A stretch of 64,000 nt of DNA from Promethearchaeota archaeon (GCA_048938105.1 JBHLMN010000001.1:128001-192000), one strand, 5' to 3'. Shown: positions 1 through 64,000, counted from the stretch's first letter. Program-made: numbers and translations. Notes: generated by a model not told the origin, from the sequence alone.

Positions 1-1674
1 TAGAGCTAGAATAATAATAGCTTTACTAAGGCTTTCAGGGCGTCGAGTTACTGATTTAGCCACTACTTCTCCAAGTGAAAATATTACAGTAAACCCCTGA
101 ATTAATATATTCTCTGTTTTTAGGATCAAATGTGAACCAATACGAGCTATCAAAAGAATGGATCCCAACCAAAATAAAGAAGGAGTCACTGCAGCCAAAA
201 TTGCAAATAGTAATCCCCCGCTTTCGATATCGAAATCGAATCCTATTTGTAATGCTAATAATAACAACCCCAGCATTGTAAATACGACATCCAAATAGAC
301 ACGCTTCCAAAGTGATGCTTTTTGAGAACGCTCTTCTTTCATCCCCTCTAAAAAGTCTTGATCCTTGATTAGACGTCGTGCAGGAAGATAAGCGGAAATC
401 AGGGCTAGAACAATGCTGATAATTGCCAATAATGAAACATTCGTAATATTCATTGAAGAAAATGTGAAATCAAAATCTATCAATAAAGGATCGATGGTGA
501 GAAACTGAGGAGTCCACAACATAACTTGAGATACCAATTCACCACAAATAATCCCTAAAGATGTTGCTATTAAAGCAATCACTAAGACTTCTGATAATAT
601 CATCCTAAGAACTTGCCCTGAAGAAGCTCCCCGACTCTGCAAAGTAGTGATTTCTATACTTCTCATTTCCATAGATGTTTCAACAGAATATTTTTGAAGA
701 TATAATGCTAGAATGATTGCAGGAAGTGATAGAAACAATAAGAACATTTGGAAAATTAGCATCACGATCCGAAGGATTAAAACTGATAATCCAATATTAT
801 CTTGGGCATAAACTTGACCCCCAAATTTAACTAAAACTTTATTGGAAAATGCAGTGGTTTTTCCACCAGCAGCATCAGGATTACTGGGAAGAACACTATG
901 ATTAAATTTTATATGGAGCTGTTCCTTATAATCATACCCTTGGAGTGCTCCCCATCTCTGGAAAAGAGTATCACGCCAGTCCAAAAGATTCCAAATAGGT
1001 AGAATAATCATCCCCACTTCTTTATTGAACATAGATAGTCCTAGAAAACTAGAAGTATCTCTAATTTGGTAGATACCTGCAATACGACAAATTTGGGTAT
1101 AGTTCTTCAATGAACCCGTCATATTCAAGAAATCAGGACCTGTTTTTGTGACATTAACGGTATCATTCACAGATAACCCTAATTTCAGAGCATTTCTTTC
1201 ATCTATCAAAATGGGAAAGATCTGCATATTTTTAGAGATTGAATCATTAAAAATCCCCTCGCTTATGTTAAAAACGTGAAACGTATCCAAATAGCTCGAT
1301 TCAATTCCTATAAAACCAGTGGAAATCTCGCTATCGCTTTTCGCTTTTACTTGAATCTTCTCAGACAGGCTAATGAAGTACTCGGAAGCTGAGACTAGTG
1401 ATTGATTCTCTAACCAAATATCGATCTCTGTTATATTATAAGTGACTTCTGGAAGCTCAACCCCAAAACTAAACGCTGACAGATCAAAAGAACTAACAGT
1501 CATATCTACTTCGATATCATCTAGAGCATCGTTGAGGAATTTAATGGCAGCTGTTTCATTATAGAAAACAACAGCAGAAATAATGGTAACGGCTAAAAAA
1601 ATACCAAAAGCATTTTGTAAGGTTCGTTTTTTATTTCTAAAAAGGGATTTGAATGCGTATGGAAGGGAGAGCAT
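1..1674 (-). CDS. FtsX/MacB-like ABC transporter permease (3' end runs off window start)
   Basis: Not in the ORF track. Read manually from ATG at 1674: MLSLPYAFKSLFRNKKRTLQNAFGIFLAVTIISAVVFYNE..., a typical FtsX N-terminus. Later segment reads EMRSIEITTLQSRGASSGQVLRMILSE followed by TM helices. Confidence 0.85.
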   Translation of the reverse strand, partial: MLSLPYAFKSLFRNKKRTLQNAFGIFLAVTIISAVVFYNETAAIKFLNDALDDIEVDMTVSSFDLSAFSFGVELPEVTYNITEIDIWLENQSLVSASEYFISLSEKIQVKAKSDSEISTGFIGIESSYLDTFHVFNISEGIFNDSISKNMQIFPILIDERNALKLGLSVNDTVNVTKTGPDFLNMTGSLKNYTQICRIAGIYQIRDTSSFLGLSMFNKEVGMIILPIWNLLDWRDTLFQRWGALQGYDYKEQLHIKFNHSVLPSNPDAAGGKTTAFSNKVLVKFGGQVYAQDNIGLSVLILRIVMLIFQMFLLFLSLPAIILALYLQKYSVETSMEMRSIEITTLQSRGASSGQVLRMILSEVLVIALIATSLGIICGELVSQVMLWTPQFLTIDPLLIDFDFTFSSMNITNVSLLAIISIVLALISAYLPARRLIKDQDFLEGMKEERSQKASLWKRVYLDVVFTMLGLLLLALQIGFDFDIESGGLLFAILAAVTPSLFWLGSILLIARIGSHLILKTENILIQGFTVIFSLGEVVAKSVTRRPESLSKAIIILAL

Positions 1675-1797
1675 CCTTTGCACCGTTTAAGTACAGATTT
1701 TATTTGTTTTTAAATCTCAACATGTAGGAATGAAGTGCTTTATTAGGAATTTAATGAGTTCTATTCAGCCTAAATCAATATAATACTTTTAAAAATT

Positions 1798-2706
1798 TCA
1801 ACCAAGTATAATCAGCAAGAGAGAAATAGTTACAATCCCCAATGGAATACAAAATGAAAGGATGTTTGCTGCAAACTCTTTATCCAGCTCTTCAAGCGAA
1901 GCAAAAGTTAAAGTATTAAAACCCACTGGAGCTGCAGAACTAATAATTATTATTTTACTGGTAAGGTCATCATACCCAAACAAGAAACTAAAAATGATTC
2001 CCAATAATAACCCCAACCCCATTCGAATTATAATTACCTCAAGAACGTGAAGAATCTTCTCTAATTTTGGATTAAAATAAATACCTATTGATAACATAAG
2101 GAGTGGAGTCAATAAGCCACCTAGTAGTTCTAATAGATAACTAAAACTGGGATCATAAGAAAAACCAGAAAAATTAATCGCAATGCCTATAATCAATGCT
2201 ATTAATGGTGGGGATGTTAACAACTTCTTATTAAAGAAAGAAATTTTCCTATCGCCGTTACTCGATCCATATTTCTGAGCTATATAATATGTTAGTGACA
2301 GAGTCAAAATTATATTGCCTATATCAAAAAAAGATGCTCGCGCAAATCCTTCCTGTCCATAAGCTCCTAGAACGAATGGAACATTAAATCCTAAGTTCAT
2401 TATCATGGTTCCAACTAATAAGACCCCTTTGGTCCTCTCTTCCAAATTTAATACACTGGTTAATAGACTAGTAACCATGAAAGTTATGATAATTATTAAA
2501 GAAGCAATTATAGGTAAGAAAATAAAATTAACAGTGATTTCTACATTTGGGATGGTATCAAGTATTAATGCAGGTAATGAAATGTAAAAAACAATTTTCA
2601 AAAAAACATCAGCATCTTCTTTCTTTATAAGGGTGGTAGATCTAAGCAATACACCTAGAAAGATGAGGATAATTATAGAAAAAATGATTGGGAAAATTTC
2701 GTTCAT
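1798..2706 (-). CDS. AEC (auxin efflux carrier / malate permease) family transporter
   Basis: About 10 TM segments; family motifs VFYISLPALI, MNLGFNVP and SAAPVGFN. Confidence 0.88.
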   Translation of the reverse strand: MNEIFPIIFSIIILIFLGVLLRSTTLIKKEDADVFLKIVFYISLPALILDTIPNVEITVNFIFLPIIASLIIIITFMVTSLLTSVLNLEERTKGVLLVGTMIMNLGFNVPFVLGAYGQEGFARASFFDIGNIILTLSLTYYIAQKYGSSNGDRKISFFNKKLLTSPPLIALIIGIAINFSGFSYDPSFSYLLELLGGLLTPLLMLSIGIYFNPKLEKILHVLEVIIIRMGLGLLLGIIFSFLFGYDDLTSKIIIISSAAPVGFNTLTFASLEELDKEFAANILSFCIPLGIVTISLLLIILG

Positions 2707-2742
2707 ATAAATGCATTTAATGTAAATAGATGAAGAATCTTT

Positions 2743-3555
2743 CTAATTTCCTTGCATAATTTTAGCTTTTGAATCAAGACTCGGTAAAATGTATTTTAAT
2801 CCTGATGATTCATCTTGTCCGACTATTACTTCAACTCCATAGGTATCTAAGATGAATTTTTCAACAATTACTTCTTTGGGTGAACCAATGGCTTTAATTT
2901 CGCCATCTTTTAAAATAATAAGATCATCACAATATTGTGCAGCTAGGGCAAGGTCATGAAGAACAACAATCACTACAATTCCTTTGTCACGGCTGATTTC
3001 CTTACATAAATCCATAATCTTGTATTGCATGTTAATATCAAGATGAAGAGTTGGTTCATCAAGACAAAAAATCTGTGGATCTTGTGCTAGTGCGAGTGCA
3101 ATTGTCACAAGTTGTTTCTCACCACCACTAAGCTCACCAACATCCCTCTTAGCTAGGTGAGAAATACCTACCCGCTCAAGTGTAGAATTAACAACTCGAT
3201 AATCTTTTTTTGATTCGCGTTGGAATACCCCTAGATGTGGGTATCTTCCTAATAGCACGGTCTCAAGAACTGTGAATCCTGTGGTAAGACTAGTGAGCTG
3301 AGGAACCACAGAAAGAACTTTTGCAAGTTCTTTGTTCTTAAAAATACGAGTGTCTTTACCATCAATATAAATGACTCCTTGGTTCGGTTTCAAAATGTTT
3401 GCGATACACCGTAATAAGGTCGTCTTTCCTGATCCATTTGGGCCAATAATACCAGTAATTCCTCTTTGTTTTGCTTCAAAGGTCACATCGTTAAGTACAC
3501 TAATATTTTCATAACTAAAAGACAGGTTTTCAACTTTTAAACCCATAATTTTCAC
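2743..3555 (-). CDS. Cobalamin/Fe-siderophore ABC transporter ATP-binding subunit (BtuD/FepC-like)
   Basis: Walker A GPNGSGKT, signature LSGGE, Walker B LDEPT, H-loop VLHDL. Confidence 0.95.
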   Translation of the reverse strand: MKIMGLKVENLSFSYENISVLNDVTFEAKQRGITGIIGPNGSGKTTLLRCIANILKPNQGVIYIDGKDTRIFKNKELAKVLSVVPQLTSLTTGFTVLETVLLGRYPHLGVFQRESKKDYRVVNSTLERVGISHLAKRDVGELSGGEKQLVTIALALAQDPQIFCLDEPTLHLDINMQYKIMDLCKEISRDKGIVVIVVLHDLALAAQYCDDLIILKDGEIKAIGSPKEVIVEKFILDTYGVEVIVGQDESSGLKYILPSLDSKAKIMQGN

Positions 3556-3560
3556 CTATT

Positions 3561-4709
3561 TTAAAATCCTATCTTCCTTTGTTTTCGTAACAAGTACAAG
3601 AAAAAGGGAGTACCACAGAGAGCAGTAATTATCCCAACAGGTAACTCAATTGGGTAAATAACTGTTTTCGCGACAATATCAGCCATAATCAAAAAACTAG
3701 CTCCAATTAGAGAGGAAGTAGGAAGTAAAATTCTATGATCAGGGCCAGTAACCAATCGAATTAAATGTGGAATAATTAGTCCCACAAAGCCTATTACACC
3801 AGTAAATGCTACTGAAACACCAGTGATTAAAGACGCCAATACAAGTAATATTTTTTGGACTTTTTGAACATCAAGTCCTCGATATTGAGCGGTTTCTTCT
3901 CCTAACAGTAATAGATTCAGTGGTCTCGAAAAAATTAGACAGATAACACATGAAGGGATAATGATCACAGCAGCAATCATCACAGATTCCCAATCACCCT
4001 CGACTAAGGATAAGCCCCCCATCAACCAGAATATTATTGGTCTCAAATGCTGTCCAGAAATATACGTCAAAAAAGAGGTTATTGCTGCCATAAAAGATCC
4101 CACGGCGATACCTGATAATAGTAAAGTGTCGATTCTAACCATCCCACGAATATTAGAAATATAATACACAAGAATAATAGTTAGAAGTGCCCCACCAAAA
4201 GCAAAAACAGGAAGGGTGTATCCAGCGAGAAAACCTATAGTACCACCAGCAATAATAGCTATGGACGCACCAACGGAAGCACCAGAAGCTAACCCAAGAA
4301 TATATGGGTCAGCCATAGGATTTCTGAAAAGTGCTTGCATAATAGTGCCTGCAACTGCTAGTGCCATACCAGCTAATGCACCCATTAAAATTCTGGGAAA
4401 CCTAAAATCCCATATAATGACTTTTTGAATCGAGTTTTCTTCTTGGACTGGAAATCCCAATATTTGCAGGATTAATTGATAGCTATTCTTGATGATTTGT
4501 TGGATAATATCAGAAACAGAAAGTAATCTTGTGCTTGGAGGGCCGATTGGTCCTGCGGATCCAAACATGAGAGCAAAGAATGCACTAATTACAAGTACAA
4601 GTACACTAATAATTAATATCAAACCCCATAATAATTTCTTTTTATGGTAAAATTCATACACATCAATTTGATTTTGTGTATCGTTAGGATTTGGGACGAT
4701 GGAGGACAT
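3561..4709 (-). CDS. FecCD/BtuC family ABC transporter permease
   Basis: RFPRI, FRNPMADPYILG, IGFVGLIIPH and ELPVG motifs. Confidence 0.95.
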   Translation of the reverse strand: MSSIVPNPNDTQNQIDVYEFYHKKKLLWGLILIISVLVLVISAFFALMFGSAGPIGPPSTRLLSVSDIIQQIIKNSYQLILQILGFPVQEENSIQKVIIWDFRFPRILMGALAGMALAVAGTIMQALFRNPMADPYILGLASGASVGASIAIIAGGTIGFLAGYTLPVFAFGGALLTIILVYYISNIRGMVRIDTLLLSGIAVGSFMAAITSFLTYISGQHLRPIIFWLMGGLSLVEGDWESVMIAAVIIIPSCVICLIFSRPLNLLLLGEETAQYRGLDVQKVQKILLVLASLITGVSVAFTGVIGFVGLIIPHLIRLVTGPDHRILLPTSSLIGASFLIMADIVAKTVIYPIELPVGIITALCGTPFFLYLLRKQRKIGF

Positions 4710-4734
4710 CTTTCATTAAACACCCTTTTTATAC

Positions 4735-5841
4735 TTAAGGACGACGTTTAACCGCTATAAAAACAGAAATTGGTATCATTAAAAGAACCCAACACCATTC
4801 AAAGGCAGGTGTGACACTTTGGTCACTATCAGGTGTGACACTTTGGTCACTATCACTAGGGGAGGCTACTAGTTTGACCTTTGAATGGATTTCTTCTAGA
4901 GCTTTTACTATCCTTGGTCCACCTCTTGAGATCCAATCTTCATTAATAGGATAGATATTTCCATTTTTAACAGCATTAATGATATTCCAACCTTTTCTGT
5001 TACCAATCGTAGATACATTCGTGGTTGTCCACGGACCCTTTGCATAAAAAATAATATCAGGATTTTGAGTTATTACAAACTCATCATCAATTTGTGGATA
5101 AGGATTTGTTGCATTTTCAGCAATATTAATACCTCCTGCTAGTTCAATCAAATTATGGCCGTAAGTACCTTTTCCGAACGTAAACAATGGTTCAGAGAAA
5201 TACTCGATGTATATTTTTGGTTTAAAAGTAAGCGTAGTTGCATTGTGCTTAATTCCATCAATCTGTTCTTGAAGTGAATTCTTAAGAATATTTGCTTCTG
5301 ATTCGTGGTTAGTAATAAGTCCTACGACTTCAATGTCCTCTAGGACGTCTTCTACATTAAAGGGAGCCAAAATGAAAACTGTATAACCTTGATTTTCCAA
5401 CTTTTCCACATCATCTGAACTTGTGATATCTGCTCCAAAAATCAAGTCAGGCTCAAGAGCCATGATTTTTTCGATATCAAGAGTGGGATAGTTCCCAATT
5501 TTAGGTAAAATTGTAGTTTCATTTGGATAATTACTGTTAGGGTCAACAGCAATTAGTTTATCACCCGCTCCCACGGCGTAGATCACTTCAGTGACACTAG
5601 GAGCAATACTAATGATATCTTGGGGTTCCTTTACAATGGTTACATTACGATCATGGCCATCAATAAGGGAAAAGGGGTAAGACACCTGGTCACATTTATT
5701 TTTTACTATGTATGAGTCTGTTTGAGCGGAGGTGGTAATTTTATTCGATAATATTTGATTTACAATATTCAATTTAAGAATAAATACACAAAATAAAGAG
5801 AATAGAAATATAACAATTATTAGTCGTTTTTTGTATAACAT
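4735..5841 (-). CDS. Cobalamin/Fe-siderophore-binding protein (BtuF-like) with C-terminal membrane anchor
   Basis: PQDIISIAPSVTE, EKIMALEPDL, NPDII, AVKNG and SRGGPR motifs. ATG at 5841 (MLYKKRL + hydrophobic helix) preferred over the GTG at 5886. C-terminus TPAFE-TM-KRRP. Confidence 0.9.
   Translation of the reverse strand: MLYKKRLIIVIFLFSLFCVFILKLNIVNQILSNKITTSAQTDSYIVKNKCDQVSYPFSLIDGHDRNVTIVKEPQDIISIAPSVTEVIYAVGAGDKLIAVDPNSNYPNETTILPKIGNYPTLDIEKIMALEPDLIFGADITSSDDVEKLENQGYTVFILAPFNVEDVLEDIEVVGLITNHESEANILKNSLQEQIDGIKHNATTLTFKPKIYIEYFSEPLFTFGKGTYGHNLIELAGGINIAENATNPYPQIDDEFVITQNPDIIFYAKGPWTTTNVSTIGNRKGWNIINAVKNGNIYPINEDWISRGGPRIVKALEEIHSKVKLVASPSDSDQSVTPDSDQSVTPAFEWCWVLLMIPISVFIAVKRRP
4807..4854. 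repeat. Perfect 24-bp tandem duplication (2 copies) encoding DSDQSVTP x2 in the binding-protein linker
   Basis: AGGTGTGACACTTTGGTCACTATC at 4807-4830 and 4831-4854. Confidence 0.95.
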
Positions 5842-6183
5842 ACAAATGTTCACCAAGTTACTAATCAATCTAAAATTAAGAAACACTTTCTAAGGTTTTA
5901 TTGGATGATTATCAATTAAATCCTTTTGAGTCTCTGTAATTCTCTTTTAAATTTTAGATATTCTATTTTCGATACTTATAAACCATTTTTATTTTATTAT
6001 TTCACTAATATTTCACTAAAAATATCATTAAATTCTCTAGTCATAATCAATTTATAGGTGTTAGTAACCTATTCTTACATTATTAAAACATGATAAAATT
6101 TAATTAAAATGAATTTAACAATCATAATTCATAATAAATAATAAGATAACAGACTCTTATTTGAAATAAATCTTTATATCATT

Positions 6184-7398
6184 TTAGAATGGGTATGTTA
6201 ACCACCAAATGATATTAAAAAAGAGTCCCCAAATTCCAGCTCCAATAACAAAGATTACAAGAGTAAAAGAGGAAAGATGGTGTTCTCGTAACCAGATTGG
6301 TATCACAGAAAATATTGGAAAAGTATAACTAAGGAATCGTGAGAAATTTCTACCAGAAACTACAACATTAAGACCTAGAAAACCACAGAGATAAATGAAG
6401 AGTAAAGAGATTACATATTCATTAACATCCCTTTTTGACCATTTATATAGAGAAAGAAGAGAAAAAAATCCAAGACCAAATGTAAATACTGCCATCATTA
6501 ATAAAACCAATTGTATATGTGAATTTGACATGATTGCATACTGAAAATATGTTGGCCACCAGAGGAAAGGTAAGGATAATGCACCCTCTGTAGCATATTC
6601 CTGCATGGTCTGATATTTCATGATTTGAGTCGTTAATGGCAACCAAAAATCCCCGCGGTATATCCAAGAAAGAATATAGGAGCTAAATCCTATAATAAAC
6701 ATTATTATTCCAGTTACAGCAACACCAGTAAATAACCTTGGAGATAAATCTCTTTTTTTCCACCACTTCAAAAATAAAACTAGTATAACACCAACAACGA
6801 AGAAAGCACCATTAAATCGTAACGCGAATGTCATAGCTGTTGATATTGTAGCAAAAAAGTATTTTTGGCGCACAAGACACGTCCAGGCAAGCATTTGATA
6901 GAATAAGAACAAGATTTCTGAAGTAGCTAGGAGTAAGTAAGGACTGATGAATATAAAGTCAAATATGAATATCAATACAAGACTTGATCGTGTGTCTAGC
7001 TCAAAAGTTTCAAGAAAAAAACTGTAGAGAAGATATAGTGTTGCTAACGATGCAGAAAACTGGATTATGAATATTGATACAATTATTGCTGTAGATGAAG
7101 GAAGAATTATTGATATAATAATATATAATGAGAAATAATGAAGACTAGTGGCTATCAGGTGATAGGGATACGGGAGATCTGTTGGATGTAAACTATTTTC
7201 AATATATTTCCAGGAATCATTACAATGCAAACAATCCTTCCCTGCATACCATAGATTGTAAATGTTAAGCTGAAAAATCACTAGAGCTAAAATAAATAGT
7301 GTTATAAATAAACAAACATGAAATGTTAATATAATTAGGTATATTTTCGGAATTCTAGAAGAACGGATTGATTTAATTATTTGGGTATATTGATACAC
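6184..7398 (-). CDS. Polytopic membrane protein, probable GT-C fold glycosyltransferase (PIG-V/PMT-like)
   Basis: About 10 TMs; TSEILF, ALRFNG and late SRFL motifs in a GT-C-like arrangement. Confidence 0.55.
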   Translation of the reverse strand: MYQYTQIIKSIRSSRIPKIYLIILTFHVCLFITLFILALVIFQLNIYNLWYAGKDCLHCNDSWKYIENSLHPTDLPYPYHLIATSLHYFSLYIIISIILPSSTAIIVSIFIIQFSASLATLYLLYSFFLETFELDTRSSLVLIFIFDFIFISPYLLLATSEILFLFYQMLAWTCLVRQKYFFATISTAMTFALRFNGAFFVVGVILVLFLKWWKKRDLSPRLFTGVAVTGIIMFIIGFSSYILSWIYRGDFWLPLTTQIMKYQTMQEYATEGALSLPFLWWPTYFQYAIMSNSHIQLVLLMMAVFTFGLGFFSLLSLYKWSKRDVNEYVISLLFIYLCGFLGLNVVVSGRNFSRFLSYTFPIFSVIPIWLREHHLSSFTLVIFVIGAGIWGLFFNIIWWLTYPF

Positions 7399-7579
7399 AG
7401 ATGTTGACCAACCAAGAACTTACTTATGAGAATAGGGACTAAGTAATTATCAACAATCCTCATTGAAAAGGGGATATTTAGTTTTAATAATATTAAAAAT
7501 TATTTAATGAGTAATCTACGAAGAATTTTCAAAAGGTTAAAATTTATTTACTAAATTCTAGAAAAAGGTACTGAGTATA

Positions 7580-8608
7580 ATGAAATGTCTTCTTGCAGAT
7601 CAAGGAGTACCTCAAGGGGACTGTTTAACTATTACTCCTAGTGGGGATAAGAAACGAGCGTGTGAAGTAACTCTAAGAAAAACTAATGGCGTATATGAAC
7701 GATTAATAAAATCAATGCACTTATCACGGCCTGAGGATTATTTTTCTGTCTACCAAAGTGGATGCAACCACGCTTGTTTGAAATGTCACTCATCAGAGTT
7801 CTCAAAAAAAGCAAATGGGGATTGGATAAGCATCGACATGTTAGCAGTAATAGCAAGTGATTATTTAAGATCAGTAACAGTCAAAGAACCACGTTCTAGA
7901 GCCACCATGTGGCATGCTGAGGATCTCTGTCTCCATTGTGGCTCATGTATCCTGTTTGGCAGTCCATCCAAGTTTTGTCCTGGTAAACTAAAACCCTCAC
8001 AAATTGTCCTCTCTCCTCAAGGGTTCGGGCCCGCTCGAAATATCCTTGCATTTACAGGGGGGGATCTGACTTGTAATCCTCAGTATTATGCATTGGCGGC
8101 CGAAAGAATCAAAGATGTAACCGATGAAAAGCTTTGGGTATTGGTGGAAACCAATGGTTACGCATTGACAAAAAAAAATCTGGAAATTTTACGTGACGGT
8201 GGGGTCGATTCCTTTTGGTTGGATATTAAAGCATATGACGAAGTCAGCTATCAGAAATTATGTGGAACACCTAATTCAACAGTCTTAGATAGCCTAGCTT
8301 TGATGATTGATCTAGATTTTACAGTAGAGGTTCTCACATTGTATATTCCTGGGATTGTGGAAACTGATCAACACCGACAGATTGCTCGCCTTATAGCTGA
8401 TGTCGATTCTACTATCCCTACGACCTTATTGGCCTTCTTTCCCTCATATAAATTAAGGGATACCCGATCTCCTACTTTTAGTGAGATGATGACTAGTTAT
8501 TGGGTTTTGAGAGAAGAAGGATTGAACAATCTAAGACTTGGTAATATTGGAGTGTTTGCTAAAACTGATGAACAGGTGGAAGTCGTAAAATCATTAAGAT
8601 TAGGATAA
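7580..8608 (+). CDS. Radical SAM protein, PFL-activating-enzyme-like, with extra Cys cluster
   Basis: CNHACLKC (CxxxCxxC), FTGGD, ETNG, LDIKA; additional CLHCGSC-x9-C. Confidence 0.9.
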   Translation: MKCLLADQGVPQGDCLTITPSGDKKRACEVTLRKTNGVYERLIKSMHLSRPEDYFSVYQSGCNHACLKCHSSEFSKKANGDWISIDMLAVIASDYLRSVTVKEPRSRATMWHAEDLCLHCGSCILFGSPSKFCPGKLKPSQIVLSPQGFGPARNILAFTGGDLTCNPQYYALAAERIKDVTDEKLWVLVETNGYALTKKNLEILRDGGVDSFWLDIKAYDEVSYQKLCGTPNSTVLDSLALMIDLDFTVEVLTLYIPGIVETDQHRQIARLIADVDSTIPTTLLAFFPSYKLRDTRSPTFSEMMTSYWVLREEGLNNLRLGNIGVFAKTDEQVEVVKSLRLG

Positions 8609-8651
8609 TTCGACTTCAGCTTAGATTAATCTATTTCAGAGGAAAATTATC

Positions 8652-9119
8652 ATGAATATGTTCAACGTTTATCCGATTGGTTATGTAAGAAAAGAAAAGG
8701 AAAAAGAGTATTTAGAAATTTTAAAGGAATTTCGCTTAGGGCTCTACCGTCTTGAAACAATCTCTCACGCTTTTATACTCTGGTGGATTCATGAAAGCGA
8801 CACTCACGAAGCAAGAAACGTCAGAAAAACAATCCCAAGAGTGAGAAATAGCTTTTTCCCTCCACAAGAGATGGGAACTTTCGCAACACGCTCTCCAAGA
8901 CGTCCAAACCCCCTAGGATTAACATTAGTTAAAATTACAGAAGTGACTGAAGACCAAGTAGTTGTAGATCATATTGATGCATTTGATGGTACACCAGTTC
9001 TAGATATTAAACCCTATCTCCCAAATGGTGACCGGATCGATGAAGGAGTGGTCCTACCGCAATGGTTTCAGCACCTTTTAACCTCACGACCAGCTGACCG
9101 AAGGGAGAATCAAATGTGA
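8652..9119 (+). CDS. trmO: tRNA m6t6A37 methyltransferase TrmO (TsaA/YaeB)
   Basis: PIGYV, GTFATRSPRRPNPLGLT and DAFDGTPVLDIKPY family motifs. Confidence 0.92.
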   Translation: MNMFNVYPIGYVRKEKEKEYLEILKEFRLGLYRLETISHAFILWWIHESDTHEARNVRKTIPRVRNSFFPPQEMGTFATRSPRRPNPLGLTLVKITEVTEDQVVVDHIDAFDGTPVLDIKPYLPNGDRIDEGVVLPQWFQHLLTSRPADRRENQM

Positions 9120-9120
9120 A

Positions 9121-9435
9121 GTGATTAATCTGGCAACAAATGTTTTCCAAAGAGAAGCTCGGCTTTACACACAAATAGGGAGTTCTAAAATTCAATGTGA
9201 TACCTGCTGGCATCAATGTAAAATCTCGGAAGGAAAATTTGGTCGTTGTCACACTCATACTAACATCGAAGGAGTTTTATATTGTGTAAATTACGGGTTA
9301 GTCTCTTCTTTTTCTATTAATCCAATTGAAAAGAAACCCTTATTCCATTATTATCCTAATTGGTTTGCTTCAACAATAGGCAGCTATTCGCTACTATCTG
9401 GAATCGTTACCTCGACGATTGGTGGTTTTTCATAA
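9121..9435 (+). pseudogene. Orphaned 5' fragment of an AmmeMemoRadiSam radical SAM gene (amrS); homology ends at 9390
   Basis: Aligns ungapped with the N-terminus of 10950..11984 (QCxTCWHxC...GRC, NPIEKKPLFHYYP, TIGS), about 47 of 89 residues identical by manual count. Similarity stops at the codon before the first Cys of CxxxCxxC, followed by 14 unrelated codons and a stop. Confidence 0.88.
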
Positions 9436-9543
9436 GGGGGATGGTATTATCTCCTAATGATATCGAAGTTGATGTTATCTTAGGATAAGATTTAATATGA
9501 ACTGTTTTTTCTTAGGTAAATATGATCTTTAAATTAGCGCCTA

Positions 9544-9560
9544 CCAAAGTAATATAAATA
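9544..9560 (+). promoter_or_regulatory. Putative archaeal BRE/TATA promoter for the endonuclease-amrS unit
   Basis: CCAAAGTAA then TATAAATA (9553-9560), about 50 bp upstream of ATG 9608. The AT-rich background lowers specificity. Confidence 0.35.
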
Positions 9561-9607
9561 TTAGAGCCTTTTCTAACTTATAACAGAAAAAAATTGAGAA
9601 GAAGAAT

Positions 9608-10948
9608 ATGGGAGCTGAGAAAAAAATCGGGAGACCAACAAAAATACCTCCTAAAAGTCAATTCATTGAAGCTTGTAAATTATGTGAGACAATAGAAGAA
9701 GTTGCTCGGAAATTAGACATTTCTAAACGATCTGCTTATAGATATGCTAGATTCTATGGATTAAATCTCAATCATTTTGAAATTCCCTTTAGGTACCCAC
9801 CCCTTCCTGACTCAAGAAGAGTCCGATATATGATTTGCAAAATGTTTCTAAGGAATCACTCAGCAATTGAAACGTACAAACAGTTAAATAAATCGCTATA
9901 TTGGAAGAGAGAAAGGATTACAAGGATTTTAAGAGATGAAGGATTTGTCATCTATCGAAAGAATGCATGTAAGATAGTTAAACATCTTAATGGAGCTCAT
10001 AATAAATCAATCTCTAATGAGCTACAAAAAATAATCGATGGAGAAGTACTAGGTGACGGTCAATTGTTTTCTCAGTCTAAAGACTTCAAACAGAAGAGTA
10101 TTAACAAACCTCTTTCAGAATATTTACTTACTTTTAATAGACTTACGAACCTAAACAAAAAAGAAATTACTAATGATAGAGAACTCAAGAAAATAATTTC
10201 CGAATATAACAGCCTTATTCGGAGTCTCCTGAAAGCTCAAGTGGCTGGATTTCATATTCACAAATCACTACTTGAGGAGCCATGGATTAGATGGCTAGCA
10301 AACCTATTTAACAAGCATAATTATTCAGTAACCATAGTTCCTCCCAAAAAAACAGTATATATGATTACACAGAGTACAGTACAACTTCATCAAGAGTATA
10401 AGAAATGGTATTCGAAGAAAAGAAAGGAAATTCCAACCACTTTACGATTAACACCAACTACCTTTTTACACTGGTATGTTGGAGATGGATCCGCTTCAAA
10501 AAATACGTTAACATTAAATACACAAAGTTTCAATGAAAAAAACCATAAATTTCTGCAGGAACTTCTAAAGAAAACCATAAGAGTCAAAACAAGAATTCAA
10601 CCATATTTTAGCTGGAGATATCCACGAAAAACACTCTTTAAGCTTTGTATTACTTCAAAAACTAATATAAACAAAATTTTTGAGTACCTTGAGAATGCTC
10701 CAAAAGATTCTTTATCATTAGCAAAACAACTACTTCCTTGGAAGTTTGATTGCAAATTAAGGAAAAAGGATGTATATAATCCTAAAAAAAGGTTTGTAGC
10801 CGATAATTACTTGAATTTTTTTGTAAAAACGGTAAAAAAGGTTGAAAAAAACCCATTGGAACGAAGTAGACGTCTTAATGTTCTGTTTCCTTGGAAATTT
10901 CCAATAAAGAATGAGATGCATATAGCAATAAATTGTAATAAGAATTAA
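9608..10948 (+). mobile_element. Free-standing double-motif LAGLIDADG homing endonuclease with N-terminal HTH
   Basis: Motif 1 IIDGEVLGDG and motif 2 LHWYVGDGS followed by LTLNTQSF (LAGLIDADG_2 / I-SceI-like pattern); N-terminal GRPTKI + IEEVARKLDISKRSAYRY HTH; very Lys-rich. Confidence 0.8.
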
Positions 10949-10949
10949 A

Positions 10950-11984
10950 ATGAATTTAACACGTAAACAATTCAGAAGTAAGGCTTTATTATATCGTTGT
11001 CTGCATAATTCATCTGTTCAATGTAATACATGTTGGCATAAGTGTATTATTAAGGAAGGGGGTCATGGTAGATGTAAAACTCGCATTAATATCAGAGGCA
11101 CATTATTTACGGAAACGTATGGGATGATTTCTACATTATCACTCAACCCAATCGAAAAAAAACCATTATTTCATTATTACCCTGGTTCGTATGCTTTAAC
11201 AATCGGGAGCATAGGATGCAATTTTTCATGTCCATGGTGTCAGAACTGGAGTATTAGTAAGTGTTACCCATCTGAAGTTCATTATCCTCGATTTATGAGC
11301 CCTACTGATCTAGTCAATAGGACAGAAAAGAATGATAAAATAAGCGGGATATCAATTTCGTTCAATGAACCCACATTATCATTGGAGTACTCATTAGATG
11401 TATTTCATCAATGCAAACCTAAAACGTATCGAATGTTCGTGACTAATGGTTATATGACGAGTCAAGCGCTAAAATTGCTCATTAAAGCAGGAATGAGTGG
11501 AATGACTGTGACAGTCAAGGGGAGTAAAAAAACAGTTAAACAATATTGCAAAACAAATGTGGAAAAAGTATGGGAAAATATCCGAACAGCCTTCGAAAAA
11601 GGAGTGCATATTGAAGTGGTCTGTCTGATAATTCCTACGGTTAATGACTCAATCGAATTTTATCATGAAGTTGCAATACGGTTAAGGGATATTAATTCCA
11701 ACATTCCACTTCATTTTACCAGATTCCACCCTGATTATCAGTTCACAAATGTGGACTCGACTCCAATCAAAACATTAGAAGTAGCTCATGGAACGGCGCA
11801 ATCTGAAGGACTATCGTATGTCTACTTAGGAAATGTACCTGGTCATCCTTTAGAAAATACTTATTGTCCAAATTGTCAAACATTACTCATCAAACGAACC
11901 ATTTACCAGATAGATATGAAATATGATGTCAAGACTCAACGTTGTCCCTCCTGTGGAACATCCATTCCTATATTTCTTGGTTAA
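10950..11984 (+). CDS. amrS: AmmeMemoRadiSam system radical SAM enzyme
   Basis: CxxCxHxC...C N-terminus, PIEKKPLFHYYPG, GCNFSCPWCQNW, NEP, PLHFTRFHPDY, YVYLGNVPG, C-terminal CPNC/CPSC. Confidence 0.92.
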   Translation: MNLTRKQFRSKALLYRCLHNSSVQCNTCWHKCIIKEGGHGRCKTRINIRGTLFTETYGMISTLSLNPIEKKPLFHYYPGSYALTIGSIGCNFSCPWCQNWSISKCYPSEVHYPRFMSPTDLVNRTEKNDKISGISISFNEPTLSLEYSLDVFHQCKPKTYRMFVTNGYMTSQALKLLIKAGMSGMTVTVKGSKKTVKQYCKTNVEKVWENIRTAFEKGVHIEVVCLIIPTVNDSIEFYHEVAIRLRDINSNIPLHFTRFHPDYQFTNVDSTPIKTLEVAHGTAQSEGLSYVYLGNVPGHPLENTYCPNCQTLLIKRTIYQIDMKYDVKTQRCPSCGTSIPIFLG

Positions 11985-12648
11985 CTTTGACCAAGGCTAA
12001 ATTTTGCAGATATTGTTTGATTTCTTCTGGTACTAGTAAAAGGGCGGCAGCAATAGCTCCTATCTGTGCATTGACAACATGATCTGCAGTACCAACAATG
12101 ACAACTACTTTTTCCCAAGGAATTTTTTTCGTTATTGTGGATAATTTTCTCCTAGCTTTTCTATCTAACAAAGCTACCTGAGGTAATGGAGGATAAACTG
12201 CATCTAGGAGATAAAAATTTCCTGATTTTTCTTTAAGGAATATAGTACATCCTAACGCTCCGTTCATAAGAGCTTCATCACGTAGAACTACTGTGTTAAG
12301 CTGATCAATACCTGAACCTTCAACACAGGCAATAGCATCCTTTTTCCCTAGAGTATAATTACGTCCTAAGTAGATACGATGAGTTGGAATGCGGACATAT
12401 TGTTGACATCTCCTCCACACCTCTTTCCCTTGAGTAGTGAATTGGTGCCCTAATCTTTGACTCAATCTTTCTATAAGCTCTGTTTTTACCAATTTCTCTA
12501 AAATTATCCGAGTTTGAGCATTGGAGATACCTAGCTTACGTGACAACTTGTACCTCCCTATTGGTTGGTTCTGGTCTAGAAGAAGGAGTGAAAACAAGAA
12601 GTATGTTGTAGACTGGGTTGGTCTTACTGAGGAAATAAATAACACCAC
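11968..12648 (-). CDS. Archaeal HTH transcriptional regulator (PH0730/DUF4443-like)
   Basis: QPIGRYKLSRKLGIS winged HTH, LRDEALMNGALGCT and VIVGTA C-terminal motifs. Confidence 0.7.
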   Translation of the reverse strand: MVLFISSVRPTQSTTYFLFSLLLLDQNQPIGRYKLSRKLGISNAQTRIILEKLVKTELIERLSQRLGHQFTTQGKEVWRRCQQYVRIPTHRIYLGRNYTLGKKDAIACVEGSGIDQLNTVVLRDEALMNGALGCTIFLKEKSGNFYLLDAVYPPLPQVALLDRKARRKLSTITKKIPWEKVVVIVGTADHVVNAQIGAIAAALLLVPEEIKQYLQNLALVKVNQEI

Positions 12649-12819
12649 TACACTTTGATCTTTTACATCTTTTATACTTTGGATAGAATATTAAGATCTA
12701 CTCAAGATTTTACTGGAAATCTTTGTTTTAGCCTTAAATAATCCGCAATCAAGTGTTAGTAGTTTAATTTTTCTCAACAGAAAATTAATCAGTTGTGAAA
12801 TAGATCTTGTATATGAATA

Positions 12820-13818
12820 ATGATGGAGAACTACGACCGATTTTCAGTATTAAAAGCTACTTTTGCAAGTCAAAAAACAGATAAAGTTCCCTATGCCCTA
12901 TGGAAACATTTTCCTGAAGCAGATAAAACCTCCGAAGGATTAGCGAAAGCTCAACTCGATTTTCAAAAGAGATTCAACTCAGATCTCATGAAAATCTCAC
13001 CTCATGGCAGCTATTGTGTAGTAGACTTTGGTGGAACACTAGGAGATTATAATCCACTTTCAGGTTCTCGTATTTGTAAGCAGCCCCCAATTTCGTCCTT
13101 AAGTGACTGGGAAACGTTAGAACCCGTTGATCCCAACGATGGTGAGTTCGGTGTACAGATCAAAGCAGTGGAACTAATTCATAGAGAAGTTGAGAACGTC
13201 ATCCCGACCATGATGACTGTTTTTTCTCCATTTATGGTAGGTACTAAACTAGATCCTTCATTACTAGAGCATTTAATGCAAAACCGTCAACTTCTCCTCA
13301 GTCAAATTGGTATGCTCACGAAGCTCACAAGTGAATTTGCGAACGCTGTTCTAGAAGCTGGGGCTGATGGGCTGTTTCTCGCCACTCAGCACTTTAATTC
13401 TGCTTTAGCAAAGGAGGAAATACAAAATTTTGAATTTCAACCGATGAAATCACTCTTGCTAAATGTTACCAAAAGGTCTACATTTAATATACTCCATTTA
13501 CATGGTGAAGCTCCTTACTTCACGTGGGCGACTCAACTTCCAAACATAACTGGCATAAATTGGCACGACCAAAGAACCACTCCGAGGATTCAAGAAGCAC
13601 GTCAAGATTACACCGGCGTATTATTAGGAGGACTTGATGAAATGAATTTACTCCGAAAGGGTACTAAAGAGGAGATCCAACAATCAATTGAAACAATCTT
13701 TAGAGAGTTTAATGAAAGAGGATTAATTTTTGCTCCAGGTTGTGTTTTACCCCAGGATGTTTCAGATGAAAATCTTAAGGCGGTAATTGATACTGTAAAC
13801 TCATTGGCTCCAATTTAA
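12820..13818 (+). CDS. Uroporphyrinogen decarboxylase / MtaA-like (URO-D fold) family protein
   Basis: WKHFP, TVFSPF, GADG, LHLHG, LLGGLD and FAPGC motifs. Confidence 0.8.
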   Translation: MMENYDRFSVLKATFASQKTDKVPYALWKHFPEADKTSEGLAKAQLDFQKRFNSDLMKISPHGSYCVVDFGGTLGDYNPLSGSRICKQPPISSLSDWETLEPVDPNDGEFGVQIKAVELIHREVENVIPTMMTVFSPFMVGTKLDPSLLEHLMQNRQLLLSQIGMLTKLTSEFANAVLEAGADGLFLATQHFNSALAKEEIQNFEFQPMKSLLLNVTKRSTFNILHLHGEAPYFTWATQLPNITGINWHDQRTTPRIQEARQDYTGVLLGGLDEMNLLRKGTKEEIQQSIETIFREFNERGLIFAPGCVLPQDVSDENLKAVIDTVNSLAPI

Positions 13819-13951
13819 TTCCCATATTTCCTTTTTAATGTAATATTTCATCCCTTCTACCCAGGAATAAGAACGTGCAAGTTGCTCTTCCTAGTGTAAT
13901 TGATAACCATCCTTTCAGAGGGGGATTCAAATCGCCTCTATTTTTCCCATT

Positions 13952-16924
13952 TTATCGCATATTACACAACTCTCGTGTTTTTTGTCCTGCTTTGATGGTA
14001 ATCACCACTAAATTTGAGAAAACAATTAACAGGATAAGCCCGATATCCATTTTGGGACCAATAATAACTCCACCGATATTCACGTTTCGTAAAGTAGGAA
14101 AAACAGTCATAATCCACATTCCTAAATATGCTCCTAATACACTTGCTATCAATCCCAAGAGAGTAAGATGTACTACTACTCCAAAGATTATTTGATCTCT
14201 TGTTGCCCCTAGTTGCTGAAATGTTTTTAATGTTTTTTCATTGGAAACGATAGGATGAGAAATAACAGAAGCAATACTTAGAAGTGATAAACTTGAGACT
14301 ATTATTACTAAGCTTGTGAATGTCGTTGTAAAAATCCTTAACGATGATTGTAAAAACCCTGATACATATTCAGATGATAATACAACCGAAAAAGTGCCTA
14401 ATTTTCTTTTATTTACATAACTACCGATTTCTTCATTAGGATTCATGGTTTCAATCTGAATTTCTAGGTTTGTTTCGTCTACAGCGAAGTCTAAAGGTTG
14501 ACTGGGAAAGGTCTGTTCATTATAGACAATATGTATTGAACAGTTTCCCCAAGGAATCTCATAAAACACAGCTTCTCCATTATTATTGGTAAATTCCATG
14601 TACTCAATGTCATAATATTCATTAACTAATTCAACATAAGCTTGGGGGATTTTCTGATAGAATTGATTGGTCAAACTAATAGATATCGTTCCAGTAAATT
14701 CGATAAGCCTTTTAATTGATGCATATGTACTCTCTACATAAGAGAGGTTTTGTTCAAGCAAAAATTCTCCCTTAGATATTGAAAGGGAATAATTAATGCC
14801 TATAGGGAAGAATAATTCTGCTAAACCGCTTGAATTTGAAGTTCCTCGATAAGTAATCTCGGTCTCTCTATTCTTTACTGAAATAATGGCTTCTGAGACG
14901 GGATACCCAGTTACAGACTGAGTTGAAACCATTAGACGAACTTTCCCTAGTTTTATCACGCAATTTTGATTTTTAAAATCAATTTTAAGACTTTTTGTCT
15001 GGGTGAATCCATCTTTTTCGGCTAAAACTTGATAAATACCTGGTTCAGAGAGACTGATACTTAAATGACCTGAAGAATCTGTTTTACCAGAGGAAACTGT
15101 ATTAGATTCCTTAAGAATTACGATATTACAATCTGATAAGACATTATTAGAAACATCCCCCAATGTACCATTATAAGCTACAATATCTAATTGATAAGAC
15201 TTAAGAAAATTAATGATCAATGTTGAGGTACTTACGAAAAAAATACTTTGCTTATATATCCTACTTTGATTCTCTATTGGAATAGCAATGACATCGTAAT
15301 CTAAACCAACCTCTAGCTGAAAATCAACTATACCATCAGTCTTTGTTAAAGCCTTAAAAACCTCTCCATCATACCTTATAATGGTTAGATTTGCTGATTC
15401 CAAGGCTTGTTCATTTTCTCCACGAACCCAAACTTTTAGAGAAGCAGGTCCTATATAGAGGATCTTATATGTACTCTGATTAATAAAAGCAGAAAACTTT
15501 CTCACAAGATTATTATATTGAAATTCAACCTGGTAGTTCCCACGATCCAAATAAATTGTAGTTCCACTTTGGAAATTATCATTATAATAATATACTACAT
15601 TTGTTAAATTCACTTTTCTTAAAATCCTCACTACTCCTCCATCAACCTGTAACCCTGATGAAATATTTGAGATGATTAAATTCAATGAACATTCCAATTC
15701 TATGTTTAACTGCATTGATTGGTTTAATCTAATCTCAGTTAGCCTTTCAATCCCTTTATAGTTCACTTTAACAAAATAGAAGTTCTCTGGGGTATTTAAA
15801 AATTGAGTAAAACCTTCTTCATTTGTGTGGGAGAAATTTAATTCTCTTGGATTAAATCGGTTTATCAACAAAACTGAAGCATTGAATACAGGTTGCTTGT
15901 TATATGAAACATTGAGCTGAAGATTATAATAATAACCACCTATTATTATTTCAAAAGGATTTAAAAAACTTTGATTAACAAATATCTTTAATGGTTGGCT
16001 GTTTGGTGCTCCAATGGGAGTTGCAACGAATTCATAGGTCCCAAATCGTAAACTGAATTCTGTTTTATTCTGCGAATCTATTATTTGTGTCTCAACAAGT
16101 TCTCCAAACGAAGTATAAGCCACGATTGGAGTTCCTATTAACTTTCTTGCGAGTTTGGGGTCACGACTATTGAGAGAAATAGGAACAGTAAATTCAGTGT
16201 TTATTATATCAGATAAAGTTTCCTTAGAAATAATCTCCTCATCAATTAATACTCGAAGAATAGACACAAATGAATATTCTTTATCAGTTATGGTTTTTCC
16301 TAAGTCTAAAGAAACAAGTATTTCTTCATCACAAGGAGAATTTGACTGGATTATTCCAGTGATTAGCACTTCCACAACCATATCTGTCAAAGTACTTGCT
16401 AATTGGATTTTATCACCACAGCTCAAACCTAGACCTGAAGCTAATAAATACCCTACCATGGCTCCATTAAGCTGGGTGTCATTAGTATGAGGATTATCGA
16501 TTTGACTAAAGGCTGGATTGAACCACGAACCAGCTGTAACATTAGTAGGAGTAAGTTTACTAAAATTAGATGTGATCCCCCGTACAACTATTGATTTATC
16601 ATTTAAATTCTGTGCAATAGTAATTCCTAAAGTTTCAGGACTGATTGATATGACACCCTTTATCTTTTGAATGTCGCGTTGCATTGATTCAGGAACTTTT
16701 CCTGTGAAAGGGGTTGTGACTCCAGGCTGTGTGACAATTAGAATGTTATCCGCACCTCCAATAAAGAATTCTTCGTCTCTCACACCTAACATAAATGCAC
16801 CAATAGCCCCTGAAGTTGTAGAGATAAATATGATACCCACCAAAAATAACCAAATATCTCTTAGAGTGAAGATCTGTATTTTGGTTAATTTTGTAATATT
16901 ACTACGGATTATATTTTTCAACAA
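13952..16924 (-). CDS. FtsX-like ABC permease with large extracellular array of carboxypeptidase-regulatory/Cna-B-like beta domains
   Basis: N-terminal TM, MacB-like domain, repeated T(D/N)xxG...F...G-x-Y units, C-terminal QLGATRDQI + 3 TMs. Confidence 0.8.
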   Translation of the reverse strand: MLKNIIRSNITKLTKIQIFTLRDIWLFLVGIIFISTTSGAIGAFMLGVRDEEFFIGGADNILIVTQPGVTTPFTGKVPESMQRDIQKIKGVISISPETLGITIAQNLNDKSIVVRGITSNFSKLTPTNVTAGSWFNPAFSQIDNPHTNDTQLNGAMVGYLLASGLGLSCGDKIQLASTLTDMVVEVLITGIIQSNSPCDEEILVSLDLGKTITDKEYSFVSILRVLIDEEIISKETLSDIINTEFTVPISLNSRDPKLARKLIGTPIVAYTSFGELVETQIIDSQNKTEFSLRFGTYEFVATPIGAPNSQPLKIFVNQSFLNPFEIIIGGYYYNLQLNVSYNKQPVFNASVLLINRFNPRELNFSHTNEEGFTQFLNTPENFYFVKVNYKGIERLTEIRLNQSMQLNIELECSLNLIISNISSGLQVDGGVVRILRKVNLTNVVYYYNDNFQSGTTIYLDRGNYQVEFQYNNLVRKFSAFINQSTYKILYIGPASLKVWVRGENEQALESANLTIIRYDGEVFKALTKTDGIVDFQLEVGLDYDVIAIPIENQSRIYKQSIFFVSTSTLIINFLKSYQLDIVAYNGTLGDVSNNVLSDCNIVILKESNTVSSGKTDSSGHLSISLSEPGIYQVLAEKDGFTQTKSLKIDFKNQNCVIKLGKVRLMVSTQSVTGYPVSEAIISVKNRETEITYRGTSNSSGLAELFFPIGINYSLSISKGEFLLEQNLSYVESTYASIKRLIEFTGTISISLTNQFYQKIPQAYVELVNEYYDIEYMEFTNNNGEAVFYEIPWGNCSIHIVYNEQTFPSQPLDFAVDETNLEIQIETMNPNEEIGSYVNKRKLGTFSVVLSSEYVSGFLQSSLRIFTTTFTSLVIIVSSLSLLSIASVISHPIVSNEKTLKTFQQLGATRDQIIFGVVVHLTLLGLIASVLGAYLGMWIMTVFPTLRNVNIGGVIIGPKMDIGLILLIVFSNLVVITIKAGQKTRELCNMR

Positions 16925-16931
16925 GTAATTC

Positions 16932-18104
16932 CTACCTTTCTATGCCATGTGTGGATAATGAAAGAATACTGGGTTTTTTCTGTGTTATGATAATAGCAGG
17001 ATAGATGATTGCTAACAATATTACAAAATTTGATATTATAAACAATGTTAGTATCGTTGGAATCACAAAATCTGGGATAATAAATCCAACATTGAAGAAT
17101 AATGTCAAAATTGTGAATATTAAGGAGGGAATTAAAAATCCAAAAAAAAGGCCAACGAAAAAACCGATATTCCCAATTATTCCAGCTAAGACCACGATCA
17201 AAAAAACCAACTGAGGAACTGACATTCCCATTGATCTCATAATCAACAGATCTCGCTCATATTTTCGGATAAACCAAGAAACAGAATGAAAAATCCGAAT
17301 TAAAGCAATTACGAAAAAGACACCATAAAGGATGTTTAATTGAGCAATAATATCAGAGAAAAGGCTAATTGTGAAAATATCTGCTTGTCGTTCTGCTTTT
17401 ATGGTTATTGTTGGATAGTAATCTTGTAAAAGGTTTCTTAATGAAATTATCGTTTCATCAACAAATTTCTCATTTTTTAAACGGATTTTAATTCGTTGAT
17501 ATAAATTCTGATTGAATTCCATAGCGAATATCCTGGTATAATCTGTGATGTCAATAATAATTGCACTCTGAAATTCCTTAACGTTTTGTACAAGACCGCT
17601 TACATGTAATTGATGTTGTATTCCACTTGAATTTTCGGTTAAGTTAATTTCCGAGGACCTAATAATTGATTGAAGGTCTTGTCCCATTAAACACTCTGTA
17701 ACGTTAACATTGAATTTAGGTAGTCGTCCGGCATAAATATCTGCTCTAGGGTAATAACTCATAAATTCTGATATATTTACACCAACTATAAGTGTATTGA
17801 ATTCCCCATTTCTTGATGAAACGGTTCTAATATGTTCCGCAATTGGGAGTACAAGTTTAATATTCGTATGATTAATCAATGTGAGGATCTCTGGATGTAT
17901 CCCGACAGAAGGATCCTTATTTTGAATAAATATACTTGGAGATCCACTCACAGTTTCGGTTATACCAAATATTTGAACAGTGAACCCTGAGATTACCCCA
18001 GATGTGGCAATCATCATTGAAATGATCAAAGCAAACCCCATAATCGACCGAAAGGAGTGTTTCTGGCTTCTGCCGATTATTCGGATCGTAAACTTTGTGA
18101 GCAA
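16932..18104 (-). CDS. FtsX-like ABC permease
   Basis: N-terminal TM, AGRLP, and ERDLLIMRSMGMS followed by TMs. Confidence 0.85.
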   Translation of the reverse strand: MLTKFTIRIIGRSQKHSFRSIMGFALIISMMIATSGVISGFTVQIFGITETVSGSPSIFIQNKDPSVGIHPEILTLINHTNIKLVLPIAEHIRTVSSRNGEFNTLIVGVNISEFMSYYPRADIYAGRLPKFNVNVTECLMGQDLQSIIRSSEINLTENSSGIQHQLHVSGLVQNVKEFQSAIIIDITDYTRIFAMEFNQNLYQRIKIRLKNEKFVDETIISLRNLLQDYYPTITIKAERQADIFTISLFSDIIAQLNILYGVFFVIALIRIFHSVSWFIRKYERDLLIMRSMGMSVPQLVFLIVVLAGIIGNIGFFVGLFFGFLIPSLIFTILTLFFNVGFIIPDFVIPTILTLFIISNFVILLAIIYPAIIITQKKPSILSLSTHGIER

Positions 18105-18378
18105 TAATTAAACACCTTTAATTAGGTTATAATAGAGACTATTTTAGTAGAGTTTGGAATTTTTTTGTGCTTTTTTGAAGCTAGACTTTCCATAAAAACT
18201 AAGAATGCAAGAAATTAATGTTATTACTTTTCGATTTTCCCTTACAACCTCAGCCTTTAATCATGATTATTCTTATGTATAACTTCTTTGAGTAATTAAG
18301 AACATTGTCTTCATACATACCTCAACAATCTCTTTATGCGGTATCGGAAAAATATAGAAAATAGGAAATGATGTTAAA

Positions 18379-20733
18379 GTGGGCTCAATCATTGATTTCT
18401 TGCCAATTATGACGATCCTTGCAGTTGGTGCTGGGATCTGGCGTCTTCTAAATAGATTTGAGTCAAACACCTTCCGTAGAACCGAATATTTTAACATTTT
18501 CCTATTAATCGGGTCTTTTAGTCTTATTCTTCCCCTCACTTGGATCGGGATTCAACCGAATGGAATTCTAATATTACCTATAGGGCAATATTCAATCGAA
18601 TTGATGAGCTTTGTCGGATGGTGTCTGTTTTACTTTCTAATAGGGATTATATTATCTATAATTACAGGATACTATCTGCTACGGAATTTACTTGTAAATC
18701 TTGAAGACTTCCAATTCAATCTAGACAACTATAAAGATTATCGTATAGGTCTTTTAGTATTCCTTCTTTTGGATTATTTTATTCTTGAATTAATCTTACC
18801 CCTCCGTGGTTTTGATGCTTTTTACTATTATTTTCCTGAAGCTGAAATATTCTATCAAGCGGGAAGGATCACTGAAATAAATTATTTGTCCTTCTCACCT
18901 GTCGTGAAAAGTCCCTTCAACGTTCTTCTGTATGTTTACTCTTATTATGTCACTGGTGACCTATCAATACAGCTTATTCCTTTTTTATTTCTTCTCGGTT
19001 TGGTTCTGTTAATATATGACTTTGCTCTAGAATTATTTAACAATAAATCTCTTGGGTTAATCGCTGCCATTTTTACTTTGGTACTCCCACTCACCTACTG
19101 GTTAATGAATTATTGGGCCTTTTATCAAGATCTCTATCTTTGTTACTTTTTTTCAGTGACATGCTATTTTAGCTTAAAATGGTATAAATCCCCATCAAAA
19201 CTGAAATTTGGACTTTTCATGGGGATGGGATTAGTAAATTCAATATTAACAAAAATAACTGCTTGGATCTTACCCATTATTCTTATTTTATGGATACCGA
19301 CTGGATTAAGAGGAAAGAAAATTCGTGTGGTGATTATCTTTTTATTAGGAATATTTCTATGTGTCCAAACTGCTACGAAAATTTATATCGGAGTAACTCT
19401 ACCTATACTCATCTCATTGGGGGGAGCATGTGCATTAATTATTAAAGAAAAAAAGGCTGAGCTTTCCTCTCGTACAACAATTCAACTTATTCCAATAAGT
19501 CTTGGTATGATAGTTGGGAGTTTTTGGCTTTTTGATCGGATAGCTGTATCGAGCTCCGTCTGGGAAGGAATATATGAACTATATTTTCATGTAACTCAAG
19601 CTATAATTTGGGTTTATCCCCAACAACCTCTAGATCCTTTACTACACACACTGGAAAAAGTACATCGAGTAAATTTTATTTCAGCCACAGGAATATTACT
19701 CTTGGGAACTTGTTTTGTTTTACCTTGGTTAATCCTTAAGATATTTGCACTAAAGAATTATCACCCCATAACTGCACCTCTTATCTGGATTCTTGTATTT
19801 TTTGGAATTTGGTCAACTTATTATGTAGATGGCTCAATACGTTATTTAGTTCCTATTATAACCCCATTGATTCTCTGCATATCATGGGGGTTTTATCAGT
19901 TGACACAGAAAATCAATAACCAAAAGAAAAAAGAAATACTTTTAATTTTATTTGCAATTCTTGGCTGTTTCAACTTTTATTATTTAATTTCGTTGAATTC
20001 ATTAACGATTACAAAAGAAACTCAAGAAATAGTTGGACTTAGTTACAATCAAGCTGCTTTAAACTATTATTCATTTCCATTTCTCCTAATAAGAATCATT
20101 CTAACTATTCTTTTTAGCTTAGTAATCCTTATCTTAATCAAAAAAGACCTGAGGATTCAGACACTAAATTCAATTGAAAAAAGAATCAACTTAATGGGAT
20201 TAAGTAAGATTTTTATTTGTGGAATTATCATTACCATTCCATTAGCAGTTCAATCTTATTTACTTATATATACGGGAGGAAATTTCGACCAATTTCATGC
20301 CATCCATGAATACGAGTACAGATCTGAATATCAAGAGCTTGTAATAGTCCTCCAGCAACAAAATCAGCCATTAGCAGGAATAATGACGTTCAGGACACCA
20401 GGTATTCAATTCTTTACAAAACAACCCGTAATCGATATTTATTACCAATACAATCTCTTCCAAGGCAACCCATTCTATACTAGTAACAATCTGACTGAAT
20501 TACTTGAAATTCTTGAAAACCCTCTCAATTACACTTATTCAAACGACTTAAAACTTGATCTAACAATTTCTATCAGATTTATTGTGGTTCCAGCAAAAGG
20601 GAATCTTTATTATGATGTATACAATACCCAAGCGAAGGCAAATTCACTTTTCTTCCGATCATTGGAAATTAATCAATCTTTTATCTTTTTATATAAAAAT
20701 TCAGATTTTATATTATATGAGGTTAGGTTTTGA
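18379..20733 (+). CDS. Large polytopic membrane protein, ArnT/PMT-like GT-C glycosyltransferase candidate
   Basis: More than 14 TMs; GFDAFYYY loop, YQD, LTK and IRYLVP motifs; soluble C-terminal domain. Confidence 0.6.
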   Translation: MGSIIDFLPIMTILAVGAGIWRLLNRFESNTFRRTEYFNIFLLIGSFSLILPLTWIGIQPNGILILPIGQYSIELMSFVGWCLFYFLIGIILSIITGYYLLRNLLVNLEDFQFNLDNYKDYRIGLLVFLLLDYFILELILPLRGFDAFYYYFPEAEIFYQAGRITEINYLSFSPVVKSPFNVLLYVYSYYVTGDLSIQLIPFLFLLGLVLLIYDFALELFNNKSLGLIAAIFTLVLPLTYWLMNYWAFYQDLYLCYFFSVTCYFSLKWYKSPSKLKFGLFMGMGLVNSILTKITAWILPIILILWIPTGLRGKKIRVVIIFLLGIFLCVQTATKIYIGVTLPILISLGGACALIIKEKKAELSSRTTIQLIPISLGMIVGSFWLFDRIAVSSSVWEGIYELYFHVTQAIIWVYPQQPLDPLLHTLEKVHRVNFISATGILLLGTCFVLPWLILKIFALKNYHPITAPLIWILVFFGIWSTYYVDGSIRYLVPIITPLILCISWGFYQLTQKINNQKKKEILLILFAILGCFNFYYLISLNSLTITKETQEIVGLSYNQAALNYYSFPFLLIRIILTILFSLVILILIKKDLRIQTLNSIEKRINLMGLSKIFICGIIITIPLAVQSYLLIYTGGNFDQFHAIHEYEYRSEYQELVIVLQQQNQPLAGIMTFRTPGIQFFTKQPVIDIYYQYNLFQGNPFYTSNNLTELLEILENPLNYTYSNDLKLDLTISIRFIVVPAKGNLYYDVYNTQAKANSLFFRSLEINQSFIFLYKNSDFILYEVRF

Positions 20734-21211
20734 GCTTATTCAATTCAAGATTCATTTCTAGACAGTTAATTCCTTTATGCTTAGAATAACCTTTAGTTGA
20801 AAACCCAACTTTAGAAAACGCTTTTAAAGAGATTAGGTTTCTTTTTTTAATGAAAGCAAAGATTTCCTTAATTAGTAGTTTCTTAAAAGCATAATCGCAA
20901 GCCAATTTTAATATATTAACTCCCAGTCCCTTCCCTCTAAATTCTGGCAAGATTGAAATACTTATTTCAGCAGTGTTCACTGTTTCATTAATATCAAATC
21001 TTATCTGTCCAATTCGTTGGGCTTCATATTCAGCAATTAATATAATACAGTCTTTAGTTTTCAATTTATTGTTAAACCATTGAGTATGCGTTTCTAATTT
21101 TATTTTCCCAGTATCGAAAGACGATTCTCTCACTATTGGATCGTTTCGAAGATTGAACAGAAAAAGCATATCCTCTTTTGTGGCTTTTCTTAGTCTTAGC
21201 TGATTATCCAT
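20723..21211 (-). CDS. GNAT N-acetyltransferase, PseH-like
   Basis: LRNDPIVRESSF...HTQWF, IGQIRFD, FRGKGLG acetyl-CoA motif, NLISLKAF; pse gene context. Confidence 0.75.
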   Translation of the reverse strand: MDNQLRLRKATKEDMLFLFNLRNDPIVRESSFDTGKIKLETHTQWFNNKLKTKDCIILIAEYEAQRIGQIRFDINETVNTAEISISILPEFRGKGLGVNILKLACDYAFKKLLIKEIFAFIKKRNLISLKAFSKVGFSTKGYSKHKGINCLEMNLELNKLKT

Positions 21212-21471
21212 TTTGTGTTTTTCACGCCTATTTTATTTCTCATAAGGAATTATTTTCTCATTAAACTCGAGATTTGCTTATTTTCCCATGAATGAAGACT
21301 ATTTCATTAGAATATTCGATATTAGAACTAGAATGAGGCATAAACTGCTTTAATTCCTTTCTTGCTAAAGTAATTCAAGCACCATATTGACCGCCTTTAT
21401 GGAGCTTAAAGGATTGACTCTGTTAATGATTTTTATTTTCAATCTCCCATCACCGTAAAATCAAGAAATGG

Positions 21472-22800
21472 TTGTATTTTACAAATACATATTTAACATT
21501 CCACACTATATGCTTTTTGATTACTAAAATGATAAATAAATACTTTAAAAAAACCAGAGCTCACTTTAATGATCCTTTAGTATATAATGGGTTCTTTCTT
21601 CTAATCAGTGCCTTTGTAACAACTCCATTAAACTTCATCTTTTATAAAATTCTAGTATCACTCTTTTCATCAGATATTGTCGGCATTCTTACATCATTAA
21701 TTGGATTAATAAATTGGATTGGTTTTTTATCACGATTTGGTATGAATACAGGTGTTAGGCGGTTTTTACCTGAAATTAAAAATCAATCATCAATAGTAAA
21801 TATTGCTTCTGTCATTGTTTCTGTGGCTGGATTCTTTGTTAGTTTGATTATACTCTTTTTACTTGGCTTCTTTATAGAAGATTATGGTTTTCTTATAGAA
21901 GAAGTCTTCATAGTATTTCTAATAGTCTTTATAAACATCGCTACCAATGTTATTACCATTGTTGAAGCTATTCTTACCGCTAAGAGAAAAGCATTCATTC
22001 TCCCAATAAAGCAAGTTCTTCTAAATGTATTAAACATAATTTTTCTTATAATACTCTCTGGATTGGGGGTAATAGGGTTTTTTTTGGCACAATCCTTTGC
22101 TATATTAGGAATTATTATCTGTGCTTTTTTGATTACCCCGTTCCTAATTGAAGAATATACTTATTCAATTAAAGTAGATTATCCATTGCTAAAACAAATC
22201 ATGAAGTTCTCTCTTGTTAACTGTTATTTGATATTAATAGCTAATTATCGGATTTTGATTCCAACTCTCCTTGTCATTTTCCTTTCACCTGAATCCGCTG
22301 CTTATTATTCAATTGTAATGATAGCTGTGAATTTGCTTACTAGAATCCCTGGAAGTTTTAGTGTCTCTTTCATGGTAGAATCTACCTATAAACCAGCAGA
22401 AATTCGAAAGCAGATGTTTAAAACCATCGGAATTATTTTTTCTTTACTTATTCCTGCTATTATTGCATTTTTATTTTTTGGAACAGTTTTCCTTAGTTTT
22501 TTCGGATTAGAATATGCCACTGAAGGATATTTACTTTTAAGTATATGTGTAATAACTACACTCCCTTTCGCTTTTACAGCATTGTATATTAGCTCTTGTT
22601 ATGCTAGAAATAATGTTCAGATTCCAGCTCTTTTAGATACTTTTACTTCTTGTGGTACAATAATTGGTTTCCTTATATTAATCCCTTCGGTAGGATTAAT
22701 TTCCTTTGGCTTAAGTTGGTTGTTCTTTACTCTTTTGGGATGCTTAATATCTTTCTACAAGATGCACTCTCTGTTGAAAAATCCGCAAGTTGCTAGCTAA
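21472..22800 (+). CDS. Oligosaccharide flippase (Wzx/MATE-like)
   Basis: About 12 TMs with polysaccharide-synthesis-family pattern (FGMNTGVRRFLP, FGLEYA). True start may be ATG at 21529. Confidence 0.8.
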   Translation: MYFTNTYLTFHTICFLITKMINKYFKKTRAHFNDPLVYNGFFLLISAFVTTPLNFIFYKILVSLFSSDIVGILTSLIGLINWIGFLSRFGMNTGVRRFLPEIKNQSSIVNIASVIVSVAGFFVSLIILFLLGFFIEDYGFLIEEVFIVFLIVFINIATNVITIVEAILTAKRKAFILPIKQVLLNVLNIIFLIILSGLGVIGFFLAQSFAILGIIICAFLITPFLIEEYTYSIKVDYPLLKQIMKFSLVNCYLILIANYRILIPTLLVIFLSPESAAYYSIVMIAVNLLTRIPGSFSVSFMVESTYKPAEIRKQMFKTIGIIFSLLIPAIIAFLFFGTVFLSFFGLEYATEGYLLLSICVITTLPFAFTALYISSCYARNNVQIPALLDTFTSCGTIIGFLILIPSVGLISFGLSWLFFTLLGCLISFYKMHSLLKNPQVAS

Positions 22801-22834
22801 CACTTTTGGAGAATATTTAAAATTCGAATTTCTC

Positions 22835-24100
22835 TTAACCATTTGGTTGAAGAGGGGGAATGAGAAGATCTATCAAAGAAATGGAAAAAAAAGCAAAAAT
22901 GATACGAATTATAGAGATAGAGATTTGTGCAATGATCAGAATAAGCAAAAGCCTGTTTTTTGAGATTCTGTTATGCAATTGATTACTTATAGCATTCAAA
23001 CCTCTTGGGATCCCCAAATAGGAGATAAAAGAAATTGGTAACCAATATCGAGCCTGCATCCTGCCGATGTGAACAAATATAAGATAAAAGGATAAAATAA
23101 TAAACCAAATCCACATAAAGGATTTCCCTGTCCCTTTCAATTCCGAAACCAACTTTTCACGATCATATTCGATCAAGCTAATCAAAGATACTATAGCTGC
23201 AAGAGCCATAGTATAAAATATGCTCTCTACAATAGTAATACTTCGGTAAAAATTCTGTTTTCCAAATATAATTAGACCAATGTCATTAAGGGAAAATGTA
23301 CCAGCCATGAGATTATTGATTACTACTCTGCCAAAGAGTAGCTTTAACGCATCAATAACAGTAAACTCAAGGATTGCCATAAAAACTAGAATAAGGAGGA
23401 AAGAACAGAGTATAATTAAACTAGTGAGAAAATACTTCTTATCTTTGATAGTTTTTATTATTAAAAAAATAATAAATGAAGCTGGTATAAGGAAGCCAAT
23501 TTCTCTGGTTAAAACTGCAAGTATCATGAAAATACATGCTAATAAGAATTCTTCATACCCCTGATATTCACTATATCTCTGAATGTAAAAGATTGACCCT
23601 AAAGTCAGAAAAAGAAACAGTCCATCGGTCACCATTCGTGTCATAAGGAGTAATAAAGCTGGACAAACACTAAAGACGCTTGAAATAATTTGAATTTCTT
23701 GTTTACTGTATTCACGATCTTCTAAAATTTTTATGAATATTATTATTGAACAAATATAATAAATAACTCCCGTAATAACTGCTAAAGGAATAATTTCTAA
23801 TGATGTAATAACAGAAAGTACGGCTAGTAAAATTGGAAAAACAACGCGATTATTCCACCTATATGTTGATATCCAATATTGTTCTTCATATGTTATAGTA
23901 TTTAACAAAAACTTTTTGATATAGGTTGCATAAATATCATAATCATCGCTTCCATAACCAAATCCTTCAATAGAGCCCCTTATGAAAGAAAGCATAATCC
24001 CAATTAGCATACAAAAGATTAACATCCGATTTTCGATATAAATCCGTTTTATCTTGTGAAGAAACTGATAATTTGAATGAGAACTAATTTCAAGACTCAA
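22835..24100 (-). CDS. GT-C-type membrane glycosyltransferase candidate (paralog of 42155..43498)
   Basis: GSDDYDIY loop, TDGLF, TREIG and QARYW motifs; about 10 TMs. Confidence 0.6.
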   Translation of the reverse strand: MSLEISSHSNYQFLHKIKRIYIENRMLIFCMLIGIMLSFIRGSIEGFGYGSDDYDIYATYIKKFLLNTITYEEQYWISTYRWNNRVVFPILLAVLSVITSLEIIPLAVITGVIYYICSIIIFIKILEDREYSKQEIQIISSVFSVCPALLLLMTRMVTDGLFLFLTLGSIFYIQRYSEYQGYEEFLLACIFMILAVLTREIGFLIPASFIIFLIIKTIKDKKYFLTSLIILCSFLLILVFMAILEFTVIDALKLLFGRVVINNLMAGTFSLNDIGLIIFGKQNFYRSITIVESIFYTMALAAIVSLISLIEYDREKLVSELKGTGKSFMWIWFIILSFYLIFVHIGRMQARYWLPISFISYLGIPRGLNAISNQLHNRISKNRLLLILIIAQISISIIRIIFAFFSISLIDLLIPPLQPNG

Positions 24101-24333
24101 ACAGAACCCTCTAAACAGTATTCTTAGCTGAGCGGATTTTTAACGCATTTATGCTTCTTTAAACGGATTATTTCACGAGAAATTTAATGAGCAGCGAAGA
24201 AAATTGATTTATCACCTAAGTAAATGAATTTATAAGTCTATTTAGTGAAGTATTAATCTTTTAAATTTCTATAGAAGTAGTCCTTTATTACTCTATAATT
24301 CTAATAAATCCTATTCGGAGAAAAGCAATATCA

Positions 24334-25359
24334 TTGATAGCCATTAATCTTGACGAAAGACCAGGAAGCTTCTGTCATAAATGGATCGAATATTGCAAAA
24401 TGAATGATATTCCATTTAAGACTGTAAATTGCTTAAAATCAAATATACTGAATGAATTACGAGATTGTGATGGTTTATTATGGCATTGGCATCATGAAGA
24501 TCTTAGGCATAATTTAATTGCCAAACAAATTCTTACAATTGCTGAGAAATACCGTGGGATTTTTGTTTTTCCTGACTTCAACACAGCATGGCACTTTGAT
24601 GACAAAATTGCACAAACTTTAATTTTTGATTCGATGAATGTTCCTATTCCGAATTATTGGCTTTTTTTTGATGAGGAAGAAGCCATAAGATGGATAAAAG
24701 ATGCAGAATTTCCTGTTGTTTTTAAATTAAGAAGAGGAGCAGGATCTGCTAATGTTAAGATGATTAATAACTCCTCAGATGCAAAAAAGATCATTTCAAT
24801 AATGTTTGGTAAAGGGATCAGTCCAATAAAAGTACCTATAGGAGAAGTAATAAAAAAAAGAAAACTCTCTAAAGTACGAGCATTTGGGTTTAAAAAAGCA
24901 TGGAAATACTTTAGGTCTGCCCGTGCATTTCCTAATGAGAGAGGTTATGTGTATTTTCAAGAATTCATACCGAATTGCACTTGTGACCACCGCATTATTG
25001 TGATAGGTGGAAATAAAGCCTATGGATTCCTTCGCTACACGAGAAAAAATGATTTCCGAGCTTCAGGTAGTGGGGACTTTTTAATTGATCATACTCAAAT
25101 TAAAGATGAAGTACTCGAGATGGCGTTTCAAATAGCAAATAAATTGAGATTACAATGTGCTGCATTTGATTTTTTGTTATCACCAAGGGGTTTTCTGTTA
25201 ATAGAAATGAGCTATGGTTTTATACCTGCAGGAGGAACTTATAATTCCGAGTGGCATGGATACTGGAATGAAGATCTGGTCTGGCATGAAAAAAAAGTTG
25301 ACCCTGTATTTTTAATAATAGAGAACCTAATTGAACAGATTAATAAAAAAAATCAGTAA
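24334..25359 (+). CDS. ATP-grasp (RimK-like) ligase associated with glycan biosynthesis
   Basis: FDDKIAQ, FPVVFKLRRGAGSANV, YFQEFIP, DFRASGSG and LIEMS motifs. Confidence 0.85.
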   Translation: MIAINLDERPGSFCHKWIEYCKMNDIPFKTVNCLKSNILNELRDCDGLLWHWHHEDLRHNLIAKQILTIAEKYRGIFVFPDFNTAWHFDDKIAQTLIFDSMNVPIPNYWLFFDEEEAIRWIKDAEFPVVFKLRRGAGSANVKMINNSSDAKKIISIMFGKGISPIKVPIGEVIKKRKLSKVRAFGFKKAWKYFRSARAFPNERGYVYFQEFIPNCTCDHRIIVIGGNKAYGFLRYTRKNDFRASGSGDFLIDHTQIKDEVLEMAFQIANKLRLQCAAFDFLLSPRGFLLIEMSYGFIPAGGTYNSEWHGYWNEDLVWHEKKVDPVFLIIENLIEQINKKNQ

Positions 25360-25640
25360 ATCCTTTGTAAAAAAACTTCAGACCCTTTTTCCATTCGCTT
25401 TTTTTATTATAACCAAAATACAAATACCAAAGGAATCAAATTGTGATTTCTCTTAATTTTCTTTTTCAATATAGAATGTCATTATGAAGCTTGACTCAGT
25501 TTTTCGACCTGAAATAACTTATTGTTTAATGAAAATAAGGTATTTTCATTTTAATCACTAGAAATATTTTTTCCTTCCTATTTGAACCGACTCAACAAAC
25601 AGAACAAGTAAGAATCACTCCAAGGATTCATATTATTTAC

Positions 25641-26597
25641 TTGAGGGACAATGATTTGCGAGTTCTAGTAACTGGAGGCGCTGGGTTTATTGGCCGTTGG
25701 CTTGTGAAGAGATTAATTGATGAAAAAAAGCATGTAATCGCATTAGATGATCTTTCGAATGGAAGAATGGAGAATATCTCTGAATTCAAAGATAACCACA
25801 TGTTTGAATTCATTAAGGGGGATATTAGAAACGAAGACATTGTTGAAAGTTTACATTGGAATGATTATAATATTGTTTATCATTTAGCTGCCGAAATCAA
25901 CGTTCAAAAATCCTTAGATAATCCCTCTGAGACATTTCAAAGAGATGTGGTTGGAACATTTAACATATTAGAACAATGTAGAAAACATAAGATAAAATTC
26001 GTATTCATGTCCAGTTGTATGGTCTATGATAGATGTTTCGACGAACATGGTATAACAGAGAATCATTCAGTTAAACCAGCTTCTCCCTATGCAGCCGCTA
26101 AATTATCAGGGGAATATTTGACTCTCTCATATTATTACTCCTATCAACTTCCAACAGTTGTTTTAAGACCATTTAATATTTATGGCCCTTATCAAAAATC
26201 TACAGGTGAGGGAGGTGTTATTGCAATCTTCATAAAAAGAACATTGAATAATGAACCATTGCTTGTCTATGGAGATGGTACGCAGACGCGAGATTTTCTC
26301 TATGTTGAGGATTGTGTTGATTTCATCATTAAAGCTGGGGAATCAGAAAGAACCTTGGGTCAAATAATAAACGTAGGAACAGGAGAAGATATTCATATTA
26401 ACCAACTTGCTAAATTGATTAGCAAAGATCCTCAGTTAATTAAACATGTCCCCCATATTCATCCACAATCAGAAATTATGAAGCTAAAATGTGACAGCTC
26501 AAAAGCACACGATCTTCTGGACTGGAAACCTTCCTATGAGCTTAAAACAGGATTAGAACGGACTAAGGATTGGATAAACAATAATTTAAATCTATAA
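25641..26597 (+). CDS. NAD-dependent nucleotide-sugar epimerase/dehydratase (extended SDR)
   Basis: TGGAGFIG, YAAAK, RPFNIYGP, GDGTQTRDF. Confidence 0.92.
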   Translation: MRDNDLRVLVTGGAGFIGRWLVKRLIDEKKHVIALDDLSNGRMENISEFKDNHMFEFIKGDIRNEDIVESLHWNDYNIVYHLAAEINVQKSLDNPSETFQRDVVGTFNILEQCRKHKIKFVFMSSCMVYDRCFDEHGITENHSVKPASPYAAAKLSGEYLTLSYYYSYQLPTVVLRPFNIYGPYQKSTGEGGVIAIFIKRTLNNEPLLVYGDGTQTRDFLYVEDCVDFIIKAGESERTLGQIINVGTGEDIHINQLAKLISKDPQLIKHVPHIHPQSEIMKLKCDSSKAHDLLDWKPSYELKTGLERTKDWINNNLNL

Positions 26598-26611
26598 GGT
26601 GACTGTGAATC

Positions 26612-27751
26612 TTGAAAATCATACCTTACGGAAAACAGTGGTTAGATGAAGATGATATAAGTGCTGTCGTCGAGGTCTTAAGAGGGGATTGGATTACCCA
26701 AGGGCCAATGATTGAAAGATTTGAAAAAGAAATTGCTAATTACATTGGTGTTCGACATGCGGTGGCTTTCAACAGTGGCACTGCTGCTCTTCATGGTGCT
26801 ATGTTTGCAGCAGGTCTGTCGGTAGGTGATTCCTTAATTACAACCCCTATCACTTTTGTAGCAACTTCAAATTCATTAATTTACCTAGGGGGAAAACCAA
26901 CATTTGTTGACATTGATATGAATACGTACTGTATGGATCTTGAGAAAATTAAACCAAGAATCACAGAGAATTCCAAAGTTGTAGTTCCTGTTGATTTTGC
27001 AGGATATCCAGTTGATCTGAAACGCCTTCGTGAGATTACTGATGATTATAATCTAATAATAATTGAAGATGCTGCACATGCTCTTGGAGCCAAAAGATAT
27101 GGAAAAATGGTTGGTAAAGAAGCTGACATGACCATGTTTAGTTTCCATCCGGTAAAACATATAACTACTGGCGAAGGGGGAATCATCCTCACTGATAATA
27201 GTGATTATTATGATAAACTCAGGATTTTTAGAAATCACGGGATTACTAAAGATCCTAAAAAACTCAAAAATAAGGATGAAGGACCATGGTATTATGAAAT
27301 GCAGGATTTAGGTTATAATTTCAGGATTACTGACATTCAATGTGCTCTCGGCCTTTCTCAATTGAAAAAGTTGGATAATTTTCTTTCTCGGCGTAATGAA
27401 ATTGCTAGTAAATATAACAGAATGTTTCGAGATTTGACTAGTTTAAAAACGCCCCCTCATCCTCCTTATCCTAATTCTTTGCATGCTTATCATATATACC
27501 CTTTATTGGTTTATGGAATTCCTAGGAGATCACTTTTTAATAAATTAAAGCAAGATGGAATCAGGTGCCAAGTTCATTATATACCTGTACATTGGCAGCC
27601 ATTCTATAAGAATAATTTTGGTTTTAAGCAAAGAGATTTTCCTGTGGCTGAAAACTTCTATAATCATGAAATTACCATTCCACTATACCCGCAAATGACT
27701 GATGATGAGATAGAATTTGTAATTAATCGAATTGTTGATACTTTAACATAA
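26612..27751 (+). CDS. pseC: UDP-4-keto-6-deoxy-HexNAc aminotransferase, PseC-type (DegT/DnrJ family)
   Basis: IPYGKQ N-terminus, EDAAHALG, FSFHPVKHITTGEGG, QVHYIPVH. Confidence 0.85.
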   Translation: MKIIPYGKQWLDEDDISAVVEVLRGDWITQGPMIERFEKEIANYIGVRHAVAFNSGTAALHGAMFAAGLSVGDSLITTPITFVATSNSLIYLGGKPTFVDIDMNTYCMDLEKIKPRITENSKVVVPVDFAGYPVDLKRLREITDDYNLIIIEDAAHALGAKRYGKMVGKEADMTMFSFHPVKHITTGEGGIILTDNSDYYDKLRIFRNHGITKDPKKLKNKDEGPWYYEMQDLGYNFRITDIQCALGLSQLKKLDNFLSRRNEIASKYNRMFRDLTSLKTPPHPPYPNSLHAYHIYPLLVYGIPRRSLFNKLKQDGIRCQVHYIPVHWQPFYKNNFGFKQRDFPVAENFYNHEITIPLYPQMTDDEIEFVINRIVDTLT

Positions 27752-27864
27752 AAATAGTTTTCTAGATATTTAATTGTCCAATTATACTCAATTTTTTCTT
27801 TTGTGAGCGCTAAAGAAATGTTTAGAATCTAATTGTTAAAATTGAGAATAAAGGATGTAGAAGG

Positions 27865-28926
27865 GTGTATATAGACTCAAAAGTTAATATTCAGGAATTC
27901 TTTGAATCAAAGTCAATATTGATTACAGGCGCTTGTGGAACTATTGGAAGGGGGCTTGCTAAACAACTCCTAACATATAATTTGGCTGGTTTACGCTTAT
28001 TGGATAATGATGACACTGCTATTACAGAATTACAGGACGAATTAGAGAATCACAACAATGAAGGAATCTTAAGATTCCTGATTGGCACTATTAGAGATAA
28101 AGAAAGGTTAGTTCGTGCTTTTGAGGGAATTGACTATGTCTTTCATTGTGCAGCCTTGAAGCATGTTGCTATTGGAGAGTATAACCCAAGAGAGGTCATT
28201 TTAACCAATGTCAATGGAACGGAAAATGTTATTGAGGCAGCGCTACATAATAACATCAAAAAAGTAATTTATACGAGTAGTGATAAAGCAGTAAACCCTG
28301 TGAATACAATGGGGGCATCAAAATTATTAGGAGAAAAATTAATCGTCGCTGCAAATTACGTCAGGGGTTCAAAACAAACAAATTTCTCAACAGTAAGATT
28401 TGGTAATGTATTAGGCTCAAGAGGTTCTATCATTAGGAGATTCGAGAAAAGAGTAAAAAAAGGCTTACCATTGATAGTCACTGATCCTAAGATGACACGG
28501 TTTATGATGCCAATTAATGATGCCATAAATCTAACTTTAAGAGCGATGGTTCTTTCAAATGGAGGAGAGATATTCGTTTTGAAAATGCCAAGCTTAATCT
28601 TAGGGGATTTAATTGATCTCTTTCTGGAACATGCAAAGAAGAAGTTTGAAATTAATCCAGATATTGAAATTACTGGATTATTTCCAGGAGAAAAAAGCTA
28701 TGAAGAATTAATGACAGAAGAAGAACTTACTAGAGCAATAGAGACTAATAGTATGTATATAGTGTTACCACACATTAAGGAATTACTTGAAAAGTATCCA
28801 AAAGAAATTCTGGATCAACGAGGAAAAATTAAGAGTAAAGCTAACACCTCTCAACTCACTGATCCGATATCAAAAAGTGATCTTAGGAGATTACTAACGA
28901 AAATTAACTTAATTAATGGAAGTTGA
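27865..28926 (+). CDS. UDP-GlcNAc 4,6-dehydratase (PseB/CapD/CapE-like polysaccharide biosynthesis protein)
   Basis: TGACGTIG, HCAALKHV, SSDKAVNP-x-NTMGASK, VRFGNVLGSRGS, MTRF, GEK. Confidence 0.88.
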   Translation: MYIDSKVNIQEFFESKSILITGACGTIGRGLAKQLLTYNLAGLRLLDNDDTAITELQDELENHNNEGILRFLIGTIRDKERLVRAFEGIDYVFHCAALKHVAIGEYNPREVILTNVNGTENVIEAALHNNIKKVIYTSSDKAVNPVNTMGASKLLGEKLIVAANYVRGSKQTNFSTVRFGNVLGSRGSIIRRFEKRVKKGLPLIVTDPKMTRFMMPINDAINLTLRAMVLSNGGEIFVLKMPSLILGDLIDLFLEHAKKKFEINPDIEITGLFPGEKSYEELMTEEELTRAIETNSMYIVLPHIKELLEKYPKEILDQRGKIKSKANTSQLTDPISKSDLRRLLTKINLINGS

Positions 28927-28982
28927 AAAACGAAGATTCGACTAGAAAAGGTCAGAATCTAATCAATTTATTACTAATGCTT

Positions 28983-29951
28983 TTATTTTGTTACTGTTTC
29001 TTGCAGCCTTACTATTTCATCATATAGATTCTGGTTCCCTTTAAAATGCAATTGCCTCTTAATTTGTTTTCGGGACATAGAAAGTAAGTTAGAAACAGCT
29101 TGTTTTATCTGTCTTATACTCATTCCTTCTAAAACGCCTCCAAATATTCCATGTCCTCTTTTTTCAAAGTCAATACCAATCTCAATTTGATGTTCTATCA
29201 TAGCAAACATCAAAACAGGAATTCCTAAGGCTGCAAATTCATATTTTGTCACCCCTGCACTTGAAATTCCCCATTCTGCATCCTTAATTACATCCAATAG
29301 TAACTTCATTTCTTTGTAGATGATTGTTTTTGGTCCCTTATAGTTCCTAATAGTTGAATCATAGTTATCCGTTACTACTAGCGCGATTTTCTTTACTAGT
29401 TCACTTTCTTCACACAATTCTAATAGATTCAGAATGTGTTTGTCACCCTCACTATATCCTCCTAGAAAGATCGCTAGCTTTCCCTCTTCGATATAAGTGC
29501 CTGGTGAAAAATAATCTGGATGTAGAATAACGTTTTCCCCTCCCAGCAATAGTTTAACCTCTTTAAGAGTCTTGTTTAGATAACAACTAGAGTATTTTTC
29601 ACTACCAAAATTTGGATTGATAATAATATCTGCTGAATAATGAGGTAAATGGCAAAAATCATCAATACGAATATGAAAAGCTTTCTCAAACTGAAAGTCT
29701 GGAATAATATATGAATCGATTATTACAGTATTTCCCAATAAATCATAGTCTCCCAGATTTAATTGATTTAAATCGAAAAAGGAAATTTTATCGTTTTTTA
29801 CAATTTTACGAATAGAGGAGTCATCGTTAACTAGAAAATGAGAATCAAAACCCTTTTTTTCGAAGAAGCAATATAGATTCTTTAATCGTGATATATGACC
29901 GAAACCTATTTTTTCCCCTCCCGTTCCTATGAGAACGAGTTTATTCTCCAT
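28983..29951 (-). CDS. pseG: PseG/SpsG-like UDP-diacetamido-trideoxyhexose hydrolase
   Basis: IGFGHISR with catalytic-position His, IIDSY, IDD, SAGVTKYE...GIP...HQ; adjacent to the synthase. Confidence 0.75.
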   Translation of the reverse strand: MENKLVLIGTGGEKIGFGHISRLKNLYCFFEKKGFDSHFLVNDDSSIRKIVKNDKISFFDLNQLNLGDYDLLGNTVIIDSYIIPDFQFEKAFHIRIDDFCHLPHYSADIIINPNFGSEKYSSCYLNKTLKEVKLLLGGENVILHPDYFSPGTYIEEGKLAIFLGGYSEGDKHILNLLELCEESELVKKIALVVTDNYDSTIRNYKGPKTIIYKEMKLLLDVIKDAEWGISSAGVTKYEFAALGIPVLMFAMIEHQIEIGIDFEKRGHGIFGGVLEGMSIRQIKQAVSNLLSMSRKQIKRQLHFKGNQNLYDEIVRLQETVTK

Positions 29952-29979
29952 AACCTCTCACTAGATTTGAATTTTAAAG

Positions 29980-31047
29980 CTAGCCAGAAATCATATCCCA
30001 GCTAAGTGGAGTTCCTTTTGAAATATCTTTAGTAGCTCTACTCTTAAGCACTATATCCCAATAACGAGGACTTAATCCGAAAGCAGGTCTGATAATCTTA
30101 ACGTTTTCTTGGTTGAATTTATCACCTGCAGAAATATCTTTTATGGTAAAGATTGATCTTCGAAAAGTGAGATTTTTCTTCTCATCTTCACCTCGGCCTG
30201 TTAATAGTGTATCTCCTAATGCCTGCTCTACATTTCGAATCATTTTAATTAACAAAGTCAATTCATGTGGTTCAATAGAAAAAAAGGAATCAGGACCTTT
30301 TATACTTCTATCCAAAGTGAAATGCTTTTCTATGACACATGCCCCAAGAGCCACACTCGCAATTGCAATTTCATTTCCTAAGAAATGATCTGATAACCCA
30401 ATTGGAACGTTAAATATTTGTTTTAAGCGTGTAATCGTTTGAATATTCATCTCAGATGAAGACGCAGGGTAAGAGCTTGTACAGTGTAAAAGAACAAGCT
30501 CGTTACCGTTTTTCTTTATGATTTGAACCGCCTCATCTATTTCTGCTAAAGAAGCCATGCCCGTAGACATCATTATAGGTTTACCTGTCTTTGTGATTTT
30601 TCTTATCAAAGGTAAATCTGTTATTTCAAACGAAGCAATTTTATATGCAACTATATCTAAACTTTCAAGAAAATCAACTGCTGTGTGATCAAAAGGTGAT
30701 GAAAAAACTGTAATCCCCAGTTTTTTACCGATTTTCACTAATTCTTCCTGCCATTCCCAAGGCATATAAGCCTCCTCATATAATTCATACAGAGTCTTTC
30801 CTGCCCAAGCACTATCACTTTGAATTTGAAAGTATTCATTATTGAGATTTAAGGTCATTGTATCAGGTGTATAGGTCTGTAATTTAACAGCATCAGCTCC
30901 AGAATCTTTAGCACTATGAATCAATCGTTTTGCTATATTAAGGTCACGATTATGATTAGCTGATAATTCTGCTACAATATAAGTAGGATTTCCCTTACCA
31001 ATTTTTCGATCGTTGATAGTGATCTCTTTAAACGACATGATTATCAT
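29980..31047 (-). CDS. pseI: Pseudaminic acid synthase (NeuB family, PseI-type) with SAF domain
   Basis: AELSANHN, KLQTYTPDT, KIASFE, LHCTSSYP, GLSDH, EKHFT, FRRS, IRPAFGL. Confidence 0.9.
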   Translation of the reverse strand: MIIMSFKEITINDRKIGKGNPTYIVAELSANHNRDLNIAKRLIHSAKDSGADAVKLQTYTPDTMTLNLNNEYFQIQSDSAWAGKTLYELYEEAYMPWEWQEELVKIGKKLGITVFSSPFDHTAVDFLESLDIVAYKIASFEITDLPLIRKITKTGKPIMMSTGMASLAEIDEAVQIIKKNGNELVLLHCTSSYPASSSEMNIQTITRLKQIFNVPIGLSDHFLGNEIAIASVALGACVIEKHFTLDRSIKGPDSFFSIEPHELTLLIKMIRNVEQALGDTLLTGRGEDEKKNLTFRRSIFTIKDISAGDKFNQENVKIIRPAFGLSPRYWDIVLKSRATKDISKGTPLSWDMISG

Positions 31048-31245
31048 CCAGCTATTATAATGGCATGAATAGAAAGAATCAGAATGAATTTCTCCTATAA
31101 GTTACAATAAAGATTTCAATTTGATTTTTTATATTTTATGAATAATCTTCAAATTGTTATCAACACTGATAACATTAGCTAAAGTTTAAGTATTACCATA
31201 AAGCTGGATAATCAATTATAAAACATTGTTTCTTATGTTCTAACA

Positions 31246-31986
31246 TTATAAATCTAATCGGATTATTTTCCAACTCATTACTACGGCCCCGCTAATCTGT
31301 AGTCTTCTCCCATTATCCAGAAGTACTGTATATGTACCCATTTGATTAGGAGGAGGTTTGGGAATATCAATTCCAATCTCAAAATCCCATACTTTTAAAT
31401 TCTTAATGCCTAAATTATAGACATATTTCCTAAATTGTGGTAAGCTATACACATTATAATAAGCATTGAAACCTTTTTTTCCAGATTCTTTTTGGAACTC
31501 TCTTATTTTAATCTCAAAATCAATGTCACCATCATAAAAAAGAGAACTTATGAAAATATGCTTTTTTGTTATTGCAATAAGAGTAGTTACCATTTCGTCA
31601 TAATAAGGAAGCCATGTGATGGTTTTCCATGAGATAGAAATATCAAAAAATTTTGAATAATCTAAAGGAAGGTCGTAAACGTCTCTAATTTCAAAAGATA
31701 CATTTCTTTTCTTTTTATTGAGTATTCTTGCTTCCTCAATCAGGTAAGGAACTTTATCAACACCTAAAAAGGATGATTGAGGGCTAAGATCTGATAAAAA
31801 ATAGAGAAGATGGCCAATTCCACAACAAGCATCAAGTATTTTTAATTTCGGTTCCTTCAATTTCGGTTCGATTAAATTCATCAAGAATTTGTCGATTTCT
31901 TGTGGCTGATCAACATATTTTCTCATTGAATTAATTATGAACTTCTTATCCTTTTCACCCTTAACATATGAATAATTTCTTGCCAT
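31246..31986 (-). CDS. Class I SAM-dependent methyltransferase
   Basis: ILDACCGIG motif I and GVD motif II. Confidence 0.85.
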   Translation of the reverse strand: MARNYSYVKGEKDKKFIINSMRKYVDQPQEIDKFLMNLIEPKLKEPKLKILDACCGIGHLLYFLSDLSPQSSFLGVDKVPYLIEEARILNKKKRNVSFEIRDVYDLPLDYSKFFDISISWKTITWLPYYDEMVTTLIAITKKHIFISSLFYDGDIDFEIKIREFQKESGKKGFNAYYNVYSLPQFRKYVYNLGIKNLKVWDFEIGIDIPKPPPNQMGTYTVLLDNGRRLQISGAVVMSWKIIRLDL

Positions 31987-32160
31987 CTATAATTCCTTCA
32001 AAGAATCCAAGACTTTATAATTGAGAAAAAAGAGAATTTTATTACATTTCTAAGTATAAAAATCAGATCTCTCTGTTAATATCATGTATAGGAAGAAACA
32101 TTAAAGAATTCATTCTTATTTTTCTTAAAGAACCTTTAATGAATAAATTTTTCTATTTCT

Positions 32161-33105
32161 GTGATCGAAATGAGTCTTAAGCCTAGGATTTCGAGACTAA
32201 CTCTAGGAACTGCTCAAATTGGTTTTAAATATGGAATTTCAAATAAAGAAGGTAAAATTCCTACTAATAAAGCGAAAGAAATCCTCAGGACAGCTATAAC
32301 AAATGGTATTACATGTTTTGATACAGCCCCAAGCTATGGGGAAAGTGAAAGAATCTTAGGTGAATTTTTTTCCTCAAATGATCAATTTCAATTACCAATA
32401 ATAGTTACGAAACTTCCCCAAGTAATTATTCAAGATAAATTCAAAGAGAAACTTGTATATAACAATGTTAAGAAGCAATTACTATCGTCTACACAAAAAC
32501 TTAGATTGAATAAAATTCCAGTCTATCTAATACATCATCCATCAAATATTACAGATTATAAGGGACAAATTATTGATGCTTTAGTGAGACTAAGGGAGGA
32601 ACAGCTAGTGGGGAGAATAGGAGCTTCAATTTACACCCCCGATGAAGCTCAAAGTGTACTGGATAATGGAAAATTAACAGCGATCCAACTCCCTTTCAAT
32701 ATATTTGATTTAAGATTCATAACTTCTGGTTTACTAGAAGAATTAGAGAAACAAAGGTTTGTAATCTTTGCTCGGAGCATTTTTCTCCAAGGGTTATTTT
32801 TCCTAAATCCAGAAAAGCTACCTAAAGGATTAAAAACTGCTCAAAAACCTCTAAATAGGCTTAACGAGATCGCTTTAAGTGAAAATTATTCCATTGCCGA
32901 ATTAGCATTACTTTTCGTTAAAGAACAAACGGAAATAACCAGTGTGGTTATTGGGGCTGAAACCCAAGACCAAATTTTAGAAAACATAAAAATTTTCACG
33001 TCGCCGAACTCACTATCCTTAAATTTGAAGAGTGAAATTATGTCTACTTTTGTAGATTTACCAGAGAACCTTATCGAACCAAGACTATGGAAATTAACTC
33101 TGTAG
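32161..33105 (+). CDS. Aldo/keto reductase
   Basis: LGTAQIG, FDTAPSYGESE, VTK, LIH, IGASIY, QLPFN, RSIFLQG; D-Y-K-H tetrad present. Confidence 0.9.
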   Translation: MIEMSLKPRISRLTLGTAQIGFKYGISNKEGKIPTNKAKEILRTAITNGITCFDTAPSYGESERILGEFFSSNDQFQLPIIVTKLPQVIIQDKFKEKLVYNNVKKQLLSSTQKLRLNKIPVYLIHHPSNITDYKGQIIDALVRLREEQLVGRIGASIYTPDEAQSVLDNGKLTAIQLPFNIFDLRFITSGLLEELEKQRFVIFARSIFLQGLFFLNPEKLPKGLKTAQKPLNRLNEIALSENYSIAELALLFVKEQTEITSVVIGAETQDQILENIKIFTSPNSLSLNLKSEIMSTFVDLPENLIEPRLWKLTL

Positions 33106-33176
33106 ATGATTGATATTCGATTTTAGATTTTGTGACTAGACCAAATTTATCGAAGGATTTGTGAATATTTCAAGTT

Positions 33177-33974
33177 TTAATGGACTCTCCTTTCTTCATC
33201 TTCTTGAATTTGCTTTAGGAACTTCCAATTCCTTTTGCTGTCCGAATTGATAGCCATTATATGAGGATTTTTAATTAAAAAGTCAAGAATATCCTTCATA
33301 TGAAAAGTTTGTTCTCCCTTTTCAAAGAAATGATTGTAAACCGCTTTTATAAATTCAAAATCTTCAGGAGTGTCTAAAGTCCAACGATGATATGAATAAT
33401 CAACATCATTCCTTAAACTGGCTAGTCTAAATAAGTTTGGATTTTTGTAAATATATGGAGAAACGTGTTCCCTTTCATAGCCTTTCTTTGCTTCTCCCCA
33501 GGCTTTTTTCAGCGTTCTAAAGGGAATTAATTCCACATCTAATCCATCAGGCAAAGTTGGCTCCAAACAGTTACTAAAATAGTCATATTCATTTTTATGA
33601 TCTAAATAAAACTGAATCAGCTTATCGATCCATTGAGAATCAATTAAAGGGCAATCTGAAGTTAATCTAATGATTGCTTCAGGAGTGTAAAGTTTCGCAC
33701 ACTGATAAAATCTATCTAATACATCTTCTTCATTTCCTTGGTAAGAATCTACATCAAGCTTATCACACAAATTTATAATTGGTAGATCTTGTTTATTTGT
33801 AGTTGTGGCAACAACAACCTTACGCAAGAGTTTACAAGGCGTTACACGATTTATCATTAATTCCAGTATTGTAATTCCGTTAATAGTTTTCATTACTTTG
33901 TTTGGTAATCGAGTAGATCCAGTTCGAGCCTGAATAATTGCAATAATATTGTTATTCGATTTCAAATATTTCAC
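33177..33974 (-). CDS. SpsF-type cytidylyltransferase (probable CMP-nonulosonate synthetase)
   Basis: IIQARTGSTRLPNKV, EEDVLDRF, RLTSDCP, EHV and RWTLDTPED motifs. Confidence 0.88.
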   Translation of the reverse strand: MKYLKSNNNIIAIIQARTGSTRLPNKVMKTINGITILELMINRVTPCKLLRKVVVATTTNKQDLPIINLCDKLDVDSYQGNEEDVLDRFYQCAKLYTPEAIIRLTSDCPLIDSQWIDKLIQFYLDHKNEYDYFSNCLEPTLPDGLDVELIPFRTLKKAWGEAKKGYEREHVSPYIYKNPNLFRLASLRNDVDYSYHRWTLDTPEDFEFIKAVYNHFFEKGEQTFHMKDILDFLIKNPHIMAINSDSKRNWKFLKQIQEDEERRVH

Positions 33975-34008
33975 TATTCCCTAAAAATGGAATAAATTAG
34001 AGTCAATT

Positions 34009-35322
34009 TTATGTTAATCTTTGAAATCCACTATGAGCAACAGGACCAGCTAAAAGTTTTCGTACATTATTTTTTTCAATGGCATTAGCAATAATACCAA
34101 ACACTTGATCAACAGATTCAAAATATTTCTCTATAACATCTTCTGTATGCTTCCAGGAAATATAAACTCCATTAGAGGCTAAATATTCATATTTAAGCAT
34201 TTCTTGTGTAAATAATGTCCGAAGCTCCAATGATTTTTCAGCATAATTAAATTCAAAATGAGGAAGGGGAGAGATCCCTGATATCCGTAACTTTAGATCA
34301 TGTTCATTTGCTATATTGACCCATTCATCTTTTATTAATTTCCCCATACTAATTAGATGTGAAGGAACGTCTTTATCTTGCATTTTTTGAATTGTAGCTA
34401 GTGCTGCAGTAGGGCCAATTCTTTCTGTCCAATACGTACTACTAATGAAACTATTTTGAGCTTCATCCATGATTTTTCCTCTCCCCACTACTGCTGCCAT
34501 TGGATAGCCATTACTCATTGCTTTAGCATATACAGCAATATCTGGTTCAATCCCTAAGATTTGATGGGCTCCACCAACATTCAATCGCCATCCTGATGAA
34601 ATCTCATCAATGATATACACAGCTCCAATTTCATTAGCAATTTGTTGAACCTTTTTCAAGAAATTATCCTTGGGGTAATAATTTCGGATTGGCTCCATAA
34701 TTATGACTCCCACTTCGTTGTTTTCAACAATTGTTTCTAGTTCAGTTATCTGATTATAATTAAAAGGAAAAACGGTCCCTTTCAAATTACGAGGTAGTCC
34801 AGCAGGATGAAGCCCTTTAAGTAGATGACCATCTAAGCTTCTTTTATCTGATAAATTTGCAGCTAAATACCAATCTGACCAGCCATGATACCCACAAAAA
34901 GCAACAATATCCTTTTTGCTGTATGCACGAGCTATTCTTATGGCTATTGAGACGGCTTCAGCACCAGTCCTAGCATATCTTACCATTTTTGCCCAAGGAT
35001 TCAATTCTAATAACAATTCAGCTAATTCAACCTCTTCAGGACAATTGAGTGTTGCCATAGTTCCTAAATCAATTGCCTCTTTTACAGCTCGATTGACATC
35101 CTCATCTGCATAGCCTAAATTGCAGGCTCCTATCCCCATTATACACATATCAATAAAGTGATTATCATCTAGATCCCAAACTTCCACCCCTTTACATCTT
35201 TTAAAATAAGAAGGCCAAAGATTTGGTAGGAACATCTCTGCTCTTTTTGATAATAGTTGAGAACCTCCAGGGATAATTTTTTTAGCTCTATTCCACAGAG
35301 TTGGACCTGTTTGAATTTTCAT
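34009..35322 (-). CDS. Class III PLP aminotransferase (glutamate-1-semialdehyde aminomutase-like)
   Basis: IPGG, WDLDDNHFID, GYHGW, IMEP, DEISSGWR, AKAMSNG (PLP Lys), SST. Confidence 0.9.
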   Translation of the reverse strand: MKIQTGPTLWNRAKKIIPGGSQLLSKRAEMFLPNLWPSYFKRCKGVEVWDLDDNHFIDMCIMGIGACNLGYADEDVNRAVKEAIDLGTMATLNCPEEVELAELLLELNPWAKMVRYARTGAEAVSIAIRIARAYSKKDIVAFCGYHGWSDWYLAANLSDKRSLDGHLLKGLHPAGLPRNLKGTVFPFNYNQITELETIVENNEVGVIIMEPIRNYYPKDNFLKKVQQIANEIGAVYIIDEISSGWRLNVGGAHQILGIEPDIAVYAKAMSNGYPMAAVVGRGKIMDEAQNSFISSTYWTERIGPTAALATIQKMQDKDVPSHLISMGKLIKDEWVNIANEHDLKLRISGISPLPHFEFNYAEKSLELRTLFTQEMLKYEYLASNGVYISWKHTEDVIEKYFESVDQVFGIIANAIEKNNVRKLLAGPVAHSGFQRLT

Positions 35323-35607
35323 AATATTTTCTTCTCCAATTTATTCTTTATAAGTTTATCTTTAAATATGTTCTAGGATATTTCTAAAAGTTCTGTTTCG
35401 GAGAATTTCCACTTTAACAACTTATCAAAGAGAAAGAAGAGTAATAATGACAAAAAAGGAGAGAAAAATTGGAAATATCTATTAAAGTAAGATGAACCGC
35501 TAAGGGCTAGGAGAAGGAGATTTCTTTGTATTTTGAAGATTTATAGCGTAAAAACTCAAATATTATATTTTTATTAGTAGAACCTTCCATATACATATTT
35601 GTGATTA

Positions 35608-36933
35608 TCATTCCAAATAATGATAATAACAAGATTCACTATAGACTTTGTTGATTACATCCTCCATATTTTTCACATCTTTTTGTGAAATTCTTTCTGT
35701 ACGACCTATTTTCTGATAATACGTTAATTTTCCTCCATGAATGATTCTTGAAAGTATAGAAATAGTCTTTTTCCCAGGTGTGCTTCCCTTAAGAATCTTA
35801 AAAAAGTCCATAAGATTAATTCGTCTTGTCGTTCTAATTGAGTTCTGATGGTTCTGAATAAATTCATCTATTCCTTTTACACACCTTATAGAAGAAAAGC
35901 CATCGATTTTATAAAACCACTTTGCAACAAATTCTTCCTGTTTTATGGTAATTTCTTCTGTCATTCGTCCCAAACTGAGGCATTTTTCAACTAAAAGGGC
36001 GAATTCATTATAATCTCTTGCTTTTGGTAAAGATTTTACATTTTCGATAATGTATTCCTCATATTCTTCCTCAAACATCAAAGTTATTACTGGTTTCTCC
36101 AAGAATGACGCTTCTGAACTTACTGTGGAATTTGTGTGTAATAATAAATCGATATCATTAAGAATTAGAGAAATATCTAAATTAGTTATCATATAAACAT
36201 TTTTTAATGAAACTAAATCTTCGTATTTTTCTCCTAATTCAAGAGGATGGAGTTTTATTACTAATTGTAAATCAAGATTTTTTGAAAAATACTTTTTTAG
36301 GATATTCAATGTTTTTTCAAATAATTTCCTTTCAATTTCTAGAATTTCGGAATAATTCGGTCCATAATTCTTTTCGAGCATTTTTACGTTTTTATCAAGA
36401 TTAACGAAATTACTTGCAAAAAGTATGACCTTTTTATTAGGATCTAAAGGGATTTTTTGAGAAAGTGTGTTTTGACTTAATAAAATTGAAAGGGGTTCCC
36501 TATAAATATCAAAACGAGGATTTCCACATATTTTTATTTTATCAGGGGAGAGATCTGTATTTTTGATGACAAGCTTTTTAAATTCTGGTCCCCACACAAT
36601 TTTTAAATCATTATAATCCTCAACCTTCATAGTAGGATCGAATTCGAAAAAAGATCTTTCACTATGAGGAGAAACTGTACCTTCTGAATGAATAACACAT
36701 ATTTTTGATCCCATTTTTTTTGCTAGTTGAGCTTTATCCTTTTCTGCGACCACTTGAGGAAATATTGTAAGTTCAGGCTTATGGTAAAAAATATTCCACA
36801 TAGCATTAGTGTGATTTGAATAGAAAACGTCGTAACCTAGATGTTTTAGTAATAATCCCACCTGTACTGCTGGTCTTAAGTCTCTATTCTTCCAGTTGAT
36901 CAATAAAAGGATTTTGACTACTCTTTTTGCCAA
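35608..36933 (-). CDS. Surface carbohydrate biosynthesis protein (GT-B-like; candidate nonulosonate transferase)
   Basis: WKNRDL, HSEG, VWG, GNPRFD, KLHPLE, NSTVSSEA...KPVI. Confidence 0.7.
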   Translation of the reverse strand: MAKRVVKILLLINWKNRDLRPAVQVGLLLKHLGYDVFYSNHTNAMWNIFYHKPELTIFPQVVAEKDKAQLAKKMGSKICVIHSEGTVSPHSERSFFEFDPTMKVEDYNDLKIVWGPEFKKLVIKNTDLSPDKIKICGNPRFDIYREPLSILLSQNTLSQKIPLDPNKKVILFASNFVNLDKNVKMLEKNYGPNYSEILEIERKLFEKTLNILKKYFSKNLDLQLVIKLHPLELGEKYEDLVSLKNVYMITNLDISLILNDIDLLLHTNSTVSSEASFLEKPVITLMFEEEYEEYIIENVKSLPKARDYNEFALLVEKCLSLGRMTEEITIKQEEFVAKWFYKIDGFSSIRCVKGIDEFIQNHQNSIRTTRRINLMDFFKILKGSTPGKKTISILSRIIHGGKLTYYQKIGRTERISQKDVKNMEDVINKVYSESCYYHYLE

Positions 36934-37136
36934 AGTATAAACCCATTACGTTGTTTTATCGGAAAAAAGGATCTAATTTTTAATTTTAAAAGTCTTATTT
37001 CGAAAAGTTAACATAGAATCCCTTCAAGTCTTTTTTAATATAAATTCTTGTGACATAATTCTAAACTCTTAAAAAAAAAACTAAAAAGGAACATCATTAC
37101 CTCGTTCTAAGAGTGAAGAACCCTAGGGAATGAACT

Positions 37137-38333
37137 TTGCAGCTTAAGAGAAAAACTTTTGAATATGGCATTTTGTCAATGGCAATTTCTTGTGTTCTCA
37201 TCTTTATAGTTTTGTTATTAGATGTGATTTCTTATGTTTTTTACATAATGATGAATTTTGATCCCAAAGAAGCGGTTCAAATCATAAGTGCATTAATTGA
37301 GGGAGGGAATTATCTTCAAGTTATCCTCATCCTTATTTGGACATTATTTTTCCTTGGATTATTCCTTGTTTTATTTTCAATGGTGTTAGGTTTCTTTTCA
37401 AATCTCTTTATCAGGAATAAACTCCTCAAAGAGATACCTGAAGACATTACACTAAATCCAAATGATGTTGCAATAGTTATACCTGCTTATAATGAAGAGA
37501 TGACAATTGAAAAGGTAATTCTTGACTGTAAGAAATATTCAGAACATATAATAGTAGTAGATGATGGTTCAACTGATAAAACACCAGAGATACTATCTAA
37601 ATTTTCAGGCATTCATGTATTGACTCATAAGATGAATCAAGGCCTTGGAAAAACAATGAAAGACGGGATTGAATACGCTGCAAATATAAATGTTGAAGTA
37701 ATTGTCACTTTTGACGCTGATGGTCAATATCGAGCAACTGAAATTCCCAAGATTGCTAACCCAGTAATATCGAAGCAAGCTGAACTCGTTTTAGGATCTC
37801 GATTTGCTGGGAAGATAGAAAAAATGCCTTTCAGCAAAAAAATTGGGAATAGACTAATGAGTTTTGCGTTATCTATTATTTTAGGGTTTAAAATTACTGA
37901 TGGTCAAACTGGATTTCGTGGAATATCGAAAAACCTTGCCCAAACATATCGGTTAAGAGGAGAGTATACTTATACACAAGAAATGATTATTCAGGCACGA
38001 TTCTTAAAGAAAGGTATCATTGAAATTCCCATCTTTTTTGATAGACGAATCTCGGGATCATCAAGATTGATCCGATCACCGATAGACTATGCTTGGAAAG
38101 CATGGCTCACCATATTTAGAACATTAAGAGATTTTCAGCCAATCTGGTTTTTTGGAGGGATAGGAATTGTGTCACTGCTATTAGGATTGTTTTTCTTCTC
38201 AATTTCAGCTGTTTCATCTGTATATATTACAATGCCATTCGATATCGCGATTTTTTCTACTATTTTATTATTAGTAGGCATGCAATTCATTTTTTTCGGT
38301 TTTTTAGCTGATGCAAACAGACCTTTAGACTGA
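37137..38333 (+). CDS. GT2 glycosyltransferase, Dol-P-sugar synthase-like, with N- and C-terminal TM pairs
   Basis: IPAYNEE, VDDGSTD, FDADGQ, GSRF, TDGQTGFR. Confidence 0.92.
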   Translation: MQLKRKTFEYGILSMAISCVLIFIVLLLDVISYVFYIMMNFDPKEAVQIISALIEGGNYLQVILILIWTLFFLGLFLVLFSMVLGFFSNLFIRNKLLKEIPEDITLNPNDVAIVIPAYNEEMTIEKVILDCKKYSEHIIVVDDGSTDKTPEILSKFSGIHVLTHKMNQGLGKTMKDGIEYAANINVEVIVTFDADGQYRATEIPKIANPVISKQAELVLGSRFAGKIEKMPFSKKIGNRLMSFALSIILGFKITDGQTGFRGISKNLAQTYRLRGEYTYTQEMIIQARFLKKGIIEIPIFFDRRISGSSRLIRSPIDYAWKAWLTIFRTLRDFQPIWFFGGIGIVSLLLGLFFFSISAVSSVYITMPFDIAIFSTILLLVGMQFIFFGFLADANRPLD

Positions 38334-38416
38334 ACATTTAAATGGATACAACTTTCGAGATAAGAGTCACTTTAATCTAGTACAAAATTAAATGAAACCT
38401 GCTACCTTGAAATGGA

Positions 38417-39571
38417 TTGAATCCGATGATTAATCTTTTATCAATAACATCGACCTTCCCTCGTAATAAACAAGATTCATGGGGTAATTTTATCTTAGAA
38501 TTACTACAAGAGTTTGAAAAAAAATCCATTAAGGTGTTTGTACTAACCCAACGTTATAGAAATGACAAGAAAGACGAGAAATTCGGAAATATTACTGTTA
38601 TACGGTTTCCTTGGCTTCATCCTGCAGAATTCATTCGAATAGTAGATTTTAAAAAAACACCTATGATTCGTCTTTTGACTTATTTTTCTTCTGCAATGGT
38701 TTCTATAAATAAATTAATCAAAAGGGAAAAAATCCAAATTATTCACGCAAATTGGATTATTCCAGCAGGTTTAATTGGATTTTTAGCTAAAATAATTTAC
38801 AAGCGTCCATTGATAATAACGGCTAGAGGATCTGATGTCAATATATGGAGCAAGAAAAGGTTTTTTTCTCCGTTAGTCAGATTCATACTCAAATATTGTG
38901 ATGCAGTTGTAGTTGTAAGCCACGAGCTTTCGAAAAAAATAGAAAAATTCGGTATTAGACCTCAAAAAATCCATATAATTTGGCATGGAGTACATCCGAA
39001 AAAGATAATAATTAAACAAAGATATAAAAAATCTTTGTTATTCGTTGGTGCCCTCAGAGAAGTAAAAGGGCTAACCTATTTAATAAGAGCTTTTAAAATA
39101 GTTAAAGATCACTTTAATGACGTTAGACTAAACATTGTTGGAGATGGGATTTTTCGTGATGAGTTGATTAAAGAAATTAATAACTTAAATTTGTCTTCCC
39201 AGGTCAAGCTACTTGGAAAAATTCCAAACAACCGTGTAATAGAACTTATGGCCGAGTCAGGGATTTTAATTCTACCTTCTATTTCAGAGGGACTCCCACG
39301 TGTTATTATTGAAGCAATGACACAAAAATTACCAGTTATAGCCACAGCAGTTGGAGGAAACATCGAAATCATTGATCCAAATGTAACTGGATTATTAGTT
39401 CAACCAAAAGATGAAAAAAAACTATCTAGAGCAATTATAAACTTGATAAAAGATCCTAATTATGCTGAAATGCTGGCTGAAAATGCATTTCAATTTGCAA
39501 AAGAGCAGTTCAATTGGGAAAATACGGTTAAGAAATACCAGAATGTATTTCGTTTAGTCACAACTCGTTAA
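38417..39571 (+). CDS. GT4 glycosyltransferase
   Basis: HANWIIPAG, RGSDV, VKG, EGLPRVIIEAM. Confidence 0.92.
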   Translation: MNPMINLLSITSTFPRNKQDSWGNFILELLQEFEKKSIKVFVLTQRYRNDKKDEKFGNITVIRFPWLHPAEFIRIVDFKKTPMIRLLTYFSSAMVSINKLIKREKIQIIHANWIIPAGLIGFLAKIIYKRPLIITARGSDVNIWSKKRFFSPLVRFILKYCDAVVVVSHELSKKIEKFGIRPQKIHIIWHGVHPKKIIIKQRYKKSLLFVGALREVKGLTYLIRAFKIVKDHFNDVRLNIVGDGIFRDELIKEINNLNLSSQVKLLGKIPNNRVIELMAESGILILPSISEGLPRVIIEAMTQKLPVIATAVGGNIEIIDPNVTGLLVQPKDEKKLSRAIINLIKDPNYAEMLAENAFQFAKEQFNWENTVKKYQNVFRLVTTR

Positions 39572-39578
39572 ATATCCT

Positions 39579-40700
39579 TCATTGACTTAATAGATGACTA
39601 TAAACTTCAAAATATTTGGGAAGGACAACATTCCAGTTAAATTTTGTTTTATTATAAATAAAGGAGGCAGCGGCGAACTCTTCTCTTTTCTGAGGATTCT
39701 CAACATAGAATATGATGGCTTTAAACAAAAGCTCCACGTTCTTGGGAGGAATCAATATTCCATTGTTCATATTGACGACCATTTCTTTCATACCCCCAAC
39801 AGAAGAGGCAATAATAGGACATTGTGCTGCAGCTGCTTCTAATAAAATGTTTGGAAATCCTTCTGAGAATGAGGGTAAAACAAGGATACGATTTGATCCA
39901 TATAAGTATTTAATAGGATTCTTTCGCCAACCTAAAAAAGATACGCCATTTTCTAATTCTTTTTCGGATACAACATGTTCTAGGTTTTTTCTTTCGGAAC
40001 CATCCCCAATGAAATATAATTTCAGTTTATTTTGAGAATAAAAATAGGCCTTTTGGAACGCTTCAATTAGGATATAAACACCTTTAACTTCTTCTAACCT
40101 ACCAATAAAATAGATGTCTAAAGAACCATCCTTTTCATTTTTCGATTTTGATTCTTTTGGAAAATTAATAGCATTTGATATAAGAAATACCTTTTGACTA
40201 TCTTTTACAAATTTCTGTGTTTGATTAAGCAATGAACGAGATTTTGCAATGATTATATTTGATCTGTTGAAAAGAAATGTCATAATAGCACGGTATATTG
40301 GATTCTTAGGGTGAATGAAAACATCTGAACCTGCAACTGTATGAATTACTGGTTTTTTTTGAATTTTTCCCACAATAACGGAAGAGAATAAAGCAAAAAT
40401 ATGAGAATGAGTGTGGAGAACATGGATTCTCTCTTTCTTTACTATTTTCGTAATCGAATAAATGAATGGAATGATATTAAGAAAATAACCTATTGACTTT
40501 TTATTCACACTAATTGGATTAAATCTGACAATCTGGACACGATCAATTTTTTCATTCTTTTTGAATTTTTTCCAAGAATTTGTTACTACAAAGATTTTCC
40601 AGCTGTATTTCGATATTAGCTGATTTGCTAAGTTATGGGCTGAGATTTCTGCTCCTCCGATTAAAGGATAGTAAAAATTTAACGGAAAAATGACCTTCAA
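39579..40700 (-). CDS. GT4 glycosyltransferase
   Basis: GGAE, GRLEEVKG, EGFPNILLEA. Confidence 0.92.
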   Translation of the reverse strand: MKVIFPLNFYYPLIGGAEISAHNLANQLISKYSWKIFVVTNSWKKFKKNEKIDRVQIVRFNPISVNKKSIGYFLNIIPFIYSITKIVKKERIHVLHTHSHIFALFSSVIVGKIQKKPVIHTVAGSDVFIHPKNPIYRAIMTFLFNRSNIIIAKSRSLLNQTQKFVKDSQKVFLISNAINFPKESKSKNEKDGSLDIYFIGRLEEVKGVYILIEAFQKAYFYSQNKLKLYFIGDGSERKNLEHVVSEKELENGVSFLGWRKNPIKYLYGSNRILVLPSFSEGFPNILLEAAAAQCPIIASSVGGMKEMVVNMNNGILIPPKNVELLFKAIIFYVENPQKREEFAAASFIYNKTKFNWNVVLPKYFEVYSHLLSQ

Positions 40701-40843
40701 AACCAGAAAATCCCCTCTAGTTATTTTTTTCAGTTCATCATCTACTGGAATATTTAACGGAAGATATTAAGAACATTTCGATAACAATTCTTTGCAAAAA
40801 GCTCCTTTTATAGGTCATTTTATAAAAATAATTGAAATACTCT

Positions 40844-41815
40844 TTAGACATCAAAATAGTAAGGATTTTCTAAATTCCAATTATATGTTAGTGTAAGGCC
40901 TTCCATGACAGAAGTTTCCGCCTCAATCCCCAGAATTTCTGTAGCTAATTTTGTATCGGCTGGAGATCGTATTATATCTCCATGACGCCAATTTCCATAG
41001 TTTACTTCTATTGTTCGCCCAGTTATCTCTTCTAGATATTGAATTATTTGATTCAATGATACTTCTGTCTCACTTGCAATGTTTAAAATCCTAGCTGTAG
41101 CTCTATCCGATTCCATTGCCGCTATAGTTGCTTTTATATTGTCTTTTACAAAAGTAAAATTACGTGTTTGAGTTCCATTACCAAAGACTGTAAGTGGTCT
41201 CCCCTCTATAATATTTTTAATAAAAATTGGAATTACAGCAGCATATTTCACCTTAGATGACTGTCTTGGCCCATATACAGCGAAATACCTCAGAATCTTG
41301 ACTTTTAAACCATAAAGATAATTAAAAACATCACAATAATGTTCTGATGCTAGTTTTCCTACTGCATATGGATGAGATGGCCAAGTTTTCCCATTCTCTT
41401 TTCTTGGCAGCTCATCTGACCTCCCATATACGGATGAACTTGAAGCAAATACAATTCCATCAATATCGTGTTTTCGAGCTGCTTCTAATATATATAGGGT
41501 TCCAGTAATGTTTGTCTCATTTGATTTTATAGGATTTTCTATACTACGAGGTGCTCTATTCATTGCAGCGAGATGGAAAATTTTAGAGCAATTCGAGACC
41601 ACTTCATCAACTATATCGAGATTTGTGATATCTCCTTCAATTATTGTAACATTCCTTAATTTTCGCAGAAAGGGTAAGTTATAAAAGCCTATTGAAAAAT
41701 TGTCTAGGACTATTATTTCTTCGTTTAATTTTGACAGGGATTCAACTAGATGTGAGCCAATAAAACCAGCACCACCCGTAACCAATGTAACCATTATGAT
41801 TTTTTCCCATTTCAA
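40844..41815 (-). CDS. UDP-Glc(NAc)(A) 4-epimerase-like extended SDR (WbpP-like)
   Basis: TGGAGFIG, ASSSSVYG, YAVGK, YAAVIP, GNGTQTRNF. Confidence 0.88.
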   Translation of the reverse strand: MKWEKIIMVTLVTGGAGFIGSHLVESLSKLNEEIIVLDNFSIGFYNLPFLRKLRNVTIIEGDITNLDIVDEVVSNCSKIFHLAAMNRAPRSIENPIKSNETNITGTLYILEAARKHDIDGIVFASSSSVYGRSDELPRKENGKTWPSHPYAVGKLASEHYCDVFNYLYGLKVKILRYFAVYGPRQSSKVKYAAVIPIFIKNIIEGRPLTVFGNGTQTRNFTFVKDNIKATIAAMESDRATARILNIASETEVSLNQIIQYLEEITGRTIEVNYGNWRHGDIIRSPADTKLATEILGIEAETSVMEGLTLTYNWNLENPYYFDV

Positions 41816-42154
41816 CTTATTAAGTCAGTTTTAAGGAAAATCAAAGTGTCAAAGAAAGGTTTATGGATGACAACAATGAATGATTCATGCTTTTCAAGTA
41901 GGATTATTTTCACCTTTTTATCACATATATTCCTATCATCAATCATTTAATTTATAGCCACAAAATTCAGGTTGAAATACAGAAATTTAATTAATATCAA
42001 TTATTACTTATAATATTACTTATCGACATAAAATGTTTTACTTAATTTGTAAGAACCAGGACGAAAATTATATCAAGGCTTCAGATGTAATAAAGTTCTC
42101 AAAAAAAAATAATTATAATATAACATTTTCTATGGAATATTGTGATCTTGTTCG

Positions 42155-43498
42155 ATGAAAGAGGATATAATGGTGTCTTCAAAACTCAAAAAAATAGAAG
42201 AAAATGAAAATGGCACCAATTCGATAGATAGAATTAAAAGTTTTTTAAAAACAATAAAAAAAGAAATTCGATCTTATTATATAATCATCTTCTGTGTTGG
42301 AACAGGAATCCTGATTTCTTTATTAAGAATGCAGATTGATGGAGTGGGGTACTCTAGTGATGAATATGATATATATGCAGAATATTTTAAAGGAATATTT
42401 CAAAATAAGCTAAGTTTTGAACAAGAATTATGGTTTGATGGATATAGATTAAAAAATCGAATATTATACCCTTTTATTCTCTCTATAGGTTCTTTAATAA
42501 CCACACTTGAACCAGCAATAATTGCAATTCCTCTAGGTATAATATTTTTCCTATTATCGATTTTAACAACAATTCAAATTTTAAAAGAAAGAGGAAACTC
42601 TCAGAAAGAAATCAATATTATAGTTTCTCCTTTCGCAGTTACCCCTGGTCTATTACCACATATGGTGAGACCAACTACTGATCACCTGTTCATGTTATTA
42701 GTTTTAATTGTACTTTTATTCATCATTAGGTTTGTAAAGAGAGGAGATAACCTAAACCTCTTAATTGCTATATTTTTTTCACTTTTAGCAATAATCACCA
42801 GAGAATTTGGTTTTCTATTATTATTTATTCTCCCAATACTCTATATCGTGAAATGGATGGAGGAAAAACGGTATCTAATGATTCTTGTATGTGGTATATT
42901 TATTATAATATTGATTTGGATACTTCTTCAAATTTTAAATTTCACCCCATCTTTTGTATTATCATTGATTTTCGGTGTTTATACGGAGAAGATTCAAGAA
43001 ATCATTATAAGTGGAAATGTCTCACTTGAGGGTGTTTTTCAAATTTTGCATATAAGATTTATAGAACAATGGACACAAAAAGGCTTCCTGAGAACATATG
43101 AACTTATTGAAAGTGTAATTTACACCATTTTTATAGCTTTTATCTTTTCCTTTCTTGGATTCCTTTCTTGGGATAAAGAAAAAAAAGTTAAAGAAGTTAA
43201 AAATGTTGAACGATCAGTATTAGTTGTTTGGTTCATTCTAGGAATATTTTCTTTGATGATATTGCATGGAACTCTTCAAGCACGCTATTGGATGCCTATT
43301 ATGATAATTCCATATTTAGAAATACCCTCTGGCATAAATTATCTTCATATAAAATTAAAAAGAAAATTAAGTGAAAAAATGATTTTATCCTTAATATTGA
43401 TAATCCAGATTACTATCTCAATAATTAGGATAGTTTTTACGACTATGAATATTAGTTTAAGAGATGTAATAAATGTTTTGAGTTTATATATTGCCTAA
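42155..43498 (+). CDS. GT-C-type membrane glycosyltransferase candidate (paralog of 22835..24100)
   Basis: SSDEYDIY, TDHLF, TREFG and QARYW motifs shared with 22835..24100. Confidence 0.6.
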   Translation: MKEDIMVSSKLKKIEENENGTNSIDRIKSFLKTIKKEIRSYYIIIFCVGTGILISLLRMQIDGVGYSSDEYDIYAEYFKGIFQNKLSFEQELWFDGYRLKNRILYPFILSIGSLITTLEPAIIAIPLGIIFFLLSILTTIQILKERGNSQKEINIIVSPFAVTPGLLPHMVRPTTDHLFMLLVLIVLLFIIRFVKRGDNLNLLIAIFFSLLAIITREFGFLLLFILPILYIVKWMEEKRYLMILVCGIFIIILIWILLQILNFTPSFVLSLIFGVYTEKIQEIIISGNVSLEGVFQILHIRFIEQWTQKGFLRTYELIESVIYTIFIAFIFSFLGFLSWDKEKKVKEVKNVERSVLVVWFILGIFSLMILHGTLQARYWMPIMIIPYLEIPSGINYLHIKLKRKLSEKMILSLILIIQITISIIRIVFTTMNISLRDVINVLSLYIA

Positions 43499-43665
43499 TG
43501 TTCTGTTAGAAATGATGAATCCAACTCGAATCTTTGTCTCTACTCTGTAAACAAATAAAAATTCGATTTTGATCAGATAATTGTAATATATCATGAAGTT
43601 AATCCAGTTTTTACTACAATTGTTATCTCTACTGTCCACTATAATATTTTATTAATTTCTTTTTA

Positions 43666-46218
43666 CTATCCTGAAAATATGATTAAAAATTTTTTCAATA
43701 TTTTTAAGATAATAACTTGTGAGGTCAAAAATAGTAATATTATTAAGATTAAGAACAGGAATAATGGGAAACTCCAGCTAATACTTTCACGGCTAAGATT
43801 GTTGCTATATATACTATTATTAACAATAGTGGTGTTATCCGAATCGATCAGCTGAATACCAGAACGGCCATTGTTATAAATTATATTGTTTGAAATAAAA
43901 CAATTATCTGAGTTTTCCAGATAAATTCCATAGAAACCATTTTCAAAAATGATATTATTCTTAATTTTACTATTATTTGAAAATTCCAGAAAAATACCAG
44001 TCCAACTATTATTGAAAACAGAATTCTTGATGATAGAAGTATTACCTGAAATATCTAAGTGAACACCATTCCATTTGTTATTAGTAATGGTGTTGTTAAT
44101 AATGATGCCATTACATGAATAATCCAGGCGAATCCCATCTTTACTATTGTTTGAAATGGTGTTGTCAGCAAGAATGCAAGTTTCTGAATTATTTAGTCTA
44201 ATTCCATAACGATTGTTATTTAACACGGAATTATTAGCAATTAGGCTGTTCCCCGAGGACCCTAGAAAAATACCAGTATATGTATTGTTGACAATAGTAT
44301 TTTCGATAAGAATGCTATTAGCGGAATAATCTAAGTGAATACCCCTCCCTTTATTGTTGGAAATAATATTATTCATAAAAGTGTTAGAATCCGAAGAATC
44401 TAACCAAAGACCATATCTATTGTTGTTAGAAATGGTATTATTAACAATGGTACTGCTGCACGAATAAATTAACTGGATTCCAGATTCAATGTTATTATAG
44501 AAGGTATTATTGACAATAGTACAATGATCTGAAGAATATAGGTGAATGCCTGACCAACTGTTATTATAGATGGTATTCGTGGAAAAAATGTTACCATAGG
44601 AGGAAAAAAGGTAGATACCATCTTGATTATTCTTGAAAATGGTATTGTTGATAATAATGTTATCAATTGAAGAAGAAAGAATAACACCGTACTTGATGTT
44701 ATTAGCAATGGTATTATTGACAATGGTACTTGAGTTCGATGAAGATAAGTAGATACCGTGAGGATTATTAAACAAAGTATTTATGTTAATAATGTTATTA
44801 AGTGAAGAATCTAAGAAGATACCTGACCAACTGTTATCAAAAATAGTATTAGTAATAATATTGTTGATACTTGAAAAAGATACGTAGATACCATGAATGT
44901 TATTAAAAATGGTGTTATTAACACAAGTATTTGAATCCGAAAACGATAAAAAAACTCCATTACTGTTATTAGTAATGGTATTGTTGATAATGGTGTTGTT
45001 AACTGATGAAGACAGGGAAATACCATACTTGGTGTTATCAAAAATGGTATTACAATTAATAGTACTTGAATTTGTTGAGGATAAATAGATACCATGAATG
45101 TTATTGAAAATGGTGTTATTAGCACAAGTATTTGAATCCGAAAACGATAAAAAAACTCCATTACTGTTATTAGTAATGGTATTGTTGATAATGGTGTTGT
45201 CAACTGATGAAGATAGGGAAATACCATACTTAGTGTTATCAGAAATGGTATTACAATTAATAGTACTTGAATTTGTTGAGGATAAATAGATACCTGCCCA
45301 ACTGTTATTAATAATAGTATTGTTAACAATAGTGTCGGCAACTGCAGAAGAAAGGAAGATACCATGAGGATTATTAGAGATAGTATTGTTGACAATAGTG
45401 CTATCAACTGAAGAATTTAAATAGATACCTGACCAATTGTTATTAGTAATAGTATTGTTAACAATAGTGTCGGTAACTGCAGAAGAAAGGAAGATACCAT
45501 GAGGATTATTAGAGATAGTATTGTTGACAATAGTGCTATCAACTGAAGAATCTAAATAGATACCTGACCAATTGTTATTAGTAATAGTATTGTTAACAAT
45601 AGTGTCGGCAACTGCAGAAGAAAGGAAGATACCATGAGGATTATTAGAGATAGTATTGTTGACAATAGTGCTATCAACTGAAGAATTTAAATAGATACCT
45701 GACCAATTGTTATTAGTAATAGTATTGTTAACAATAATGTCGGCAACTGAAGAAGAAAGGAAGATACCATGAGTATTATTAATAATTACATTGTTTGTAA
45801 TATTACTATTTGTTACATTAGAGAGAAATATTCCACGTAATCCCCCTATTAAGAGACAATTGCTGATTCTGAAATAATATTCAGTATTAAAGATACCAAT
45901 CAAAACAATTGATCCAGAACCAATGATTTTCAAACTATCTATACAATAGGGATTAAATACTGTTCCATTTCCCCGCCAGCCTTTTATTTTCGCCTGATTA
46001 CTAAAATCAGCATTACCGTCGATTCTAATAGGATCAGAATCATTTACTTGAATTAAATATAATTTATTATGAGGAAAGTCGTAGATATTGTGTTCAAACT
46101 GGTGCAAATTTGATGTGTTTTCGAAGATCTGTTCATATTTGCCGTTTAAGAAGAAAGCACTTAAAACAACTATTGTGATCAACGTAAGATTAGATACATT
46201 TTTTTCCAAACCTATCAC
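43666..46218 (-). CDS. Membrane-anchored right-handed parallel beta-helix (NosD/CASH-like) surface protein
   Basis: N-terminal hydrophobic segment; PIRIDGN...GWRGNGT..NPY cap; about 30 coils of GIxLxxSxxxxIxNNxIxNN; C-terminal TM followed by basic residues. Confidence 0.92.
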   Translation of the reverse strand: MIGLEKNVSNLTLITIVVLSAFFLNGKYEQIFENTSNLHQFEHNIYDFPHNKLYLIQVNDSDPIRIDGNADFSNQAKIKGWRGNGTVFNPYCIDSLKIIGSGSIVLIGIFNTEYYFRISNCLLIGGLRGIFLSNVTNSNITNNVIINNTHGIFLSSSVADIIVNNTITNNNWSGIYLNSSVDSTIVNNTISNNPHGIFLSSAVADTIVNNTITNNNWSGIYLDSSVDSTIVNNTISNNPHGIFLSSAVTDTIVNNTITNNNWSGIYLNSSVDSTIVNNTISNNPHGIFLSSAVADTIVNNTIINNSWAGIYLSSTNSSTINCNTISDNTKYGISLSSSVDNTIINNTITNNSNGVFLSFSDSNTCANNTIFNNIHGIYLSSTNSSTINCNTIFDNTKYGISLSSSVNNTIINNTITNNSNGVFLSFSDSNTCVNNTIFNNIHGIYVSFSSINNIITNTIFDNSWSGIFLDSSLNNIININTLFNNPHGIYLSSSNSSTIVNNTIANNIKYGVILSSSIDNIIINNTIFKNNQDGIYLFSSYGNIFSTNTIYNNSWSGIHLYSSDHCTIVNNTFYNNIESGIQLIYSCSSTIVNNTISNNNRYGLWLDSSDSNTFMNNIISNNKGRGIHLDYSANSILIENTIVNNTYTGIFLGSSGNSLIANNSVLNNNRYGIRLNNSETCILADNTISNNSKDGIRLDYSCNGIIINNTITNNKWNGVHLDISGNTSIIKNSVFNNSWTGIFLEFSNNSKIKNNIIFENGFYGIYLENSDNCFISNNIIYNNGRSGIQLIDSDNTTIVNNSIYSNNLSRESISWSFPLFLFLILIILLFLTSQVIILKILKKFLIIFSG
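44886..45294. repeat. 201-bp tandem repeat, 2 copies (67 aa, 3 beta-helix coils)
   Basis: Units start at 44886 and 45087; six single-base differences seen by eye, all transitions. Confidence 0.92.
45286..45780. repeat. 135-bp tandem repeat, about 3.7 copies (45 aa, 2 beta-helix coils)
   Basis: Units start with ATAGATACCTG at 45286, 45421, 45556 and 45691; the two middle copies differ at only 2 positions. Confidence 0.95.
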
Positions 46219-46638
46219 CTATTTCAAGATCAAACAAATCCAAAAGCACTGAATCATTATTATTAGCTTATTGACAATCATTCTCTCTTTGAATACAGAT
46301 ATAATAATAGAAACAATTATAATATGGTCTTTTAATCCGATACAAAGTTAATCCTATCAACTGTTTAATTTGAAAGCTTCATTTACAGATTATTATTGAA
46401 AATAAGTAAAAAATTTGGGGGATTCTTCTACATACCTCTTTGTAGGACGTGAAACAACTCTAATTGATTAAGAATTTCAAAATTTTTTATTTTCCTCATT
46501 ATTTTCCATTATACAAATACTTTTTGAGAGGCCTTCTTATAGAAATTTCAGTATGGGAGATTGAACTCATTTAAATGGTCTCCTTTTTATAATGAATATT
46601 TTAAAGTAATCACAAACTTCAAAACTATTGGTGTCTGT

Positions 46639-47763
46639 GTGGATATTGCAATTGTACATCCCTATTTAAATTATTTTGGAGGTGCTGAACAGGTAATAGC
46701 TGCAATCGTGAATAGCATCCCAGTAAAAATTAATGTTTGTCTATATTCATTTGATTTTGGTAAGATTTTTACTGAAAAATTAAATAGAACAGTTAAATTT
46801 CACTATCTACCATCCAATTGGTTTATTGAATCTAAAAAACTTCCAATAACAAAGTATTGGACTTTAAGAGCTCTTCTAAACGCTTTTCTATATAAACCAG
46901 AGGAGGTCGATGCAGATATCATCAACTATCATAATATTCCTGCATTTTTTCTTATAAAACCCCTATATCAGGATGTAAGAGAGGTATGGATGTGCCAAGA
47001 ACCCCTTGCCTCAGATTTTTTAATTCAAAATTTATCAAATCCCGAATTATTCTCTTTACCTCTTAAAATATTTGTAAACTTCTATAGAATTTTTGAAAAA
47101 CGTAGAATAAATAGCTTGAGTGATATTTTTGTGAATTCTTCAAAGATTAAAACATTTTTACATCAAACATACGGAATAAATGCTAAAATTCTGCCAATGC
47201 CAATTAAGGAATCCTTTTACAATGAAAAAGAAAAAGACTTTGAAAAAGAACGGAATTCTATTCTCATTATTAATGGAACCGAAAGAAGAAAAGGTTTCTT
47301 TGATTTTACATTCTCTTCAGATATCAAATCTTTGCTTAAAAGAGAACAAGCGAAGATTTACTGTGAGGGGGAAATTTATGATGATAAATTCTTGTTTAGG
47401 ATAAAAAACTATCTTGGGAAAGAATTACATCTTATTGGCCGTGCTAAAAGAATAAATGAATTCTATAAGAGAACAGAATTTGTATTAATAACGAATTATA
47501 ATGAACCCTTTGGACTTTCAGCTATTGAAGGTCTTTGTTTTGGTGCAATTCCCATTGTACCTAAGAGTAGTGGAGTAGCTAGATTAATTGAGAAATATAA
47601 GTGTGGAATAAGTTTCAGTTCTAGAGCTGACTTTGTTAGGAAATTTAGAACACTGCATGATCAAAAACGAATGGAATTTAGAAATAATGGAAAATTACTA
47701 CTTGATTCTTTATCACCAGAAAACTTCAAGAAAGCAGTGATGGAGATGTTTAAAATATATTAA
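46639..47763 (+). CDS. GT4 glycosyltransferase
   Basis: Probable GTG start at 46639 (MDIAIVHPYL) after GGTG; FGGAE, RKG, EPFGLSAIEG. Confidence 0.85.
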   Translation: MDIAIVHPYLNYFGGAEQVIAAIVNSIPVKINVCLYSFDFGKIFTEKLNRTVKFHYLPSNWFIESKKLPITKYWTLRALLNAFLYKPEEVDADIINYHNIPAFFLIKPLYQDVREVWMCQEPLASDFLIQNLSNPELFSLPLKIFVNFYRIFEKRRINSLSDIFVNSSKIKTFLHQTYGINAKILPMPIKESFYNEKEKDFEKERNSILIINGTERRKGFFDFTFSSDIKSLLKREQAKIYCEGEIYDDKFLFRIKNYLGKELHLIGRAKRINEFYKRTEFVLITNYNEPFGLSAIEGLCFGAIPIVPKSSGVARLIEKYKCGISFSSRADFVRKFRTLHDQKRMEFRNNGKLLLDSLSPENFKKAVMEMFKIY

Positions 47764-47932
47764 TTTTATTTTCTCCAGAATTTGTTATATATTTAAATCA
47801 AGATCCTCTTTATAGGTAGAATGGACAGAACCTTTAGAAAACGAAAAAATCCAGTCAATATATTTGAAAGACATTTGATATTTAACACTAATAATATGAT
47901 TTCATGCATATAACATTAATTCATACTAATTC

Positions 47933-48677
47933 ATGGCTTAAGAATGAGAGATTGATTATCTAAAAATTTGGGGGAAGAAGGAATTAAACATGCAGTCAAT
48001 AAACCATTTTCCGATAGCCAATGTAGTGGACATCTTATGATAATAGGTGCCATTATAACATTATTACCACCACTACCTGCCAAACTAGTGGATTTGGGCT
48101 GCGGTACAGGATGGATAAGTATTTTTTTTGCAAAAAGAGGTTATCAAGTAACAGGAACAGATATTTCAGAAGATATGATCTATTATACTAATCAGAATAG
48201 AAATAAGGAAAAAAAAGATAATTTAACCTTCACGGCGTCTGATTTCGAGAATATGGACTTTAAAAATGAATATGATTGCGCCGTTTTTTATGATGCTTTA
48301 CATCATGCAGAGGACGAAAAAGCAGCCTTGCGAATGACTTATAAAGCCTTGAAACCAAGTGGGTTTCGTATAATCTCAGAACCAGGGAAAGGCCACTCAA
48401 AAAGAGCTAAATCTATCCGTACTACAGAAAAATACAATGTTACCGAAAAAGATATGCCACTGTCAAAGATAATCAAAACAGGAAAAGAAGCAGGCTTCAA
48501 AAAATTTAAGGTACATCCTCCCCCTTATCCTCTCAACCTGGCGCTCTATGCCAATTTAGATGATGATATGAGATTTTTAAAAGGTTACTTAAGGTAAAAG
48601 GAATAAGGACTCTTACTGCAATTTATGTGATTCTTCTATTCAAACGACGTTATGGACTCGTCCAGATGTTTAAATAA
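47933..48677 (+). pseudogene. Degenerate class I SAM methyltransferase (residual ORF 47968..48597)
   Basis: LVDLGCGTG and DALHH motifs. Upstream ATG GCT TAA GAA TGA GAG ATT GAT TAT CTA AAA reads M-A-*-E-*-EIDYLK, one base out of frame with LGEEG. A protein-like tail (GIRTLTAIYVILLFKRRYGLVQMFK*) continues in another frame after the stop at 48597. Confidence 0.65.
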
Positions 48678-48976
48678 TGAGTAAAGAAATTCATTAAAAT
48701 CAATTAATAAACGAATTATTAAAAAAAAAGATTTTTAATCTAGATAAAAAACTCAAATACTATCAAGAATGTATCAGGATTGATTTTGTTATCATTTATC
48801 CACGTAACACCATTATTTTTTTACCTATGCAGGATTTCATCTGAAAAGACAATTGATAATTCTCCATTTGCAGTTTTAGATCGTAGAATAGCATAATTGA
48901 ATATATTACTAGTAGGAAATGAAAATTCAAGTTCAATTTTCCCTTAATTACCTTTGTTATAAACCCAAATTCTTGT

Positions 48977-50044
48977 TTAAAGGTCTTTATCTGGGAAATC
49001 ATACCCATTTTCAATCATAAACCAATTTTTGAATTCCTCAAGCCCTTTATCTAATGAACATTTTGGTGTCCATCTAAGGATTTGTTGAGCTTTTGAAATA
49101 TCTGCACAACGACGTTTGGGATCATCAATAGGAAGGGAGCCATACGAAATGCGGGCATTATTATTTAGTATGTTAATTATTTTCCTTGCAAGAGAAATAA
49201 TTGAAATCTCATCAATATTGCCAATATTAAAAACCTCACCTTTGGTTTGAGTAAGAAAAGCTGCTCTTAAAATACCTTCAATTGTATCAGTAACATAAGC
49301 GAATGCACGTGTTTGATGTCCATCCCCAAAAACAGTTAGAGGTTTATTCTGAAGACATTGTTCAATAAAATTTGGTATAACTCTTCCATAAAGATTACCT
49401 GATCGCATTCTTGGACCATAAGTATTAAAAATTCTTACAATTCTTGCATCAAGATTATGTTCTAAAATGTATGCCATTACAAAGGCCTCTCCAGCCCTCT
49501 TAGCCTCATCATAACATGATCGGGGGCCAATAGGATTTACATTACCATTGTATGTCTCTGGAGTAGGAATATAACGATCTTCTGGATTTCCATAAATTTC
49601 ACTTGTTGATGTATAAAGGAATTTAGCTTTTTGTAATCTTGCGATCTCTAAAGTGTTTAAGATCCCTAATGTGTTTGCTTTTAAGATTTCAATGGGAAAT
49701 TTTGCAAATTCAAAGGGGGATGCTCTACTAGCGAGGTGAAAAACATAACTTATACTTTCATCTATAGGTAAGCTTTTAGAAACATCATGTTCTAAAAAAC
49801 TGAAGTTTTCAAGTTCCTCAAGATGTTGAATATTCTTTCTTAGACCACTTGACAAGTTATCTATAATTATTACTCTGGAACCTTTTTGAACAAGGACATC
49901 AGCTATCCATGACCCTAGAAAACCAGAACCCCCAGTAATAAGTACAGTTTGTTTTTTCCATTTTATTCTCAAATCGATACAATTATCAATTATCCAATTA
50001 ATCCCTCTTTGAATAATATAGTTCATTCTATATAGCTCCTTCAA
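48977..50044 (-). CDS. UDP-glucuronic acid decarboxylase (UDP-xylose synthase, UXS family)
   Basis: TGGSGFLG, HLASRASP, STSEIYG, GNVNPIGPRSCYDEAKR, RIFNTYGPRM, DDPKRR. Confidence 0.92.
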   Translation of the reverse strand: MKELYRMNYIIQRGINWIIDNCIDLRIKWKKQTVLITGGSGFLGSWIADVLVQKGSRVIIIDNLSSGLRKNIQHLEELENFSFLEHDVSKSLPIDESISYVFHLASRASPFEFAKFPIEILKANTLGILNTLEIARLQKAKFLYTSTSEIYGNPEDRYIPTPETYNGNVNPIGPRSCYDEAKRAGEAFVMAYILEHNLDARIVRIFNTYGPRMRSGNLYGRVIPNFIEQCLQNKPLTVFGDGHQTRAFAYVTDTIEGILRAAFLTQTKGEVFNIGNIDEISIISLARKIINILNNNARISYGSLPIDDPKRRCADISKAQQILRWTPKCSLDKGLEEFKNWFMIENGYDFPDKDL

Positions 50045-50398
50045 AGCGTCAAGTGAAATGATTTGTAAAACTGATATTTATTAATTATTTTCTATTTTAT
50101 TTATTATTCAGTTTCTAACAAGGATAGAAGTACTTTATATCAGTTTTTGGTTATAATTTCAAATATTATTGAAGAGTTGATTATTTTAAATTCTATAAAA
50201 ATATTCATCAAATACTTTTTCATAACTGTAGTAATAATATGGCTTTTTGGATTAATAGAAAAAAAAAAGGTCTATTTTATTTTATAATCAATATATCTGT
50301 CAAGATATTATAATCCAAATGCTTTAAAAAAAGAAGATTCAGTCTTAAAAAAGTGATAATAACTAGTTCTACTGCATAAGAGTAAAGGGAAAACTCAT

Positions 50399-51142
50399 AT
50401 GACAAAGAATACATTGATTTCAATCATTATTCCAGTTTTTAATGAAGAAGAAAACATCCGAGAATTATTATTCAATGTATTAGAGGTTGATTGTAACTAT
50501 TTACGAAAGATACATAAATGGAATACCGAAATAATAATTATTGATGATGGATCAACAGATAATTCATCGTATATCATTGAGGAAATAAGTTTAAAAACTC
50601 CAAACATACGTATAATAAATCATAATGGAAATAAAGGGAAGGGTTCAGCTATTTCCTCAGCCTTAAAAAGAGCAGAAGGGCAAGTTTGTATTATTCAAGA
50701 TGCTGATTTAGAATATAATCCACTAGAGATTCCAAAGCTCTTAGAACCTATTATTAATGGAAAATATGATGTTGTTTTTGGTAGTAGATTCTTAAATTTC
50801 CAGAATTACAGCGGATTATGGACTCATTTGGCTGGTAACAAAATTCTTTCTTTAATCAGTTCTCTCTTCTTACAACAACAAGTTACTGATATAATGACTT
50901 GTTATAAAGCATTTCGGAGAGACCTAATCCAGAACATCAATTCTAAGTCTTTTGATGTAGAACCTGAAATTGCAGCAAAATTACTCTATAAGAGAAATGT
51001 TCGATTTAAAGAGATACCTATTAGTTATAATCCTCGTTTAAAGGGAAAGAAGATAAAAAAGTTTCATGGAATAATTAGTTTATATAGATTAGTCTTAACA
51101 TTATTAAAGATCCAATACAAAGAGATTTTTAAAAATAATTAA
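50399..51142 (+). CDS. GT2 glycosyltransferase, DPM1-like (soluble)
   Basis: IPVFNEE, DDGSTD, NKGKG, QDADLEY, GSRF, TDIMTCYK, EPEI. Confidence 0.92.
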   Translation: MTKNTLISIIIPVFNEEENIRELLFNVLEVDCNYLRKIHKWNTEIIIIDDGSTDNSSYIIEEISLKTPNIRIINHNGNKGKGSAISSALKRAEGQVCIIQDADLEYNPLEIPKLLEPIINGKYDVVFGSRFLNFQNYSGLWTHLAGNKILSLISSLFLQQQVTDIMTCYKAFRRDLIQNINSKSFDVEPEIAAKLLYKRNVRFKEIPISYNPRLKGKKIKKFHGIISLYRLVLTLLKIQYKEIFKNN

Positions 51143-51313
51143 AAAAAAGGACAAAATAACTCACCATTTTACGAATAATGCCAAAAATCTCTTGCTTACG
51201 AATGTATACTTGAAAAAAATTTAAAGAATCCTTAAAATAATTAATATTGTCTTTTATTATTTAAAAGCACAGACATTTTATCATATGGGATTATTAGATG
51301 AATAAAAGGAACT

Positions 51314-52021
51314 GTGATGATGACTCTGCAAACTGGAATTATTTTGGCAGGAGGAAAAGGATTACGTTTAAGGCCTTATACTAATGAAATTCCCAAACCA
51401 ATGATAGATTTATCTGGAAAACCATTAGTTGAATGGATAATTGAATGGTTGATATCTAATGGTTTAACAAAAATTGTCATTGGAGTAGCTTACAAGAAAG
51501 AAAAAATCATAAATTGGGTAAAAAGTAAAAATTTTGAATCTGAAATCATTATAAGTCATCATTATATTGAAAGTGGAACAGCAGGAGGAATAAAACATGC
51601 GATAAAGAATGCTAAAATTAAAGACGAGTATTTTCTCGCAATGAATGGAGATGAACTCACAGATTTATCTCTTAAAAACTTTTTTCGTTTTCATGTAGTC
51701 AACAAAAAGATAGTTACGATTTTAGCAACACCTCTTCGCTCTAATTTTGGAGTTATTGAGCTTGGAGATCAAAATATAATAACTGCTTTTAAAGAAAAGC
51801 CAATTATTGATAATATTTTTATTAACTCGGGTGTATACATTTTTAATAATGAGATAGATTCATATCTTCCTTGGGAAGGAGATATTGAAAAAACAACATT
51901 TGTTAAACTAGCCATGGAAAGAAAAATGGTCGCATTTCGTTACTTTGGATTCTGGCGAACAGTTAATACGGAAAAGGATCTTGAAATTATGAAAGATGAA
52001 ATAAAATATTTGAGGCATTAA
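51314..52021 (+). CDS. Sugar-1-phosphate nucleotidyltransferase
   Basis: LAGGKGLRLRPYT..PKP, GTAG, NGD, FKEKP, INSGVY. Confidence 0.92.
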   Translation: MMMTLQTGIILAGGKGLRLRPYTNEIPKPMIDLSGKPLVEWIIEWLISNGLTKIVIGVAYKKEKIINWVKSKNFESEIIISHHYIESGTAGGIKHAIKNAKIKDEYFLAMNGDELTDLSLKNFFRFHVVNKKIVTILATPLRSNFGVIELGDQNIITAFKEKPIIDNIFINSGVYIFNNEIDSYLPWEGDIEKTTFVKLAMERKMVAFRYFGFWRTVNTEKDLEIMKDEIKYLRH

Positions 52022-52022
52022 T

Positions 52023-52982
52023 ATGGAAACTTACAGAATTTTTTTAACAGGTATTACAGGTTTTATTGGGAATAGGCTTGCAGAACAGTTGATTAAAGAT
52101 GGCCACGAAGTACATGCCATTATACGTTATCGAGCAGCAGAGGACTACTTAACTAAACCTCATAGAATTGAAGGTGTCAAATATTATACATGCAATTTAA
52201 ATGATCATATAAATTTAAGAACAATAATCCAAAAAGTTGAACCAGAAATTATAACACACTTAGCCGCAATCTCACCAGTTCGACTTAGTTTTATTCATCC
52301 TCTTGAGTTTCAGCAAACTAATTATCTTTCAACAATAGAATTAGTGCATATGAGTCTAGAACTTAAATCTTTTACAAAATTTATTTTCGCGTCCACAATG
52401 GAAACTTATGGTTGGCAAGAACAACGTATACCATTCACAGAAGAATTACCATTAAACCCAGCAAGTCCTTACGCGGTTTCTAAAGCGGCTGCGGAAAAAT
52501 ATATTCAAATGGCAGGTAAAGCATACACTTTACCTTATCTAATTGCAAAACCCTGTAACACATTCGGTAGGATGCGATCTGTAAGGTTTATTACAGAATA
52601 TTTGATTACTTCAATGTTAAAAGGAGAAATCCCACAGATTGGTAGCCCAAATGCAGTAAGAGATATGATGTATGTTACTGATCATATAAATGCTTACATA
52701 TCTGCGATTTCGAGCTCAGTTAGAAGTGGAGTCTTCAATTTTGGAAATGGATCCACTTACACAATGTTAGAACTTGCAGAAATAATTCGGGGAAAAATTG
52801 GTTATAAAGGAGAGATTAAGACTGGTTTTCCATCAAATTATCCAGATCGTCCTGTAGTTGATCCCTATCTTTCTCTGAATTCAGAGAAAGCAAAGAAATA
52901 TCTAAATTGGAAACCAAAAGTAAGTATCGAAGATGGTTTAGATTTATCAATACAATATTGGAAAAAAAATATTCATAATTAA
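52023..52982 (+). CDS. NDP-hexose 4,6-dehydratase (GDP-mannose 4,6-dehydratase-like)
   Basis: TGITGFIG, HLAAISPV..SF, ASTMETYG, PASPYAVSK. Confidence 0.8.
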   Translation: METYRIFLTGITGFIGNRLAEQLIKDGHEVHAIIRYRAAEDYLTKPHRIEGVKYYTCNLNDHINLRTIIQKVEPEIITHLAAISPVRLSFIHPLEFQQTNYLSTIELVHMSLELKSFTKFIFASTMETYGWQEQRIPFTEELPLNPASPYAVSKAAAEKYIQMAGKAYTLPYLIAKPCNTFGRMRSVRFITEYLITSMLKGEIPQIGSPNAVRDMMYVTDHINAYISAISSSVRSGVFNFGNGSTYTMLELAEIIRGKIGYKGEIKTGFPSNYPDRPVVDPYLSLNSEKAKKYLNWKPKVSIEDGLDLSIQYWKKNIHN

Positions 52983-53005
52983 CACTCTTTTGATGAAAAT
53001 ACGGA

Positions 53006-53896
53006 TTGGGATTCATTGTGAAGATACTCATAACAGGCTCGAACGGATTCATTGGAAGAAATCTTCAAAGAAGTTTAGAAAATAGAAAGCACGAAGTAAT
53101 TGGCATAGATATAATCAAAGGAGATAATAAATGTTGTGATCTGAGAAAATTGAAAGAAGTTGAATCTTTATTTAAGGAGATTTCTCCTGAGATTATAGTT
53201 CACCTAGCTGCAATTTCTTCTTCTGATCTAAGTAGAACGAAGGTTATCTCAACACAGGAAGTTAATTTCATGGGTACAGTAAACCTACTTGAATGTGCTC
53301 AAAGAATGGACTCAGAACTCGACTTCTTTATATTAGCTTCTACAGCTGAAGTATATGGAGGCCTCGATAAGAAAATGTATGATGAAAATGACTTACCTCA
53401 ACCACTTTCTCCCTATGCGGCTTCAAAGGCTGCAGCAGAATCATTTGCATTGATGAAAAGCCGAATTACAGGATTAAAAACCTGTTGTATTAGATTTTGT
53501 AATGCTTTTGGAAGAAGGAATAATGATAAATTCGTGATTGAATATATTATCAATTGTTTTATAAGAAAAATACCACCTACTATAAAAACTCCTAATTCTG
53601 TACGAGAATTCATGTATCTACCCGATCATCTGTCTGTATATGAAACAATTATTAATAAGCAACCAACTGGTATCATCAACGCATCATCAGGGGAGTCTTA
53701 CAGTATCTTAGACCTTACATTGATGATTAAAGAAGTCACAAATAGTGAAATACCTATTGTTACAGAAAAAGATTCACAAACTACTAGTATAATTCTTAAT
53801 AATGAAAAATTACGAAATTTAGGATTTATTCCAAAATATTCTCTTAGGAATGCCATATCCCATTTTTATGACGATTTAATCAATACTAACAATTAA
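53006..53896 (+). CDS. NAD-dependent epimerase/reductase (Rmd-like 4-keto-6-deoxy-sugar reductase candidate)
   Basis: TGSNGFIG, ASTAEVYG, PLSPYAASK. Confidence 0.75.
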   Translation: MGFIVKILITGSNGFIGRNLQRSLENRKHEVIGIDIIKGDNKCCDLRKLKEVESLFKEISPEIIVHLAAISSSDLSRTKVISTQEVNFMGTVNLLECAQRMDSELDFFILASTAEVYGGLDKKMYDENDLPQPLSPYAASKAAAESFALMKSRITGLKTCCIRFCNAFGRRNNDKFVIEYIINCFIRKIPPTIKTPNSVREFMYLPDHLSVYETIINKQPTGIINASSGESYSILDLTLMIKEVTNSEIPIVTEKDSQTTSIILNNEKLRNLGFIPKYSLRNAISHFYDDLINTNN

Positions 53897-53900
53897 TCGT

Positions 53901-55082
53901 TTGGGAAAAATAATGAAAATTGCTATTATCGACGATTTGATATATCCTTATTTCAGAGGAGGAGCAGAAAGAAGATATTACGATTTATATAACGAATTGG
54001 GAAAGAAACATGAAATTCATTGGTTTACGATGAAATTTCCCGAAATGAAAAAGTCACATTTTAAGTACGAAAATATTAATGTGCATTGTGTTATGAAAGT
54101 CCCAAAAGAAATATATTTTCACGGTAGAAGGAAAATAATACCCACTTTAATTTTTGCTTTTCGTGTTTTTAAAGAAATAAATCACTATAAATTTGATTTT
54201 ATTGATTCAGATGAATTTCCTTTTTGGCATAACTTTCTAATATTATTATATTCTAAATTTAAGAAAACCCCGACCTTTCTTACTTGGATGGAAGTATGGA
54301 AATGGTCGTATTGGAGAAAATACCTAGGAAATACAGGTGGGACTCTTGGTTATGTAACTCAGTTTCTTCTTGCCAAGCTATCCAATAATAATATTTGTAT
54401 ATCTAATATAACTGCTTCAAATCTTTCATCACTAGGTGTGAATAAAAAGAATATTAGAGTTATATATGGAGGAATAAATTTAAGATTATTGTTGAAAATT
54501 AAAGAATCAGTTAATTCAAAAAAGAATCAGATAATTAGTATTGGAAGATTAATTCCTGAAAAGAATTTTCCACTCTTAATAAATTCCATTTATCCTTTTT
54601 TAAAGAATAATGAATCATATAAATTAATAATCATTGGAGAAGGAACTGAAAAGAAGAGAATAATTGAATTAATTAATACATTAGATATGAATGATAGAAT
54701 CAAATTATTCTCAGGAAGAAATCCATACAACGAAATCATGAAAACTGTTTGTGAATCTAAAGTTCTAGTTTCTCTTTCTCATAGAGAGGGATTTGGTCTA
54801 ACCATTGTCGAAGCAAAAGCATTGGGAGTTTTAGTTATCACAAATGATCATGAAGAGAATGCTGGAAGATTTCTGATAAAAAATAACTTTGATGGATTGA
54901 TTATAAAATCAGATGGATCAGATTTAGCATTGACACTTCAAGGAATACTTTCTTCTAAGGAAAAAAATAAAATGAAAGAGATTATCCATAATGCTTTTCA
55001 AGATGTAAAAAAATTTGATTATCGAGAATTACGAAAAAAGCTTCAAGAATTACTCAATCTAGTGACTGAGATTCAGAAATGA
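53901..55082 (+). CDS. GT4 glycosyltransferase
   Basis: YPYFRGGAE, GRLIPEK, REGFGLTIVEA. Confidence 0.92.
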   Translation: MGKIMKIAIIDDLIYPYFRGGAERRYYDLYNELGKKHEIHWFTMKFPEMKKSHFKYENINVHCVMKVPKEIYFHGRRKIIPTLIFAFRVFKEINHYKFDFIDSDEFPFWHNFLILLYSKFKKTPTFLTWMEVWKWSYWRKYLGNTGGTLGYVTQFLLAKLSNNNICISNITASNLSSLGVNKKNIRVIYGGINLRLLLKIKESVNSKKNQIISIGRLIPEKNFPLLINSIYPFLKNNESYKLIIIGEGTEKKRIIELINTLDMNDRIKLFSGRNPYNEIMKTVCESKVLVSLSHREGFGLTIVEAKALGVLVITNDHEENAGRFLIKNNFDGLIIKSDGSDLALTLQGILSSKEKNKMKEIIHNAFQDVKKFDYRELRKKLQELLNLVTEIQK

Positions 55083-56236
55083 TTATTTGGAGTAATAACA
55101 TATCCATAAAGCTCTATTATTTGATGGCTAATTTTTTCCCAAGAGAGATTTTCAGAGTATTTTAATGATTTTGATCGTAGGTTTTCTCTGATATCTGGAT
55201 TATTCAAATATTTCATTATATCAATTGCCATTTCCTCCCTTTTTATTCGAAAATAACCAATATTATCTCCAAAAGCTTTTTTTAATTGAACAATTTTTGA
55301 AGATAAGACAGGAACACCACACCTCATAGACTCAATTACTGACAAAGGAAAGCATTCGAAGTCTGAGGGTAATATCGAATACCAATAATCACCATTTCTG
55401 AGGATTTCACCAATTTGTTCATGAGAAACCTGACCATGAAATGCAACAATATTATTAATTTTACACTTTGAACAAAGATCTTTCAATTTCTCTCTTTCTT
55501 CGCCATCACCAAAGATGTCTAAATGTATTTTAAAATCTTTATTGGAATCTCTTATCTGTTTTAAGGCAACGAGTAAACGGTCAATACGTTTCTGAATATT
55601 AAGTCTCCCTATAAACACGATTCTTCTTATCTCTTTATTTATAATACGTGATGTTTCATTATTCCGTCCTGGATAAAAAATATCTTGATTTATCCCGTTG
55701 GGGATTATTTTAACGCTTTGTTTAGAATATTTTGATAGATAAAAAACTCTACGTATGGTTTCAATATTCGCACTCAAAATATATGAGCTTTGTTTAAGAA
55801 GAAATCGAAATATCGTCAAATAATGAATTGGTAATAAGTATTTACGCCATGTAGTCCCCACAACTTCCAGGTGTATGTTGAAAACCAAGGGAATTCGCAT
55901 TAACAAACTGAGAATTGCCCCAGCTTCAGGAAAACCACCAATAGGATAATGTATATGAATAATATTTGGCCTTCCATATTTTTTTGCGAAATGATAGCAT
56001 TCAAAAAGGAAACGGTGAGGAAAAGGGCCACCTAAGGGAGACGCAAAGGATGGTAATTTTATATGTGTGAAATTTTGATTAATTACTTTGGTTGATGATT
56101 TTTTGTTACCTAAATCACTTGTAAATGCAATTACGACATGCCCAGCTTTCGATTGCTCTAATGCAATGTTGAAGGCAATTCGTTCCAAACCTCCTCCTGC
56201 GGGAGGGAATAAAGAAGAAAATACCCAAATTTTCAA
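55073..56236 (-). CDS. GT4 glycosyltransferase
   Basis: FPPAGGGLE, IPNG, GRLNIQK, ECFPLSVIES. Confidence 0.92.
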   Translation of the reverse strand: MKIWVFSSLFPPAGGGLERIAFNIALEQSKAGHVVIAFTSDLGNKKSSTKVINQNFTHIKLPSFASPLGGPFPHRFLFECYHFAKKYGRPNIIHIHYPIGGFPEAGAILSLLMRIPLVFNIHLEVVGTTWRKYLLPIHYLTIFRFLLKQSSYILSANIETIRRVFYLSKYSKQSVKIIPNGINQDIFYPGRNNETSRIINKEIRRIVFIGRLNIQKRIDRLLVALKQIRDSNKDFKIHLDIFGDGEEREKLKDLCSKCKINNIVAFHGQVSHEQIGEILRNGDYWYSILPSDFECFPLSVIESMRCGVPVLSSKIVQLKKAFGDNIGYFRIKREEMAIDIMKYLNNPDIRENLRSKSLKYSENLSWEKISHQIIELYGYVITPNNHF

Positions 56237-56282
56237 TTTCCTTTACACTTCTTGAAGAAGTATTTCAATTAACGTATTAAGT

Positions 56283-57782
56283 TCATTGTTCTTTGTTTCT
56301 ATTATTCTTGTTGAATCTCAAAAGTCCTTTTAAAGCGTGTTTGAGTATTTTTATATCCTCGCTGGAAAAGCCTTTAACAATTAAAAGAGTTAAAAAGTAA
56401 AATAAAGCAGAGACAAATATTATCGTTGATAAATTCAAAATATTCAAATTATTAGTGATTTCTTTTAAAAACAATACAAAAATCCCCATTAAACAAGACA
56501 CCATTACTGATTTAACAAATGTGGTCATTATGTCTCTATTTAATATTTTAAAATTAAATTTACCAAACAATACAACATAAATTAATAAATATGAAATATT
56601 AGATATTAAAATAGCAAAAGAAGCACCTTGAAAACTATAATTGTAAATGAAAATAAAATCTAGAATTATGTTCATTGTAAAACAAAGACCTGCAACTTTC
56701 GCTACAGTAGCTTGTCTATCTGTGGATATAAAAAACATTTCAAATGGACTACGAAGAAATAGAAAAACTATCGCCCAAATCGCTATTTTAAGCGAAATTA
56801 CTGAAGGAAGATAATCCGAACCAACTAATATCAGTATCATTTCACTTGATAATATTGTTATACCGAAACCGATCGGAATACTAAGTATAATCATTATTTT
56901 CAAGTAAATGAAAAACGTTTGATTTAGGGATTTTGTCGATGTTCTGTGAAATCTAGACATGATTGGTAATATTGTGGTATTCAAAATTGTAGGAATTAAA
57001 AGTAAAGCCATTAAAAATTTTCCAACAGTTGAATAGAATCCAGTTGCCATCTTATCATGTAAATAGGACAGAATTATTAGCTCGGTAGCTTGATTTCGAA
57101 AATTCAGCATGAAAATATCTACCAAAAAGAAAGGAAACGCTTCTTTGATGGAAAGTTTCCAAAAGCTCAAATTAAAACTTAAAATGGGTTTATAAAACTT
57201 CCAAATGGTGATTAAAAAGTTAAACACTAAAGTAATCAAATGTGATGAAGCATACATGATTGCTAATCCTATAATAGAAAAGCGTAAATATACTCCAATT
57301 ACAGCTCCAAAAAGAATTAAACTACTTGTTAGGATCATTCCAAAAGAAAAATATTCCATCTTTTCGTGAGCTTTGAAAATGGCATAAGATGTTTGATTCA
57401 GGGTTCGACTTATAATAACTGTACCCAATATACAATTCACTTCAAGAATTCGCTTCGAATAACCAGACAGATTAACAATAAATAAAAATAAAATAATCGT
57501 AAATAATAGAAGAAAAAGTCTTATTGTAACAATGTTCCCAAAATATTTTTTTCCTAACGACTTATCACAAGCAATTTCTTTTATTAAATATGTGTCTAAG
57601 CCTAAACTAGGTATCAAGCCACATAAAATCGTAAACGCGATTGCAGCAGAAAAAGCCCCAAAATAGTCGACACCCAAATATCGAGCAAGTAGAATAAAGA
57701 AGAAAAAATTAAAGATAGCTTGACTACTATTAGATACAAATAAAACAAGACTATTTTTAGCACCTCGTTGAATAGTATCCAT
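56283..57782 (-). CDS. Flippase (Wzx-like)
   Basis: AKNS..., LARYLG..FG, LGL...I; about 14 TMs. Confidence 0.9.
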   Translation of the reverse strand: MDTIQRGAKNSLVLFVSNSSQAIFNFFFFILLARYLGVDYFGAFSAAIAFTILCGLIPSLGLDTYLIKEIACDKSLGKKYFGNIVTIRLFLLLFTIILFLFIVNLSGYSKRILEVNCILGTVIISRTLNQTSYAIFKAHEKMEYFSFGMILTSSLILFGAVIGVYLRFSIIGLAIMYASSHLITLVFNFLITIWKFYKPILSFNLSFWKLSIKEAFPFFLVDIFMLNFRNQATELIILSYLHDKMATGFYSTVGKFLMALLLIPTILNTTILPIMSRFHRTSTKSLNQTFFIYLKIMIILSIPIGFGITILSSEMILILVGSDYLPSVISLKIAIWAIVFLFLRSPFEMFFISTDRQATVAKVAGLCFTMNIILDFIFIYNYSFQGASFAILISNISYLLIYVVLFGKFNFKILNRDIMTTFVKSVMVSCLMGIFVLFLKEITNNLNILNLSTIIFVSALFYFLTLLIVKGFSSEDIKILKHALKGLLRFNKNNRNKEQ

Positions 57783-57892
57783 TATAACATAACCAATAAT
57801 AATTTTTTTTGTTGTATTTTATATTATGAGGAAATATAAGATGCAGTAAATACCTATATTAATTTATGGGCCTTACCTACGAATAAACTATC

Positions 57893-58594
57893 TCAGTATT
57901 TAAAATAAATAGTTTCAGCTTTTTCTAATAGTTTTTTATTAGCCTTAATCTTTAATTGGTCATTAAACTTCATTTTTATTGCTTCTTTTTTTTCAGAAGG
58001 GCGTGTTAATTGATTTTCTGTTAATGTACCTTTTCCTTTAGATATCAGGAAATCATTATCCATTTTACTAAAGATTCTATCAACATTCTGCTTTGTGTGT
58101 TCAAACAAAGTAAAATCAGTATTATATTTCTCATTTATTATTTGAATGACTTGACCAAAATTAGAAGTAACATCTTCAAAATGTCCTATCACAACTGATA
58201 ATCGGAAGTAATATGTTTTTTCATAAAAAGATATGTAACGTTTTAGGGCTACTTTAACTGACAATTTTGGCCTCATTGTTTTCAATGATAAAACGGAATC
58301 TTGTGGATTTCTGATAAGAAGTAATGTAGGAATACCCCATTCACACGCTTTAATAATTTGTGCCGGAACATGGGCATGATGTGCAATTTGATAATTTTTT
58401 TCTTGAGATAAGCGGAAAGCTCGTACTGCAAAAGTATTAGCACACCGTGGATAACCTTCAATAACTATATCGGTGTTTTTCTTTACCATTCTTTCATTGA
58501 ACTTTGGATATGCCTTCATTATTCCATAGTAAATTCTGGGGTTTTGACCAAGGAGTGAATAGGAATAAATCATTAAATCTGTTAAAAAAGCCAT
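57893..58594 (-). CDS. PAPS-dependent sulfotransferase-fold protein
   Basis: IEGYPRCANTF (5'-PSB-like loop), LIRNPQDS (3'-PB-like), FEDV. Confidence 0.6.
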   Translation of the reverse strand: MAFLTDLMIYSYSLLGQNPRIYYGIMKAYPKFNERMVKKNTDIVIEGYPRCANTFAVRAFRLSQEKNYQIAHHAHVPAQIIKACEWGIPTLLLIRNPQDSVLSLKTMRPKLSVKVALKRYISFYEKTYYFRLSVVIGHFEDVTSNFGQVIQIINEKYNTDFTLFEHTKQNVDRIFSKMDNDFLISKGKGTLTENQLTRPSEKKEAIKMKFNDQLKIKANKKLLEKAETIYFKY

Positions 58595-58771
58595 TCTGTT
58601 TATATAAATCCATTGGAAACTTTTATATTTATTTCTAGATTCCTATACAGCCGCGAGAATGGTATTTTTATCTGTAATCATAAAAAAAAATATTCAAAAG
58701 AACCACTATAATTTTTAAAGATTAGTTGCATACTGATTTTAAATATGAATTGTTAGTTATACCATTATGTA

Positions 58772-59530
58772 TTACGTTTGGATACATATTTCGTTATATA
58801 CTATTTTTGCTCTTTTAAATAATTTCTGAGTTTTTAAATTATTTAATTTCGGTTTCAACCTCATTTTTAGTAATTCTTTTGTTACAGAAGGGCGTGGTAT
58901 TCTATTCATTCTACCTTGATCATATCTCTTATTTAATTGGGTTATTGTAGAAAATATTTTTTCAATATTCTTTTCAGAGTGGACAAATCCAGCATAATTA
59001 GTACCAAATTTTTTGTTAATTTTCTTTATAATACTGTTAAAATCCGTTGTAACCTCTTTAAATTCCCCAATAACAACATCATCAAGATATGGTTTTATTG
59101 ATTCATAATAGTGAATATATTTTTGAAGAGCAATTTCTGGGATTATATATGGGCCTCCTCGAACTAGATAAGATAGCATTGTCTCTTTGGGGTCACGAAT
59201 TAATACCACAGTGGGTATACCTAATTTAACTCCTTTTATTATCTGGATTGGAGTATGTATGTGATGAGCTACTGCTATTTTCTTTTTCTGAGCGAATAGG
59301 AACGCACACAAAGCAAATGTATTCCCACTCCGTGCAAACCCCTCTATGACAATGTTTGTTTTTTCTCTTACTAATCTTTCTCGAAAACCCATTTCTACTT
59401 GGAATGAACGCATTAAATTTAGAAAACTATCATATAAATGATAGTGTACTGAAATATAGTTCAATAATTTTCCAGAAAATGATAATAAAGGATAAGGTAA
59501 GGTTCTATTGGAAATTTCAATTAGAGACAT
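58772..59530 (-). CDS. PAPS-dependent sulfotransferase-fold protein (tandem paralog)
   Basis: IEGFARSGNTF, HH.H.P.QIIK, LIRDPKET and RPS..KE shared with 57893..58594. Confidence 0.6.
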   Translation of the reverse strand: MSLIEISNRTLPYPLLSFSGKLLNYISVHYHLYDSFLNLMRSFQVEMGFRERLVREKTNIVIEGFARSGNTFALCAFLFAQKKKIAVAHHIHTPIQIIKGVKLGIPTVVLIRDPKETMLSYLVRGGPYIIPEIALQKYIHYYESIKPYLDDVVIGEFKEVTTDFNSIIKKINKKFGTNYAGFVHSEKNIEKIFSTITQLNKRYDQGRMNRIPRPSVTKELLKMRLKPKLNNLKTQKLFKRAKIVYNEICIQT

Positions 59531-59639
59531 TAATTCCCATCCATAAGTTTAATTAAATTGTAATTTCTTGATCTTCAGGGGAATTAGGCATTTTAGTATT
59601 AGAATTATAGCACATATATTCTCCATTCATCTGAAATTT

Positions 59640-61331
59640 TCATCTCTTTTTTATTAATAAAAAGAATAAAAATCCAAATATGAAGAAAATAATAGCAAAA
59701 ATATTAGTTTTTCCCATAGTAGTACTTGTGTTGTTCAAAATAAAGTCTTTTATCGATATATTTATATTGTCATATGTAATATGTCCTCCTTCATCCACCA
59801 CAGATAAAGTGAGGGTATGATTACCATTTTCTAGTTGACCCAAACTACAATTAATTGTGATTGGATACCAATACTTCTTGAAATACAACGAACCATTATC
59901 GATTTTATCACCATCTAGAAATATTGAGAAAAACCCTACCATTTTTTGATTTGTCCTGAAATTATACCATGTTTTCCACGAAACATTAATTTTTTCGGTA
60001 CTCTTTGCTTCAATGTCCTTTGAGTTACTAATAATAGGAGCAAAACAAATACGTTCAGCTCTATAAACAGCAATTTTATAATCATTCACAGGAAAATTCA
60101 TTTCCCAAACTATGTTTCCTGTTTCATTGACTTCTGTAAGTCTTGCTCCATAAGCAGCTTCATCAGGATTTGGATCTTGCCAAAGAAGATTACCGAATGT
60201 CGCAAATCGATTTCCATTTGGTAATCTATCAGCATCTCCTACCACTGGACTGAAATAATCATAAGGGAAAATTCTTATCCAACTTTCACTAGCAATCATT
60301 GTCGTTGTATCTATTGTTATTTCAACTATTCGAGATCGCTCATTAAACGGGTCTGACTTGTTGTGCCAGTCATTATCAAAGAGAATGAATGTATTTTCAT
60401 TGATTTTTTCAACTGCATGAGCATGATAAAAAAGATTATCTTTTTGATTCCCATTTATATCAAAAAGAGTGAAATTTCCATATTCTCCTAGACCCCATAA
60501 TATTCTTTTTGTCTTGTGATTAATTTTATAAAAAGTATTTATATTTCGCATATTTACATAAATTACATCTTCATCAGGGTCATAAAAGATAGAATTAGAG
60601 TGGGTGATCGATTCTCCAAATGAACAATATGGACATCTTTGGGTATGAGAGATGAAAGACTGCGTATCTACAGACCATATTTCCTCTCTTGCGAAATTAA
60701 ACTCGATTATTCTATCAAATTCATATGTAGTACCGTTAATATCTTCTTTGTACGCAATAAATGTAAAATAGCTATGATTATTTGGATTATATTCAATTTC
60801 ATGATGTCCACATGGACCTATCTCTCTAGTTTTATTTGAAATAAAATTCCACATGAACATACTCCCGAACTCCAGAAGTCCTGGATCAACCTTATCTTTT
60901 ACTAAAAGAGTAGTTGAATTGTAGAGATCAAAAATAACTCCTAATGGTGCTCTGTTTATTATTTTTCCTTCCATATCTGTTATGATAAGTTTTCTTTTTA
61001 ACATAAGATCGGGATCTGAATAGTTAATACGAGTTGGTGTAATTCCAAAAATATTGTATCCATCGAAATACTTACCACTCTTAGTAACATTTATGAAGCC
61101 TGTAAAATCGCTCTCGGATTTTAACATGGTATTATGATCAAGAATGAATTGGTTATCATTTAGAGTACTAAGAAGTTCCTCTTGATTGGTGTATTTCTGA
61201 GATACAACCTTCAAAGGTCGATCTTTATTTTCTCTTATAATGTAGTTTAATGAGAAGAAGAAACACAATAATAATTGACATATGAATAAAAATCCAATCC
61301 AATTCCTATTTATCCACTTAATATTTTTCAA
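59640..61331 (-). CDS. Aryl-sulfate sulfotransferase (ASST-like beta-propeller), membrane-anchored
   Basis: GHHE, THSNS, MRN, HAH, LFDN, SRIVE and RLPNGN motifs; N-terminal signal/TM, Ig-like C-terminal domain, C-terminal TM+KKR. Confidence 0.82.
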   Translation of the reverse strand: MKNIKWINRNWIGFLFICQLLLCFFFSLNYIIRENKDRPLKVVSQKYTNQEELLSTLNDNQFILDHNTMLKSESDFTGFINVTKSGKYFDGYNIFGITPTRINYSDPDLMLKRKLIITDMEGKIINRAPLGVIFDLYNSTTLLVKDKVDPGLLEFGSMFMWNFISNKTREIGPCGHHEIEYNPNNHSYFTFIAYKEDINGTTYEFDRIIEFNFAREEIWSVDTQSFISHTQRCPYCSFGESITHSNSIFYDPDEDVIYVNMRNINTFYKINHKTKRILWGLGEYGNFTLFDINGNQKDNLFYHAHAVEKINENTFILFDNDWHNKSDPFNERSRIVEITIDTTTMIASESWIRIFPYDYFSPVVGDADRLPNGNRFATFGNLLWQDPNPDEAAYGARLTEVNETGNIVWEMNFPVNDYKIAVYRAERICFAPIISNSKDIEAKSTEKINVSWKTWYNFRTNQKMVGFFSIFLDGDKIDNGSLYFKKYWYPITINCSLGQLENGNHTLTLSVVDEGGHITYDNINISIKDFILNNTSTTMGKTNIFAIIFFIFGFLFFLLIKKR

Positions 61332-61572
61332 TTGAAAGACCTCTTATGTATAAAACCATTGTTGCTTGAAATTTTCGATTTTATTAGCAAATTGATGGAT
61401 TTAGATATCTCTTATTTATTTAAATAATTAAAATTAGATGATAGAATATTATGAGAAGATCTTATGTGTAAAGATTTTAAACAGTTGTATATGGAATATT
61501 ACTGATTTTGATCTATAAATAATCAGTCTGGTTACATAATAGAACTTATAAGGAGGGAAAGCTGAATTTACA

Positions 61573-63348
61573 TTAACCGATATCTCCTTTTAATTTTAAT
61601 ACTCGGACATTCTCACCAATTTTATAGATTATGTCACTATTTTCCACAACTTTTTCCAAATCAAACGTTCTGAAATATTTGAGACCTGTCACATAAATTA
61701 CCCATATTTTAAGACTTTCATTATAAATTTGTGCTAGAATATTGTTAAAAAAAGCATTATCATTAATGATCTCTTCGGATTTTTCTGGTGTACAAACCCA
61801 AGATCCAGTTAATGCCACTATTCTCCTCCTAAGCGGATATCCATTAACCAATAACATGTCCCATAGACTAGAATCGCTTTCATTTCCATCTTTCAGGATA
61901 TCTAAAGCGGAATTAGCTATTTCGTCTAAATAAGTTCTATTGAGTGTTACTTCTTCATCAAGACTATATTTTCCTTGAAAAACTATAAATCTGAAGGAAC
62001 CATAACTACTAAGCAGTAAAATTATAAATATAATCGTTTTTGTATGTCTTTCCCTAAAAATTTTAAAATATGTAAAGATAGAATGATGTGTTCTTTTCAT
62101 ATCAAGAGAAAATGTAGGAGGATTTTTAGCAAAAACTAACCAATATGAAATTAAAAAGCCTAAGAATAGATTTCCAACAGAATTAAATTGATTGTGTAGC
62201 TTAACTAATGGCCTCTCTAATCCTAAGCGAGCTCCAAAATCCCAAAATTGCATTAAAACAGAAGTGGATTGAATGAGTACAATTAATATAATAATAAACA
62301 TTATATTTCTTTTAGAATGTATGAAGTTCTTTTCTTCGATGTCTATTATATCAAACAGAAATAATATCCATAAACATCCTAAAATTACGTAAAATAAAGA
62401 TTCTTTAATGTTGATTGGTGCTTTAAGTAAAAATGTACTCCAAAATAAGCTAGGAACCGATGTATAATAAACATTTTTAGGAAGATTGCTTTTGAACCAA
62501 GAACAAAACTTGAATTCTTCAAGACTTGAGGCAATTGACCACATTATTATAAAAATCAAGGATATTAAATAGATTAGAGAGAAGATGTTTCGTTGTTTGA
62601 ATTCGAAAAAATAATTCTTGAAAATCGTAATGTTTGAAATAAATAGGAGAATGATGGGTAAAATAATGAGTATGATGAGAAAAAATATTTCTATTCTCTT
62701 TAAGAAGTTATGATCTCTTGAACCAACAGATAAATAAAAAGTAAAAGCAACCCCAGTGTATATTACTAGCATTAAAACAACTTCATGGGTCAATGCGGCA
62801 ATTATGAACACAATAATTGTCAGAGCCATTCGTAACATAAATTTAAGCTCTGTTTGTTCTTGCTTTCGACTTGTCATATAAAGGTATAAACCAATAAAAT
62901 AGAAAGCAAGGGCACTAGTAAGCCTAATTCGATATAAAAACATGATATACGCTCCAAATTGTCCAAGTGTTGTAAATATCAAAACACTGAAACGCAATAT
63001 AATTTTCTCATTTGATAAAGCTGACATTATTAGTCTTGAAATAATCGTGAAAATACAGAAAACAGAAATTAATCGGATATAAAAAATCAATTCTAAATAC
63101 CCTCCAGCTTCTTTAATTCCAAGAAAATAACTAATATAACCGAAAATTGTGAAAAAGAAATCTGTTCCTATATTTGTAGTCTCACCACCTGAAACAAAGA
63201 TTCGGATATAATATTCGATATCTTTAAGCCCAATTTGAGACTTGCTTGTCGGATAAACAAGAAAAAGAGGTAAAACCCCAATGGTGCCACTTAAAAGTGA
63301 CAATAACAGATTTAATCTTTTATTTTCACCAACGATATGTTTAGACAT
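61573..63348 (-). CDS. Polytopic membrane protein (possible GT-C / polymerase)
   Basis: About 13 TMs; LKDIEYY first loop, LTH motif; soluble C-terminal domain. Confidence 0.5.
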   Translation of the reverse strand: MSKHIVGENKRLNLLLSLLSGTIGVLPLFLVYPTSKSQIGLKDIEYYIRIFVSGGETTNIGTDFFFTIFGYISYFLGIKEAGGYLELIFYIRLISVFCIFTIISRLIMSALSNEKIILRFSVLIFTTLGQFGAYIMFLYRIRLTSALAFYFIGLYLYMTSRKQEQTELKFMLRMALTIIVFIIAALTHEVVLMLVIYTGVAFTFYLSVGSRDHNFLKRIEIFFLIILIILPIILLFISNITIFKNYFFEFKQRNIFSLIYLISLIFIIMWSIASSLEEFKFCSWFKSNLPKNVYYTSVPSLFWSTFLLKAPINIKESLFYVILGCLWILFLFDIIDIEEKNFIHSKRNIMFIIILIVLIQSTSVLMQFWDFGARLGLERPLVKLHNQFNSVGNLFLGFLISYWLVFAKNPPTFSLDMKRTHHSIFTYFKIFRERHTKTIIFIILLLSSYGSFRFIVFQGKYSLDEEVTLNRTYLDEIANSALDILKDGNESDSSLWDMLLVNGYPLRRRIVALTGSWVCTPEKSEEIINDNAFFNNILAQIYNESLKIWVIYVTGLKYFRTFDLEKVVENSDIIYKIGENVRVLKLKGDIG

Positions 63349-63552
63349 TTTTAATGTCTCGTAAAAATTTAACTTGAGTAAGAGCTCATTAAATCTTGTC
63401 CTTTTTAAAACTGATTTGATGACCTTGAATTTCCAGATATTTGTATTTTATCCTACTCGATAAGATATAGTATGATAGATATAAGATAAAAAGCTAATTA
63501 TAAAATCAAGTCTTCAATTCACACTTTTTGAATACGAAAATTGGTGGTTGGT

Positions 63553-64000
63553 ATGAAAAACCTCAGTGTTGCTATACATGGTACTGGATTCATTGGGTTG
63601 GTCAGTGGTTGCTGTTTTGCAATTAAAGGCTTTAAAGCTATTAATTCAACATTTAATGCAAAAAATTGTGAAAAGATCAATAAAGGTGAGTCACCCTTCT
63701 TTGAGAATGGGCTTTCAGAGTTACTTAGAAAAGCTATTAACTCTGGGAACTTTAAATGTGTTATTGGACGTGAAGATGCGGTTAAAGAATCAGATATCAG
63801 TATGATAGCCGTCGGTACCCCTATGAGAAAGGATAATAGCATTGATTTGCAATTCATCGAACAAACAGCTCGACAGCTCGGTCAAGCTCTTAGAAAAAAA
63901 GACAATTATCACACCCTTGTGGTCAGGTCTACCGTGGTTCCTGGAACCACGAGAAATTTGGTAGGTAGATTGATTGAAGAAGAATCTGGGAAGAAAATGG
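63553..64000 (+). CDS. UDP-glucose/GDP-mannose 6-dehydrogenase (5' part; runs off window end)
   Basis: Not in the ORF track. Read manually: MKNLSVAIHGTGFIGL...KINKGESPFFENGL...IAVGTP...VVRSTVVPGTT. Confidence 0.92.
   Translation, partial: MKNLSVAIHGTGFIGLVSGCCFAIKGFKAINSTFNAKNCEKINKGESPFFENGLSELLRKAINSGNFKCVIGREDAVKESDISMIAVGTPMRKDNSIDLQFIEQTARQLGQALRKKDNYHTLVVRSTVVPGTTRNLVGRLIEEESGKKM

Follow-up and report, generated by a model that had tools for sequence, protein, structure and literature searches.

The window (the whole 64,000 nucleotides of DNA analysed) comes from a Hodarchaeales-type Asgard archaeon with a chromosome of 5.85 Mb, and holds an amrS locus in which an amrS 5' end (N1), a spacer, a LAGLIDADG endonuclease gene and a complete amrS follow one another (Table 1). 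A reading made from the DNA alone (the sequence-only reading) had proposed this order and these positions, and both were confirmed. N1 opens with a GTG codon at 9121, one base past the trmO stop codon, which is also where the intact amrS starts in relatives with an empty site, and the complete amrS starts one base past the endonuclease stop codon, again as first read.

Table 1. Features of the amrS locus, in window coordinates
Feature	Position	Strand	Evidence
trmO, host flank	8652..9119	+	Pfam TrmO_N, E 7.5e-29; directly 5' of the single amrS in G019 and G011
N1, orphaned resident amrS 5' end, 90 codons	9121..9390	+	TIGR04337 positions 2-68, E 3e-16
Relic: last 14 pre-Cys-motif codons of a third allele	9391..9435	+	Local alignment to G019 amrS nt 227-271
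Element spacer	9436..9607	+	Conserved in all six copies (multiple alignment)
Free-standing double-motif LAGLIDADG endonuclease gene, 446 aa	9608..10948	+	Pfam LAGLIDADG_2
N2, foreign replacement amrS 5' end, codons 1-89	10950..11216	+	80-88% identity to endonuclease-linked N termini
CxxxCxxC radical-SAM motif codons, transferred/resident junction, presumed endonuclease target region	11217..11240	+	N1 breakpoints
amrS C part, codons 90-344, resident	11217..11984	+	69-75% identity to G019/G020/G011

In the complete gene, N2 is continuous with the C part, giving an intact chimeric AmrS that scores 244.2 bits on TIGR04337 (cut-off 220) and carries CNFSCPWC at codons 90-97. N1 by itself scores 59 bits and covers only part of the profile. 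Its codons 1-90 align with the N terminus of the complete amrS without gaps (47/87 identical, E 3e-33), and the multiple alignment returns 47/89, the same count as the roughly 53% first estimated. N1 has neither stops nor gaps, and its homology ends, as had been noticed, at TIGSYS, with the codon preceding the first Cys of CNFSCPWC. In the existing annotation N1 is a hypothetical protein. The genome also has a second amrS paralogue, 40% identical, on another contig.

The 217 bp between N1 and the endonuclease gene had been taken for unrelated DNA, a description that we revise: the first 45 nt are a decayed second copy of the pre-Cys-motif codons, and the remainder is a spacer conserved among copies of the element. 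The N1 reading frame extends 14 codons beyond 9390 to a stop at 9433-9435. This 45-nt segment is in frame with N1, reads LLSGIVTSTIGGFS and has TAA at the place of the Cys codon; compared in register, it matches G017 at 26/45 and G019 at 24/45 positions, the 99th percentile of shuffled sequences being 22. It is missing in L047/L052, where the left-junction alignment has N1 directly meeting TGA. An alignment by eye had matched the DNA following N1 with the CNFSCPWCQNWSISK region (FS*GGWYYLLMISK); it was given up in favour of assigning 9391-9435 to the pre-Cys-motif copy and 9436 on to the spacer that L047 also has. Aligned across the window, L047, L052, L046, L053 and L048, the spacer has TATA-like tracts (TTTAAA at 9528-9533 and a ATATAAATA-like tract near 9552-9560) and is 78-87% identical to L052 at the nucleotide level, compared with 60-77% in N1. 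It is presumably the promoter region for both the endonuclease gene and amrS.

The endonuclease protein

An ORF of its own, complete with start and stop codons, encodes the endonuclease. The 446-aa product matches PF03161 (LAGLIDADG_2) with an E value of 3.5e-13 and 50.3 bits (cut-off 25), or 51.6 bits in the genome search, in which it is the sole PF03161 gene and present in single copy; helix-turn-helix (HTH) modules were identified at its N terminus in the Pfam search. The two motifs read IIDGEVLGDG (D150) and HWYVGDGS (D293). Residues G145, E146, D150 and G151 of the first and G292, D293 and G294 of the second are invariant across 7 amrS-linked proteins, and both aspartates are conserved at 90% or more among 48 endonuclease relatives. 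A structural model built from the alignment of these 48 sequences (pLDDT 92.4, pTM 0.84) puts D150 and D293 each at the end of a helix, with a strand next; it superseded a first model from a 7-sequence alignment, which was too poor (pLDDT 56).

Although a PDB sequence search with the endonuclease gave nothing meaningful, the best solved folds according to Foldseek are I-SceI (E 5e-7), I-WcaI, PI-PfuI, I-OnuI and I-DmoI, with WhiA among the weaker matches at ranks 34 and 50. I-SceI and I-WcaI, with TM scores of 0.62-0.69 by target, share with the protein two LAGLIDADG helices, an acidic residue ending each. They differ from it in sequence, at about 12% identity, in being encoded within yeast mitochondrial rRNA introns, and in having no counterpart to the N-terminal helix-turn-helix region of about 130 residues seen here. 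The gene is under purifying selection (pN/pS about 0.1/0.36 against L052). Profile match, motifs and model identify the protein as a monomeric, double-motif LAGLIDADG endonuclease with an intact I-SceI-like fold, the two-domain alpha-beta-beta-alpha-beta-beta-alpha arrangement of solved enzymes, and conserved catalytic residues; it would be expected to make site-specific double-strand cuts in the endonuclease-free allele. Neither the protein nor its surroundings bear signs of self-splicing, in agreement with the sequence-only reading: no Hint/intein domain was matched in Pfam, and cmscan found no Rfam family, intron ribozymes included, at E<=1 (9000-11400, both strands, 4227 families).

Separate histories and recurrence of the layout

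Sequence identities divide the locus into two kinds of segment. With the uninterrupted amrS of G019 and G011, N1 shares 71-72% identity, compared with 53% with N2 and 37-41% with the clade B paralogue. The C part likewise resembles G019, G020 and G011 (Table 1), whereas N2 is only 60% identical to G019/G011, and the N termini that it does resemble each lie behind a related endonuclease gene. Trees, of which that of the N part is short at about 90 columns, recover the endonuclease-linked N2 sequences as one clade with a support of 82-93% and place N1 with the empty-site genes. AU tests, for which the groups were named after the trees were seen, rejected both an endonuclease-linked clade for the C parts (p 3e-6) and a clade of the window N1 and N2 (p 0.00026). 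In the C-part tree, L053 and L048 are placed with the empty-site G020 (99/99), and the C part of the window, which has no resolved place in the tree, is taken as resident from a step in synonymous-site divergence against one relative.

That relative is L047/L052, the nearest element-bearing relative of the window. The synonymous difference (pS) between the two is 0.35 (0.29-0.41) over the endonuclease gene and N2, compared with 0.70 (0.65-0.74) over trmO, N1, the C part and the downstream genes. The values for single segments follow the same pattern: trmO stands at 0.77 against L047, the host level, and N1 at 0.75 against the N1 of L047, whereas N2 falls to 0.27 (0.16-0.41) against L052 and the C part of the very same gene is back at 0.65 (0.56-0.74), ranging over 0.60-0.71 in four sub-segments. 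A comparison of L046 with L053 gives 0.26 for N2 and 0.43 for the endonuclease gene, and 0.73 and 0.71 for C and N1. Nucleotide identity to L052 falls at about 11250-11280, and the amino-acid identity of L053 switches at the Cys-motif column. Because the synonymous step is located at the Cys motif, the unit of spacer, endonuclease gene and N2 is concluded to have moved horizontally.

The sequence-only reading had predicted separate histories of this sort, with N1 and the C part behaving like uninterrupted amrS and N2 discordant; identities, trees and AU tests agree with it, and no single history shared by N2 and C was seen. Its central proposal, that an endonuclease gene together with a foreign amrS 5' end invaded the resident gene and orphaned N1, is thus supported by the trees and by the synonymous step.

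The order of N1, spacer, endonuclease gene and N2-C is also found in contigs of four other organisms (L046, L047/L052, L053 and L048, the last with a decayed N1). A fifth organism (L049) has the endonuclease gene and amrS without N1, and a sixth (L044/45) has an endonuclease remnant only. Wherever N1 is present and undecayed, its last codon is the one preceding the first Cys of CxxxCxxC, so that the breakpoints of the window, L046, L047/52 and L053 all lie at this motif, and in-frame stops follow N1 in all copies. N1 has only 1-2 departures from residues conserved in the in-group and is almost undecayed in four lineages. This fits recent invasions, but equally selection on N1, for which dN/dS is uninformative because synonymous sites between the hosts are saturated.

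All relatives compared are metagenome-assembled. One 36-kb contig covers the whole stretch at 100% identity, although it is possibly the source of the window DNA. Contigs that run across the endonuclease/N2 and N2/C joints come from a second sample, and a mangrove metagenome from another study contains pieces that are 97-99% identical.

Empty sites were found at ten related loci. Two of them, G019 and G011, have the full synteny of the window (rSAM-trmO-amrS-DUF4443-UroD) with one amrS each, the arrangement of trmO followed by a single amrS that had been anticipated. The other eight comprise five with the order rSAM-amrS (G020, G013, G017, L054 and L058) and three described by the lack of an endonuclease gene (G004, G010 and L057). 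This endonuclease occurs in only 1 of the 82 species genomes of the class, and all endonuclease relatives at 42% identity or more lie immediately 5' of amrS; close relatives in unrelated contexts, which the sequence-only reading had regarded as evidence against it, were not seen. Searches for further loci, with the endonuclease protein and then with an alignment as query, gave none in genome or metagenome contigs, and the surroundings of the endonuclease relatives that neighbour the S-adenosylhomocysteine hydrolase gene in G017, G008 and G002 yielded no orphan gene fragment. Within single species, we saw no polymorphism between endonuclease-plus and endonuclease-minus forms. Two endonuclease-free alleles, L054 and P0007, combine an N1-like start with an N2-like joint, as would be expected from recombination between N1 and N2.

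A candidate homing cycle and its alternatives

We consider it likely that the locus harbours an intron-less and intein-less homing element composed of the spacer, the I-SceI-like LAGLIDADG gene and the foreign first 89 codons of amrS. In the window, the mobile unit extends from about 9391/9436 to about 11250. In the cycle that we propose, the endonuclease would cut an endonuclease-free amrS at or beside the first Cys codon of CxxxCxxC, and the break would be repaired from an element-bearing allele, with recombination on the right side in the conserved motif and C part and on the left side in the donor's remnant N part, 5' of the endonuclease gene. The recipient's own N part would be orphaned as N1, still behind trmO, and N2 would join the recipient's C part in frame, so that a functional chimeric AmrS would be expressed from downstream of the endonuclease gene. 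As the element already carries the remnant of an earlier host's N part, N1 most likely provides the homology on the left side when the element homes again.

The new N2-C joint differs near the first Cys codon and may thereby confer resistance to cleavage. At this position, susceptible alleles read TAY TCN TGT, and most element-bearing copies RTA NNN TGC. The N2-like joint ALTIGSIS is, however, natural in the endonuclease-free genes of G013 and G004, so that the differences put forward for immunity are not confined to the element. Among the sequences, all stages of a homing cycle are represented: fresh copies (window, L046, L047 and L053), a copy with a decayed N1 (L048), one with a decayed endonuclease gene (L044) and healed alleles (L054 and P0007).

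The same copies could in principle descend from a single old insertion that was inherited vertically with differential loss, the endonuclease no longer, or never, driving transfer between lineages. One homologous spacer and one junction are common to all six elements, which does imply a single founding event; copies are decaying (N1 in L048, the endonuclease gene in L044); and the element sublineages are old, with window and L046 endonucleases only 65% identical at a pS of 0.57. Even so, we regard vertical inheritance as unlikely, as two independent genome pairs show the element at half the synonymous divergence of the host parts, changing sharply at the junctions, and the N1 and C parts track their hosts and N2 does not. 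Moreover, N1 is nearly undecayed despite saturated synonymous sites between hosts, and the element is patchy among equally distant relatives, as its occurrence in so few species genomes illustrates.

Still less probable, in our view, is a host operon in which the endonuclease homologue is a domesticated, WhiA-like DNA-binding regulator of amrS and N1 a retained small Cys-rich protein. The N-terminal HTH modules, the low-ranking fold matches to WhiA, the single base between the endonuclease gene stop and the amrS start, and an N1 that is open and conserved in four lineages and translationally placed behind trmO would all suit such an operon. They are outweighed by the catalytic Asp of both LAGLIDADG helices, invariant in the clade and retained in the wider set of relatives, and by top-ranking folds that are active endonucleases; furthermore, the gene is missing from most relatives, it moves horizontally together with N2, and N1 is decayed in L048 and absent in L049.

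Two further readings can be set aside with near certainty. A tandem partial duplication or decaying amrS paralogue beside an unrelated endonuclease gene, or a mis-assembly, might be suspected from the second paralogue elsewhere in the genome and from the use of metagenome assemblies, but N1 and N2 of the window do not form a clade, N1 resembles the orthologues of the same synteny and not the paralogue, at least five other data sets yielded the layout in independent assemblies, and contigs of another sample run across two of the joints. An intein, a group I/II intron or a split-intein 'fractured gene', with N1 joined to C at the RNA or protein level, would account for the position in a strongly conserved catalytic motif, where inteins and introns typically insert, but is opposed by the absence of Hint and Rfam intron matches, by the in-frame stops after every N1, and by a downstream gene that is already complete and above the AmrS cut-off, making N1-C splicing redundant.

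Relation to known elements and significance

Homing endonucleases are thought to persist in essential genes inside self-splicing introns or inteins. The homing element proposed here for amrS uses neither, and in this respect is paralleled by the endonuclease-ORF gene hybrids of fungal mitochondria, described in atp6 of Allomyces macrogynus, in atp6, atp9, cox2 and nad3 of Glomus sp., in atp9 of Rhizopus and in cox2 of Mortierella (PMC3630166 and work cited therein). In both, a free-standing LAGLIDADG (or GIY-YIG) gene has entered a conserved protein gene with no intron around it; a foreign gene end comes along and is fused in frame, leaving the native end as a neighbouring orphan; by relationship, the native end belongs with close relatives and the inserted one is discordant; and empty sites exist in sister taxa. 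In the mitochondrial hybrids, however, the replacement concerns the 3' (C-terminal) end, with the endonuclease ORF downstream of it, whereas in amrS it concerns the 5' end, and the element must therefore also supply the upstream region and start of the gene. The host is an organelle there and an archaeal chromosome here. Given these two differences, the amrS element works like the fungal mitochondrial kind but is a variant of it. It is further set apart by its target, a radical-SAM Cys motif, and by the several natural copies that document its breakpoints and cycle.

Free-standing homing endonucleases of T4-like phages (SegF, with its 'intronless homing', MobE and others) and F-CphI of cyanophage S-PM2 (PMC2790892, PMC6083498) are likewise encoded outside introns and inteins. 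They cleave an endonuclease-free homologue, the repair of which co-converts flanking markers together with the endonuclease gene, and a comparable cleavage may be supposed for the amrS element. Unlike it, these phage endonucleases, which are of the GIY-YIG/HNH families and active when phages co-infect, have genes that lie in intergenic positions or divide another gene into two parts that both still work; they come with no second copy of a gene end to make an orphan of the native one. On archaeal chromosomes, free-standing LAGLIDADG_2 genes outside any intron or intein have been reported in Haloferax and proposed to drive gene conversion of neighbouring DNA (PMC5867893), but no similarity of their flanks to any protein gene was found, and they have no replacement gene end, orphan fragment or defined target. 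Our literature search found no paper on AmmeMemoRadiSam and an intein, although the sequence-only reading had mentioned inteins in some AmrS homologues, none on such an element in Asgard archaea, and no report of gene-end replacement in a cellular prokaryotic chromosome, nor of replacement of a 5' end. The amrS element is a new variant, carrying a 5' end with its own upstream region on an archaeal chromosome, and a mirror image of the fungal mitochondrial trick.

A same-genus genome contains a 3'-end version at an aldehyde dehydrogenase gene, with an empty site in another genome. Together, the six copies of the amrS element and this one 3'-end case raise the idea, which we put forward tentatively and hold at somewhat below even chances, that there is, in Hodarchaeales-type Asgard archaea, a family of free-standing, I-SceI-like endonucleases whose members as a rule carry a portable end of a gene, be it a 3' end or a 5' end together with its own upstream region.

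Asgard archaea are the archaeal group closest to eukaryotes. The amrS element provides a candidate for a new rare-cutting nuclease with a testable predicted target, and points to a third route of invasion besides the intron and the intein, in which the invader brings a spare copy of the gene part that it severs and, in the 5' version, also takes over expression. Its fresh, decaying and healed copies, with breakpoints at the nucleotide level, document the exchange of whole protein segments at a catalytic motif between diverged archaeal lineages. Such exchange can mislead single-gene phylogenies as well as annotation, the latter because an orphaned end such as N1 is entered as a hypothetical protein. 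If the wider family is real, portable-end endonucleases would create chimeric host genes at conserved catalytic motifs, and they would be to archaeal chromosomes what the endonuclease-ORF gene hybrids are to mitochondria, as well as a natural means of swapping segments within essential genes.

Layout of the amrS locus and its endonuclease

At this locus an orphaned 5' end of amrS (N1) precedes an endonuclease gene and a complete amrS gene, a layout that the sequence-only reading had described correctly, as borne out by the ORF listing and by the TIGR04337, Pfam and Rfam searches. The 344-aa ORF encodes a radical SAM enzyme of the AmmeMemoRadiSam system (TIGR04337, 244 bits; cut-off 220), and the N1 frame, which covers only positions 2-68 of that profile, aligns without gaps to its first 88 residues (47/87 identical, E 3e-33). 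The match stops at TIGSYS opposite TIGSIG, the residue preceding the first Cys of CNFSCPWC. Homology ends just before the Cys motif, as had been claimed, but the open frame runs 14 codons further, to a stop at 9433-9435, and the DNA after N1 is not wholly unrelated, as had been supposed: over its first 45 nt it repeats, in register and in decayed form, the codons found ahead of the motif in other alleles. No Rfam family matched at the locus and the Pfam search found no Hint domain.

Features of the amrS locus, with synonymous differences per synonymous site (pS) between the window and L047/L052, two contig loci of a single organism
Feature	Position	Basis	pS
trmO	8652-9119	ORF listing	0.77
N1 frame, GTG start	from 9121	ORF listing; match to full amrS N-terminus	0.75
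Relic, between N1 and the element spacer, of codons next to the target in a third amrS allele	9391-9435	In-register alignment	
Endonuclease ORF, 446 aa	9608-10948	ORF listing; Pfam LAGLIDADG_2	0.36
Full amrS ORF, 344 aa	10950-11984	TIGR04337	
N2 (amrS codons 1-89)			0.27
C part (amrS codons 90-344), four sub-segments			0.60-0.71
DUF4443 gene			0.68
UroD gene			0.70

The 45-nt relic matches the corresponding codons of two relatives' genomes at 26/45 (G017) and 24/45 (G019) positions, the 99th percentile of shuffles being 22, and is not random DNA. It resembles neither the N1 end nor the N2 end of the window and is without counterpart in the closest element copy, L047/L052. These properties are consistent with a fragment of a former host's N-remnant, carried along with the element; the relic may be that host's footprint or the footprint of an end-joining repair step. 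A second radical-SAM gene (7580-8608, 342 aa), which matches the profiles of AmrS and of YjjW-type activases weakly, lies upstream of trmO. Most relatives keep this gene adjacent to amrS, and in some of them trmO is missing from the space between the two.

The 446-aa ORF combines its LAGLIDADG_2 match with an HTH at the N-terminus. Neither LAGLIDADG motif, including the Asp at its end (D150, D293), varies within the amrS-linked clade; over a set of 48 relatives their conservation is 90% or higher, and pN/pS of about 0.1/0.36 places the gene under purifying selection. A structure model from the 48-sequence alignment (pLDDT 92) has I-SceI, I-WcaI, PI-PfuI, I-OnuI and I-DmoI as its best fold matches, with WhiA only far down the list; the endonuclease profile retrieved 63 cluster representatives at E<1e-30. 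The protein is most likely an active monomeric homing endonuclease, its activity being predicted from sequence and model.

Empty sites, recurrent copies and discordant histories

The window's assembly comprises 5.85 Mb in 65 contigs, and named database relatives of its proteins carry the labels Hodarchaeales or Hodarchaeota. It holds one copy of the endonuclease gene and, on another contig, a second amrS paralogue that is 40% identical. Among 40 relatives, full-length orthologues of the window's amrS occur at 57-72% identity in 7 same-genus genomes. Empty sites, where amrS is uninterrupted and lacks the endonuclease, were found, as the sequence-only reading had called for: G019 and G011 keep the window's exact neighbourhood (radical-SAM gene, trmO, amrS, DUF4443 gene and UroD-like gene) around a single amrS, and in G020, G013 and G017 amrS directly follows the upstream radical-SAM gene. 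Further endonuclease-free loci are L054, L057 and L058. Across 82 species genomes of the class, none besides the window's own holds a close endonuclease relative.

Searching with N2 alone retrieved amrS proteins 80-88% identical over that part, and searching with the endonuclease retrieved proteins 42-79% identical; the contigs that encode them have a window-like architecture. Endonuclease relatives at or below 36% identity lie in unrelated places.

Gene order at element-bearing loci of other contigs
Locus	Order	Endonuclease identity
L046	radical-SAM gene, B12-radical-SAM gene, intact 89-codon N1 (...VGSY), ~560 nt, endonuclease, full amrS	64%
L047/L052	trmO, N1 (...GSYS then TGA), endonuclease, amrS, DUF4443, UroD	80%
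L053	N1 (...GSYS), endonuclease, amrS	58%
L048	radical-SAM gene, N1 truncated and interrupted by a stop, endonuclease, amrS	56%
L049	endonuclease immediately upstream of a more distant amrS, without N1	42%
L044/L045	remnant of the endonuclease gene (its final 66 codons only), upstream of N2-type amrS	

The spacer upstream of the endonuclease gene aligns as homologous in all six elements (6/6), including TTTAAA and ATAAATA-like tracts, which points to a single founding event. One metagenome (JGI 3300041085) contains both the endonuclease-free L058 and the element-bearing L046, each belonging to a different organism, and donors and potential recipients therefore co-occur.

The three parts of amrS have separate histories. 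Amino acid identities to G019, G011 and G020 are 71%, 72% and 64% for N1, 60%, 60% and 55% for N2, and 75%, 69% and 71% for the C part. The N-part tree unites the endonuclease-linked N2 sequences in one clade (support 93/93 including the amrS sequence P0009; 82/74 without L049) and places the N1 copies among empty-site genes; in the C-part tree, L053 and L048 join the empty G020 (99/99) and the endonuclease-linked genes are scattered. AU tests reject the endonuclease-linked clade for the C part (p 3e-6), the L053/L048 and G020 grouping of the C tree for the N part (p 0.002) and a clade of the window's N1 and N2 (p 0.00026), p-values that are weakened because the groups were named after the trees had been seen. 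Ahead of alignment column 95, the first Cys, L053 shares 40-76% identity with G020, and beyond it 82-93%; against the N2 clade the pattern is reversed, with higher identity before that column.

Synonymous sites show a corresponding step. Between the window and L047/L052, pS is 0.35 for the element (bootstrap interval 0.29-0.41) and 0.70 for the host parts (0.65-0.74), and sliding nucleotide identity to L052 is 83-92% within ~9436 to ~11250 and 60-80% elsewhere. L046 and L053 show a like pattern (N2 0.26, endonuclease 0.43; C part 0.73, N1 0.71). Codon bias is ruled out as the source of the step, since N2 and the C part belong to one gene. On these values, the spacer-endonuclease-N2 unit moved between lineages after their divergence.

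A proposed homing cycle

The feature is real, and independent copies, empty sites, discordant histories and the synonymous-site step support its earlier interpretation as a homing element that brought an endonuclease and a foreign amrS 5' end into the resident gene without splicing, with the enzymology predicted. In the proposed mechanism, the endonuclease would cut susceptible alleles of amrS at the first Cys codon or next to it, and an element-bearing allele would template the repair, by way of the C part to the right of the break and, to its left, of the N-remnant that the donor carries. What had been the N-part of the recipient would thereby become the new N1, which would account for the host-like history of N1 and its near-absence of decay, and N2 would be joined to the recipient's C part. 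The same cut and repair would explain the common end codon of every N1 and the right breakpoint at the motif.

The sequence at the first Cys differs between allele types: it is TAY/TTT TCN TGT in empty alleles of the N1 type, and ATA/GTA NNN TGC in 5/6 copies of the element-linked alleles. These differences are only a candidate for immunity to cleavage, because the endonuclease-free G013 and G004 have similar joints. L054 and the amrS sequence P0007 pair an N1-like start with an N2-like joint and have no endonuclease, the expected product of N1 x N2 recombination in the conserved NPIEKKPLFHYYPG stretch and possibly a case of element loss. Decay is seen in N1 of L048 and in the endonuclease gene of L044, and with the other copies all stages of the putative cycle are represented.

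Gene-end replacement in related systems

Among described systems, the nearest is a mitochondrial endonuclease ORF whose insertion brings in a foreign C-terminal gene end and leaves the native end orphaned, as in Allomyces atp6 and Glomus atp6, atp9, cox2 and nad3 (PMC3630166). Other fungal mitogenomes have partial 3' duplications adjoining degenerate endonuclease genes (PMC6279837), and Haloferax chromosomes have free-standing LAGLIDADG_2 genes without gene-end duplication (PMC5867893). Free-standing phage endonucleases have their flanks co-converted and carry no spare gene end. Our literature search, which was not exhaustive, found no report of 5'-end replacement, nor of such an element in Asgard archaea.

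Extra genes bracketed by partial duplicates lie between amrS and the convergent DUF4443 gene in L046 (7073-10369 and 10821-12719) and L054 (5971-10982). L046 has as its cargo a 738-aa ORF that lacks a Pfam match; L054 has VapBC together with one SEC-C-domain gene and one AAA_14 gene. Two genes supplied the duplicates: amrS, as 3' fragments (aa 160-342 in L046, aa 242-342 in L054), and DUF4443 (a 3' fragment in L054; a 5' fragment in L046, around a UPF0175/DUF3368 pair). No endonuclease or integrase was seen in these inserts. At this locus, cargo genes seem often to insert with duplication of neighbouring gene ends.

Within the same genus, L038, L039 and L040 (G017, G008 and G002) hold endonuclease relatives of ~550 aa, 31% identical, in one conserved place, convergent with an S-adenosylhomocysteine hydrolase gene. 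No orphan gene fragment was found beside them; such copies may have been domesticated or may stand free between genes. In G001, also of this genus, contig 2 (L037, 3-3391) has an HTH-LAGLIDADG gene of 553 aa, with 31% identity to the endonuclease of the window, sandwiched between an intact aldehyde dehydrogenase gene, which precedes it on the other strand, and an orphan of the dehydrogenase's last 39 codons, 87% identical in amino acids to the in-frame end. At the empty site in G016 (L056), the same dehydrogenase is directly followed by the next gene, without an endonuclease; its end matches the G001 orphan at 37/39 aa and the in-frame end at 34/39. With its 3' end replaced at the conserved GxGRE motif, the G001 gene shows the classical form known from Allomyces atp6, and suggests that gene-end replacement is used more widely by this endonuclease family in archaea of the same genus.
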